The position numbers and the translations under genes were made by a program. 64,000 bases of DNA from Eutreptiella sp. 'Long Island Sound 2002' (lineage: Eukaryota > Protista > Euglenida): NCBI GenBank assembly GCA_964036045.1, contig OZ038379.1, positions 5,828,001 to 5,892,000 of the forward strand. The letters are read 5' to 3'. Shown piece after piece: positions 1 through 64,000 of the stretch. The notes under the pieces were generated by a model, which did no database searches, had not been told where the DNA came from, and was given only the letters and a program-made list of their open reading frames with translations. Each line of letters starts with the position of its first letter. The first letter of the stretch is position 1.

Positions 1-348
1 TTTTTGGTGTTGTTGTTGGTTTGCACAAATCAGGCCCAAAGCGCCCTTGACCGGAACACCCCCCCCCCCCCCAATAGGGACTCATGGCCCAGGGCATTGT
101 TCCTCGTTCCAGGTGGGTTCCAATCAATCTGCTGGCAGGCAGGTCCACATTGAAGTTATTCTTGCGGGTGTTGTTGTGCATTTGATGGGGCATTTGGCTG
201 TGGTGGTGGAGTTGGTTCTGTGTGTTCCTGTTGTGAGCCATTTGGGAGCATTCTGTGGGGGTGCCACAGTTCTTGCAAGGTCTGTTTGTGCAGTGTCTGC
301 TCTGAACTCCTTCAGTGTGCTGTCTCTTGCATTCCGGGCGGACCCGTC

Positions 349-726
349 ATGCGCCAATGGCATTTGCCTCTGCTGCTGGCCCTTGTGTTGGTCTGCACGA
401 GCGTCAGCAGCCATGACTGCGGGTTCACCTTCGAAGAGACGCAAGTCATCGGGCATGGGGACCTGTTCAATTACCCGGGACTTTGGAACAATGAAGTCTC
501 AACGGTGATGGTCGTGGACCGGACCACTGGGAACTACCTACTGTATCCACAGCTGGGCACTGGCAGCAGCGTATTTCACGACAACGTCGGTGGCACGAAC
601 ATCAGCCTGGCCTCACGCCAAGAAGTCTTCATGTTCTTTGGGTCTGACGGGGCGCACAAGTGGACCAGCGTCGCATACTCCCGCACGTTTCCGGTGTTGG
701 AGCAGGACACATACATCTTCAATGAG
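349..726 (+). CDS. Gene 1 exon 1/3: secreted beta-propeller-like surface protein; join(349..726,2819..3410,5738..6543), 591 aa
   Basis: ATG 349 opens a signal peptide (MRQWHLPLLLALVLVCTSVSS). The exon ends at GAG|GTCACT and joins in phase 0 to CCTCAG|GAT at 2819. Confidence 0.75.
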
Positions 727-2818
727 GTCACTGCGGCCCCATGTCGTCTGGATCCGAGGCGCCCACCTCCCTTTTTATTGTTTTTGTCAAGACTGCCCGG
801 ATGAGGGGGCAGGACAGACGGCCAACTGTCGCAGGACCAGACCGGCCCAGCATTGCTACATATTCATACCCGGCCCCCTGCCCCCCGTAGCGCAAGCACG
901 CAAGCTCGGCCTTTTCGGATGCGTGATCCAGCTCAGAAATGTTCGGTGCGATGTGATTAAGAACTTGTCTCTTCAGCTTTACCGGAGACTGAATACTGAA
1001 GAAGTTCCTCGGCATTTCAAACTTCTTGTGGTGTGAGACCATAGGGCACAGCCCAACCCCTCCTTCTGGGCCTTTATGGCACCCCCCCCCCCCCTCCGGC
1101 CGAAAAGCTGATATGCAGTACGTTCTTGCTCTGACAGGGCATTGTTTGCAGTGCATTTTTCAGACGCCATTTTGCATGGTCTTTTCCTCCCGATCCTCTT
1201 TGCAGTCAGGTGCCTTTGAGTGGTTGCAATCCAGTTGCTCTTGGTGGGGGGCTGTGTTGAACAGGGTAAGGCTACCAAAGCTTCCACCTGCACCTTCGCT
1301 TCGCTCACCTTGATTAGCTTGTACCCCCCTCTTTCCTCCTGCCTCCCACCCCCACATCCAGGTTAGGGTGTAGAAAATTGTGGCGCTGTTCAAACTGAGG
1401 GAGCGATGGAGGCCGTTTGAAGGCAGGCGCGGCTGCAGCTGAGTGGCGGGTCCACACTCGACTTTCCGAGGCCCCCAAACCCATCTCTCTTATGCACAGA
1501 TATTGCTTTCACTTCCCCTCACACTGAGCAGTCATGGAGTTGCTGCACGGCTCCTCTGTGAAAGGGTGCGTACAGGTTGTGCAGAACCCGCCAGAACTGG
1601 GCAGCTTGGCCCTAGCGCCCTCGAACGACGCCCGGTAGCATTCGAGGTCGATTCTGGTACTGCTACCATTGTCACAGCGCCTCGCTATCAGACAGGCCTC
1701 ACCGAGTGACGAAGCTGTCACCCAACATCGCCTGCCTGGGGCGTGGGATGCCGGCGCCGTACGCCATGTGTACCAAACTGTGCAGACAGTTGCTTTTGCC
1801 GAAACACGGCCCAAGCACACAGGACGCCAACTTGCAGGCAGATGCCGTGCGATTGTTTCAGGCTGACTATTCAACTGTGAACGGGTGTCACAAAGACCTG
1901 CACAACATAGCTGCGTCTGCATACCGGAGGGAGAGGAATATACTGTGGAATTTCTGTTGCAAAAATTCTGACCGGAAATTCCTGGCGCAATTTTTGCACC
2001 CATGTTTAAGCTCTGGCAAAGCGCACTGTGACAGTTTCATGGACACAAACCCCAACAGCACGCTTGTCTGCACGTGCATTGCGTCCTGCACACTGCATTC
2101 CGCCATTGCAGCAGCTCCATCCAATCGATTGGACCCCTTTCTGGTCCCACGGACTTCTGTCTCATCTGATGTTCCCCAGGCAGAGATGAAAGCCGCAGCT
2201 GCAGCTTCGCTCAAACGCAAGAAGCGTCTGAAAGACGATGTCTGTTTCCGGGAAAATGGAAACACTTGAATCAAGCACTTTGAAGGATTGGGGCAGCGAC
2301 ATAATTTGCAGAAACACGATTTTTTCCGGGCAGCCCCCCCTACCCCCCTGTTCTGTTCACACTTGTATCATACCTGTGATCATGCTGAACTGCCGAACAT
2401 TGCTGCATATGCATACCAGGACGTGCATGTGCAGAGCGCTTTGAGACCTGCCCCTGTTCCCGCCCCCGTCCCCCTCCCCCCCTCTCTGGCGCAAGCACAC
2501 CTAGTGTAGGCATGACGACGCCGGGTTGCCTCATTTTTTTGGGACCAACTCTCAAGTCACAAGCATGCAAGGCCATTGTGGACATGGAGACAGGGGAGCT
2601 GGAGCCTGCATCTAAGGCCCCCCTCTAAGACTTGCTTGCACCCATCGCAGCGTTGTGCCTTGGAGTGCAAGCCATTTGGATTGGCAGTGGATGTGATTGG
2701 GGGCCATGGCTGATGCTGCTGTCCCCACCACGCACAGCGGTCTGCGTACCATTCCAATGGCTTTCACACTGTTGCAGTGTGAATCTCGACTGCGCCAGCC
2801 CCCCCCATCCCTCCTCAG

Positions 2819-3410
2819 GATGAGGTCACAAGGCTGGCCGAAAGCGACGGGCGGGTCGTGTGGGCCTCGCCGCTGTGCTTCGAGTACCGCGCGTCGGGGA
2901 TCAAGATGGTCAGCGACTTCTTTCCCGTGGAGCGGGAGAGCGGCGCGGAGCTCGCGGTCGGGCTCCTCATGACCGGCCGCGGCGAGTGCCGCGTGCGCGT
3001 CGCCGACCAGCCGCAGCTCCTGCGCAGCGACAAGCCCGCAGACCCGTCGCGCAGCACGCCCTACATCCTGTACCTCAGCCGGGCCACCGGCGCGGTCCTG
3101 CGGCTCCGGAAGTTTGACGTGGTCGAGGCAGACCTGATCCGGCGCGCCGTGCCGCGCGGCGGCGACGGTTACACGTTCGTGGGGATGGCCCTGCGGGGGG
3201 GCGACACCACGACGCAGTGCGTGAGTGGGCACGGGGCCAGCGGCCGCCGGCTGTGGTCCACGACCGTCCAGACGCCGCACGCGCACCATTTCCTCTGGTC
3301 GCAGGCCTACGCGGACACCGCAAACCCGCTGACGCTGTTCATTGCCGACCCCTCGGAGTATGTGGAGCTCAACGGCCGCCGCGTGCAGCACGGCGGTCTG
3401 TTGTTCGGAG
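2819..3410 (+). CDS. Gene 1 exon 2/3
   Basis: GC-rich coding-like block with Y-rich CAG acceptor at 2816-2818 and GGAG|GTATGC donor. Propeller-like motifs: LSRATGAVL, ASGRRLWST. Confidence 0.85.
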
Positions 3411-5464
3411 GTATGCACGTGTCTCATGATTTGGTGTGTGGTCTTGTTCTGATCACCCCCCCCCCCCGCCGCCCTGAAGTGCATCGGGGACGCCCTTGCA
3501 CACAGTGGACAGTTTTTGAACTGTCGGAAGTACGGTCACCTTCTTTCAAGCCTCACTCTGCTCTGGGTATGGACCCGTATGATGGGCTGTGGGCAGATGA
3601 GGATGCCTCTGGAGAAGATGATGACAACGATGACTTGCGTTTTGGTGCTTTTTGTTGTGCTCTCAGGAAGTCATGGCTGCCTTGGGTATAAATGCTGGTT
3701 CTAGCAACCAATGCACACGCAATACCTGCAGAGTGCATGGCTGTCCCCGTGAAGAGGGAATGTTGCATCACCGAGCACCGTTGCGTGCCGAGCAAACTTT
3801 CAGACCTGAACGTTCTCGGCCGGTGGTAACGTGGTGGCATTGAACTTGTTCCTGCTTTGGGAATCCCAGCGCAGCAGGAGGGGTTATGGAGCCATTTGTG
3901 GTACACACTTGGGGCTCTAAGACTACTTCTCATTTTAGGCTGCTCATGATGTTTCAAGCGCACAATATTGTGCAGTACAAGGGGAGCGCGCTACTTTTGT
4001 GCCAAGTATCCCGATCTTGCCCCTGTTTTACCGTCTCCTAGAGAAGCCCCCAAGCAGACTGGAATCAACCCCAAACCCTTCCCTACAAGCCCACAACACA
4101 CACAACATAAGACTAGATTTGTGGATTCCTTTTGCACAACAAATGTGGCATGTGTTGTGCCTAATAAGCGTCATGCATGTTGAGTGGGCTGAAGGGAGAC
4201 ATTCTCACTGATTGTCACCCCACCACAACAATCAAAAACAAATTCTGCAGCACAGGGCGAGGGATGGTGTCCTGTTCTATACCAATGCAACCCCCCATTC
4301 GCAAGCGAACGGGATGTTTCGACAGCAGCAGATGTGACTGAGTGGCCCATAGCACAGGGCTGATTCCCAACAGAACTCGGCCCCCCTGCCAGACACTAGT
4401 GGCATGGCTCCCCCCACTACATCGGTGGGCTCAGGTCGATCTTGTGGCTGCTCCTGTGCTCGTGTACGCCTCCTCTTGGTTGATGGCGCGCAGTAGTTGT
4501 CCTGCCCGGCTATGTCTTGATGCAACTGAAACGCCGTAGGGAACAGCCCCCGGCATCCGACTCAGTAGGCCCCAGCTGCTTCTGACCACATGGGACCTGG
4601 CGGACGCTGGTGGCAAGTCTGAATGGGGGCGGCCATGCAGAGCAGACGAAACGGCGCACCGGGGGTTGCGACTCTGGGGCACACGCCAGCGGACCATGGG
4701 GCTGCAGAAGTCGGCCCTTGTCCTTCGCTGAGCCTTCGCTACAAGGGGGCAACAACGCCTGAACTGTCACCGCTACAGCGGTCCATGAGCGGCTGGAACA
4801 CCACACCGGAGGTGGTGTGAGCCCTGACCACTGCCACTGAGGGGCCTGGCAGTATGGGCCAAGGCACGGGAGCTGGACAGACCGTGATTTCCCCCGGTGC
4901 ACAACTTCAGCCGCTTTGGACCCCCCAAACCCCCGCTCCATGTGGCACGCCTCATGACTGGGGGGATGTGGTGATTTCAAAGCCTGGACCGTGTGCACGC
5001 GTACTCCTGTGTGCAGCTTCATATCGTTTATGGGCGGCTTTGGACCTGTGCACCTGGGGGTTTTGGGGGGTTTGGGGGGTTTGGAGGTTGGTTCCGGGAA
5101 AGTCATCCCAATACAGGGCGCTGTGCCCCCGCTGTGCGTACCCCCATCGGAAAAAAAATGGGGATTTCATCGGCAATACGACAATTTCGGAGGGTACAGT
5201 GCCAGGGGTTGTCATGTGCCAGCTGGAGGGCCTTCACTCTGCGACCGCTCCAGCCCCGAGCCCCGAGTGAACGGGGCGACAATGCCGTGTCCCCAAACTG
5301 CTGTGCCGAGAACCCCATTTCCATCGCTGTGGCGCCTCCTCCCACCCCGTTGCACGGCCTTTGTCGCAGGTTTAGAATGGCCGTGCACCGCAGGAGGGGG
5401 GGGGCTGGTCCCCCCCTTCCCCTGGACCACCCCCCCCCCCCCCAGACCCAGACGTGTTGGTGGG

Positions 5465-5725
5465 CGGGGCAACCACCAAGGCCTTGTGCCAACCCCCCCC
5501 CCAGACCAAAGTGACCGCAGTGGGGAAAAAAAACCGAAATCTACACTTGGGAAACTCTGGTCGGGCCATTTTTGGTGCACAAAATTTTTCAAGGTCCCAG
5601 ACCCCCCCCCCCGCCCCACAGAGGGTCGGAATGTACAATGGCGAGAGGCCCATAGGCGCCGCCAAAGGCAAGCAAACCAACACCATGGCCTCGTGCCACC
5701 CCCCCTCCCTTCTAATACTTCCCTG
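5465..5725. repeat. Interspersed repeat family B (ACCAAAGTGACC.CAGTGGG..GGGCCATTTTTGGT.CAC..GGTCCCAGACCCC..CTTCTAAT)
   Basis: Homologous segments at 23905-24190 and 33905-33960. AACCACCAAGGCCTTGTGCC also occurs at 36781 and partially at 16605. Confidence 0.7.
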
Positions 5726-5737
5726 CTTGTCCCTCAG

Positions 5738-6543
5738 GCATCGACCCGACGTCGGGGGACTTCGCGTGGACGCAGGCCGTCGCGTACCCCGGCCGCATCA
5801 CGTCCACGTTCATCCGCTACCTGGACCAGGACCTGGTGCTGCTCGGGGCCCTGTGGGACATGCGCCACGACCTCGCGCTGGGCAGCCTCCGGATCCCGCG
5901 GCTGCGGCGCCCGGTGCAGGGGACGGCCGGGCTGCTCGCCGTCTACGACGCCGGCGCCCGCGACTTCGTCGCGGCGCACGAGGTCGCGTCGGAGCTCGCG
6001 TACCCCGGCCACAACGTCGGGGTCGCCGGGGCCGCCGGGCCCGGCTACCGCGTCATGGCCTGCCCCGTGTTCGCCGACGACGGCGCCGCGCAGCGGCCCC
6101 TGGACGGCGCGCACTCCGTCACGCTGCCGCACCCGCACGCCGACTCCGTCGTGTTGGTGCGGTACGCGTACCGCAATTGCCGGGCAGCCGCCCCCGGCGC
6201 CGGCGCGGGCCCGGGCTCCGACGCCGCCGGGCCCGATGCGGAAGCTCCGTCCCAGTCTGCGGACAACGGTGGCCTCCGGGCGAATCCTACCCCCGCGCCA
6301 GACAGTCCCTCTCGCGGCCGTCTCGACCCCAGGCCTGACCCCCAGGCCCAGGGCGCTGTCTCTTCCGCCCCCACTGGCCCGGGGCCTGACACGGCCCAAG
6401 CCGCTCCCGCCGCATCCGAGGCCGCATGGGCGCTGGATCTGCGACACGTGTTCTCCTCCGCCCGCCTTGTTCGGCCGGACGTGCCGGTCCTCTGCCTCGC
6501 GATGGCGCTGCTGCTGCCGCTGGTTTTGCCTCCCGCGCTGTGA
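5738..6543 (+). CDS. Gene 1 exon 3/3 (Pro/Ala-rich stalk and hydrophobic, GPI-signal-like C-terminus)
   Basis: CCTCAG|GC acceptor restores the frame (phase 1; GIDPTSGDFAW). Ends VLCLAMALLLPLVLPPAL-TGA. Confidence 0.85.
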
Positions 6544-9439
6544 CCCTTGCCTCCCGGCGCTCACCCGCTGCCGAACCCCCCAGCCCCTCGCATTCGTACG
6601 CTGCCGGGGTGTGGCCGGCAAAGCGCGCGGGGGGCGGGGGGGGGTAGGCAGAACGAGACGTGCCACTTTGCTCCAACAAGGCAAGTTTCATAAGGAATAG
6701 GCCCTGCGCTATTTTCCGCTCAGTGACACACGCTCGAACTCGGTAAGAATCAGCTGTATCCAGCGCACTTTGTGGTCATGTCCGAGCTGGCGGACGCTCT
6801 GGGCAAGTCTGGAAAGAAGTAGCTTCAAAGCCTGCGACGACGGCAAAGCTCAACCAGATGCATCTGTGGTGCCGACTCATCATGCCCTGCTGCCGAGCCT
6901 GTGTACGGGGCCCCCCAACACAAACCGCCTGAGCGGGGGGCCGGATGCCCGAAGCGATGGTGGTTGATGATGGGAATGGTTACATAAGCGGTTGCGGGCA
7001 TTTGCCAACGATAGACAAAAGCGTGGAGAGGCCTTCATTTCGCACACGTCGTGGTGGGCAGAGACAGACCCCACGCTGGGGGACAGTTCTTCTGGCGATT
7101 CTGCAAATTTCCGAAGGGTGCAGGGCATTGTGATGGGGCGACTCACAGACCCCCAGGGCGCATGGCGAGATTCTCAGACACTCGGAAGGTACCATGGGGC
7201 TGTAGAAGGAATGGCATTGAATGTGATTTACCCCGGTGACAGTCTGTACCCCATAACCCGTCATCCCATTTTCCTTTCCTGCTGCTGCTGCTGCTGCTGC
7301 TGGTATTGAAAAAGGAGCGCTTTGTTGGGTTCACGGTGTTGCTCTGCATGCCCTGCGTGATGACGCATTGTACTCCATTCGCTCTTCATGACCACGAGAT
7401 GGAGGTGCCCTCAGGCAAAGACGGTTGGCTAGCCTGACGGCTGACAGCTGCATTGCATTTTGTGGAGTACACTGTCGTTCATGCGTGACCAGAGGGCAGC
7501 GGCAGCAGCAGGGCCGTCCATGAGAATGGTGCTTGCGACCAAAGCAAAGTGACTGACCCTTCTCTGATGAACCTTTCTTTCATGTCCTGTGTGTTAGGGA
7601 TCTTGCTGACCGCTCAGTGCTGTGGGGCTGTGGCATATGCCAGCTCGCCTTACCAGTGCACCTGTGCAGATTTGAATGGTGCGGCGGCAGGGGGTGTGAC
7701 TTGGGTGGGGGGCAACATGCCGCCAACTGATGAAGAGAAGGCGCACGAGAAAATGCAACCCAGGGAGCGCCTCAGCCACGGCCTGTGAGCTCAAGGGATG
7801 GCGTGACGTAATTGACCGTGGGGCTCAAATAAAAAAGCGAGCGCCTCGGCCTGAGTAGCCATCTTCTCGTCGATGAGGCTACAAAGGAAGCAATCCCTGG
7901 CTCACCTATGCACCAGAGATGAGGCGCCGGGTAAATGACTTTCTACATCCGCGGCATTGTTTCGACAATCCGCAGCTCTGTGGACTCAGGGAGCGCCTCG
8001 GATTTGGGATCATAATGTCCCGGGGACGTCACATGCATTCTTCGCAAGAATGCATTCAAATGTATTCTTTGCGAAGAATGTGGGGGGCTGATGTGAGATG
8101 TGCAGGGCACACACTGTAAATATGAGCACCTCATTTCGAGGGTTCTCGCATCAAAGAGGAAGTCTCATCCAGGGAAAAGCCCCCCCCCCCCCAAAAAAAA
8201 AACAATTTACCCCCAAACTCTACTTCCATGCATGTTTATTCCTATGAAGCCACATTGATTATACACTCATGGAGACCCCGAGAGAGTAGTGTGCATGTAG
8301 CAATTTTGGTTCCTCTCCGCCTAAGGAGACTCTGAGACGACAGGGGTTGTGCAAGGTAGGAAAATGTCTGGAGTATTTAAGGTTCCAGTGGCTGTTGATC
8401 ATCGTCAATTGTGGTCATGTCTCTACGTCAATTGGGTGAGTTTTTGGAGTCTGACGTTGGTTGATCGCGGAGAATTTCTCAGCACCTGTCAACTTTGCAC
8501 CCACAAGGGTGTACAACAATGCAATCCATGTACAACATGATTAGATGATGATTTCCCTGCCGTTATCTTGCTCCTCGTGTTGCCATCTAGGGCCCTGCAG
8601 TGAGGGCAAATCCTAAGGGGGAATGCCATGTAATTGTCCCAGAAGGTCTGCACCGTGCACCTGCGCTGAAGCAGTGGGACATGTGGATGTTGACTGAGTA
8701 CCTTTCTGCAAACCTATCATAACGGCGTGCTGTACTGAACGCAACTGCACCAGCCCCCCACCACTGCCGCTGCCCCCATGCCCTGCTCCTGGCCTGTGAC
8801 CCACTGTCTACGTTACTGCCCCAACGTCCCGTGACCCCGCTTCTGACCTCCCGTCCCTTGTGCAGCCAAATTCCCGGAGACCCAACCATTGCTGACTGAG
8901 CCTCGCTGCATGTGTGCATACCGCTTTCCAAACTATGCGTTACCCCCGAGGCATCTTTCTGTCAGCAAAGCAGCGGCAAACGGTGGCCGGTGACTAGACC
9001 ACTGTTTTGTTGTTTGTGTGGCAAGGGGACAGGGTAGACTTGGTCACAGGGTGGGCAGTGTCGAAGGTGACGCGATGTCAGGATAATGAGGCGCAAAGCC
9101 CGAGCTGGGCACCGGTGTGTCGAGCATGTTACGGGCTGGCGACAGGACAGGCATCAGGGTTGGGCTGTCACTGGTGCTGCCACGTTGCTGTTGCTGCCAG
9201 AATTCAGGAGAACCCCTGCGGAGGTATGGTCTGTGAGGCATGGTAGGGGATGAGGTATGTGCGGAGTATGTGCGTGTGTGGGCACAATCAGTGAGCGATG
9301 TAGGCGCCAAAAGTGTTTGATGCCCCGTGTCCGGGAAGTGCCTGATACTTCTTGGTATGGCCCAGAATGTGAAAAGGAGGTAGCGGGTCCTACCACGCGG
9401 GGGTGAGGGAAGGGGGTGGGGCCGTGGGGGGGGGGGGGA

Positions 9440-9635
9440 GCAGCACAACCCTAGTACCCCAACCACTGGGCTCCCAACTACTGGGCTCTCCCAACTCGAA
9501 AACGACACCACAGGAACACAGGCCGCAGCGGCCAACAGAAAGCAGCGACCCGACGCAACATGCGAAGGGAAGAATGGGTGACTGTCTAGGGCCCCGTAAA
9601 GGAGCAACAACCCGACAGAATGTCACACAGGGGGG
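9440..9635. repeat. Interspersed repeat family A, copy 1
   Basis: CAGAAAGCAGCGACCCGACGCAACATGCGAAGGGAAGAA..GGTGACTGTC.AGGGCCCCGT..GAATGTCACACAGGGG is shared with the copies at ~34050 and ~55700. Confidence 0.85.
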
Positions 9636-11289
9636 AGGCGGTGGGACCCCAAGGGGATGCCGCGGGGGCTGGACCCCTTCTGCTTCAGGAGCGCAGGGGA
9701 TGGCCTTGGTCATGAGAGCCCCTTTGAGGGTGAGGCGTCCGGGAAGTGAGCTTCCTTCCAACACAGAGCAGAGGGCAACCTGTGCCACTCACCCCCCCCC
9801 TCCCCTTGCGCAAGCACTGCCTTGTCAAAAGCAAGGGGACCCGCCCGACAGTTGTTTTCCCGACCGCGTCTTGAGGTTGCCTCTTGTGTTCACTGCCTTG
9901 TCTCAGCACGGGGACCCTGACTTTCCTGACGTTCAGCCTGCTTGCGTCCCTACACCACATTCCCCCTGTCCGGGGACACAAAACATACCCGCTTTCCTCT
10001 CCAAAACTCGAACAAGTGTGCATACCCGTGCTTGGCTTTTATAGCTTCCTCCCCAACATACCACCAAGTCAATGGGCCACCCCTCAGCATGCCAATGGAC
10101 CCCTGCCTTCGGGAAAGAACATTCAGCCCCCCCCCCCCCCCCCTCCAATAGACCCCCCCTTCTGGAAGGAAGAATCATCCCTCCCCCTTCCAGGACGACA
10201 AAAGTGAAAAACTATTAAAAAGTGTCTCTAATGTGACCTCCACAACCAGGCGCACAGCATAAATCCAACAAAGCAGGTGCACAGGGCAGAAAAAGACAGA
10301 CAGTGACAGTACCTCTACAGTACAGTACAGTTGTTCTACCTCTTGTAGCGAACAGCCTCGTGAGTTTTCTGGATGTACTTTGACAGGATGGTGCTCTGTC
10401 TATGAAACTTTGAGAATAACTTCGGCACAGCTCAGTGGCAACATACCTTGGCCCCTGCCAGGGTACACCGAGTGTTGATTATCCCCCAGCCGAGGCTTTC
10501 TCTTTCTCTGCATGTCGGAGAAATCCCTAGCGGACCCGTTGCTGTCCCCTTCATACCAATGCAAATTCAGAGGACAAGATCTGGCTCTTGGACAGAGACT
10601 GGGGGGCGGCTAGACGAGGGAAAAGGTCTGAGATACACACCAGCATACAAAATGCCTTGTACTCTGGAGGACGACACAAATATCTGCCCTCCTATAACCC
10701 TAAATCCCTTGTCTAAGCTATGCACAGCAGCAAAACTGCATTATTGCTATCAAGGTACCTCACCCGCATCATCACCTCAACGAGGGTTGTTGGATCAAGC
10801 GCAGGCATGAGAGCCAAGGGGGGGGGCATTCGTGTAGCATCAGGGGTGGGAGAAACTTAGTATTTAAGGATTGTGTCGCAATTTTTGCTGTCCTTTTTTC
10901 TGGACATCAAGTTCTTCAAGCTTTGACCCCTCTGCTAAATAGCTAAACAGTTATGACAAGTAATGACAGGATGTGGTGGTTGCTCAGTTGTAGATGCAGC
11001 GTCCAAGAAACGGCGGGCCTGAGTTGCTTTTTTTTTTTAGGCGCCCATGATTATCTGTGTCTGTAGGTGTAGGTAGGTGTGGCAATGATGTAATTTGATA
11101 TCTTTTCCGCCGTCCAAGAAACAGCGGACCTGGGAGCCAACCTTGGGCCTTGCCCTTCACCATGGGAAAGCGTAGCGCAATTTTTCCCGTCACTTTTCAG
11201 GATGGTGGCGGAATTTTTCCTATACTACATTTTTCAGTATAAAAAATTTTCCGCCACTACATCCCCCCCCCGCCCCCTGGTGTCACCTA

Positions 11290-12010
11290 ATGTGTGATAT
11301 TTGATGTTCAACCCCATTGTAAGTCATCAGTTTGGGAGACAAAATGATCTCCCGATGAATTTTTTTTCCTTTGACCCCCCCCCCACCTGTGGATACTGTG
11401 TGCGTCAATTTGGACCCTGCTCCAAGGCAATTTTTCTTCTTCCATATGGACCCCCTAACCAATGGCAGGTGTCCCGGGTTCCATCTCCGGGTTTCCAAGA
11501 CAACCCCCCCCCCCTTATGGGGCCCCATTGTTGGTGGTTTAGCTGTTTTCAAGCCGGCCTGAGGTGGTCCGGGGGACCGGGGGAAAAAGCGCAATTTCCT
11601 GGGGACCTCCATCAACCCCCCGGGCACCCTTGGGACCGGGGTTCAGTGATCATTTGATGATAACGGGAGTACATATAAACCGGTGGGGAGCCATGTGGCA
11701 CCAACTAGGCCCTCCTAGTGGTGCTTATTGGCCCTCGAAAGCGGCGTTTTGGGCCTGTTTGCACCGCGGTGGGCAAAACCTGGTTGGCCTACAGCCGCCA
11801 ATGTGCATCGATTCGGACCATCGTCCAGGGCAACTTGTCCAGGGCAACTTTTTTCTTCTCTATGCACCCCCCAACCAATGGTGGGGTCCTGGATTCTATC
11901 TCCTGGTTTCCGGTTTTGCCCCCCCCCCCCCCCATGGGGCCCCATGGGTGAGGACTCAATGACCGTTTTTAGGCCTCCATGGGGTTGGGTGAAAATCGCA
12001 ATTTCTTAGT
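11290..12010. repeat. Degenerate satellite family (CCCCC.AACCAATGG..CC.GG.TTC..CCCCCC.ATGGGGCCCCA)
   Basis: Units near 11450-11530 and 11865-11945. Related sequence at 41300-41390. Confidence 0.6.
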
Positions 12011-12032
12011 GACCCCCTCCCCCCCCCCCCCC

Positions 12033-12085
12033 CCTTGGGGACTTGAACCTGCTGCCGGTTGCTCCACCACTAGGGCAAGTGCCCT
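12033..12085 (-). mobile_element. tRNA-derived SINE-like head lacking the anticodon arm
   Basis: The minus strand reads TGCCCTAGTGGTGGAGCA-ACCGGCAGCA-GGTTCAAGTCC. Confidence 0.4.
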
Positions 12086-12433
12086 TTGGCAGACATATCA
12101 GCAAGCGTAAACATCAAACCAACCCCATGGAGCATGTTTTTAACCAGGTTCTGCGGGAGGGATGAGCTGACTCAAGCCAGCCTGAGAAAAAAAACATTTG
12201 ATAGCCTGCGGGTGAACTCAAGGCAACATTCATCATGGTTTGGAAGAGCTGCAGTGTAGCAGGACATTGATGGGCTGTGACCGGTCGCCTATGCCGCAGG
12301 GGTGTTCAGTAGCTGAGTCTTCGTTGCTTCATGGCCCCCTTGGGGACCCTTGGCCCGGAGTTGGGTGATCATTTGGTGACATGGGAGTACGCGCAAACCC
12401 ATCAGACTTATTTTCACGTCCGTTTGGTGTGAA

Positions 12434-12740
12434 AGTGAGTTTTGGCCCAAGAATGTGAAATCATGACCTTGATTGGGAATTGGATGATGGATGATGATGA
12501 TGATGATGATTGGTGATCCCAAAAGTGGAGATGCTGACTCCGAAACAATTCCAAAAACCATGTATACAGTTGCCTCTACAATCTATTTGACGTCGGTTTG
12601 GTATGAATGTGAGTTTTGGCCCATGAATTGAAAGTCGTGACCCTCCTTGGGGATTGGATGATGGATGGTGATGACGATGCATGCTACCAAAATCAGAGAT
12701 GCTGAATCTCCACCAATTACAAAAACCACTTGTGTAGTTG
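12434..12740. repeat. Degenerate tandem duplication with (GAT)n cores
   Basis: GTGAGTTTT(T)GGCCC..GGATGATGGATG at ~12436 and ~12610. Confidence 0.7.
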
Positions 12741-12894
12741 TGTCTGCAACAGCCTCTCTCTCCCACCCTTTCACGCGAGCGCCCAAGACTTTTTAAAAAA
12801 ACGCTACTACCCTCCTTGATATGATGGTAACCCTCGTTTCCGTCTAGAACGTTTTTTAGTGGCAAGTTTTTTCCCTTTTCTGCTAAAAGATGTC

Positions 12895-13020
12895 GCCCTC
12901 CAACCGCCGCTGGTTGCCCTCCAAACGTCGTTGATCGTTGATTACCCTCCACCCGCTGTCAGTTACTCTTCAACTGCCGTCAGTTACCCTCCAACAGCCA
13001 TTGATTGCCCTTCAAGGTGC
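12895..13020. repeat. ~21-bp degenerate minisatellite upstream of gene 2
   Basis: Repeated CCAAC.GCC(G/A)..(G/A)GTT(G/A)CCCT units. Confidence 0.6.
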
Positions 13021-13135
13021 CATCTGCTGGTGTACCTAAAGAATGACCTGAACAGCTCAAGTTTTTTTTCTATTTTAATTGAAAAAACCTCTTGTTTCCA
13101 CCGTCCTCGCTCCGTTCAGAGGTGCTTGGTCTCGC

Positions 13136-13983
13136 ATGGCTCCCACATTTGCCGGGAAGCTCTCCTTCAAGGGTCTCACCAAGGCCTCCTCCACTCAGGG
13201 CACGCCACGCAGTGCCCGGGGCTCCCCATTGTCCGCAGGCAGCACGCCCACCACCCCGCTGTCCGTCCACCGCAGCAGCGCCGGCACGCCCTCCCCCGTC
13301 TCCTTCGACGACGCCTCGCCCCGCAGCGGGTCCGCCTCCCCGCTGTCCTCGGCCCCGTCCTCCCCCCTCACCCCGGCCGCCCCGCCCTCCCCGCTCCAGC
13401 CCGCGGCGTCCTCAGTGCCGGTCGCAGCGGGGGACGTCGCGGACCCCTGGGCGGCCGTCAAGGCGGCGTTCCCCAACGACGACGAGCGGCTGCTGCAGGC
13501 GTACTTCGAGGCGCAGGACGGCCACGCGCGCCGCACGATCCAGAACGTCACGCACGCGCGCGCGGCGCGGGAGGCCGTGGGGCCGGTCACGATCCGGGAC
13601 GTGGCCCCGTACCTGCGCTCGCAGGCGTTCTGGGTGTGCCTGGAGGGCGCCAGGAGCGAGAGCGGGTACCCCATTCTGTACTGCAAGGGCATGTTTGGGG
13701 GGTCGAGGACGGACCTCGTGAGGCAGGTGCTGTACGCCATGGACCGCATTTGGGCCAACATGCCGGCGGACCGGCCGCCCAAGATGGTGTGGGTCATGGA
13801 GGTCGTCGCATCGTCGTACCGCATCCCGGACAAGGACTTCCGGACGGCCGTGTTCGACACGCTCAAGTGCCAGTACCCCTGGATGAAGCACTCGGAGGGC
13901 GTGTACTTCCTCGACGCCCCGAACGTGGTCAAGTGGGGGTTTAAGATCATGGGCAACTTCTTCGACAAGGACGAAATGGCCAA
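13136..13983 (+). CDS. Gene 2 exon 1/2: CRAL-TRIO (Sec14-like) + PH domain protein; join(13136..13983,14478..15099), 489 aa
   Basis: S/P-rich N-terminus, then CRAL-TRIO hallmarks (GYPILY, CQYPW...VYFLDAPNVVKWGFKIMGNFFDKDEMAK). Donor AA|GTATGA. Confidence 0.85.
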
Positions 13984-13994
13984 GTATGAGGCAG

Positions 13995-14400
13995 TTGCTG
14001 TCATTGTTATCGTCATTGTCATCGCCGTTGTTGTTGTGGTGGTGGTGGCCGTAGCTCTTGATGTTACTGTTGTTGTGGTTGTTGATTTGTTGTTGTCGTT
14101 GATTTGCTGTTGTTGAGTCACTGTTCTTGAATTGTTGTTATTGATTTGTTGTTGCTGATTTGCTGTTGTTGATATGCTATTGTTGATTTTTTTGTTGTTG
14201 ATTTGTTGTTGATTTGTGATTTGCTGTTGTTGATTTGGTGTTGTTGAGTTTTTGTTGTTGGTGTGCTGTTGTTGGTTTGTTGCCGTTCAGTTGCTGTTGT
14301 TGATTTGTTGTTAATGTGTTGTTTTTCATTGGTTGTCATTGATTGATTGTTGCTGATTTGTGGTTTTCGAGTTGGTGTTGTTGATTTGTTGTTGTCGATC
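13995..14400. repeat. (TTG)n-derived low-complexity tract filling the gene 2 intron
   Basis: TTGTTGTTGATTTG-type iterations. Confidence 0.9.
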
Positions 14401-14477
14401 CGTTTTTAGCGTACGTGCGGTGCCTGCCCGTGCGTGCAGCCTTCGCAATCCACCGCCCGTCCCTGTCGGGACCGCAG

Positions 14478-15099
14478 GTTCCACTTCATCAGCCGCTCGC
14501 AGTGGCAGAAGCAGTCGTTCGGGATCTCCCCCGAGAACCGGCTGCCGGACTGGGGCGGCGGGACCCTCCGCTTCGACATCGAATCGTACATCGCGGAGCG
14601 CGCGCGCGCGGAGGGCGTGGACCCGGAGCTGTGCTCCGCCCAGAACTGCGCCGTCGCGACGGTGGACACTGCGATCGAGCACAAGATCCGCTGCAGCGCC
14701 GCGGAGGCCAAGGAGCTCGCGACGTTCTGCGGGTACCTCTGGAAGCGCGGCAGCGGGGGGCTCCTGGGGAACACGAAGTGGAAGCGCAAGTACTTCGCGG
14801 TGTTCGAGTCGCGGTGCGCCGTGTACTACGACTCGGAGGCGGACGCGCGGCCGGCGCAGTTCCTGGACCTCGTGGGCAGCGACGTCCAGGCGTGGCAGAG
14901 CGACCGGCCCCACTCGTTCCTGCTGCTGACGGCCCGCCGCAAGTTCCATTTGGCGTGCGAGACGCCGGAGGAGCTGGAGACGTGGGTGGGGCGGTTCCAG
15001 CGGTTGGCCACGGACGGCGACCACGTGCGGGAGGCCATGATGCGGTCCGACAGCAACTTGCAACCGCTGAACGTGGAGGCGGAGTGGCAGTTGGTGTGA
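14478..15099 (+). CDS. Gene 2 exon 2/2: end of CRAL-TRIO and canonical PH domain
   Basis: CCGCAG|G acceptor gives MAK-FHFI. PH motifs: CGYLWKRG..KWKRKYFAV and RKFHLACETPEELETWV. Stop TGA at 15097-15099. Confidence 0.88.
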
Positions 15100-16117
15100 G
15101 CCCCCTCCCCCCCCCCCAAAACAAATAAGCGCCGGAACAGTCGCCGAGCAACAACCCGGGCGACCTGCAGTGAACCCGCTGATGAACAATGGCTGGAGGT
15201 GTCTATGGCGGGGGGCGTCCAGCTCAGCCCTGCCGACCATTTGAAGCCCCCCAACCCCCCGTTGAAGAGGGAAGGGTGGTGTTGATGCTGCGCAAGGCCG
15301 GTGAAGTCGAGACTGCGCCCGCTCTTGTCAGGGCTGTGCTTTAGTGTTTGGCCTATGGGACGGGGGTGGGGCGGGGGGGTATGAGGGCAAAGAAAAGGTT
15401 GTGTACTTCAAATGGGCCTCTCATTTTTGATTCTCTGTTCAAAATCTCATTTTTCCCCACAGCAATTTTTTTGGTCGGGGGGGGGGGGTCAGAAGGCATT
15501 CTCCGCCGCTGATGCGCCTTGGGCAGATCACGGGTGTGCTACCGGGCACCCGGGGCACCCGTGCGTTTGTACAAAGGGGACGGGGTGTGGGGACCGCCCA
15601 TCTTTGGAGGCCTCCGCCAGCGGTCTTGCGTGCCGTGCCACACCTTCGCAAGGGCCCCCCCGCCCCGCGTGCAAAAGAATCGTGGCACGCCACCCACAAC
15701 GCGGTTGATGCCTCATCAAACCAGCCAATAAGTATTTTTTGGGAGGCACTGCAGCTCTCTGGATTCACATGCGGCGTGCTTGCACGCAGTCCGTGACACA
15801 ACGCTTGCACGTATGACATCAGTCGCGCAACAATCTCAGTGCATCGCGTGTGGGGAAGCCCTCATATTGTTGTCAGGGTGCTCCTCAACCTGCAACACTT
15901 GCAGTGTATCCATTTGTCCTGAACGCCACACAGGCATTCTGTAAGCACTGCTGGAATGCCGTTGGATTGATCCGCTGTTGGAGCTGTCCCAACGACGTGC
16001 ATTCACAAGAAAGGGTGTGACCCTGAAGCAACGGTATTCCTGTGACACTGCCTGCCCCACCCCTAACACCGGCGTATGCTGCCCCTCTAGGAACACACAC
16101 TGCGCTTTCGAGGTGGG

Positions 16118-16185
16118 TGTCTGGTGGTGGAGTGGTCAGCGTGCTGCTTCCGCGGCCAGGAATGCCGAGTTCGAATCCTGGTGAA
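16118..16185 (+). mobile_element. tRNA-derived SINE-like head
   Basis: A-box-like TGGTGGAGTGG and B-box AGTTCGAATCC at tRNA-like spacing. No intact cloverleaf. Confidence 0.5.
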
Positions 16186-19100
16186 CGAGCACCGGGTGTG
16201 GCAGGGTGAGTGCCCGGCGATCGGCTGGAACCAATTTGTTGTGTGGAACCTGCGCACGCACAGGCACACGACCACTACCGCCACCGCGTTTAGAGGCGGT
16301 ACCCTGGAACCCCGTGTGCCATGCACCATTGCACGGAGTGCCCTCCAACACGTCCCAGTCATGTGATTGGCAGTGAGGCGTTGCCTGAAGTGGCTGCACC
16401 AGGAGCAGGCTACAAACGGTGGATCTGGTGGACCGCCTTGACTCACGCATATTATCACGCATGCAACACTCAGGATGATCGATCTCGGTACCGCGCTGCT
16501 CAAGGAACCCCCTCAAGCGACAAAATTGATTTTGGATGTCGGATTGTGAACGGGGACGGGGAGACAGACTGACACGTTTTGCCCCCCCCCCCCCCCACCC
16601 CCGAGGCCTTGTGCCAACCCCCCCCCCCCCCCGTGAACACCACATCCACGTGCGTCGTCCCATGGCGCCCCATGGCGTCCACGCTACAGCGCAGGGGCGG
16701 CTTGGCCCCCCCTTCCCACAGACGGGCATCGGGCCGAGCCTCCCACGCTTGCTGCATCACTGTACAGTACCTCCTCCATTGTTCGTCCCCCCCTCCTCAT
16801 GCGTTGTGCTGTTTTGACACCCCCCACCCCGTTTGGTTTTGGTCGGCGCGACCCGCCACCGATGGAGACGAAGAAACGGCGGACCGCAACAGCAGTTTGG
16901 TGGGCCTTCATTCAAGGAAAGGGAAGCGAAGGGCAGTGACGTGGCGATCGGCCCATTGGCGCCGCCACCTACAGACAGAGAAACCAACCGTGGCGTCATG
17001 CCAACCCCCTCTTTGCCGATGGATGTGCTCTTGATCGATGCCCAGTCGACCTTCCCCTCCCACGCCCCCCCAGTGGCACAGGGCAGCAGGGCCCGACAGC
17101 CCCCTTGCACAGGTGGTTCACCCTTCCTGGCGCGCGGCCACGGTGTCTCCACCAGCGCTTCGGTGAGGCCCGTCGATAGCCCGCTCTTTGAACCAGTCAG
17201 CCAGGCAGTTCTGCCTCGTGGTCGGGCAGGTAGGGACGCGATGACGCGAGACCCTGCCCCTGCATGAGCCCCCTCCCCCCCCCATATGCATTAGCTGTCG
17301 CTTTGCCATGATAGCTCGTGCAGAGACCCTGGGGGATCTGCTTTTACATATCGGCAGTGTGCCTCCACATACATTCCCGTACTTTACATTCTGCCAAGCT
17401 GCCATGGTATGCCATGGCATACCACGAACCCCCGAACGTTGCAGTGTGAAGCACAATTGCTTCTTCCATCCCACCCTAACCATAACCCCCCCCCTCCCAC
17501 AGTGGTGTGTTCCATCCACTGTCCCTTGCCTGCAACTTACCTTCAGCACCTTTTTTTGTCGTTTCCGGCAACCCCCAGCCCCTGGTCGCCACCGCGATGC
17601 AGCAACCGCAGTTGATGCCCCTCCGATGTGAATGCCGATGCCCATCGTGTTCCGGCGGTGTGCCAACGGCAGGTCTGGGTGGTTGACGGAGGGCGGTAAT
17701 GGTGGCTGGGTGCCCGCTGGCACTGGACCCCGCGCGGATCCACTGCTGGCGCTGGGTACTGTCGGTGGGCGTTTATCACCGGCACTCTTACTTTTGATAT
17801 TGACGACTCACAGTGGAACGAACCGGTTTGGTCTAGAGCTTTCTGCTGCACTGTCTCCGGGTGCACATCTGACCTCAGGCCGGGCACGAGGTGTCTGCTG
17901 GCGTGAGGGTGTTGCTTGGGATCCATCTGTGATTCAGCAGATCCGACGCTGCGTGGCATAGCGTGGACACCCTGCATTCCCTCGTATCGGACTCGGCTCA
18001 TCACCGTCGGTTGTATGATCATCGTAGGACTGGACGGCTCCGGACCTTGATCCCAATAAGTCATCTCGAGCACCCCCCAGTGACCAGGCGACGCCAGCCC
18101 GACATGGTCTGCCCCCAACCCCCCCAAGAAAATAGAGGGGACGCATTGCGGCTTTGGTTGGTCACTGTCAAGGCCCCCTTGCTGCTTCACAGAGCCCAAT
18201 ACTGGCAAGCCACAACAGTGGACTGGGGGCTGAACAGGGATGGAGTTCATTGATGGGGCCATTGGTCCCCATACCAAAAGGAAACCCCCAGGCCCCGGTG
18301 CTGCATATTGGCGGCGTGATTTGCTCCAACAGTTGTCTGCAGGTCCACCAGACAACTCTGAGGGAGCGTTAGCGCGCAGGGCACGCGCAGGGCAAACACT
18401 CCCCCTCTGGTCAGCTCCTTGTGCTGCAGTGCTGCACCACCCCAGTCCCCCATCCCGCCTCTACACTTGTGCCCCCCCCCCCCCCCTGCCTTGCGAAGAC
18501 CACCAGTTGTCAGAACAACAGTCGGTTTTGTTTCCGCAACTTTTGGATTATTACCGTTGTGCTCGCAAGGGAGGGGGGGGGGCGTGCCGTGAGCGTCCGG
18601 ACCATGCTCATAGATATGAGGCAACAGAGGGCACGCTCCAGTGCTTGCACTACGAAGGTCCTAAAATCGCTCCTTGTCTGTTTTTCCATGTCCACACTGC
18701 ATGTCGTCACCACCGCCAGGGCTGTTGTGGCAGTCGGTTGGTCACTTGACGCTACAGGAGAGAACAGTAATCGGTTCATTCTAACCCTCAAGAGTGAAAG
18801 ATGGCAAAAGCTATGAGCCATCAGATGCTTTAACGGTTGAATGTTAACAGCCAACCATTAAACGTTTCACACTTTAATGGTGTGTAAGAATCACCACCGT
18901 CGGTTGGGCATAAACGGGGCACTTGTGCTGGCCCATGGTTGGGCACGTGAATGTGCAATCAAAACCAATGGCAAGTGTCATCACTGTCTTCTGGGCCTCT
19001 TGTGTCCCCACAATTCCGGTGAACTCTGTCACACCCTCAAAATTTGGTTTGGGCCACGCAAAGACTCAGTACACCATTGTAAGCAATTACTGGGATCCAA

Positions 19101-19300
19101 GCCAGTGCCCATGGGAAATGTGTTGTTTTGTGTTGTATCTGCTCCTGTGGTGGTGGTGGTGGGAGGGTTCATTTGTGGTGCATTGTCTTTCCTTCCCTAT
19201 TTGCCAACCCGGCAAGCAAGAGCACTGATCTGTGGTTGCTAATGAGGACACAGCTATCCGCAATTGCCGTTGGTACTGCTTGTGACCACCAACCAACTCA

Positions 19301-20050
19301 GGGGGAACGTTAGCGCGCCGGGCATCTTTTTTGACCCGTGCCCTACCGGTGGACTTTTGCCGTTGACATGTTGGGCAACATTATATGGATTTGCCCCTTG
19401 GCCCCCGGGACATCAGCAGATTTGGGATGGGTATGGACCTTCTCGTACCCGAGGTGATTTCTTTGATTTCGAAGTTGGGGGCCATGATGGTGCTTATAAG
19501 GGCCGGATTCATGTCATTGTGCCATTAATTGGAAGAAAGAATGGCACTTTGACAGCCCGCCAACAATGTTACAATGACGTGCACGGGTGGTATAGGGCAC
19601 ACATTGAGCAGCTGTTTGCTCGGTTGTGGCACGCAAGATGAGGCAGAGGATGAGGCAGAAGTGTGTGTGTTGTGTTGCCATAACGCTCCACCGTTGTAGT
19701 TTGGGATGAGTGTAAGGAGCACGATTGTACTGAATGTATTGACACCCACACTTGTGGGACCAATGTTATGATGCAGCTCTACTGTTCGCGATACCTCAAT
19801 GACGCCTATCGCTTCTACCGGAGATCGATGCGGTTGTGCTATCCTAACCCCCCATTCTCCCAACTTGCTAAGGTGTTGACCAAGACCGCCCTTAAAGGAG
19901 CGAGAGTGGTACTGTGTACCCCAGTTTGCAACTTTCTTGAGCTGGGGCAGTTTGGGTCACCTAATTCTAAGGGCGTTTCCAAGGGGTGTGCTTGGGGGCT
20001 CTTCGGGGGGAACATAGTCTAAAAGTAGCGCGCCGGGCAAACATTCCCCC
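19301..20050 (+). mobile_element. Non-autonomous PIF/Harbinger-like element with transposase remnant and DIRS-type MTase fragment
   Basis: Ends GGGGGAACGTT / AACATTCCCCC, flanked by TCA on both sides (3-bp TSD). Internal DGAYKG..VIVP..LTARQQCYNDVHGWYRAHIEQLFARL resembles the DDE_Tnp_4 C-terminal half. Confidence 0.72.
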
Positions 20051-20498
20051 TCAGTGTGCAGTTACCTAGCAAAAGGTTGTGCATGTTAGATACTCCCCCA
20101 TAGGGGGCGCCCTTGCGCGCGCAGTGCAACTGTTAGGGCCTAGCCGCACTAGAAACCAATACTTTGTGATACTAGGGGCATCATCGTTGCTTGATAACAG
20201 GCTTTTTGATGCTCCCTCCGCATTGGGGATATGGCATATTTGGAAGTTCACCCAATTTCACCTATTTTCACCTACCGGGGTGGGGGAAGGGGCAATTTGT
20301 AATAGGCAAAATTTGGAATGGCGAAATTTCCATGGAATTTAAGAATTTGTGCCAAATTTGTTAGCATGTTGCATTATTCTGCGTGATCCTCATGGAGCGC
20401 ATTGTGTAGCAAGTGCTCTATGTTCTATGCTCTATGGCATGCTGATGTTGTCCCACGGCAGAGAATGTGCAGGACAACCATCTCTCCCATCATGTTAC

Positions 20499-20920
20499 CA
20501 CCCCCCCCCCTTGTCTAAGCTACGGCCGTGTCTAAGCTACAGTAGGCGTAGGGACCGTATTAATTTGGTACCTAATTTTAATTCGGTACCAAATTTAGTG
20601 CAACCACATAAGACATGGGTTCGACGAATTTGCCAGGTACATAGGGTCATGTACACATTTGTTGTGAGTGTTTGCCCACTTGAACCCACATAACTCTGAT
20701 TTTGGGGGTATTTGTGGATTATATTCCCCCTTCTTGCACTAGCTCACCATGCAATCTTCTCTTTTTGAACCCGGACGCCCGGTTATTTTCACACGTTCCA
20801 CGTGTGTGTCGGTAGTTGTATATGTCGCGCGCAAGCTACGGCCGTGTCTAAGCTACAGTAGGCGTAGGGACCGTATTAATTTGGTACTTTGGCGTAGCTT
20901 AGACAAGGGGGGGGCGGGGT
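20499..20920. mobile_element. TIR element with internal direct repeat (TGTCTAAGC family)
   Basis: Ends CCCCCCCTTGTCTAAGCTA / TAGCTTAGACAAGGGGGGG. A ~55-bp segment (AAGCTACGGCCGTGTCTAAGC..TTAATTTGGTAC) is repeated directly near both ends. Confidence 0.7.
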
Positions 20921-23064
20921 ACAAGCTCATGCTTGGGTACACCAGGTTACGTGTTATTTGCAATAACATGCGGTGCAACGGCCATCACTGGTAAGAGGGA
21001 GTTGTAGTACCGTTGAAGCTCCTATTTTTCAGCATCTTGTAGCTTGTTAAGTTCCGCAACCTCAAGCCATAGGCCACCTGCCTCACAACATGCAATGATT
21101 TCTTGTTCCCAAGTCTCTGGTCACATCCGACCAAATACAGACTGACCTGCATGCTGCTGTACAAGGGCAGAAATAAGGTCGAAAAAAAGAAAAATAGGAC
21201 CTCAACTGCAGCCTTGGTTGAAGTGGGGAGACGATGAGCATGCTGAGGCAGTGAACATTTACCTCAAAGGGGGCATGAAAAGCATCAAGCTACATTGTGG
21301 GACCCTAGGATGTATGGCAAGCATGGTGATGTATCCATGTTGTTTTCTACCCATCATGGGGAGCCCGGGCAGGCATGGTTGATGCCTGACCTCACGATCA
21401 TGATCAAGGCCGATTGACAGTCCAGCATCCTCTCTAAGTGTTGTATTAGGTCCAAGTACTATAATCGAAGGTGACCTCACGGGCTTGATCAATGCCAAGG
21501 ATCCTTCGTGCTAGCCAAGACGCAACATGCCGTCATCCCCAGACAGTCGGCAGCGGGGCTATGCTCGACGGCCATCCGACCCGGCACCCTCGGGTCCATC
21601 CTCATACCCCTATTCGTGGAAGATGGACCACCTCCCGCCCCCACTGAAGGACGTCTCCAAGGGTTTGCAATGGGACCTGCTCCTGAGGCAGGGGTGATGT
21701 GAGGGTGTTTGGAAGGGGTTTGCTTGGGGGCTCTTCAGGGGGAACATGGTCTAAAAAGTGGCGCGCAGTGCGCACGTAGTGCAAGGGCACCCCCGAGCTC
21801 CACGGGTGTTGGCTGTGGTGCGATCACATCGTATTGGTGACACACTAACATGGTCAGTGCCTGCCGTGCCCGCTTTTGAGCCTTTACGCTGGCGGTGTTG
21901 ATTGGGAGCTGGGCGGGAACTGGAACTTGGAAATTTTATCATCCGGCTTTGGGCTGTCACTTGTGGGGCCCCACAGTTCACTAACCACCAGACTGATAGT
22001 GGTCCCTCTTATTGATCATAACCTATGTGTAGCAACCACAAACCCTTCTGTTGGGCCCATGTCAAAATTTGAGCTGTGGTCTTCAGAATTTGTAGCCACT
22101 TGCCTGCTGGGCCGACACTGCATGCCCCTCTTCTGAACTTCACCAACATGTGGTCCAGGAGCCTCCAAGATATTATGGTAACCATCCAGAAGGAAACATC
22201 AATTGTTCTCCACAAGCCTGGAGGAACTGTGTGAATTCCTCTCCTAGCGCTTTAGATAGTAAGGGTTGGATGGCTCACCTTTTTTCAAAACCCAGGGGGT
22301 GCCCCACCATCAGCCCCCCAGAACACTGCAGACCAACATGAATCAATGGCCATAAGGCATTGGATATGCTGCTGAATAGGGGCACAGTCGAGGGCCCGTC
22401 TAGTGAACTCCAGTGCTCCAGTTGATTGACGTTTGGCCTTTGTGCTAGCATGGCCTTGACTGGCCCACTGACCAGCATTGTTCGAACCGCAATTTTTTTT
22501 TTAGGTCAAGGACAAAGATGGGGACAGATGGCTGGGTTATCCCATTGAAGAGGTGTTTCTGCGCATAACAGTGTTCTGCTTGAGACTGCAAACCTACTCC
22601 CGTTTGTTGTGATCTGATTTCCAGCGAACACTGTGATGCGGCCTAGCCCCCCCCCCCCCCAGGAATCGCCTGCCTGTGGGTGGTCACTACGCACGGCCTT
22701 GCCCAAGCACAGGATCCCTGTCTAACCATCGTATTCCCGGCATGACCTCATGCTCTGTGCGCAGCTCCTCGTGTTGCTGCCAGGGTGATTGCTGCACGAG
22801 AGTGAACCAGTAGGTCACGCAAAAGACACGGCACTGGACGCTGGCTGTACATCATGGAAAGCATCCAGCATTCCTGGGACGACACTCCATGTACACACCA
22901 ATGCATGCGGTGCGCTTCAGCACTTGCACCTGTTGCTCATGCACAAGCCGTTTGCACATGTGTTGTCATCTACACCAACATCTGCTCATGGGCATAAGAC
23001 ACAATGCGCATTGCCTTGTCAAACCAACAAACGAAAGTGTGAGTATCCACGCCCTACCCTTACC

Positions 23065-23590
23065 CAGGGCTCAGAAGTACCCAGTTTGGGTACGTTTAGC
23101 GGAACACTATCCGGGAAATGGGCCAAAGTAGGAAAAATGGGGGAAAATGGGGGTAAATGAGGGAAATTCAGATTGCTTGGTGGAAAAATGGGAAATTTAG
23201 GGGCTGAAAAGGCCAAAAATCAAGGCTTAGGTTGGCAACAAGGCTGTGGGGGGGGCGCATTGGTGAAAGCCCCCAAGGAAAAATGGGGGAAAATGGGGAA
23301 AGCTCCTGAGGAAAAATGGGGAAAAATGGGGGAAAATGGGGGAAAATGGGGAGGAAATGGGGAGGAAATGGGGGGAAAGGGGACCAGTTGCACCACCCAA
23401 GTTTCCTTATTTTCCCCCATTTTTCCCCATTTCCCCCCCATTTTTCCCCATTTTTCCCCATTTTCCCCCATTTTCCCCCATTTTCCCCCATTTTTCCCCA
23501 TTTTCCCCCATTTTTCCTTGCCATGGGTACATTGTGGGTACGTTTGTGGGTACAGTACCCGCCACCGGAGCCGGGTACTTCTGAGCCCTG
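23065..23590. mobile_element. Foldback MITE, hAT-like CAGGG ends, internal inverted GGGGAAAATG satellite
   Basis: Perfect 18-bp TIR CAGGGCTCAGAAGTACCC / GGGTACTTCTGAGCCCTG, with CTTACC directly outside both ends. Confidence 0.8.
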
Positions 23591-24320
23591 CTTACCTACT
23601 CGAAAATACAGCGACTTGCTGTTCTCCTCCACACTCTTCCACATCTTTGCCGATCATCAATCAACCACCAATCCTGCAACCCTCATGCAAACAAAATCCG
23701 GTGACATGCATTGCACCACATGTCACACTCAACAACGCAAGTCTTTGAGCCCTGTCAAGCAAGTGTGGCATGAAAAAAAAGCCTCCAATTCAGGGTGCCA
23801 ACACGTGCCATTGTCCCATCATTTCGTGCATACGGATTTCCCCCGTGCTTGCACACAGGCTTACACTAGAACAGCCGACAACCATAGAAGGACCCCCCCC
23901 CTCCCCCAAACCAAAGTGACCACAGTGGGAAAAAACGAGACTTCCAATAGCGAAAATCTGTGATGTCTGCTACCACACATTCTGTGGGCCAATTGTGGCA
24001 CTGGACAGCTCTGATCCTTGATTCCGAGAGATTTCTCGAGTGCCTTCTGATGAGCAAGCTCCGGCAGCTTATCGTGGCTTGACCCCCCCCCCCCAAAAAA
24101 AATTTGCGATGGGGAAAATCTGATTGGGCCATTTTTGGTACACACACTTTTGGGTCCCAGACCCCCTCCCCCCTTTCCTCTCTTCTAATCTTAGCCCATG
24201 TGCGCAGCACAAGGGAGGGGCAGGGGTGCACGGCCCCTCTTGCCATGCGTCGCACGTGCCGATCCCATACACCCACTGCCATGTCTCCAGCATGAACAAA
24301 GGCCTGGCACGCAAGCCGGC

Positions 24321-24863
24321 ATGCGGGTGCTGCTCTGCCGCAAGGATGACACGGAGGTGGTGGCGTGCCTGTCCGCCCACGCCGTGTGTCTGGGCATAGT
24401 CCTGTACACGCTCCTGTGCTGCTTCGTCGTGGGGCCCTGGCTGCACCCGCTCTCCTGCGGCTTCCGGGAGCACGCCCCCTCGTTCCTCAGCCCCAAGGCG
24501 CTGCACGCGCTGACCCCCCCGAAGGCCGGGGAGGACGGACCCCAGTGCCCGGCCCCTGCTCCGGCCGACGCTGCGGCAGCCCGACCGCCGGCCACGGCGC
24601 CCCCCGCGCAGCCCCGCTCCCCAGCAGCCCCCGGCCCGCCGCAGGACGCCTGCAAGTTCTTGCCGTTCCCGACGCTGATCCAGGACCACTGCATTCCCCT
24701 CGAGCCCATCGACCCCACGTATCCCAAGGGGCCCACCCGGTGGGACGCCTGGCGCGCCCGCGCCGACCGCGTCCCGCGCCTCGGCAACTATGTCAACCTC
24801 TCGGCGTACCCCCGGCGCTTCTACATCGATCTCGGCGCCAACGAGTACAACACGTCGGTACAG
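24321..24863 (+). CDS. Gene 3 exon 1/3: type II membrane FkbM-family SAM methyltransferase; join(24321..24863,27688..27957,32007..32252), 352 aa
   Basis: N-terminal TM (VCLGIVLYTLLCCFVVGPWL), Pro/Ala stem and motif I FYIDLGAN. Donor CAG|GTGTGG. The start codon is less certain. Confidence 0.78.
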
Positions 24864-24913
24864 GTGTGGCCCTGGTGATGGTGGTCCTTCACAGGACCGT
24901 TGCTGAGGGCTAT

Positions 24914-25290
24914 GGGGAGTACGTTAGCGCGCCGGGCACGCGCCGAGCAACGTTTTCCCACGCTTTGGTGTGGCCCCTCGAGTTGGGGTTGAGGATTCCC
25001 ACTCTTCAGTGTGGCCACTTGTGTGGTCCGTCACGCACAAGAAGGGGATTCTTTGATGTTGAGCTGGGTGGCCATGATGGGGCCTACAAGGGCAGGGTGC
25101 ATGTGATTGTCCCATTTGTTGGGCGAAAAATGGGAATTGATTTGATTGCCAACAGTCATACAATGTGCTTGTGCTTAGGGTTCCTGGGCTAGAGGAGGGA
25201 GTGGGTTTGGGGGTAAAGCATTGTGATAGATGGCCGGAACATTCATTTGGATGCTGGGCACGCCAGGCGCGTGCCGGGCAAACGTGCCCT
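24914..25290 (+). mobile_element. PIF/Harbinger-like derivative in gene 3 intron 1
   Basis: ACGTTAGCGCGCCGGGCA left end and GCCGGGCAAACGTGCCC right end. Encodes GPSRTRRGFFDVELGGHDGAYKGRVHVIVP, homologous to the 19430-19520 copy. Confidence 0.65.
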
Positions 25291-26643
25291 CATGGGCGTT
25301 GGTTTTTTGGGGGGCAGGGTATTTCAAATACAGTTGACCCCCCGGCCACCGCCGACGGTCAACTGCCCGCTTTAACTGGGCAAACGCCGGCGGTTACCGG
25401 CCAGTTTCCGTAGTCCCATCGCCATTCACATTCGGTGGCGTGGTCCCAGTTGCCCTTTCATCCCACTGCTGTTGTGACTGGCCAACAGCTGTCAGCCGAG
25501 GGCCCAGTACACTTTACTCCTGCAGGATTCCACATGTGCTGAATCGGCACCCCCCTTTTTTCTCAATGTTTTCAAAACAGTCGTGTTGTTTCCACAACCT
25601 GCTTGCCACATCTGGTCCCACCACCACCCATGCCCACCCCCGTCCCACAGCGGGCATCCCCCCCCCCCTCCTCGGCCCACAGAAAGACTGGTCTGGTTTT
25701 TGTCAGGTATCTGTCGAAGTGGTCTCAGGTGTTGACTCAGGTGTTGAAATTGTAGCACAGCAGATTGATCTTGTTATTGTGCGCTTTCTCTCTAGAGCGC
25801 CGATTGAGCATTGGCTGGAAGCGCCTCGGATGGGGCATCCAGTATCTGTTACCGACCGGGATTGTGCCCACAGAAAAAGACCGTCCACGCCACACTTACA
25901 ACACCAATCACAGCTGCCGGACCTGAGCCCCTGGATGAGATGCCATGTATTTACTAGACCCGTGGAAGCGTCGGGAATCCCACATGGTCCTGTTGGAGTC
26001 AGAGCTGGCTGAAGGAACTTCACTGAGGACATCCATCATGGACGGCCGTCTGGGGCCGGTGGTGACTGGCTAACCCCAATGGGCACTCGCCCACAATGTA
26101 TGGTGGTTCCGACAGTTTGTCGGTGAACCACCAACCACCTTCTCGCAAGCACCAACCGTCAGTGGAAGTGGTGCACCGCCAAATCCTGTCGGTGGTGCCG
26201 ACTGCCCCGGCTGTTGGTCAAGTATCTTTGTGTGCATCACTTTAGGTGAACTAGTGAACTGTAATAGAGAGGGAGTGTTAGTGCGCAAGGTGCGTGCAGG
26301 GCAACTTTTTGGGCTACTTCTAATTCCTCCCCTGTTTTTGAGGTGGATTCTACCCCTCGGATGGGTGGGTGGGTGGGATGGGGCGATTTGGGATGATTTC
26401 TCCTCATGGACTTGCCCCTTTCCGGTTGGGGATATGAACCAGCCCCTTTCCGGTTTGGGATATGGACCGGCCCCTTTCCCTCACCTATTGCCCCCCAGCT
26501 CACCCAGCCTGATGGCTACAAGGTGCATCAATGTGTATTTTGAAACAGGCACACTGAGTTGGGTACATGGTGATACATTCAGTGTGTTTGCTACGGAACA
26601 TCAAATTTTGCCCCTCGTGTCCTCACTTCTTTTAATATTTGTT

Positions 26644-26970
26644 ATGGAGTTGAGCAATGGGGACAGGGTATTCTACACCGGGTCTACCGAGCTTCAGGTA
26701 CCCACAAAGGTGGTTAGCCTTTTACAAGATGGGCATGTGGAGTTGGAGTATCATTAAGGTGGTGTGCAGGTTGTCAATCATCGATGTCCCATGGATGCCA
26801 TCTCCTTTGGTATCCCCAGTCTTGAGTCTCCACCCCCATCCCCATCAATTCCCGCAATTGACGCCTCTCCGGAAGTTCCTTTGGAGCCCCTTGTTGACGG
26901 AAGCCCCGTTGGCGGTCGCTCCAAGAAACGACTGTCATCACATTCCCCATCCCGAGGCTTCATTGGGTAA
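26644..26970 (+). pseudogene. Decayed repeat-borne ORF with small beta-barrel-like N-terminus
   Basis: MELSNGDRVFYTGSTELQVPTKVVSLLQDGHVELEYH*GGVQVVNHRCPMDAISFG.. stays in one frame across a single TAA at 26755-26757. A related motif occurs at 44279. Confidence 0.45.
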
Positions 26971-27152
26971 TGGTGAACTTGCGGACTGAATCCGGAAAAG
27001 TCACAATAAAAGTAGCGCGCAGGGCAAACAATCCCCCAGAACAGCCCCCCGACTGGCAGTCCTGGTGGGTGTTCTCTTTCCGCGGTGTTCTCTTTGCGGT
27101 CCTAGAGGCCCCCGGGGGACAGGACATATGGTAAAGGTAACAGTTACTGCAT

Positions 27153-27323
27153 GAGGAAACGTTAGTGTGCCGGGCAAAATTTCCACCGTATTTTCCCCTA
27201 GTCCACCTCCCCCTTTTCACACTTGTGGGGATGAAGTTGTGCATGTTGCACTGTAGTTATCTATTTCTTCTTGATGATTTGGATGCTGGGCTCGCCAGGC
27301 GCGTGCCGGGCAAACGCTTCCTC
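27153..27323. mobile_element. Short MITE of the same PIF-like family
   Basis: GAGGAAACGTTAG..GCCGGGC left end and GCCGGGCAAACGCTTCCTC right end, with CAT on both flanks. Confidence 0.55.
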
Positions 27324-27687
27324 CATGCCTAGATGGCAATGCCGAGACAGTAACTTCAGGACAGCACCAGCACAGGAAACAGCACCAGTCTCCACAAACC
27401 AATGCTCAACTGCCTTGGCCAGAATTTTCTCGATGTAGCAGACATGCCGTCTGCTCTAAGATCACTGGCACAACCTGCAATGCAGCCGCCATATTATTTG
27501 CTTGCCAAGCATGTCTTGTGCCTACCAACATCTGTGCAACTTGCATTGTTTTTGCCCAACGCCTGCACGTTATCTTTCACCCTTCGGTCAGCATCGTGTA
27601 CAGGTCAGCATGTGTACATGAACCTCTACAGAATGCGTACATGAGCCTCGAGTAAAAGCAAACACCAGTGCCTCCATGTTGGCACAG

Positions 27688-27957
27688 GACTTTCAGCGCA
27701 CGTACCCGGCGGCGCACACTTTCAAGATCATCGCCTTCGAGCCGATTGCCACCTTCTGGCCCTCGTACGACGCACACCCAGAGGTGGAGCTGCAGAAGGT
27801 GGCCGCCTGGAAGGAGACCGGCGTGATCAGCTTCACGCACGCTGGCACCCTCGGCGGCGGCATCATGGTCGACGGCAAACGGTCCGGACGGCGCCGGAAG
27901 GGCGCCCCTCCGGTGCAGGATGGCCTGCCAACGATGGACGTGATTGCATTCATTAAG
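27688..27957 (+). CDS. Gene 3 exon 2/3
   Basis: CACAG|GAC acceptor. Encodes KIIAFEP and LQKVAAW (FkbM-like motifs). Donor AAG|GTTTGG, phase 0. Confidence 0.82.
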
Positions 27958-29489
27958 GTTTGGGGGCCCTTCGTTCTCCTTTCCTTGCCCTGTGGTACGC
28001 ATGTTCTGCCCATTCCCTGGAGTTGTGCATTTTCTTCTGCTTCTTTTGGGGATTTCTCCGTGAGGCGGTGTTCGTCCGCCAGGTGCTCAGTGCGCCAGGC
28101 AGATCCCCCCCCCCCCCCCCACAGTGTCTCAAGTTTTCCCTGGTCTCCCAATACTGACCAGGGGGTGCTGATGACGGGTATCAAAGTGTGCACTTTTTTC
28201 TGGCCTTTCACGCCGTTTTGCATCCGGACATCTTTTCTTTAATTTGTGGGGAGAAGTAGAGAGAGGGACGTGTGCGCGCACACACACACACACAGTGCCC
28301 GAGTTCTCAGGCAGGCTGGCGTTATGCACAATGCAGAAACTGGTTACATGGGGCGCCCTGCACCCTGCTAAGTACACGGGGCGCCCTGCACCCTGCTAAG
28401 GTAATCACCAGGGCGAATTCATGAGTGCCGATGGGGGGACCTCAGCAAAGCGGCCTCAATCGGCGCCCATATTTTGTGTCCAGACAGGCCATGGTAGGGC
28501 ACATAGCTAAGCTCAGCCAGTATTGCGAAGAAACCTGGGCAATGCGCGCGCACTCAAGACAGAACAGGGCACGCGCGTATGTATACCGACACAGGCGCAG
28601 TGCAGCGGAGGTGGAGGAGGCCCAGATTCAACGGGCCCTCGTGGGTGCGTTAAACACAGGACTTATGCCCTCCTCCTCGGCGATAACCAAAGGGGGGGGG
28701 GTCATTCGCAGCAAATTTCTTCCCCGTCATCGGTCAGGGCAAAGCCCCGCAAGCACCCTACCAGACAACAAGACAGCGCAAGCTCGCAACCCCGCCAGCG
28801 CCACAAGCATGTGTGGCAGTGCCGGCGCCACATACATGCACACGGGCTCTTGACCTGTGCAACACACACCAGCGCGCGCCATGCATCACATGCAAGCGTT
28901 TGCGCAAGTCAGGGGAAGCGTGCTGTGCCCTTGGGCATCATCGGCCAGGGTATGTGGACAGACTGCCTCTATCAGTCACATGCCGTCAGCATGGATTGCC
29001 GGCCTGCGCCAGGTGCACAAGAATGCAACGGGGGGTCCGAAATTGCTGTGCCAGAGGGCACCACAAAGTGCATACACGAGTGCGAAAGCGGCCGGCCGCA
29101 CTGGACACACGACCTGCTAAGCGGCTTCGCACCGCACGCAGCCCGGCACGCACACACATGGAGCATGCTCGCTCCCCGCACATGCCAGCCACGCCGCCCG
29201 CCCCAAAACGACGGAGACCCAAGCCGCCATGCCCCCCTTCCCCCCCCCCGCCCCGCAGCCGTGCGAGATGATGGGAGAGGGAGAGCCGGAACACGTCAGC
29301 CGACTTCTGTTTGGTGCAGAGCACGGGAGAGCTTCCACGGAAATAACATAAGCATGTCGGCTCAGAGGTTCCGACTTTTTGACCGCAGAGAGCAGGCAGA
29401 CCAATAAGGTACACACTCGGGTGTACACTTCGGGAATCCTATCTCAGCACGCAGTCAAACATGGGTCTCCCTCGTTAATAGCACAGATC

Positions 29490-29608
29490 ACACACACACA
29501 CACACACACAGAGAACAGAACACAAGAACTCATGGTTCGGTCGCTTAGCATCAGTAGGTCTTAGCAATTGAACCTCGCAGTGTGAGCATGATTTGAATGA
29601 TTTGGGCG

Positions 29609-29656
<48 letters not shown>

Positions 29657-29740
29657 AATCGAACTCATGGTTTGCAGCAGTGATAGGACCTTAGGATTGT
29701 TGAACCTCGCAGTTGGAGCAGATTCGAATGGATTCCTTGG

Positions 29741-29825
<85 letters not shown>
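29490..29825. repeat. (CA)n and (CA)n(GA)n microsatellites separating two related ~70-bp units
   Basis: CA runs at ~29490, 29609 and 29742, and a GA run at 29758-29824. GAACTCATGGTT..TTGAACCTCGCAGT is duplicated. Confidence 0.9.
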
Positions 29826-29827
<2 letters not shown>

Positions 29828-30089
29828 GGCAGGGTTGTGGGGGGCAGCAGGGTACATGAGCATTCAATGCGTGTCTTGTTGCACCGTGGTGGGGATGACA
29901 GGGCAGGAGCTGCAGTGTGTTGGTGAAACATGTGCATCACGGGGGGCGCATTTCCGCGGGTCCTAGGACGCCAATTACCCCTCCCCCCCCACCCCCCCAA
30001 GGGGCCTCTGGCCAACAGTTAGTGATCAAAGGTATGAACCCAAGGAGCCATTGGGCGCCGTAGGCGCCCTGGCGCCAAAGGCGCCCAAT

Positions 30090-31020
30090 GGGGGAACGTT
30101 AGCGCGCCAGGCGCGCGCCGGGCATCTTTTTTGACCCGTGCCCCACCGGTAGCCTTTTAGGGGGTGCACTAAGGGGGCGCACTTAGAGAAGGCTTTTCCT
30201 GCGGCGCGTCCTGCGGCGCGCAGTTTCGGAAACCTGCCCAATTTGTGGAGCTTTTTAGATTCCACCTTGTTGTGCTCCCCGGGGGGGGCATGGGGCCCGG
30301 TTTTACCATATAGTATGGGGGCGCCTCAAGCGTAGTGCGCGCGCAGTGCAACTATTTGGGCGTCTGGCCGTACTAGAGACCCATACTTTGAGATACTAGG
30401 GGCCCCTAGGGGCATCATGGTGACCTGTAGCGGAGGTTTTGAGTTCTGATTTTGTCCCCCTTTGTTGGGGACCCCCGAGAATGCAGGGGTGATGTAGCAT
30501 TTCCGCCCTCTTTTGGGCCCCAACCTTCTGGTGCTATTGAGGAAACCGGGACAATCTTTGATTCCACGCTTTGTTGGGCACGCATTGAGCACTTGTTTGC
30601 ACGCATGTGGCACTGGGGCATCGTAAGGAACATATGGAGGGGATCCGGACGGCCAAAGATTCCATTGGGAAGTGGAAGTCTTGAAGCAAGTCTGATTATC
30701 CGATACAAGGACGCAATTAAGGCTCGTGTGAGTACCATGTACGTAAGGGAAAGGGCATTCATGGATCAGGTTCCATGCAAGTTTGCCCCAACCCAACCTC
30801 CCTCGCTAAAAATGGTGCAACCCACGCCTTTTCATGGCTTTTCCAGTTGTGCATGATGTGTGTTATGTGAAGGGAAGGTAGTTTGCAACTTTCTTGAGCT
30901 GGGGCAGTTTGGGTCACCTAATTCTAAGGGCGTTTCCAAGGGGTGTGCTTGGGGGCTCTTCGGGGGGAACATAGTCTAAAAGTAGCGCGCAGTGTGCGCG
31001 CACTGTGCAAAGACTCCCCC
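30090..31020 (+). mobile_element. PIF/Harbinger-like derivative with nested repeats
   Basis: Left end GGGGGAACGTTAGCGCGCC. 30880-30990 is near-identical to 19924-20032. Encodes WARIEHLFARMWHWGIVRNIWRG, a continuation of the transposase remnant. Confidence 0.6.
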
Positions 31021-31809
31021 TATGGCCCTTTTATGTAGCCATATTGATCTCTCCCTACCATGGGGACCTCGAGAAGGCAGGGGTTATGTTACGGGGTGTC
31101 AACCCAGGGGCAGGGGTTAGGTAGCCACTATGCCCACATGTGGGCCATTTCTGTGGGCCCCTCCCAGAACCCCCCCTCCAAGCCCCGCCCCCCCCCCCCC
31201 CCCTCCAAGGGGCCTCCGGCCAACAGTTAGTTGGGGGGGGGGTAGTTGGCATCCAAAACCGAGGGGTCGCCCCCCCCCCCCCCATGATGTGCATACATGT
31301 GCATATGGAGAACAGCTGCAGCCCATATGGGCCGCCCCCCTGCAGGGCTGAACAATGAACTCACTGTTTGCAGTAATGGCAGGAACATCGGGCTGTTAGA
31401 GAGAGAGATAGGGGGGGGGGAGTGGACGGAGAGACAGAGACGCAGCGACAGATGGATCAAGGGAAAGCGCCGTGGGGGGGGGGGGGGGAGAGAAAGAGTG
31501 AGAGCGAGAGAGAGAGAGATAGAGAGAGAGAGTAGTAGTGGATTGGTCCCATGAGAGGTTGCTGATTCAAAATTTGATTTTTTCGATGCCGAAATTTGTG
31601 TCAAGATTGGGTGTGTGCGGGGGGGGGGGGGGGGCACCCTCGACTCATCATTTTTGTTACATTGGATGATTTTGAAATTGTGCAGGTATGGTCTTCATAT
31701 GTCATCTGTGCAGGCTGCCAGTGTGAGTATTTCCTGGCTTGTTGTGGGACGGTTTCTGGGGTTTCGGCCTGGGGACCAATCGCCGGGACAGTGGTTTGGA
31801 AATTTGCTC

Positions 31810-31990
31810 CTGCAACTGACGATTTGCCTGCTGCACCGCAAGCGGTGCATTCTACTCCCTCCACACTGCACGCTCTGGACGTGGTGCACCCTGCACCAGT
31901 GCACACTCTGCACACTGCACAACCTGCACTCCGCACTTTGTGCACTACGCACTCTGCACACTTCCGACACCCGCTGCAGACTGCACTCCC
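31810..31990. repeat. GCAC(A/T)CT degenerate microsatellite just upstream of gene 3 exon 3
   Basis: Iterated TGCACACTC/TGCACTC units. A reverse-complement-like tract lies at 62665-62745. Confidence 0.7.
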
Positions 31991-32006
31991 CCTCTGTTCA
32001 TCAAAG

Positions 32007-32252
32007 GAGCGTGTCCGGCCGGACGACTTCCTCGTGCTCAAAATGGACATCGAGGCAGTAGAGTACCAGCTCATCCCGGCGATGATTGAGCGCGGCCTGT
32101 TCCCTTACGTCGACGAGTTCTTCGTCGAGTTTCACTTTGCGGAGTTGCACCGCAAGTTCCCCGCAATGGCGGAGAAGTACGGCCGCCGGGACAGTGTGAA
32201 GCTGCTGCAGCGGTTGCGGGACATGGGGATCTACTGCCACGAGTGGTTTTAG
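32007..32252 (+). CDS. Gene 3 exon 3/3
   Basis: AAAG|GAG acceptor. Encodes DDFLVLKMDIEAVEY..VDEFFVEFH, the FkbM KxDxEGxE-type motif. Stop TAG at 32250-32252. Confidence 0.85.
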   Translation, partial: ERVRPDDFLVLKMDIEAVEYQLIPAMIERGLFPYVDEFFVEFHFAELHRKFPAMAEKYGRRDSVKLLQRLRDMGIYCHEWF

Positions 32253-34044
32253 CAGCAGACAGTCGCAGGCCCGGGCGCTGGGGGATTGCAAGATGTCCAG
32301 TTTGCTGCAAGCATACCAAGCACATAACCTCAGATCATGTCAACAAGGCAGTATGGCATGATCATCAATGTCCCGAGGCTTGGGGTGCTTGACATTGTGC
32401 AACGAGAAAATAATGGTTTCCTGGGATACTGTCTTGAGTCATCACGACTCGTGAAACATGCAACAACAACGAAAGCAATATCCTATTGTTCACACACATG
32501 GTGAAGCCCCAAGGAAGAGGTGTACCCCATGATCGTTGTTGCTGTGTTGATGATCGCCATAGCATTTGAAACAACGTGCTACCGTCATATGCATCCTCAC
32601 CATTGATGACGAGGAGGCACATAACTGACAGCAATTGATGTTTCCAATCAACATGATGCTCCGGGCTGCAACCAGTTTCACCATGTACAACTAAAACACA
32701 ATGTCTGTGAAGAGCTTTGGCCGTGTGCCCAAGATGCACATCCATGAAGTGCGTTGGCACAGCACTGCTGCAATAAAATGAAAGCGACATGTACAGGCCA
32801 TAGCACTACCTTCTGCACCAGCATCCAACCCGTTGCCTAACCGAGTCCTAGTTGTGCAGACATTGTATGTTGGTTATTTTTGATATTTCACTTTGCTGTT
32901 TCCGAGTGAGAGTCAGGGTTGCAACGGCACACTGGTTTACGGTAGATAGTTTGTCGGTGGTCGCATCCAGATCGGTTCCCAGCCCCCCCCCCCCCCCGCC
33001 TGTGACACTGATGTTGCAACAGGGTTGTGTCGTGTTGCAACATGTTTGAGGCGTGTATTTGTTTTCAGTGTGTTGTTTGTGCGTGCATGCTTGTGGTGGA
33101 GGAAAAACTGCCTCGATTTCTGCCTGTTTGCCCCGGCTCGAATCATTGTGCCCGAGTCAGTGAGCCCCCCCCCCCCCAAAAAAAAGCAGCGGGCGATGGG
33201 TTAAATATGCTTAAAAAAACCAACCGAAACACCACGTTATTTGAGGATTTTGAACTGACATTTGAAGTTTTTTTTGAAAGCCACCACTCAGTCAAAACAG
33301 CTGCTGGGTCCCAAGGCCCCCCCTTCGCCCCCAAAAAGAACAAAGAAGAAGACTGGCGTGGCCGGTCTTCTTCATCAGGGTGCCTACCGCCACATCCCGC
33401 GTGGGAATTGTATCACATGGGGTCGGTATGAAGAGCTTTTGCACATCGCTGATTGGGGCAGTGGGTGGCGTGGGGGGGCTGAGGAGGGGATGGGGAAAGG
33501 CGGCCCCAGACCACCGCCGCCATGGCCCTGACCAACGATCTTTCAGTTGCATTTCTGTGCCTAAAGCAGTCTGCTCTGTGCTGAGTCTCGGCATATTGTC
33601 TTTGCTTTGCTTTCGCAACTGAACACGACTCCTGCTCTTTGGCCTGACTGGACGATGTTTTGTTTTTCACACGGTCAGCCACGGCCACCTTCTCTTCAGC
33701 ACCTTCTGCGCAGTGGAGTTTAGGGCAGACTCTCTTTCAGTGACAAGAAAAAACTGCAGGACCTCCCACCGACTCGACTCTGTCCTCTACACTTCCCTGC
33801 CCAGGCCTGCGCTTGAATGGAATGATTAATAATGTTATTAATGTGAAATAGGAGGGTCACCCCCCGGTACCCCTCCCCCATGGACCTGATACAACACTTT
33901 GTCAGGGGAAAAATCCGAGGAGCGAAAATGGGGCCATCTTTGGTGCACGGAACCTCCACCCCCCCCCCCCCCGCCGCCTAAGGTCTGAGTACAATGTCCA
34001 CAGCTGTGTGGTCGAGGCCAGGCCACTGCCCATTGGGGGAGGGA

Positions 34045-34190
34045 ACGCGGAAACGACACCAGCAGGAGCACCAGCCGCGGCGGCCGACAGAAAGCAGCGA
34101 ACCGACGCAGCACACAAAGGGAAGAACGGGTGACTGTCCAGGGCCCCGTGAAGAAACAACAATGCGACGGAATGTCACACAGGGGGGGGG
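34045..34190. repeat. Interspersed repeat family A, copy 2
   Basis: Same core as the 9440 and 55680 copies. Confidence 0.85.
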
Positions 34191-37100
34191 GGCTGGGTGG
34201 GTGGGTTTTTGGCCAAAAACAAGTTTGTGCACCTGACATCGACCCCCGATTTCGGACCTCTTGAATAAAGTTGCATTGTTTCTTCCTGAGGAAAATTTTT
34301 CTGCGGTGGGGCAGGCTCGTCGGCCGTGGGTTGGTCAGAGCCCCCCCTCCAGCCCCCCAAGGCCCTTTCAGCCTTTGTGGCACACACACCCCAGGTCCAG
34401 CATGCCACGCCATTCGCAGGCCACACCGTCGTCAGCGGGCGCCAGAGGCATGCCTTGGGAACTCATTCCAAGAAGGAGCACGTTCCAAACCCCCAGCCCG
34501 CTGCCCTTTCTGCCCCCCCAAGCGGCAGTGCGACTCCGAGATTCCTTGCAACTGTTTGACATGGAGCAAGACCCGCCCCTGCCCCCACCCATCTTCCGTA
34601 TGTCTCAAGCAATGTCAGCGCCCCGTTCCCATCACAAGCATCAGTGGATGAAGATACATCCTCCGCCCTCACCTGCAGTGCAGAGTGCTCCCACTGTCCC
34701 ACCCCATAGCCCCCCCCCCCTGTATGGCTGTGTGTGACTATCTCCACATCGCCAGCACCCACTGGGGGTTTTCAATCCTAAGGCCCTATCACAAAGCCAA
34801 CTGTCTTGGTTGACCCCTAACCAGTGACCCACCCTCCCGAACCGTGTCCACAAGCCTTTGGTGTGACAGGTATCATGGCCGAGTGGGGCCAGCTTTGGGC
34901 AAATGTGATCAGGGGCATGCGAGACAGAGACCAAATGCATTGACGCAACGGCCCACAAGTCAGCAGCTAACCAGCCCTGAACCCATTTACCCCCTCTTAC
35001 CCGATTCAGGGAGGATAGTGAAGCTGGGGCAAATCCTGCAGCAGAACAATACGCAGCCGGACTGGAACTGACCTGAACTGCAACGAAAGCACTGAGGCGG
35101 GCGCGGCTTGAGCAAAGTGTACAGCCGAGCGGTCAGGCAGGGAGGGGGCATGCACATGCCGAAGGCCCTGACGAACTATGAACCAATGGAATATGGACAG
35201 AGCGATGAAGGCTGTGGTCGTTCGTGCAGGCAGGGCTGGAGTCCGATGTGACCTGAGCTGATTGCAGCCCCGCCTTTCCCCGATTCCGCAACAAGCCTGC
35301 CCTGCCCCCATTTCTAAGTGGAGGTCGCAAGGTATGGAAGAATCTCACCCGAACCCAAGCGAACCTTACAAGCCCTAACCTTAACCCATGGCCAACCCAA
35401 GGATTTGACTCAGCGGGCATAGCGGCTGGCCGTCAGCACATAGTTGCCAGGATTCAAGCCTGAATATGTGGGGGGAGGGGCGGGGGTTGTACAGCTTAGC
35501 TTAGAAAGGGATCTTGACTGTTGATTATTGTGTCCACGATTGTGTCCATATCCCTCACTGCTTTCGACATGTGGCATTTAACGTGCTTCAGCTCAGGGGA
35601 CAGGTCAGGGACTTCGCTTACTCCATTGCAGACCCTAAGTCAGGCTGTGTCTATGATGAACTGTTTGTAAAAGGGATGGGGGGTCCGCAGTCTGGGGCAC
35701 AGTACTGTTTGAGGACTTGCACATTCTTTGGAGGGGGGAGGGTTACGTTTTGGGCCGGACCCCAGGCCCCCAGCTCACTCCCATCCCATGGGCCCCCCCC
35801 AAACCCACACCAATTGGCGGCACTATGGAATAGCCAACTTGGCGCCAAAAGCGTGGGGAGAAATTTTTGGGCCTTTGGTGAAAGGGTCGGGAAACTGATT
35901 TCATCCAATATTTCTAGACCCAAAACGCTCAAATTTGAATGGTGAGTTCAACTATGGAGGTCCCTTGGCTTGGGGTTATGGAACCGTATGGATTTTCCCC
36001 CACCATGGGGCCCCCAAGAAGGCGGGGGTTCCCCACCATGGGGCCCCCAAGAAGGCAGGGTTCTGTAGCCACATTGATTTCTCCCCCACAATGGGACCCA
36101 GATAGAAGACGGGCTTGGGGTTATGGCGCTTTTTTGATTTCCTTTGGGTTGGGAGCCTGGGGTGACATGGCCACCCTTGGCCAAGGGAGAGTGGTGCAAT
36201 GGGAGTGATGTTGCGCAGTATGCAGGATTGCCAGCATGCCCGGTGACTCAAGGATTTTGGCCCACAACCACGTGCAGCATGGTCAATGTGGCATGTTGTG
36301 GCGCTCTACTACTCTTTGCTTCCGCACCTGTGTTTTGGGCGGTGCATAGGATAGCCACGTTGGACCTGGGAGACAATGATGCGCAATGAGTGCTCAAAGG
36401 TTCTTGGATGGTTGATGGTTGTTCTGGTGGCAATTGTGCGTGTTCTTATTCGGGCTGAAGCAGCTGCCCTATTGCAAAATGCATTCATGTGGCTGGTGGT
36501 CTTGGTAATCATGAAGAATGTTCTTAACAGTGTGTGTGGGCTTTCGGGCCTGGGTGCACCTGGGTGCAGTGCCTGAGGTTGTTTGGTGGCATGGCGTTGC
36601 TTGGGGAGGATTGAAACAGTGGATGAAGTTGAAGTCCTTGATGTTGCCATGTGTCTTATCGGATGCCTTTGCTGGTTCAGTTGTGTGCTCAAAATGCTCA
36701 GAATGAAATGGGGAATTCAAAAATGCCTCGTACAGCCGGAGACATTCGCCCCCCCCCCCCCCCAACAGGCTAACAGAGCCAACCACCAAGGCCTTGTGCC
36801 ACCCCCCCCCCCCTCCCCCCAGCCCCCCTCTGGACCCCCCCCTTGTCCACGCCGTGGGGCTTGGGGTCCGCAACTGAACTGAACCACCCCTGTGGGCACG
36901 TTTTTTTTGCCCCCAGGGACCGCTCTATTTGCCATCAAACTGCTGATAGTCCTCGTCCAACGGGCCCCCATTCCAACCACGTTAAGTTGTCCTTCAACCA
37001 TTGCGCTCAGTTCGAGGCTGTCAACAATTTTTTTTCCCGCTCTCATGCTCCTAGGGACCACCCTGGTCTGGGTGGGTTGGTCCCACAAGGGGACGCTGAT

Positions 37101-37269
37101 TCAAATTTCATATTTTTTTCCCAGCCAAATTTCGGGTCCAGATTGGCTGCATAGGTGCCTGGCACGGTTGGTGGGTGGGTGCCAGCCTTTGGAGCCTCAC
37201 CCGAGCAGCTGCGCCTCAAGAATTATGCCGCAGCATGCTCTGGTGCAGTCCCGCTCGTTGGGGCTTTGT

Positions 37270-37415
37270 CACCACCTTGTCAACCTCTTGTCAGCGCCTT
37301 GCCAACCCCTTGCCAACCCCTTGTCCACCCCTTGTCCACCCGTTGTCACCCCTTGTCAACCAATTCTCAGCGCCTTGCCAACCCCTTAACCCCTTGTCAA
37401 TCCCTTGTCAATCCC
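37270..37415. repeat. ~11-bp CCTTGTCAACC minisatellite
   Basis: About ten degenerate CCCTTG(T/C)CA(A/C)CC units. Confidence 0.8.
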
Positions 37416-39723
37416 TGGTTGTAGTTGCTTTGTGTGCCTCACCGGCCGCTCCAACAATACCGACAATGGTTGGCCTGTTCGACTGCTGGAGGTTACCTCC
37501 AGCCGACTACTGGAGGTAACCTCTACTTAAGGGCCGCTACTTACGGGCGATCTGTGGTCAAGAGAGGCAGACGACTCACTCCTTAAGCGCAGCCCTTTAT
37601 GGGCCTGACCAGCTGCCCGTAATGAATGAAAAACAAGACCGCGCCCCGTTACTTTGCAATCCAGAACTGGTACATGTCCCTTCAAATGGGCCTGGAGGGC
37701 CCAGCCCTTGAAGCAGGTTAACAGGATCTGAGCCCCCTCCCTGCAGTCTTCGGGGCACAGGGGCACAGGCACAGGCACTCTTGGATCCCTTTCTCACTCG
37801 GCAGAATACTGGAACTGTCATGTGCCACACCAGCTTCGGCTCAGACGACAGTTAAAGCAAAGGATCCCATCGGCCTCGCTGTATCCGCCTGTGGGGGTCC
37901 ACAGGACCGCCTCCATTCACTGGCACCACAAACCAAACGTTGTTGGTTACGCTTTCACAACCGCCGTCACTCAACAGCAGCTGTACCCCTGGAAATATTC
38001 CTCTGGGTCTGCGCGTTCTTTGCAGATACACTCTTTCATCGCTGAAAAGATGCCCATGATACATGGCTGTTGGGAACCAAGCACAAAACAAAGGAAATCA
38101 CGCAGCATGGATGAACCATCAAGGGTCAAATCCAGGACAGTGATTGGCGTACCTGAAATACCATAGATTGGCTCAGGATGGAATTCGCTTTGTGGTAGTG
38201 GTCCGGGTTTCGCTAGCACGGCCTTGTCTCAGCAACGGCAACCGCATCTGCCAGTCCTCTCCACGTGTTTTTACTCTGTGAACCAAAGCGAGTCTCAATT
38301 TGATTCTGTGCAGGCCAGACTCATGGGAGCACATTCATGCGCGAGGACATCCCGTGAAGGTTGGTGGGGTATCATTCCATGATGTCAGGTACCAGGACGC
38401 CCCTGACCTCGTGTTGGGCATCCTTAACATACGGTCCATGCTGTCCGTTTGCACTGCAAATGCCTGCTCACTTGCTGTCCGTTGCTCCTGCAGACCCATG
38501 CGCCCGCATTGAATGCAACATTCATAATTGCTGCTCATGCAGTGGCCCAAACCACTGAGTTTTGTTAGGGGCAATTTTTGCCACCTCACTGGACAGTGAA
38601 GTTTTGCCATGAGATTTGCTCCTGACAACCCCCCCCCCCCCTACTTGACTTCGACATGTTTTGAGGGTTATGCTGGTTATCCGATACCTGACATCTTGGC
38701 CATGCCAAAGCGCGTCCCTCACTCCAGGCCCTGTCGAAGTGTGTGTTCTCTTCGGGCTTGTCAAATTGGGAGGACTTGACAGATGTGGCTGGGCTACGCC
38801 GCACCCCCTGCCCTGTCCATGACACAGACACGGTCTGAACAACCATTGTGCCGTGACTCCGGAGGGTAACGACCATCGTTGATCTATGGCAAAGATACGG
38901 AGGCAATACGGACGTTGTGCTGCCGTCTCCCAAATGACGCTGCCATTACTGGTGGGTGGCGGGAAGGGGAGGTGGGCCACGGGTATTTGTGGGAGCGGGT
39001 TCTATGGGAAAGGGAGAGCCAGTGCAAATACGCCAGGTGCGGCGGTTGGGTGTGGCTGGCAATCAGGGCGCGGACTCTTGGGTGCACAAGGGGCGTGAGA
39101 TGCATCCTGACAACTTTCGGGCTGTAGCCAAAGGGCTACGGGTGGGGCTGATACGGGAGGACTCGGGGCGGGAAGAAATGGACACTCCCAAAGCGGCAGA
39201 AGCGGAGGGCAGTGAAGAAGCTTCAGGGTTGGAGGGTGAGTTTATCACGGACGTCGTTCGTGACATGGGCAGGTGTCTCGCTGGCATGAATCTAGCGCAG
39301 AGTTGAAGGGGGTAGACAGCATGATAGATATCAGTGCTGTGCGAAGGCACATGGGCAAAGAGGGCGAAAGGGATGATCAAGCACTGGTGCAGGCCCAGGG
39401 GCGCCTACTGGCGCCCTTGGACAATTTGTGCAGTTTCACCACGTTCTGGTGCAATCCCACAGTGTATGTCACAATTTGAACTGAGATGCATACCAGAATG
39501 ATGCTGGAGGGTGACGACCATCATCATCCTATGAAGATGCGAAGGGCATGCACTGTGTCAATTCAGGACGCAATATTCCTGGTTTGTGGATGTGATCCTC
39601 GCCTTCGCTGGACATGGGTCAGGGGTCCTGCACTGATTTCGGGCCTGACCGTATCTTAGACAAGGGGGGCAAGGGGCAATGCGGGCTTTCTTTGTCCCAC
39701 GTTCTGCAGACTCCCCTCACCCA

Positions 39724-40622
39724 ATGTCGCTGCTGCAAACCCGTGCCCCAAGCTACAGCGTCGTGCCCATCGCCGACCCTGCGCCCGCCCCCAGCTCCCG
39801 TGGGCTGGTGCAGTGCAGCGTCGCCCTCAACGCCCTCTTTGCCTTCACCACCGGGGCCCTTGCCGTTGCCCTCTGGCAGCAGCAGCAGTCCGCTCAGGCG
39901 TTGCAGCTCCAAGCCCAGGCCGTCACCGCGGGGCCCCTGGGCGCCACCCCACACGCCCCGGCCACGTCGGGTCGCGGGCGCCCGCAGCGCTCGACGGCCC
40001 AGAGCAGTGCGGCCGCCCCCGTCGACGTCGAAACCGCCCCCGTGTTCGGCGCCCTCACCAGCGAAGGCCCCGCCGCAGCCACCGTCGCGGCCGCCGGCGT
40101 TTCGGCCCCGCATCTGACGTGGGGCGGGCTGCTGCTGGTGGGGGCCGTCGCGGCGTTCTTCAACCGGACCAAGCCACGCCCGGTGGCCCTGGCCACGGCC
40201 AGCGGAAGCGTCCCGGCGGCCCCCGCCGTGCCCATTCTGCCCGTGCGGCTGCTGCGTGTCATGGGGCACGCCGCGGCCATCGTCGTCACCCTCGTGTGGA
40301 CCCTCTCCACGGCGCTGATCGGGAAGATCGGGCGGTTGGTCCTCAACGTGCTCGACGGCATCACCGGGAGCGGCAAGGACCTCGAGCGGCCGGTGCCGCA
40401 CGCGCCCCGGTTCACCACCGCGCCCATCTACAAGGCGGACGGGAAGCTGCAGGAGGAGCTGGACGCCGAGGCGATGTTCAAGGCCTCCGGATACCCCCTG
40501 GCGCCGGAGACGCTGTGCGCGAAGGCGAAGGCCTTGTTGGCCAAGGAGTTCAAGGCGGGCGTCGAGGAATACTTGTCCGACGACTTCCAGTTCGTTGCCC
40601 CCGTTGTGGGCCCCTTGCCGAG
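39724..40622 (+). CDS. Gene 4 exon 1/3: plastid-targeted SnoaL/NTF2-like protein; join(39724..40622,45755..45959,47670..47900), 444 aa
   Basis: Euglenid class-I-like presequence (TMD1, S/T/A-rich spacer, TMD2, basic residues, PVALATASG). The domain starts at LSDDFQFVAPVVGPL. Donor AG|GTACCT. Confidence 0.82.
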
Positions 40623-41413
40623 GTACCTGCGTGTTCCGTAGGCAGGGGGGCGGGCTCTGGCGGCTTCGTCTCGAATGGCCATCCGGGCAGGGTACAGGCC
40701 ACGGTACGGTCATGAGCCGCACGAGACACTCAATTGTCGCATGCGCCTCCTCCTGCACCTGCCTGCATTGCACCTTCACATTCTCACGTCAGTACACGGG
40801 TGGATCCGCACATCAGCCATTTGGTCGCACGGCCCCCATGCCCCCTGGCATGTGCCTCCCCCACCCCTGTGCATGTGCAGTACTGGTGGTGCCCCGTGCA
40901 GGCTGGGCGCAGTTGGGGTCCAGTCCACAGTCCAAATCGATTTACAAACAAATGTAAATCCACGCCTTTTTGTAAATCACCTCGAAGAGAGGTTGTTAGA
41001 TCAAGCGCAGGCGCGAGCGTCGTATACCCCCCTTTTTTGGGGTCGTTCGCGTAGCATACCCCAATGTATGGTTTCTAACGTTTAACCCCCTGTAAAATCA
41101 TCATTTTAGGACCAAAAATGATCCCCCAATGATTTTTTGGATTTTGACTCCCGTACCCCCCCCCGCACCGGGGTACCCTTTTTTGAGGGGGGGGTGGGGG
41201 TGGGGGTGGGGGGGGGGGGGGGGCAAAACTTCTTTGCGTATTGTGGCCGCTGTGTGTGTATTTGGACCTGGGTCCTGAAGAACTTTCTTCTTGTATATGG
41301 ACCCCCTAACCCATGGCGGGGGTCCCAGGTCCCAACTCCAGGTACCCCCAGTCGGCCCCCCCCATATGGCCCCTTGCCGGTGAGGACTTAGCCGTTTTCA
41401 CGCCGGATAGGCT

Positions 41414-41770
41414 GTTTAGTGACACCTGCAAGATTTCCAAAATTCGACTTTTTCGGAAACCCTTCTGTCGCCCCTGGGATGGGTTTGGGTGATGATTTAG
41501 TGACAATACGAGTACTTGAGCACCCATGGGGACCTAAATAGTGGCCGCCAAGCCCATATAGCCCGAGCCATGGGCCCCCCAAAAGCCCCGAAATTGCCGT
41601 TGTGTAAGGTGTTTAGTGACACCTGCAAGATTTCCGAAATTCGCCTTTTTCCGAAACCCTTCTGTCGCCCCTGGGATGGGTTTGGGTGATGATTTAGTGA
41701 TAATACGGGTACTTGAGCACCCATGGGGACCCACGCCAAGCCCATATAGCCCGCGCCATGGGCCCCCCAA
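41414..41770. repeat. Tandem duplication, 197-bp unit x ~2
   Basis: GTTTAGTGACACCTGCAAGATTTCC at 41414 and 41611. Confidence 0.9.
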
Positions 41771-41921
41771 AAGCTTCAAAATTGCTGTTTGTTGGTGGTT
41801 CAATGGCCTTTGGTGTGTGCACAAATTGCTTTAGCAGTTTTCCACCCTCTACAGGTCAAAAATGGAAATTTTTGCAAAACTTTTTTTTTATATTGTGACC
41901 ACTTACAATGATGAAATATGC

Positions 41922-42615
41922 TATGTAAAGCATGTTTTAGCCCCCTTTTATGTGTTTTTCACCCTATTTGGGTGTTGGGGGGGGGTCTCCCAAGGGGTAT
42001 GGGGCACAACCTGCTTATGCAGTTTTCCCGCCTCGGCAGCTCAAAAATGGAAATTTCCGAAACTGATTTTTTTGATACTTTGACCATCCAAAAAGATCAA
42101 ATATCCTATGTAAAGCATGTTTTAGCCCCTCGTTATGTGTTTTTCACCCTATTTGGGTGTTGGGGGGGGGGGGGGGGGGCTCCCAAGGGGTATAGGGCAC
42201 AACCTGCTTATGCAGTTTTCCCGCCTCAGCAGCTCAAAAATGGAAATTTCCGAAACTGATTTTTTTGATACTTTGACCATCCAAAAAGATCAAATATCCT
42301 ATGTAAAGCATGTTTTAGCCCCTCGTTATGTGTTTTTCACCCTATTTGGGTGTTGGGGGGGGGGGGGGGCTCCCAAGGGGTATGGGGCACAACCTGCTTA
42401 TGCAGTTTTTCAGCCTCAGCAGCTCAAAAATGGAAATTTTCGAAACTGATTTTTTTGATACTTTGACCATCCAAAAAGATCAAATATCCTATGTAAAGCA
42501 TGTTTTAGCCCCTCGTTATGTGTTTTTCACCCTATTTGGGTGTTGGGGGGGGGGGCTCCCAAGGGGTCTAGGGCACAACCTGCTTATGCAGTTTTCCCGC
42601 CTCAGCAGCTCAAAA
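41922..42615. repeat. Tandem array, ~190-bp unit x ~3.7, in gene 4 intron 1
   Basis: TATGTAAAGCATGTTTTAGCCCC starts at 41922, 42107, 42300 and 42490. Confidence 0.95.
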
Positions 42616-43312
42616 AAGGTTGTTCCTCTCCCCTCTTCGAGGTGCCTTGCCGAAGGCAATAGAATTTTCTCGTATTTCGCCTGTGGAGCAAGCGTAAATC
42701 AATGTAAATTGCTGTAAATTGGGTGTAGATCCAATGGTCTCTGACATTGCGGAGCTGGGAAGGTGAACAGATTAAAAAGTGCCTACGTAACCCCTACCGT
42801 CTCACCGTCCCCAAAGCAGAGAGGAAACAATGTGGCTACATCACCCCTGCCTTCTCAGGTTCCCAGAGGGGGGGAGAAATCACACTGGTTGCTTAGAATG
42901 GTGTTCTTGGGGGGCGTTTTGGTGAAATTTACACTGGTTCATATTGATTCGCATATAAATTCATCAAGCCTTGACTCAGATACATGCCACGGTGCTATTG
43001 AGGTTAACCAGCCCATGTTATTCCTCTCCACATTGGCGACCCCGAGAAGGCAGGGGTAAGGCAGCCATTTTACTCCTCTGTGAGATGGCAGGGATTGGGC
43101 AGCCATTTCACTTTTCCCTGAGATGGCGTGGGCGCCTTGGTTTTCCTGTTCTCAGCCCCCTACTGCCGGTCTTGCTGCGCCCCCCTCCGCATTCAGGGGC
43201 CTCAGGGCCTAGGGGGAGGGGTCTCCAGCCGTACGAACTCCTGCCCACCTGTTCCCTATCCGTGAATTCCATGTGTGTGGTATGAAGGCCCGAGGGTTGC
43301 CACACGGTGAGG

Positions 43313-43372
43313 GTGCTGCTCTGGTGGTAGAGCAACAAGCATCGATGCTGCAGATGCTAGTTCGATTCCCAC
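43313..43372 (+). mobile_element. tRNA-derived SINE-like head
   Basis: TGCTCTGGTGGTAGAGCA (D-arm/A-box-like) and AGTTCGATTCC (B-box). Confidence 0.5.
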
Positions 43373-44038
43373 CAGTGCACTCCTGCTCCGGCAGTCAGGG
43401 GAGGAGTACGAGAGGGACATCCCTCCCCCCCCCCCCCACCAACGGTGTTGGTGGCGTGGCGTTGGTGGCGGGGCGCACTGCTACAGGCAGGGGCTCCTTT
43501 TTATCATGTTCCATACAGAGCAATGCAAACATACTTAGTGGAAACAGGACATAAACACACATCAGAAAAAGACGAGAGGCACCACCCGGCGACCCATAGC
43601 ATCCGTGGCGGGGCACACTACTTTAGTAGTTGGTGGTGGGGGCTGTCATCACTGGCTCCCTGGCTGCGTCAAGAATCCACCCAGCATCTATAGTTCCGCA
43701 GTCCATGTCAAAGACAACTATACTACGCCGCGCCTCTTGACACTGCAATCTCAGCTTGATGATTGATGATTGGAGCTTGATGAATGTCCGCTCCAAAAGG
43801 TCCAAAATTATTCCAACTGTTCCGCTCCCTGACCTCCTCGACAGGGTCAGGGCTTTGTCTTTGGGTTTCCTCTTGCCAAAACTGGAAAGGGGGAACTCAA
43901 TTCATGTTCATTGATTGCTTGAGCTTGGGTGGTGGCATGACATGCCGTTACACATGTAGGGTTGGCCTAGGGGGGGGGGTAGAAAACAATTCCTGGTACC
44001 GGCGTACAGCTTTTTTTCGGGGGTACCCCCGGAGGATG

Positions 44039-44628
44039 CCCCCCCCCCCCCTGCGCAAGCACGGCCTTGTCTAAGCACGAAGACCCCGTGTGACCGTTGT
44101 TTTGATGGGTTTTTCTGACCACGGTTTTTATGGTCAGAAATTCATTGTTTCGTGATTGTGCGCTGATTGTACAGGGAAAGAAGGGCTGGGTCATGTTTGT
44201 GATGGTTCCTCTTGCTCACAACAACATTCTGATTGGTACTGCAACCCAATGGTAATTGTTTTGCTGTGGTTTTTAGCCATGAAAAATGTTGCTATCGCTG
44301 GCTTGGGTGTCACATACATCCGATCCACTGGTGAGCACGCACCCGCCACCATCGTTGGTCCTTCTACGCGGTTGGAAAGGGTTTCTATTCCGTACCCGTT
44401 GATGGGCAGTAAGGACATGAGGACCATGCTGAATTTTGCCTCCACGTTGTGTTCTAGTGCCATGTTTGTGAGTGATGTGCTTGGTGTGGGGTACGGGCAG
44501 GTTTTCTGTGTGCAGTGTCTCTTTGTGTTGCGCGTCGCGCGCAAGCATGGGCTTGTCTAAGCACGGGGTCCCCGTGTGACCGTTGTTTTTCTGACCTTGG
44601 CCGTGCTTGCGCAAGGGGGGGGGAGGGT
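44039..44628. mobile_element. TIR element with internal direct repeat (GCGCAAGCACGGCC family), in gene 4 intron 1
   Basis: Ends CCCCCTGCGCAAGCACGGCC / GGCCGTGCTTGCGCAAGGGGG. TTGTCTAAGCACG..CCCGTGTGACCGTTGTTTT occurs at ~44067 and ~44553. Confidence 0.68.
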
Positions 44629-45754
44629 GCAAAAAAAATTCGTGCGAAATTTTTTTCTAGGCCCCAAAACCTGAAATTTCCTCAACTCTACCCCACCTCT
44701 CTGGGTTTGGAAGGTGCAAGGAGGATATTTTTCAAGGTGACCATTGATGTTTCAGCCGATATGGGTGGTATTTGTGTTTCAAGGCACAAGGACCCCCGGT
44801 CTGTTCCAGCTGCAGTGCAACGCCCACCCTGGCCTCTTATCCGTAGGCCCAAAAGTGGGCAGAAATGCTACATAACCCGTGCATTCTGGGGGGTCCCCAA
44901 CAAAGGGGACAAGATCAAAGCACAAAAAAGCAACAAAAAGCAAAAATAAAAAATTTCCATTGTGTCCCACATCCTACCTGCAAACATGGAGATTGCCATT
45001 CCCAAGAGATGAACCAAAGCCCTTCCCATCACAGAGGCACTGTTTACCCACGAGGGTACAGGCCATCTATGACAGATGCGTGCAGAGAGATGGTATTGAT
45101 ATTTGGTCCAATATGGTTTTCATCCATTATTGAGTTCTCCTGAAAAAATCCGAGTATTTTGAGTATAGACACGTGGGGTGAAAACCCAATTTTTCACCCT
45201 GTGCCAGATGAAGCAAATTCTCCTTATGGCGCACAATGTAGCAAAGTGAAGGTCACACGCAAATCCTCCTTGCGAAAAAAATTTCCTACAGGGGGTGCTA
45301 GTTTTATTTTCGAGGGGTACCCCCGGAGGAGGGGGGGGGGGGGGTAGCGCTTTCTAGGTGTCGATTCTTCTCCCTTCTTAAGGCAGGCGCAGCTGAAGCC
45401 CACAACACCCCCTTCAAGACCAGGTCTGACAAGGGGAAGTCGGTGTACATTCTTCACAGCACAACCACAGGCACTGTCTCTGTTCTCACCGCAATCTTGA
45501 CTTGTTGCGGCTGGTTGCCACATGCAATCCAGGAACTAGTCTCAAGTGCAATAGAAGAGGCAGATAGACAGACAGTCCCATCAAGGTATCCAGGGTTCTC
45601 GCGAGCACAGTCCGGCACTCAGAGCGTCAGGAACATAAAAAATGGTGTTGAGTTGCATAATTGCACCATTTCCGTAGCGCCCTGCACATCATTATTCCTG
45701 CAACTCCGCTCTGTTGTGGTCTTCGAAACCCTGTCCCCCCTCACCCCTCTTCAG

Positions 45755-45959
45755 GGAAGAGTTTCTGAAGGCCATCCGTGGATTTGACGTGAAGAAAGGA
45801 TTCCCGGACCTGGTCAACAACTATTGGGGCTTCCACGTGGATCCCATGGAGCCCAACCGCGTGTGGTTCTTCACCCGCGCGAGCGGTACGCACACCGGAG
45901 AGTTCAACTTCGGGCGGCCCATCCCCCCCACTGGCAAGGAGGTGCACACGCCCCCTCAG
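45755..45959 (+). CDS. Gene 4 exon 2/3
   Basis: TTCAG|G acceptor (phase 2) gives PLPR-EEFLKA. Contains FPDL, VDPMEPNRVWFFTRASGTHTG, PPTGKEV (SnoaL ester-cyclase-like). Donor CAG|GTCTGT. Confidence 0.87.
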
Positions 45960-47669
45960 GTCTGTGTGCCGTCCCCCCTGTGTCGCTTTATGACCCCTCG
46001 TTGATGCCATTGGACAGGGCAACTGCAAGCATTGACGCTCAGGCCACACCACAAGCAAGTTGCAACCCTTGCCATTCATGATAAATCAGCGATGATTCTC
46101 CGATGACTGTCCAATGACTCTGCACGTGAATCTTTCGGTGTTTGATGGATGACAGGCGTGAGCGAGTAAGGGGGTTTCATCACAACACCGCCCGCCGAGG
46201 AACAGCATGCCAGTGCCGTGCCCACCCCATCCCATCCCCACCCTCCTTGACGCCCCCTTCTTTCACTCTCCCTCCAACCTTTTATGCCCCGGGATCGGAA
46301 GGCCTCTTACTGCCCCTCCCAACTCGCCTTCACCATGGGTCGTGGACAGCCCTCTGCCTTCTGTTTGGATCTGTAATGCTCCCTCTCCCACGTTTAAGCG
46401 GCGCCCCGTCGGAGGGAGGGGACAATCACAGCCTCAAGCCAACAAGCACATAGTGCTGGCAAGTGGTAAGCCATGATGCTTGACTGCAAAGGAGGAGATG
46501 CAGTGCTCGGATGACGTGCTACATGGAGCGTGATGCAAAGCCGTAGCAGTCCCTGGGTTTCATTCATTATCCACCAAGCAACCAGTGGTTACCGGTTCCA
46601 GGCTAACTCGGAGTCCCTTCAGGCTCCATTTATCCCTTTCCTACTGCTCGACAGTCCCTCTGACCTTCCTATGACTCATGATCGAGCCATTGAGCCTTTG
46701 GAGGGCTATTTGAGAGGTCTATCAGCATCTCACACGACGGCATCTGTGCAGCTGTACTGGGGGCAGCTCATGGGAGAATCATTGCAGATTCATTGGAAGC
46801 CATTGGAGAGTCATTGAAGAGCAAGTGGCGATGTCCCTGCGTCTCGGCTGCAACATGCGGCCTGTAAAAGCTCATCGCTCCACAACCTCATGGCCAGCAC
46901 TAGATCACCGCACAGGGCCCTGTACTGACTGGACCGTACTTCCAGCCATGGGTCCCTCGTACCTGGTGACGGTTTTAACCCCTTGGCTTGCCAGACAATC
47001 GGGCTGTCAGCAAAATGAGGCATGTTTTTGCCTCAGAAAAGCAGTTTGAAGTCGGGCTGCTGCCTGGGCACAACCTTTTTTGAAAGCAAGTTTCCCCCAC
47101 GAGACAAACCTGAAAAATGATCGGCGTCGTGAGTATCATTTTGATTCATATATGTCGCCCCCAACCCACCGACCCACTCACCGTGGCATTGGCACAGCGG
47201 ACCGAGAAAGGGGAAGGGAGGTTAGTGAGGGAGGGAAAAAGGAAGTATCAGCAAAGCAAGGTTCCATCACCGTGAAGTGCGTTAGAGGCGGTTATGAGGG
47301 GCTCATCAGGCAGGTGTGGGGAGGGGTTTGGAATGACGCCCGAGTGCATTGCTGTCTGAGGCAGGCGGCACCTATTGACCTGTTGACCTCTCGCCACTGA
47401 TCCGTCCTTTACATGAACCCTTTCCCTCGGTTGGTGGCGGCGCCCATAAAAGTGGCTGCACGGGAAGCCTCCAGACAGCCCTGATAGGATCCCCCGCCTG
47501 TAGCACACAGCTGTTCTCCAATGCCTCCCCAATGACTCTCCGATGGCTCTCCAATGACGACCGCTGTGCGAACGGGGAGCAGCGCCCAGTGCATGCCCTC
47601 TGCTGCCCAGTAGTGATGCCCCCCCCGTTCATTTCGCCATCTGTACCCCGGCCTCCAACCTCCGTGCAG

Positions 47670-47900
47670 GCCCTTTCGCTGTTGTTCGACGAATCCGGCA
47701 AAGCCTACACTCTGACCGTCGGGTACTCCATGGACCGCCGCATCGGCAACACGGGGGGTTTGGGGGGCCTGTTCGGCTTCCTGTACGCGATCGGCAGCCC
47801 GCTGCCCTTCCCCGAGTGCAAGCCCTGGTCCCCCTCCGTCGAGTCGGAGATGTTTGCGAGAATCCCGAAGATCGGGGCACTGCTGAAGGGCTCGGCGTAA
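47670..47900 (+). CDS. Gene 4 exon 3/3
   Basis: GTGCAG|GCC acceptor, in frame. Encodes ALSLLFDESGKAYTLTVGYSMDRRIGNTGGLGGLFG..PLPFPE. Stop TAA. Confidence 0.85.
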   Translation, partial: ALSLLFDESGKAYTLTVGYSMDRRIGNTGGLGGLFGFLYAIGSPLPFPECKPWSPSVESEMFARIPKIGALLKGSA

Positions 47901-50900
47901 CGGCCTCTCGAGTCCACTGCCGTGTGCCGTGTGCGCGGCTCATGGGCATGCCCCACCTGCTGTCCAGCACCCGGGGCCCCCCACCGCGTTGTTGGGGCGC
48001 CCAAGTGCAGGCATCGTCGCGACAGCCGTACAGGCCAACTGTCGACGCGAGGGCGCTGTGAATGGAGGCTTTCCCAGGGCTGTGCTGAAGGGGCTATTGC
48101 CTTTTTGGCACTTTTCTCACCGACAGGTTGCGCTCGACGGCGGTTGGAAGGTCACCCACCGACTATACTCTGAGCCTCATGGGTGGATTCCGATGCTCAC
48201 GGATTGCATCGGCGGTTGTGTCGGCAGCGGTATAAACCGGGTCAGGGTTCTGGTTTTCTTTCTGAACGGTTGCTGACAGGTCTGACATTGTGCCCGATAG
48301 TGTGCCCATCATTTTCCTGGGGTGGCTGAAGCAGCACACCACAGGCACTCGCCTTCCTTTGCGCAGGCGCCATATAGCCTCCAGACTGCAGACGCGTGCA
48401 CTTCCCAAGGCTCCACTGCCTGGGCCCATGTTAATTGGCCGCCTGCGGTCTTCGCCGACTCGAGGCCAGAGTGCCGCGGGGTGCAGCCCGACGCTTATCC
48501 ACGGCCTGCACACCGAAATGCCTCGCCACCTAACCCAATCAGTGTTGCTTGAACTCGGGTTGGGTGGTGTTTGGTTGCTGTGCTCCGTTGGGCAGGGTAA
48601 CGACCACCGCTGGCACCTGATGTAGTGCTGCCGCAGGGCAGACACGCCATTATGAGGACAGGGACATGGTCCCGCAGTGCCCTCAGCGTTGCATGGGCCA
48701 TGGGCCGTAGGCCCCCCCTCACCGCAGTGCGCACACAGTACAATTCTTTGCCACCTGGACCAATGACCAGGGATAGCCATGGGAATGGGTCAAAAATTTT
48801 GGTGGGGGTGGGGCCGGGGGGGGGGGGACGTCTGGGGTCAGGCTATTTTCACACAGTGACCAATGGAGAGTGACAGATGGAGCTGATGGCCAAGTGCCGT
48901 AGTACTGCCATTGTTTGTAATGGACAGTGACAGATGGGGACGGACACTGACGGTGGCAGTGACAGTTACAGGTACAGAGACATGCATCCGACTCTAGCTC
49001 GGCATCTTCTTTGAAGCTCTATTTCCAGCAGCAGTGGCAGCAGCAATGTTAGTTGCTCCTCGGAGGAAGCTGACAGTGACTAAAACACATAGATGGACAA
49101 ATCTGTTCGTCGGTGCCCACTGTGTTACTTGCTTGTGCCGCATTTCTGTTACTCTCATCATCTGTCACTCGTCACTCGTCACTCGAGAGGGGGTGAGGGG
49201 GGGCTGGGGGGGGGGGGGGACCGCTATGATACACCCTGCCAACGACCAAAAGGTGAAAATCTGCATTGTGGGCATTCGCCCCCGATGGGCTGAGACGGTA
49301 GGCAATGCCCCTTGATGACATCAAAACATCAATACTCGCAGTGGATGGGTGATGCAAGGCATGCTAGGTAGAGGTCTGGGTAGAACGCCTGAACAATCCC
49401 CAAGCATTAGCGAACAATCATTAGTCCCTTCTAGCTGGCAAGGTCACATGGGACACCCAAGCGCCTATCGCCTATGATACTGGTGGCCGGGTCGCCAATG
49501 TCGGCGGATGGGGTTCGATAGAGCCATCTGGCTGGAACCCTTCCCGCCCCTCAAAGAGGGGCTGCGGACCATTATATAGCAGGGGTTATGTAGCCGGTAA
49601 AGTGAAACACGCCCCACCCTACAGATGCGCAGCCTTCTCTCAGGATCGAAGAAGTGCTGTGAGGATGGATATCGGGCAAGTGTCCATCACGTGCAATCCT
49701 CAGTGCTCCGCATTAACGCTCTTGCAGCTGATGGGTGGCGAGGTCTATCTGTGTCGACCCAGTTCCCTTTCTGATGCATTCTGTGGATAGAATGTCTGCA
49801 GGTGGCGTTTTGCGGTGTTCTGTTGAACACCAAGCACTCCTCGTGTTTTTAGCAAGTGCCAGTGCAATTGATACTCCGGGCAATATTATTTGGATGTGCC
49901 CTTGAGCACGTGGTACATTGACTGACATGCAGGCCAATGTGAAGCTGAGCTTCTTGTGTGGGAGTGTTGGGGCAATTTGGGACACCCTGGTGCAGCTACC
50001 TTTGACAAGTCGCCGGAAAGTGCCATGCTGTGCGCGCGCCGTGCAAGAGCTCCTCAACACACGGGAAGCACATGGTGGTGCAAAATGCTACGAATCCTCC
50101 TCAACCACTGTTCGCTGCTGTTTCAGGTGGCCCGACTGCCACCACTTCACGTGGTGGTGGGGCACCGTTCTGTCCTGTGCATTGTGAAGCCATTATTACT
50201 CCATGTGGTTGCTCTGCACTGCAACGAGGACGAATGGCCAACAATGACCAACATGCAGCCTGTGTTGCTGGCCCACCGCCAGAATGTTGCTGTGTTAATG
50301 GGGTTTCTGACCCCTTGCATCCCCGCGACAGTCACAGTGATGTCTCTGCCTTATTGATAACAATGGGTTGTCATTGTTTGACTGGTCTTTTTCTTGGATG
50401 ACGACAACAGAGTGGTTGATGCCATGCTCAGTCCCCTCCATTGCCTGAAGTGCATTGCAGTGATACTGTTTTGAGCCCAGGATTTCATCCCAGTGAAGGT
50501 GGTCCAGGCATTGGACGATGAACGACCATGGACCTGGGTGCTGCCAAACCAAAGGTTGGAAATAGCACCAATCCGCAAACATGTGGCCCATGAGACGGCA
50601 GGGGTTATAGAGCCTCTTCTGACTCCTCCCCATTTAGGGCATGTGCCCTTTTTGCCGCTGGGGACCCTGAGATGGCAGGGTTGTGTGGTCCATTTATGAT
50701 TCCCTGCCGCTCTGGGGACCCCGAGCCGGTGGGGCTTTTGTGGCCTTTCTGATTCCTCCGCACTCCAGGGACCTGGGATGGAGAAAAGCGTGACGCAATT
50801 ATTTTGGTGGGGCTGGGGGTGGTGGGCGGGCTGGTGAGGGCGCTAGCACTGTGCCCACACTGCCCCAGCATGGTCTGCTGACACCCGAATGCCAAATTGC

Positions 50901-52670
50901 TGTGGAGGGCTTTCATCACCAAAAATGGGGGGGAATCAAAAGCAGCTACTCAACCCCTGGCATCCCAGGTTCCAAGGGGGGGGCCTGTTCAAATTCCAGA
51001 CCCCCCCCCCCCCTGCTCCAGACCCCCCAAAGTTTTCGAACCCCTCTTTCTCTGAGATTTTGGGGGAAAGTGTTGGCGCCGAAGGCGCCAATTTTTTTTT
51101 TTTGCCCTCCTGAGGGGGTATTTTTTTTAACCTATGTGTCTATACTCAAAATACTCAGAATTTGTGGAGAATTCAAAAAGGGGTGAAAAAAACACAGAAA
51201 AAAATTTGACCCCGGACCTGACCTCTGGTGGGACCTGGGCTGATGGGAGCCTGAGCTAATGGGCAAATTTTTGCTGAAAATTTTTTTACCCCAGTTGTGT
51301 ATGTTCAAAATGATCAGCGCGTCATGGGGATCATTTTGAGGTATGTATGTTGGGGTACCCACCGACCCCCCTGGCCCTGGGGACCCCGCTGGCTGACCGG
51401 CCGACACACCTCCCCCCCCACCCCTCCCCCCCCCCCCCCCCCGCAATGATTGCACACAGAGAGTGCTACACAGAGCCCTACTGCTGCTTGTCCTTGACAC
51501 CTTTTGCGAAAATTTCAGCAAGCTCAGACACATCAATGTCTGAGCTGGCACCAGAGCTGGGACTGGCAGAGTCATTGCCACCTGAAGATCCAGACGAGGA
51601 ATCACTAGGGGAATCTGCTACAGGCTGACGTCCTGTCAGCAACCCTTCCAAACTACTACTGTCACATCTTAGGAATGTAACAGGCTTGCGTTTTCTGCCC
51701 TTGTCGCTGCGAGCTGTTAGCTTCCCTAGTGCACCTGCGGGCCCCAGTGACCCCTGCTGCCCCTGCAGAAGCCACACAGCAAAACAGTGTTGCAATCGTT
51801 GGGTGTTTAATAGGGTGCCCACTGTCGGCAAAAAACTTCTTTTGGTTCAATTCAACAGATTCATCATCTGTGCATCGTCATTTGTCCTCCAGTAAAGCAC
51901 ACTGTGAGGCAAGGGGCAACAAGGGAGCAACCAGCTTACAGTGAAAATGGGGAATTTCATACTTCGTAGTTCGTCATCAGAGCACACCATGGTGTGTTAT
52001 GGTGGTGTTAGAGCAAGGCGTACGGTATGGTCAACTCTCACAGTGAAGCAGTCGTTTATGAGTTAAAAAGCTTTGTCAGCAAAATAGCATTCTGTGATGG
52101 CGTGGTATTGTTTCCACTGCACCATCCAGGATCCGTTGCCTATCGCCTGCTGAATCCTCTGCACGGGCTGCAAAGCTCTTCGCTGTGGTGCTTGCACTCT
52201 GCACATTCGAAAAACCCCAAAATTGCATTCTGCTCTGGCTCTAGCTATGTAATCCTCGGCGCACAGGCGGTGCAAAGCGTTGGAAAGCAGGGGATGGGCA
52301 GGTTCCAAAGGCCCGGTTGCATACCTTTGTAGGCCTGGGAAGACCTCAGTTCCGAAATCGATAAAGCACAGCACAAAGTACATTGGGTCAAAGTCCTCTC
52401 CCATGTCCAGGTCCCTAGCAGTGAGGAGGCAGACCACTTGGCCATCAAGGGAAGCATCTCACCCCAACAACCCACTCAAACACACGCCCTCCTGCCAAGT
52501 GAGTGCCCCCCAACACTCGAACCTGCAATGCAAAAGACGACCAGTAACCGGAATGGTTCGGCCCGACCGTCAGCAGAACACTAGACCTTGGTTTCTTGGC
52601 CATCCTGTCTCCAGAAATGGCAACCTTGAGCAATGCAGAATCCCATGCACTGGGGGAACGAACTCAGTTT

Positions 52671-53267
52671 GGGTGAAGTGTCATGCGAGTGTAAAAGAAA
52701 ACTATAAAGATATATTAGAAAAAAATATATGTTTTTTTCAAGTGTGACAGGAGTGACTTTTGTGACACTCGAAAAAAAATGTACAATTTTTTTTGAGTGT
52801 CAGCGCGAGTGTACCCCCCCCCCCCCAAAAAAAAGCCAAATGGCTTATTTTCACTTCCAATCCGCCTTTGTGGGCATTCCCGGTTTATTTAGCCCGTTTG
52901 GCCCCACCAACTTTAGGCCCACTTCTGATTCAGCTCCCCACTCTGAAGCGTTGGGGACCCACCCGGTGGCAGGGGTTATGTAGCCACTGGCCCACTTGTA
53001 CGCCACTTCTGATTATTTCCCCCGCTCTGAAGCGTTGGGGACCCCCCAGGCAGCAGGGGTTATGTAGCCACCCGGCCGCTTTTTGGGCCACTTCTGATTC
53101 TTTCCCCCGCTCTGAAGCGTTGGGGACCCCCCAGGCGGCAGGGGTTATGTAGCCACCCGGTACACTTGCGCTGACACTCAAAAAAAATTATAATGAAAAA
53201 TTTTTTTTCTGAGTGTCATGGCAGTGACTCGCATGACACTTTTTTACACTCGTGTGACACTTCCCCC
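52671..53267. mobile_element. MULE-like MITE with 9-bp TSD
   Basis: ACTCAGTTT at 52662-52670 and 53268-53276. Imperfect TIR GGG(T/G)GAAGTGTCA..CGAGTGTAAAA, an inner inverted pair TTGAGTGTCAGCGC.AGTGTAC, and three internal ~80-bp repeats ending GCAGGGGTTATGTAGCCAC. Confidence 0.78.
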
Positions 53268-53696
53268 ACTCAGTTTGACAGTACTACGCAATAGCACTGA
53301 AGAATTTATAGATTGCAGCGGCTGTAGCTTCTGCACACTGCTCCTGCGACCACCATATTTTCACCAAGGAGTCTTGCTCTGATAAACTGCTGCACGCACC
53401 AGCACCGGATGCAGCGGCCCCACACACACTATGTGTGGTAAGCATGCAGACAGGAGGACATATTGCACTGGTGCCATGCGACATGACAAAAGCCAACACG
53501 CAGGTTACCACAAAGGGGGGCAGAAGGTAAAGGAAAACAGGTACACCAAGGTGCATCATAACCTTACCAAAGGCAAGAACAGTAGTTCCGCGTGGAGTGT
53601 ACCTAGCCCAAAATGAGAGCTAGGCACTGTTGTAGCTGCGAATCATGAACCTCCCAGTTCAAGCAGTCATTGTAATGAGATCATGACATCCTGCGA

Positions 53697-53830
53697 GGAC
53701 AGGGAGACTGTGTGCTGAGAGCACAGGGAGACTGCGCGCTGAGAGCACAGGGACATTGTGTGCTGGGAGCACAGGGAGATTGTGTGCGGCGAGCACAGGG
53801 TGACTGTGCACTGAGAGGACAGGGATACAG
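53697..53830. repeat. ~24-bp minisatellite immediately upstream of gene 5
   Basis: GAGCACAGGGAGACTGTGTGCTGA-like unit x ~6. Confidence 0.85.
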
Positions 53831-53891
53831 TCAAGAAGGGACCACAGACCTGAGTGGCCCACACATCTCTCCGTCAGACATCGCACACGCA

Positions 53892-54971
53892 ATGGACTAT
53901 ACCGCGCTCTGCTCTGCCCGCTGGGATGCGCTCTGCAGTCGCCTCAGCGTGGGAGCGGAGACCGCTGCGACGTGGTGGTCGACGCTCCACGACGCATACG
54001 AAGGGCCAGGCCGGTACTACCACACACTCCGGCACGTCGCGGAGCTGCTGCTGCACCTGGACGCGCACCGTGCGTCCGTGAGCGACGTGGATGCGGTGGA
54101 GCTTGCGACCTTCTTCCACGACGTGGTGTACAACGCCCAGTCCGGCGGCGGCGGCCGCAACGAGCTGGACTCCGCAGAGGTGTGGAGGGACTTTGCGCGG
54201 GCGGCGCAGCTGGCGGCGCTGGAGGAGAAGGTCGCCCGCTGGATCGTGCAGACGAAGGACCACCGCTGCACCGACGCCGACGAGCTGGACTGCAAGCTCT
54301 TCATGGACTTCGACATGGCCATCCTCGCAACTCCGCCTGCGGAGTATGCAGCGTACGCCGCCAACGTGCGCCGGGAGTACGGGCATCTCTCGACCGCGGC
54401 GTGGTGCTATGGCCGCGGCGCCTTCCTCCGCTCCTTCGCGCAGAGCGACGCGCCGATCTTCGCGACCCCTGCCTTCCGCGATGCGGGCGAAGCCGCCGCG
54501 CGGCGCAATGCGGCAACAGAGGCCGTGATGCTGCGGCGGCGGCGGCGGCGGCGGTTGCTTGCGATGGTCGCGCTAACCGGCGCATGCGGCGCGCTGTCCC
54601 TCCTCGCGCTCTTCGCGCCGTCGGGGATGCTGCGGGGCGGCGCGCGGCTGTGCGGCGCCGCGGCGGGCGCGCTGGGCCTCGCGTGGGCGGGCACGCAGTA
54701 TGAGCCGTACCCGTACGCCAAGGCGCCGGGCGCGGCGGCCGGGGGCGTGGCGCTGTTCGCCGGGTCCATGAACCCGCCGCACCACGGCCACCTCGGCATC
54801 ATCGCCCACCTCGCTGCCGCCCATGCGTCCGTTGTCGTAGTTATCGGCCACAACCCCTCAAAGCGGTATGCCGTCACGCCGCAGCAGCGCAAGGAGCTGA
54901 CGGAGAAGGCGTGCCAAGCGGCGGGGCTGCGCAACGTCACATGCGAAGTCACAGACGACTACGTGTGGCGG
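53892..54971 (+). CDS. Gene 5 exon 1/2: HD-superfamily phosphohydrolase (COG4339-like) - 2 TM - CoaD/PPAT-like nucleotidyltransferase fusion; join(53892..54971,56376..56675), 459 aa
   Basis: HD motifs: RYYHTLRH, FFHDVVY, NELDSA, TKDH, DFDMAIL, VRREY, GRGAFL. Then R7, two hydrophobic segments, FAGSMNPPHHGH (HxGH), NPSK and QQRKEL. Donor CGG|GTACGT. Confidence 0.88.
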
Positions 54972-55679
54972 GTACGTTGGGCCGTGCACCCCTTCCATTG
55001 CAGCGGGTCTATGGGGGCGCCCTCAGCGCAGTGCGCGAGCAGTGTACACGGAGTGCAACTGCTTGCATGGCCGTTTGGCCGGACTAGAAACCCATACTTC
55101 GTGAGACTTAGGGTATCATTGTTGTTTGACAACAGCTTTTTGATGCTTCTTCTGCATCGGGAAGATGGCACATTTGGGTTTTCATCCAATTTCACCCATT
55201 TTCATCCGTTTTTTTCAACATTTTGTGCTCATTTCCCGGCGTGTTTTCATTTCTCGGTTCATTTTTGCTTGCGAAGGGAAAGGCAGAGCCTGACAGCGAG
55301 GAGCCTTGGTCCCTCTGCAATGTTGGACTGACCTTAAACGCCCAGGCACTACCACTGCCGCTTCCACTACCACGGCTTCGGTCCCAGACAACGACGGTAC
55401 CACAGGGTCGGAGGCGGAGCATGTCGGGTACAGCAAACAACCGTGGCTCCCCAGCACATCAACACCCATCCAAATGGCTCGCACTCCAAAGCACCACGCC
55501 GTGATGGGCAGAAGCAAGTTTGATGGGTTGCATTCCGCATCACAAAAGTGGTGGTCTCAAAATTGACGCTGAGGGTCCGATAGTGAGCCCCCCACCCCCA
55601 TTGTGGTTACTCTGGCCTCCTGATCTGATATGGAGCGTGCCCTATCCTTGTGCGGGGGGAGGGGGCACCTGGGCCTCAC

Positions 55680-56014
55680 GCACACAGAAACACAGCGAGG
55701 CAGACTATGGACGGCCTGTGGACAGAGGCGCGTGGACAGCAACAACAGTCAAACGACCCCGGCAACAACCAGCACATCCTCAATACGCCAACTATTGGGC
55801 GCCGCTGACGCGCAAACGGCACACCATGCCACATTCAGCACAGCCCCAGCACACCAACCACTGGGCTCCGCGAACGCGGAAATGACACCAGCAAGAGCAC
55901 CGGCCTCAGCGGCCGACAGAAAGCAGCGACCCGACGCAACATGCGAAGGGAAGAACGGGTGACTGTCCAGGGCCCCGTAAAGGAACAACAACCAGACGGA
56001 ATGTCACACAGGGG
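55680..56014. repeat. Interspersed repeat family A, copy 3 (longest; gene 5 intron)
   Basis: Same core as the other copies, plus a 5' extension. Confidence 0.85.
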
Positions 56015-56109
56015 AGTAAGATGAGGCTGCACACAGTTGTTGATCCGGCCCAGCAGCAGGCGTATGGACAGGGCAATTGGTTTGGCACATGCCAATGAAC
56101 GCAAAATAA

Positions 56110-56256
56110 ACACTAATGAACACCAAACACCCGATGAACACCACTAACCACTGCCAAACACTCGATAAACACCAATAAACACCAAACATCCGATAAACAC
56201 AAGTAAACACAAGTAAACACAAGTAAACACAAATAAACACAAGTAAACACAAGTAA
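56110..56256. repeat. AAACACAAGT 10-bp minisatellite in the gene 5 intron
   Basis: Iterated AAACAC(A/C)A(G/A)T units. Confidence 0.85.
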
Positions 56257-56375
56257 AGTGCTGCAGATTGTGATACTTCAGGTCGTGGGGAATCGATAGC
56301 CTGGGCAACACCCCGGCTGTGCCCCGTCCCGCCCCCTCTGCTGTCCCGACGTCCCTGTGGATGATTGCCTCGCAG

Positions 56376-56675
56376 GTCGCTCGGAAAAGGGGGGCCAAGG
56401 TGCTGCACCGGGGGATCCGGTCGTGGGCCCAGGACGGCGTGGCGGAGCGATGGCTGGAGCTGCAGAACGTCGTCGGGCCCATGGCGCTGGCGCTGGCCCC
56501 GCCGCTGCGCACGCACTATTGGCAGGCGGACCCGCGGTACGCGCACGTCTCGTCGTCGCTGGTGCGCCAGCGCTGCTCCGCTGCGGAGGCGATCGACGAC
56601 CTGGTGCCGGCCGCCATCGCGGCGGAGGTGCGGCAGGCGTACGGTGCGCAGGCGGCCCGGGAGAAGGCGGATTAG
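56376..56675 (+). CDS. Gene 5 exon 2/2: C-terminal half of the CoaD-like domain
   Basis: CGCAG|GTC acceptor, phase 0. ARKRGAKVLHRGIR and HVSSSLVR..DLVP match the CoaD RGLR and ISSSLVK..FLP motifs. Stop TAG. Confidence 0.87.
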   Translation, partial: VARKRGAKVLHRGIRSWAQDGVAERWLELQNVVGPMALALAPPLRTHYWQADPRYAHVSSSLVRQRCSAAEAIDDLVPAAIAAEVRQAYGAQAAREKAD

Positions 56676-59600
56676 TGTCTGCAATCGTCGTTCCGAAGGC
56701 GCGTCCGAAGGCGATGGTGTTGCCGTGGGGGGGCGCGGGCGCTGGTTCCCTTTGGGTGCCTGCTCTTGGGGACTCCCCGTGTGATGGCATCACCATCGCC
56801 ACTCCCTCTCATGATCGAATGTGTCGTCTCGCCAACCTCTTGTTCATCGATGCATGACCTCTCATCACTTGTGTGTGGGGGGGTGTTACACGTAGGGCCA
56901 GACCCCCCCCCTCTCCAGAATAGGGACACCGCCCTAACCCCAGCCATTGACCTTCCGGACAGCGGACATGCAGCGCGCACTCTGAGAGCAATGAAGACCG
57001 TAGTGGCAGGCGCGGCTGGAGCTGATTGCGGTGAAGCAACCCTGACCCCATTGTGGCTCAGACCCAGCAGAGCGGTGCCGTCATGAATGGAGTGAAGGCC
57101 ATGTGTTGGCAGTCGCGGCTGGAGCAAAAGGGGCGCGACCACACCCGACTTGTCATGGCCATCCAGACCCCCACCTCCCCCACGCCCCTGGGGAGCAGCA
57201 CGTCTGCCAATGGGGGGGGGGGGGGGGCACGTGTCAGACATGCCACAGCCCGTGCGGGTGTGGCACAGGCTCGTGGGGCTATGGGGCGGATGAAGGTGCG
57301 GCGGCCGGCGACTGGTCTGTGGGATCTTCCCCCCCGGACTTGTGTGTGAACTCGAAATGCTCCGCATGGAACGGGGGATTCAGAGATGCCCCGAAAGCGG
57401 AAAAAAGATGACCCCTCCCCCCCCCCCCTCTGGACCCCCTGAAATGGGACGCCCGAAACTTTCCTCTTCTTCTGTGGAAGGCACGTTCTGGACCAGCTCG
57501 GCAGCGATGTACATAGCACAAACCACCACATGGCACTGAATATTGCACGCGAGCTGATGGGGAAGGCACCCAGAAATTGTGTGGGAATTTCGTCATTGGC
57601 TCTTCTCCTGTCCCACTGTTGCTGCCGCAGCAAAGCTGCCGATCACTGTGGGTCCCGCTCTGGCCCTGTTGGGCTGTCACTTGGCATCAGAGCCCCCAAG
57701 TTGGCATGCACTTGTCAATGGTCAGTGCGCCGCACGCGTCTGGCTTCGGTGGGGCTGTATATTCGGGGGAATTCGCTGTTCCCCATGAGGGTATTGGGAG
57801 GGCAGCGCGCACCGAGGGGGCGCGTTGTGCGCTGTGCGACAAGTTTGGCTATTCTGGACCCGTTTCCCCCGATGGCCAAGGTGACCGCAGTAACTACGGT
57901 GTTCCCCTACACAGGACTACTGAGATTCTTACTCAGATCAGAAAATCGAAAATCAGACGAAGCGTTGAAACAAATTGTGTTTCGCACTGAAAATGCCAGA
58001 ATGCTGTCTGAATCTGCTGTGTTTGCCCCGTGGGCGTGGCTTCCCCAGCGGTGGGTGGCTTTCAGGGTGGTCACGCAAATGCTGACTTTCTATTGGGCGC
58101 TGGGCCCGCGCTGTGCAGAAACGACCCCCAGGGCGGAAGGTCGATCTGAGGTAGGCACACCACAGATCGGTGCGCTGATTGTTATTGTTATTATTTTTAT
58201 AACGAGAGCCAGTGGCGCCACCATGCCTAAGGTTTGACACAGGTTCCGGTGCTTGGGACCATATCCTGCCCGTCGTGGCCTGGGCAATTTGCATCACACC
58301 TCGAGGGGGTGTGGGGCATACCGCCGAGCACTGCGGTTCCCACATGCCCATGTGAACGTTTCATGGACCTCGTGCACGCCGCAGTGTGTGCATGACCCAT
58401 ACGGGTCGAGGTGAGATGCACTCGGCAGCAACAATTGCACACAGCGCCAGCGTTGGCATACCCCCAATTGATGGTTCCCGTGTGCCTCCCCTCCAAGTGA
58501 CCCCAACCACATGCAACTCTCCACGCACGATTGTTTGTAATGCATGGCGGCGCTTCAGCACGTGCACTACGGCAAGCATTCCCCCTCTGAGGCGAGTGAA
58601 ACTGGCGATTTTGACCGAGGACGGAACCCCTAGTTTACTTCCCCACATGCACACGGACCTATCTTGCTCACTCTTGTGTTATCCACGTCGATGATTTGAT
58701 TTTGTTGAATCACATGTGCATGGCATATGATGAGTTTGAGCATGTGCACAACGCGCAAACATGACAAATGTGGAGGGGCATTCAAAAGTCATGGAACAAT
58801 CCTATTGTGGCACTCACGCTTGTCAGTTCTGTTGCAGTAGCTTGGTGTCTGCACAGAGTGGATCTCTTTGTACACGTGCCGCCTCATTTTGTGCTGGTGT
58901 TCGTATGATTCTCTGGAAGGTGGTGCGATGTGTTGTTATCTTTCTCGCTGCATTATTTTGCTTGTTTGCAAGTTGGCATCCACAGCCCATTTCCTGCAAA
59001 AGCCCCGTCCCCTCAAAAGGTGCTCGAGGCATGTGAAGATGAGACTGTGCGGAAATGTGCAGGAGAGAACAAGATGCACAAAACACTGGTGGTGGTCACC
59101 GATGTTTGAAAGCCAGCAACACGGGGCATTCACATGGATGCATCAAATGTGGACATTATGCAGCTCATTGTCGTTGTGAGCAGGGTGATGGAGAATTGAG
59201 TCATTGAAAAACCCTCTGTGGGAATTGGACGTGCTGCCTTGCACTTCCCTTTCGTGCGTGCCATTGCCAGCTCAAATCTACTAAGCGGTATTATTGCAAA
59301 AAAAAGTAGCACCGTTGTTTGGGTCCTGCGAGCGAATGTTGTAATGCGGCCCATACCCCTCAAGAACCGCTTGCCTGTGCTGTACGCACAAGCTGCACAG
59401 GACCCCCGTCTGACCTTGACGGTCCTGAAACGAAGCAGAATGTGCCGCCAGACCATAAGGCTGCGAAAACAATAACTGCGTGCGATAACTAAAGCCCAGC
59501 TTAGTAAAACGTTAGCAACTGGAATGATTCAAAACTGCACAGCAACCATTTTGCGAAGCCATTCTAAATCATTTAGAATCATATGCTTATGTTTGGCATC

Positions 59601-60837
59601 CTTTTTGTGGGAGACACAAGGATTACCATTTCTCCAAGATACTGTGACGCCTTTGGAGGCCCCATATCAGGTATACCTCATTTCCGATTTCGCGGTGTTC
59701 CACCCGAGAGCTGTCGCGTGTGTGCACTCACGCATTTGCGGTCCGATTCTGGCTGGCCACCAAAAAGATCAATTCTCAAACACAAGGGAAAGCATTGTTT
59801 AGCAATCTTTTATTTTACAAGGGATGGCTCATTGGCATTTTTGGCAGGCCCTGGGCCATGGCCATGCCCGCGCTTATCAGTACTACTGAAGCTTCACATT
59901 TTGGATCATGTCCCAAGTTGTGGTCCAAAGGCGCGGAATGATTCCCAGGGCTTGAGGTTCTAGCCTTGAGAGTTTTCCATTAGCCCTAACCAAACCCAAG
60001 CGCCCCACAAAGTTCTATCATGCGTCAGTGATAAGGGGGTGGATTGCCATGTGAGCGTGGTTTTGGAGATGGTGGAAGGGAATTCAAGTGCATGTTGGTA
60101 CTGCTGCACGTGGGGGTGGACGCTCTAGCCCTCTGCAGATGCCCCTTGACCAAATCCATGGCAGCCATGGCCAAATCCATTCATAGATTTGATAACCAAT
60201 ACTGAACGCAAAGTCTGCTGGACCACAGTTCTCAACCATCTGGAGTAGTCCCTGAGCACTGGCTGATGCACGGGTTTCCACTGCCCTTGTAAAACCAAAC
60301 CACTGCGATGCCTTCAAGGTCCGAGACCCTGCGCATGCCCGTGTTCCATAAGCCCCTATCCAGGCACCCAGACCTACCCACCCTCCTCCCCAGCTACCCC
60401 CCCCCCCTACCCAGAAGTTCTTTACCGTTCCTTTGAATCCCCAATAACATTTGTATTGGATAAAGCACATTGGCATCAACACGAAAGTCGCTTCACACGT
60501 GTTCTCTTTGCTTGCATTAGTGGAGGGTACCACAGTTTGCCTTGAAATACCCCTTGCAATCTCCCCCCCCCCCCCCAGGAGACCGTCACTTGGCGACCGT
60601 CCCCCCCCCCCCACCTGGGAGACCGTCGCGCGCTAACCCGGGAGTTTGCAAGGGGGGCGGGAAGATGGAACTGTGGGGGGGGCGCTGGACAGTTCCCTCC
60701 CCGAGAGATATATCCCGGACTGGTCCTCGTTATAGTGATGAATGGTTCGCTGGACGTGGAACATGCCCAGGACCTCACCTCACTCCTCCTCTAAGGTCGC
60801 TCTTGCATCCGCCGTCCCACCGGCAGGACGACTGACA

Positions 60838-62012
60838 ATGCGGCCGCTTGTGGCGGTCTGGCTCGTGGGTGTCAGCGCGTGCGTCTCCGCGTGGGGGCTG
60901 CATCGCCTGCTGGGCCGCCGGCGGGGCGCCACGCCCACCCTCGCGCGCCGCGTGCTCGTCTTCGGCCACGTCCGGGCCATATACGGCGCCGCCATCGCGG
61001 AGCGGTGCCGCGGCACCGAGTGGGAGGTCGCGCTGGCCTCCGACGACCCGGCGGAGCAGCTGGAGCAGCTGAAGGGCACCGCGGTGCTGGTCGGCGGCAT
61101 GGGGCCCGCCAACGACGTGCTCCGGCGGGCCGCGGAGTGCGGAGCGCCGCTGCGACTGCTGCAGGTGCCCTTCACCGGCTGCGACTGGCTGGACCCCTCG
61201 GCCCTGCCGCCGGGGGTGACCGTCTGCAACGTCCACAACCAGAGCGAGGGCATCGCCGAGTACGTGCTCTGCGCCATGCTGCAGTGGCACTGCCGCCTGC
61301 CCGAGGCCGATGCCGCCTTCCGCGCGGCGTGCGCGGCGGCCGCCGCGGAGGGCGCGGACGCGGGCTTCACCGCGCCGTGGGCGCAGGCCGCCCCGCCGGC
61401 GTCGCGGCCGGAGCTCGCGGGGCGCACCGTGGGCATCGTGGGGTACGGGCCATCGGGCGCCAGGTGGCCGCGCGCGCCGCCGCGTTCGGCATGCGCGTCG
61501 TGGCCACCGTCGGCCGGGCGGCGCCCCCGGCCGCCGCGCCCCCGGCGGACTGGATCGGGGGCAGCGCGGCGCTGCCCCGGCTGCTCGCGGAGTCGGACTT
61601 CGTGGTCCTCGCGTGCCCTTTGACGCCGCGCACCACCGGCCTCATCGGGCCCGCGGAGCTCGCTCAGATGCGCCCGGGCGCCGTGCTCGTCAACGTGTCC
61701 CGGGGGCTGGTGGTGCAGGAGGCGGCGCTCTTCGCCGCGCTGCGGGAGCGGCGCATCGCCGGGGCGGTGCTGGACGTGTGGTACCGGTACCCGGACCTCG
61801 CGCGGGGCGCCCGCACATGCAGGCCCTCGTCTCCCGCGTGCCCCTTCCACACCCTCCCGAACGTTGTCATGACGCCCCACATGAGCGGATGGAGCGACGG
61901 CCGCACGGACCGCAGCCTCGACCAGGTCCTGGACAACCTCTCGCGCCTGGCGCAGGGCCGGCCCTTGTTGAACGTGGTAGACCCGTCGCATGTGTCGGTG
62001 GCTGAGTCATAG
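60838..62012 (+). CDS. Gene 6: D-isomer-specific 2-hydroxyacid dehydrogenase, intronless, with N-terminal hydrophobic anchor and apparent 1-nt deletion at 61447-61449
   Basis: 5' frame: TGCDWLD, CNVH..IAEY, ELAGRTVGIVGYG. 3' frame: AIGRQVA, ESDFVVLACPLT..T.GLIG, LVNVSRG, AVLDVWY, NVVMTPHMSG. One extra G joins them into 391 aa. Confidence 0.88.
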
Positions 62013-62949
62013 TGGAAGCTTCAAGGGGTCTGTGTATGGCGCGTGGAAAGGCGTGGACAGACCAGGGACATGTGTGTCCTGTCGACACAGATGGATTTCT
62101 TGGTGGACTTGGACTCAGTGGAGTGGGTGGAGGGAGGGGGGGATATGGGAATCCAAGCATGCTACGCCCCCGCACCCCTTCCTCGCCCCATGACATTGGC
62201 TTTGGCATTGGCTGATTGGCTTTGAACCCGGCGTGAGGGGTTGCGGGCAGCGTTGAAAACCTGGTGTGTGACCATGACATGGATTTCTAAGTTGTCGAGT
62301 CGGACACGGAAAGGTGCCCTCCCCCTTCACACACCGTATGCGAGCTGACCCCTGCTGGTGTCCCTCCTCTTCATGTGGGGTTTTTCGTCGTGCCTATGGC
62401 GACCCAAAAAGGGCTGGGGCTGGGGTCAATCCCTTCTTTGGCTTTGCAACGAACCCCCAGGAGCACCAGCGTCCTGGACTTTAATGGTCTAGTGCCCTTT
62501 TTAACATTGGTCTCCCCTTCCCGTACCCCCCCCCCCCCCCGCCCACCCCACCTTTGTGGCCAATGCGCTGTACATACCCGAATCACACCAATACTGTTGC
62601 AGTGGAAATGATGATTGTGCCCCACCTTTGTGGCCCACCGTGCCCCACCACGACTCACTGGAGGTGTGCACAGGTATGCAGCGGTGTGCAGAGGTGTGTA
62701 GGGTGTGCAGGGCTGTGCAGAGGCGTGTAGAGGTGTGCAGAGGTGAGCCTAAAAACACAACAACATGCCCACCCATCTGGATTACGATCATTGTTATTGT
62801 TGATTAATTCCACCATGTTCACTACAAACTTTCACCAAACTTCGTCCCTGCTTATGTCCATGGACGGGCGACGATCATAGTTGTCCGCTTTACGGTCAAG
62901 CCTTTCTGTTGCCGTCATTTGGACTGCACTTGTACAAAGCTGCAGCTAG

Positions 62950-63430
62950 CACCCGGTACAGTTTTGTGTTATGGGAGCTTCAAAGGTGCATGAACTGCCT
63001 CGCATTGGCCACCAAGAACGAATAATCGCGGATTCTCCCTCACTTCCTCCTTGCAGCATCAACTCCCTCCTCAACAGGGTCAAGCAAGCCAAATCCCTAA
63101 GAACGGCTAGCTTGTCAAGGAAGGGGACAGCAAAACCCATTCCACATATCCCATAGTTGAGCCACCAGGGCACGTGCTGGTGGGTTATCACTCAGGGCGG
63201 CATGCTGTTTTCATTGTGATGTTCCCGGATAAAATGGCTGACCACTTACCAAGGTGCTACCTGTGATGTCAATGGACAAACCGCCATCGTTAGTGAGGTG
63301 CTTGTGTGGTTGCAAACTTTGGGCTTTAGGAAGCCTTGATTTTGATTCAAGCAGCCGCTTGAGACCGGTCTTGTCCGTTGGATTCCTTCCGCCTTGTTGC
63401 ACCCATTTCACGTAACTTAAGCGCAATTGA
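62950..63430 (-). mobile_element. Possible non-LTR retrotransposon RT-thumb relic
   Basis: The minus-strand peptide LKRLLESKSRLPKAQSLQPHKHLTNDGGLSI resembles the L..LP....LY.P...GGLGL motif. It is degraded and the evidence is weak. Confidence 0.25.
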
Positions 63431-64000
63431 AATCATGCCATCACAACCGGTATTCTTAATGCACTGCAGGAGGTGTCCTTGGTTGTCATTCATGGTTCAA
63501 ACACCGAAAAAAAAATAGATACTCAGAAAGTGCGTGTGAGGCGGGGGGGGGGGGCGTGGATTGGGGCAACCTCCATGCGATCATTTATTGCAGCAACGCC
63601 ATCGGCCACAATGGCCAGCTTGTAATTGGCCAGCTCGCGAATGGCCAGTCAAACGTGATTTGGATTTCATTAGGCAGTGCTTGTGGAAGAGAAGTCACCC
63701 GCAAGGTCCGCAGTGAATGGGCACCACTACTTTGATGGCCCTTTTGCATTTGGTATTGTGCGGTGGGACTCTAGAGTGGTACCGTGAAAGGGGATGTAGT
63801 GGAGGTTTATGAAGCCAAGGCTTGATAGAAACTTGTTGTGACATGCAAATAAAAAAAGGGTCCGTACCCCCTCTAGGCTTCCACAACAGAGGATGCAATG
63901 CGCCATTGCAACGAGGGGTGATGCATCTGTGCATGGCACTATGGGAATGCCGCGCACACGGTGCGCATGCACTGCAAAAGTTTTGTATGTGGGCAACTAC

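Follow-up and report, generated by a model that had tools for sequence, protein, structure and literature searches.

Does the euglenid Eutreptiella sp. 'Long Island Sound 2002' encode a protein in which an enzyme of coenzyme A (CoA) synthesis is joined to a hydrolase and anchored in a membrane, and what could such a pairing do? The question is raised by a gene on the forward strand of contig OZ038379.1 (assembly GCA_964036045.1). All positions below refer to the window, the whole stretch of 64,000 nucleotides that was analysed. An earlier note on this DNA had described two exons that join in frame to give 459 aa, with an N-terminal HD domain and a C-terminal nucleotidyltransferase. Its coordinates and frame were exact, and its observation of an HD-anchor-transferase gene is confirmed. 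The features are as follows.

53892..54971, + strand: exon 1, aa 1–360 (360 codons), with the ATG at 53892; 100% match to the called ORF P0001
53892..54518, + strand: HD-superfamily phosphohydrolase domain of the COG4339/IPR009218 type, aa 1–209, by homologue names, model and fold
54012..54035, + strand: RYYHTLRH motif, aa 41–48; R41, Y43, H44 and H48 invariant in 74 family members
54114..54131, + strand: FHDVVY motif with the HD dyad, aa 75–80; H76 and D77 invariant in the 74 members
54306..54326, + strand: DFDMAIL motif, aa 139–145; D141 invariant and D139 nearly so in the 74 members
54534..54554, + strand: (CGG)7 repeat, the R7 run, directly before hydrophobic segment 1
54546..54617, + strand: hydrophobic segment 1, predicted transmembrane helix, about aa 219–242; Kyte-Doolittle 2.1–2.2
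54639..54692, + strand: hydrophobic segment 2, candidate hairpin helix, about aa 250–267; Kyte-Doolittle 1.15 over 17 aa
54738..54971, + strand: N-terminal half of the CoaD-like nucleotidyltransferase, aa 283–360; PF01467, TIGR01510 and PDB PPAT matches
54780–54791, + strand: HxGH motif, PPHHGH, aa 295–300, within GSMNPPHHGH, aa 291–300
54852–54863, + strand: NPSK motif, aa 321–324
54972..56375, + strand: intron, GT..AG, 1404 nt, GTACGT...CGCAG
56376..56675, + strand: exon 2, aa 361–459 and the TAG stop; C-terminal half of the transferase
56409–56420, + strand: RGIR motif, aa 372–375 (exon 2)
56550–56558, + strand: SSS motif, aa 419–421 (exon 2)

Exon 1, a single open frame, runs from the HD domain through the anchor into the transferase, of which it encodes the N-terminal half (the first 78 residues). 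The fusion is therefore independent of splicing. It is real and conserved, with the same architecture in homologues. The gene is a genuine nuclear gene with a fusion of the HD-anchor-PPAT type (PPAT, phosphopantetheine adenylyltransferase). Its product is rather likely to be a membrane-tethered bifunctional enzyme of late CoA metabolism, combining PPAT with an HD hydrolase tied to the PPAT reaction.

The HD domain and its fusions to PPAT

All the COG4339-type motifs that had been reported at the N-terminus are found, and the metal ligands are kept. The H...HD...D metal-ligand pattern of the HD superfamily is seen at H44/H48, H76-D77 and D141, and the metal site (H44, H48, H76, D77, H124, and D141) is invariant across 74 sequences. 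The invariant residues of COG4339/IPR009218 are all there: R41, Y43, H44, H48, H76, D77, E91, S94, H124, D141, Y152, E162, R175, and N206. Judged from these motifs, the HD domain is catalytically intact. The assignment to COG4339/IPR009218 is based on the names of homologues and on the invariant residues, IPR009218 and PTHR21174 being linked through PMC11898892. Full-length homologues are named by JGI 'predicted metal-dependent HD superfamily phosphohydrolase'. PANTHER places the HD family under 'phosphopantetheine adenylyltransferase' (PMC11898892). The Pfam HD model PF01966 scores 13.8 bits (E 0.074) and does not reach its gathering score of 22 bits. Such a low score is typical of the subfamily; 13% of the members in related Atlas clusters carry a Pfam match. 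The HD part has no NCBIfam match.

The AF2 model of the HD domain (pLDDT 97.1) has the all-helical HD/PDEase fold. It resembles class I phosphodiesterases over all 209 residues with a VIA Z of 15–16, a level that helical folds readily reach. Other Z values are 12.9 for the HD protein 2pq7, 9.8 for YpgQ and 9.3 for YedJ. The PDB sequence search found no close solved relative; the best match was YedJ (E 0.011), and BH2835 was also weak. The literature search found no paper on the function of COG4339. The substrate of the HD domain is a guess, because it has no solved or characterised close relative.

The HD family occurs in many bacteria, archaea, algae, and ciliates, and its fusions to PPAT are of three types. 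In type (a) the partner is the canonical bacterial CoaD, in the orders CoaD-HD, CoaE-CoaD-HD, CoaD-HD-CoaE, and HD-CoaD. One example comes from a Woesearchaeota archaeon, and in one Atlas cluster with such fusions Minisyncoccota are the commonest source. In type (b) a PPAT of the eukaryotic/archaeal type (GGTFDHLHxGH) is followed by HD. Type (b) is represented by P0230, P0234, P0023, an AFDB 'bifunctional coenzyme A synthase' with HD at residues 390–608, and a ciliate cluster. Type (c), HD-TM-TM-CoaD-like, is the type of the euglenid gene. It comprises about 12 protein clusters at 50% identity, with Diacronema, Chrysophaeum, and Polykrikos (haptophyte, pelagophyte, and dinoflagellate) and many metagenomic proteins. 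The earlier note knew of no description of this architecture in a eukaryote; it is already in the databases, under automatic names only, and the literature search found no paper on an HD-PPAT fusion.

In the transferase tree, types (a) and (c) are split with support 100/99. The transferase clade of type (c) is also joined to dephospho-CoA kinase, in the green alga Cymbomonas and in one other protein. By these comparisons of sequences, the HD family (COG4339/IPR009218) is fused to PPAT at least three independent times. As it is fused in at least three separate ways, the HD hydrolase most likely belongs to the pathway of PPAT. Split forms are seen in other organisms, either HD with a C-terminal anchor or an anchor with a CoaD-like domain. 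The euglenid gene has the appearance of a tail-anchored HD protein merged with a CoaD-like protein that bore an N-terminal anchor.

The context of stand-alone HD genes was examined at 80 bacterial loci, obtained by a genome scan with a narrow HD alignment. None of the 80 has coaD or coaE within 8 kb of the stand-alone HD gene, the lone exception being itself a fusion. The link between HD and CoA thus rests on fusions, not on operons. What lies next to the HD gene varies with the lineage: aconitase, an ACT-domain formyltransferase (PurU-like in our reading), LOG-like, and CoA-transferase III genes.

In the mechanism proposed here, the C-terminal PPAT would convert ATP and 4'-phosphopantetheine to dephospho-CoA, and the N-terminal HD domain would cleave a diphosphate or phosphodiester compound tied to this reaction. 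The best reading is a coupled HD hydrolase that would proofread, recycle or degrade a PPAT-linked metabolite. The preferred option is that it may clear wrong or surplus adenylylated products, as proofreading or damage control, like YqeK for NadD. A protein adduct, which the earlier note listed among the possible products, is unlikely, because the known HxGH enzymes act on small phosphorylated metabolites and because, in green algae, dephospho-CoA kinase is another fusion partner of the transferase clade.

A second, unlikely option is that the HD domain is a phosphodiesterase that frees 4'-phosphopantetheine and passes it to the fused PPAT for CoA re-synthesis. The sources could be holo-acyl-carrier proteins, as for AcpH, or CoA thioesters and degraded CoA. 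The HD fold is nearest to phosphodiesterases and has the YH-x3-H motif, E. coli AcpH is a non-canonical HD-family enzyme, and supplying the fused domain with 4'-phosphopantetheine, the substrate of PPAT, would be metabolically sensible. At nine Oxalobacteraceae loci, a family III CoA-transferase gene directly follows the stand-alone HD gene on the same strand, but this neighbour is limited to one bacterial family. Against salvage, a Pfam search up to E 1 matched no ACP phosphodiesterase model to the HD domain, and no acpP, acpS or coa genes recur beside the stand-alone HD genes of the 80 bacterial loci.

It seems improbable that the two domains are the writer and the eraser of one product, as the earlier note supposed. 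The HD domain would then hydrolyse the PPAT product (dephospho-CoA or CoA), and reciprocal switching would set the CoA pool. In favour of such a system, HD-PPAT pairing recurs in any domain order. However, if unregulated it would be a futile, ATP-wasting cycle, and the protein has no regulatory domain; moreover, in all known cases the CoA diphosphate is cleaved by Nudix hydrolases. In vitro, YqeK also cleaves NaAD, the correct product of NadD, but its authors interpret the activity as proofreading, not as opposition (PMC9426524).

Returning to a hydrolase that serves the PPAT reaction, it can be tentatively speculated that PPAT has a missing hydrolytic partner in all domains of life and that the HD proteins of COG4339/IPR009218 fill this place. 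With the same reserve, the partner might be a proofreading diphosphatase acting on mis-made dephospho-CoA analogues, or a phosphodiesterase recycling 4'-phosphopantetheine. The algal gene could be, again tentatively, a membrane-organised version with both activities side by side on one face.

All five steps of CoA synthesis are considered to be mapped. In the fusions described above, an HD hydrolase is joined at least three times to the enzyme of the fourth step, and sometimes to the fifth-step kinase as well. Its PPAT partners are bacterial and eukaryotic/archaeal enzymes and a divergent algal form with a membrane anchor. Few signs of a shared pathway that can be read from sequences alone are stronger than repeated independent fusion to one activity, and NadD-YqeK, the one studied parallel, proved to be a proofreading system. 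Together they therefore provide a concrete and cheaply testable hypothesis for the HD family. If HD is the hydrolytic partner of PPAT, a function could be given to a large HD family, and a quality-control or recycling step absent from textbooks would be added to CoA synthesis. The algal fusions also suggest that, in some algae, the late steps of CoA synthesis are membrane-organised.

The CoaD-like transferase and the membrane anchor

The complete HxGH nucleotidyltransferase recognised earlier is present, with every motif quoted for it found across the two exons. The nucleotide-binding motif HxGH lies near the N-terminus of a Rossmann-like fold, according to PF01467 and to the model of the homologue P0002. 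NPSK, RGIR, and SSS align with the equivalent motifs of solved PPATs. In the fusion family, His, Gly, and His of HxGH, Asn and Lys of NPSK, RGIR, and two Ser of SS[ST] are invariant. The Lys (xPSK), RGxR, and SS[ST] motifs of CoaD bind the phosphates of ATP and 4'-phosphopantetheine in the E. coli PPAT.

PF01467 matches the exon 1 part with 25.8–28.9 bits, above threshold. TIGR01510 gives 44 bits for exon 1 and 35.3 bits for exon 2, and 74–102 bits (74.4–102.1) for the complete domains of family members. Neither the exon pieces nor these complete homologous domains reach the NCBI equivalog cut-off of 103.3 bits, and the canonical CoaD domain of a prokaryotic CoaD-HD fusion scores 158.6 bits. 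The PDB sequence matches are 33 PPAT sequences and three weak NadD tails. The best 50 Foldseek matches in the PDB, obtained with the model of P0002, are all bacterial PPATs (TM 0.79–0.89 by target). Based on these scores and matches, the transferase groups with CoaD and not with NadD/NMNAT, and the earlier placement with bacterial CoaD/PPAT rather than with COASY or NadD holds. By its sequence, the transferase is a divergent CoaD/PPAT of the bacterial type, and most likely it makes dephospho-CoA from ATP and 4'-phosphopantetheine. Two other identities were rejected: NadD, the NadD/NMNAT models giving at most 45 bits on the homologous domains against 74–102 for TIGR01510, and COASY, as the protein has no CoaE/kinase domain and its PPAT domain is bacterial-type.

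Since the first motif is NPxHxGH and not the DPxTxGH of CoaD, the substrate could have changed. The probability is low, however, that the algal membrane clade adenylylates another phosphorylated compound, to be processed by the HD domain. Besides the changed motif, the TIGR01510 scores under the cut-off and the long, fully supported branch between this clade and canonical CoaD would fit such a change, and eukaryotes normally use a COASY-type PPAT. On the other hand, the residues aligned with the phosphate-binding motifs of CoaD (NPSK, RGIR, and SSS) are all retained, and the best structural matches are exclusively PPAT. Prasinophyte-type proteins of this clade carry a fused dephospho-CoA kinase, and the HD partner is joined to two other, canonical types of PPAT. 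These facts favour a PPAT.

Between the two domains, an R7 run followed by two hydrophobic segments had been described. The R7 run is present, encoded by (CGG)7, and is lineage-specific; homologues show LRxQL there. The first segment is strong (2.1–2.2) and is helical in the AF2 model of P0002. The second is weak (1.15) and Ala/Gly-rich, yet a second segment is kept at that position in 17 of 17 family members, and after it comes a conserved aromatic-Pro-aromatic (YPY-like) motif. A second helix is also seen in the full-length AF2 model, which is that of P0002, not of the euglenid protein, and has a moderate pLDDT of 70.7. The helical hairpin of the earlier note is thus predicted, at a conserved position, and would keep the HD domain and the transferase on the same, probably cytosolic, face of the membrane. 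With one membrane pass instead of two, they would lie on opposite sides.

The gene sequence and the splice junction

The coding sequence of the exons has a GC3 of 0.89. The GC content is 71–74% in the exons (74% in exon 2) versus 55% in the intron, which contains 12–16 stops per frame. By these measures the gene sequence looks coding. The intron is mostly made of dispersed repeat fragments, and the contig depth is very high at 55596–56080 inside it. An Rfam search of the locus gave no match.

When the spliced protein of 459 aa is aligned with six homologues that are free of introns, no gap falls at the junction. On the TIGR01510 profile, exon 1 covers positions 1–69 and exon 2 positions 74–153 (E 1.1e-8). 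By comparison, the predicted junction 54971/56376 fits both the homologues and the CoaD profile. The sequencing runs in which the locus occurs are DNA-like and contain no spliced joint, and metatranscriptome matches to the locus are to intron repeats, not to exon 1. It is very improbable that the gene is an artefact or in decay, its intron retained to give the 539-aa ORF P0001, which would carry only half of the transferase and be functionless. The DNA-like runs show no joint and the automatic ORF call does continue into the intron, but exon 2 is intact, in frame and 74% GC, and it supplies the part of CoaD that exon 1 lacks, every motif included. The intron has the canonical GT..AG ends, neither exon is broken by a frameshift or stop, and the closest homologue, P0004, has 61% identity to exon 1 and 68% over the transferase domain.

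The contigs of the closest homologues are GC-rich, gene-dense, and intron-free. That the euglenid gene came from green algae would be no more than a guess.

Comparison with known systems

Bacterial CoaD (COG0669, TIGR01510; PDB 1od6, 1b6t, and 3nd5) is similar in fold, with TM 0.79–0.89 for the model of P0002, a 59%-identical homologue. It shares HxGH, the equivalents of NPSK, RGxR, and SSS, and a length of about 160 residues, and TIGR01510 is by far the best model. The identity is only 22–32%, the scores are sub-equivalog, and NPxHxGH stands in place of DPxTxGH. Unlike CoaD, the euglenid domain is membrane-anchored, fused to HD, nuclear-encoded, and split by a spliceosomal intron.

COASY, which combines PPAT and dephospho-CoA kinase, belongs to the same part of the pathway and likewise unites consecutive or related activities in a single polypeptide. 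The same HD domain sits at the C-terminus of some COASY-type proteins (the AFDB entry, P0230, and P0234). Human COASY is membrane-associated through its hydrophobic N-terminus. Its PPAT is of the eukaryotic/archaeal type (GGTFDxLHxGH), whereas that of the euglenid gene is bacterial-type and without a kinase domain.

Stand-alone COG4339/IPR009218 proteins (PTHR21174) show 30–63% identity to the HD domain, keep the invariant residues, and reach TM 0.88–0.94 in Atlas models. They are soluble, about 210 aa long and mostly bacterial, whereas the euglenid HD domain adds a C-terminal anchor and PPAT. These proteins are frequently mislabelled 'NMDA receptor 2C subunit'. Class I PDEs (the catalytic domains of PDE1/4/7/9) give the best whole-length fold match, 205–208 residues being aligned at the readily reached Z of 15–16, and their metal-site pattern of H-x3-H, HD, and D is comparable. 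The identity is 12–16% with a Foldseek E of about 0.01, and the PDE domains are about 100 residues longer; nothing in the analysis points to a cyclic-nucleotide substrate. Membership of AcpH was rejected, with no ACP_PD Pfam match (E up to 1) and no AcpH among the fold matches listed.

GlnD, too, combines a transferase with an HD domain in a single polypeptide, and the two oppose each other. The transferase of GlnD belongs to the polymerase-beta type and the enzyme acts on a protein, and the HD fold match is poor (TM about 0.4), so that GlnD, offered earlier as a parallel, is a weak one.

The comparison with NadD-YqeK, made at the same time, is apt. NadD and YqeK are fused in mycoplasmas and encoded in nadD-yqeK operons in Firmicutes, and the YqeK HD domain fused to NadD was shown experimentally to hydrolyse the wrong-nucleotide products of NadD (PMC9426524). 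NadD acts on NaMN and PPAT on 4'-phosphopantetheine, and YqeK-NadD is without a membrane anchor. YqeK (COG1713) belongs to another HD family: the VIA Z to YqeK 8wmy is only 7.6, and with no NCBIfam match the euglenid HD domain is not a YqeK. The likeness is in the logic of the architecture alone, an HxGH adenylyltransferase covalently linked to an HD hydrolase.

Gene structure and splice junction

The gene consists of two exons, whose predicted spliced product is a protein of 459 aa.

53892–54971, forward strand: exon 1, an open frame of 360 codons from the start ATG, with GTACGT next; it encodes the HD domain, the R7 run, both hydrophobic segments and residues 1–78 of the transferase domain
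56376–56675, forward strand: exon 2, 99 codons after CGCAG (ending at 56375), with the TAG stop at 56673–56675

The exons show 71% and 74% GC, with a GC3 of 0.89. The intron is 1404 nt long with 55% GC, and contains 12–16 stops per frame in all frames. Since the HD domain and the first part of the transferase lie in a single continuous exon frame, the enzyme fusion is independent of the intron; only an intact transferase requires intron removal. Immediately before the start codon, at 53691–53825, lies a tandem repeat with a 24-bp unit (5.6 copies, 81% matches). Because the repeat shares the reading frame of the gene, the mechanical ORF begins at 53712.

Two comparisons support the junction 54971/56376. 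Six homologues encoded by uninterrupted ORFs match the spliced protein without gaps at the junction (DDYVWR before and VARKRG after it, against DDYVWRLARAVG). The CoaD model TIGR01510 is covered at positions 1–69 by exon 1 and at positions 74–153 by exon 2. No joint at 54971/56376 was found in the runs that contain the locus, in which exon and intron depths are even, alike and DNA-like; the scoring metatranscriptomes hit the intron repeats only. The closest relatives of the protein, on the contigs of L085 (a locus outside the window) and the database protein P0206, are single uninterrupted ORFs in gene-dense surroundings of 62–66% GC, implying that the intron is either specific to the lineage of this gene or lost in the relatives.

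At 55596–56080 in the intron, the contig word depth in the DNA-like runs of the organism itself rises from about 4–55 to between 10^5 and 2x10^6, a sum over thousands of variant contigs. The rise is also seen in the run of a second organism. This segment is a very abundant dispersed repeat, and its copies are found in the window at 9441–9633 and 34043–34185 with 88–90% identity. Intron fragments at 55010–55204 and 55426–55519 match 20120–20270, 30314–30401 and 2630–2726 at 71–79% identity. Transposon debris seems to account for most of the intron. Near its 3' end, at 56098–56257, there is a 10-bp microsatellite-like array with about 15 copies of TAAACACAAG and variants.

Domains and predicted membrane anchor

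The transferase scores above the threshold of Pfam CTP_transf_like, and 33 of its 36 sequence matches in PDB are phosphopantetheine adenylyltransferase (PPAT, CoaD). For complete domains of family members, CoaD is the top NCBIfam model throughout (74–102 bits, versus at most 45 bits for NadD/NMNAT models), in agreement with the earlier note's assignment to CoaD. In the AlphaFold model of P0002, a 59%-identical homologue, the transferase domain has pLDDT 80–95, and all of its top 50 Foldseek matches are bacterial PPAT, with TM 0.79–0.89 by target. The key residues of HxGH, NPSK, RGIR and SS[ST] are invariant across the family, and are aligned with their equivalents in solved PPATs. The score is below the 103.3-bit equivalog cut-off of TIGR01510. 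The first motif is NPxHxGH, while its CoaD counterpart is DPxTxGH. In the tree, the fusion-type transferases are on a long branch (support 100/99), separate from canonical CoaD domains. Based on sequence comparison, the domain is divergent from canonical CoaD. Two proteins, one of them from Cymbomonas, carry a transferase of the same clade behind a dephospho-CoA kinase domain and hydrophobic segments. This kinase-transferase pairing follows the logic of COASY, which argues for the clade being genuine PPAT.

The HD domain belongs to the COG4339/IPR009218 family. It is missed by the Pfam HD model (13.8 bits), as is most of the subfamily, and matches proteins named by JGI as "predicted metal-dependent HD superfamily phosphohydrolase" with E down to 1e-16 and below. 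The residues invariant in a 74-member alignment (R41, Y43, H44, H48, H76, D77, E91, S94, H124, D141, Y152, E162, R175 and N206) are all kept, indicating that the metal site is intact. With this alignment as input, the fold is predicted with pLDDT 97.1. Sequence search gave no close solved structure (YedJ, E 0.011). In shape comparison over the full 209 HD residues, class I cyclic-nucleotide phosphodiesterases rank first with Z of 15–16, values common among helical folds; small HD proteins are lower (2pq7 12.9, YpgQ 9.8, YedJ 9.3 and YqeK 7.6). From the predicted model, the fold is HD/PDEase, and phosphodiester or diphosphate chemistry is plausible.

The two domains are linked by hydrophobic segments, the first strong (Kyte-Doolittle 2.1–2.2) and the second weak (1.15). 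At least two such segments with a short loop between them are present in 17 of 17 family representatives, although the linker shows no conservation of sequence. Nearly all 17 show an aromatic-Pro-aromatic (YPY-like) motif immediately ahead of the transferase. The linker of P0002 is modelled as two helices. Split forms also exist: an HD domain with a C-terminal hydrophobic tail, and a CoaD-like domain with a hydrophobic N-terminus. By sequence, the fused gene looks like these two forms joined tail to head. Such a join would generate a hairpin with both domains on the same membrane side. The protein begins at HD helix 1, as homologues do, so an N-terminal targeting peptide would not fit. Both topology and compartment are predictions. 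The R7 run, flanking the first membrane segment, is a perfect (CGG)7 at 54534–54554, where homologues have LRxQL. It is thus a recent trinucleotide expansion within the coding sequence.

Distribution and other partners of the HD family

In an exhaustive profile search, the complete HD-anchor-CoaD-like layout was recovered in about 12 clusters (50% identity). Carriers with a named source are from:

Diacronema lutheri, haptophyte
Chrysophaeum taylorii, pelagophyte
Polykrikos kofoidii, dinoflagellate
Tara Oceans contigs

AlphaFold DB contains one fusion model of 497 aa. In the tree, the protein and the metagenomic P0004 form a pair (100/97) within a clade of eleven fusion proteins. The earlier note knew of no description of the architecture in a eukaryote. 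No publication was found on this family or on HD-PPAT unions, but the clusters are visible in databases with pipeline labels (hypothetical, "cytidyltransferase-like" or "pantetheine-phosphate adenylyltransferase"). The gene is a member of a conserved, unstudied family, not a one-off.

The HD family shows further unions with PPAT. In 23 of the proteins fetched (about 360–385 aa), HD follows canonical bacterial CoaD, with an example from a Woesearchaeota archaeon; a cluster of this type in the Atlas protein collection is commonest in Minisyncoccota. Further orders are CoaE-CoaD-HD, CoaD-HD-CoaE and anchorless HD-CoaD. PPAT of the eukaryotic/archaeal type (GGTFDHLHxGH) precedes HD in P0230 (556 aa), P0234 and P0023, the last with an N-terminus matching archaeal PPAT 3do8. 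A ciliate cluster of this type has 232 members, and an AlphaFold DB entry named "bifunctional coenzyme A synthase" has an HD domain at 390–608. The distinct PPAT lineages and domain orders indicate at least three independent HD-PPAT fusions, and on these sequences the gene is one of several such unions. PANTHER places the HD family under "phosphopantetheine adenylyltransferase" (PMC11898892). The giant protein P0123 (3466 aa) contains an HD domain of this family at residues 1955–2160 and a CoaD-type domain.

Among 80 bacterial loci, neither coaD nor coaE adjoins a stand-alone HD gene. Of the neighbours, only a family III CoA-transferase gene (PF02515, E 5e-119) is related to CoA; it lies directly downstream on the same strand in nine Oxalobacteraceae loci (8624–9868 in locus L024, and eight more). 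In Chitinophaga, a LOG-like "lysine decarboxylase" family gene is downstream. The HD family is also joined to HAD phosphatase (P0235), DUF4031 (P0029, actinobacteria) and DUF1653 (an Atlas cluster), partners with no known CoA link.

Possible functions of the fusion

The two exons, frame and motifs of the earlier note were confirmed, every motif lying at its given position in the translated gene; the interpretation given there is right in outline. By analogy, the HD domain is best considered a possible proofreading or clean-up diphosphatase, which would act on PPAT products. The HD domain of the NadD-YqeK fusion cleaves cytidine and uridine analogues mis-made by NadD, as well as Ap4A and 8-oxo-GTP (PMC9426524). 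Ranked second, the HD domain could be a phosphodiesterase providing 4'-phosphopantetheine for re-use. The writer-eraser idea, in which it would be a regulated antagonist of PPAT, is placed third. A protein is an unlikely target for a transferase of the HxGH class. Clean-up, supply and antagonism all predict activity on CoA-related phosphoesters. For a large orphan HD family, the fusion suggests a function. It would be of the kind that couples a transferase with an HD hydrolase, and NadD-YqeK is the single studied precedent for such a pairing with an HxGH adenylyltransferase.
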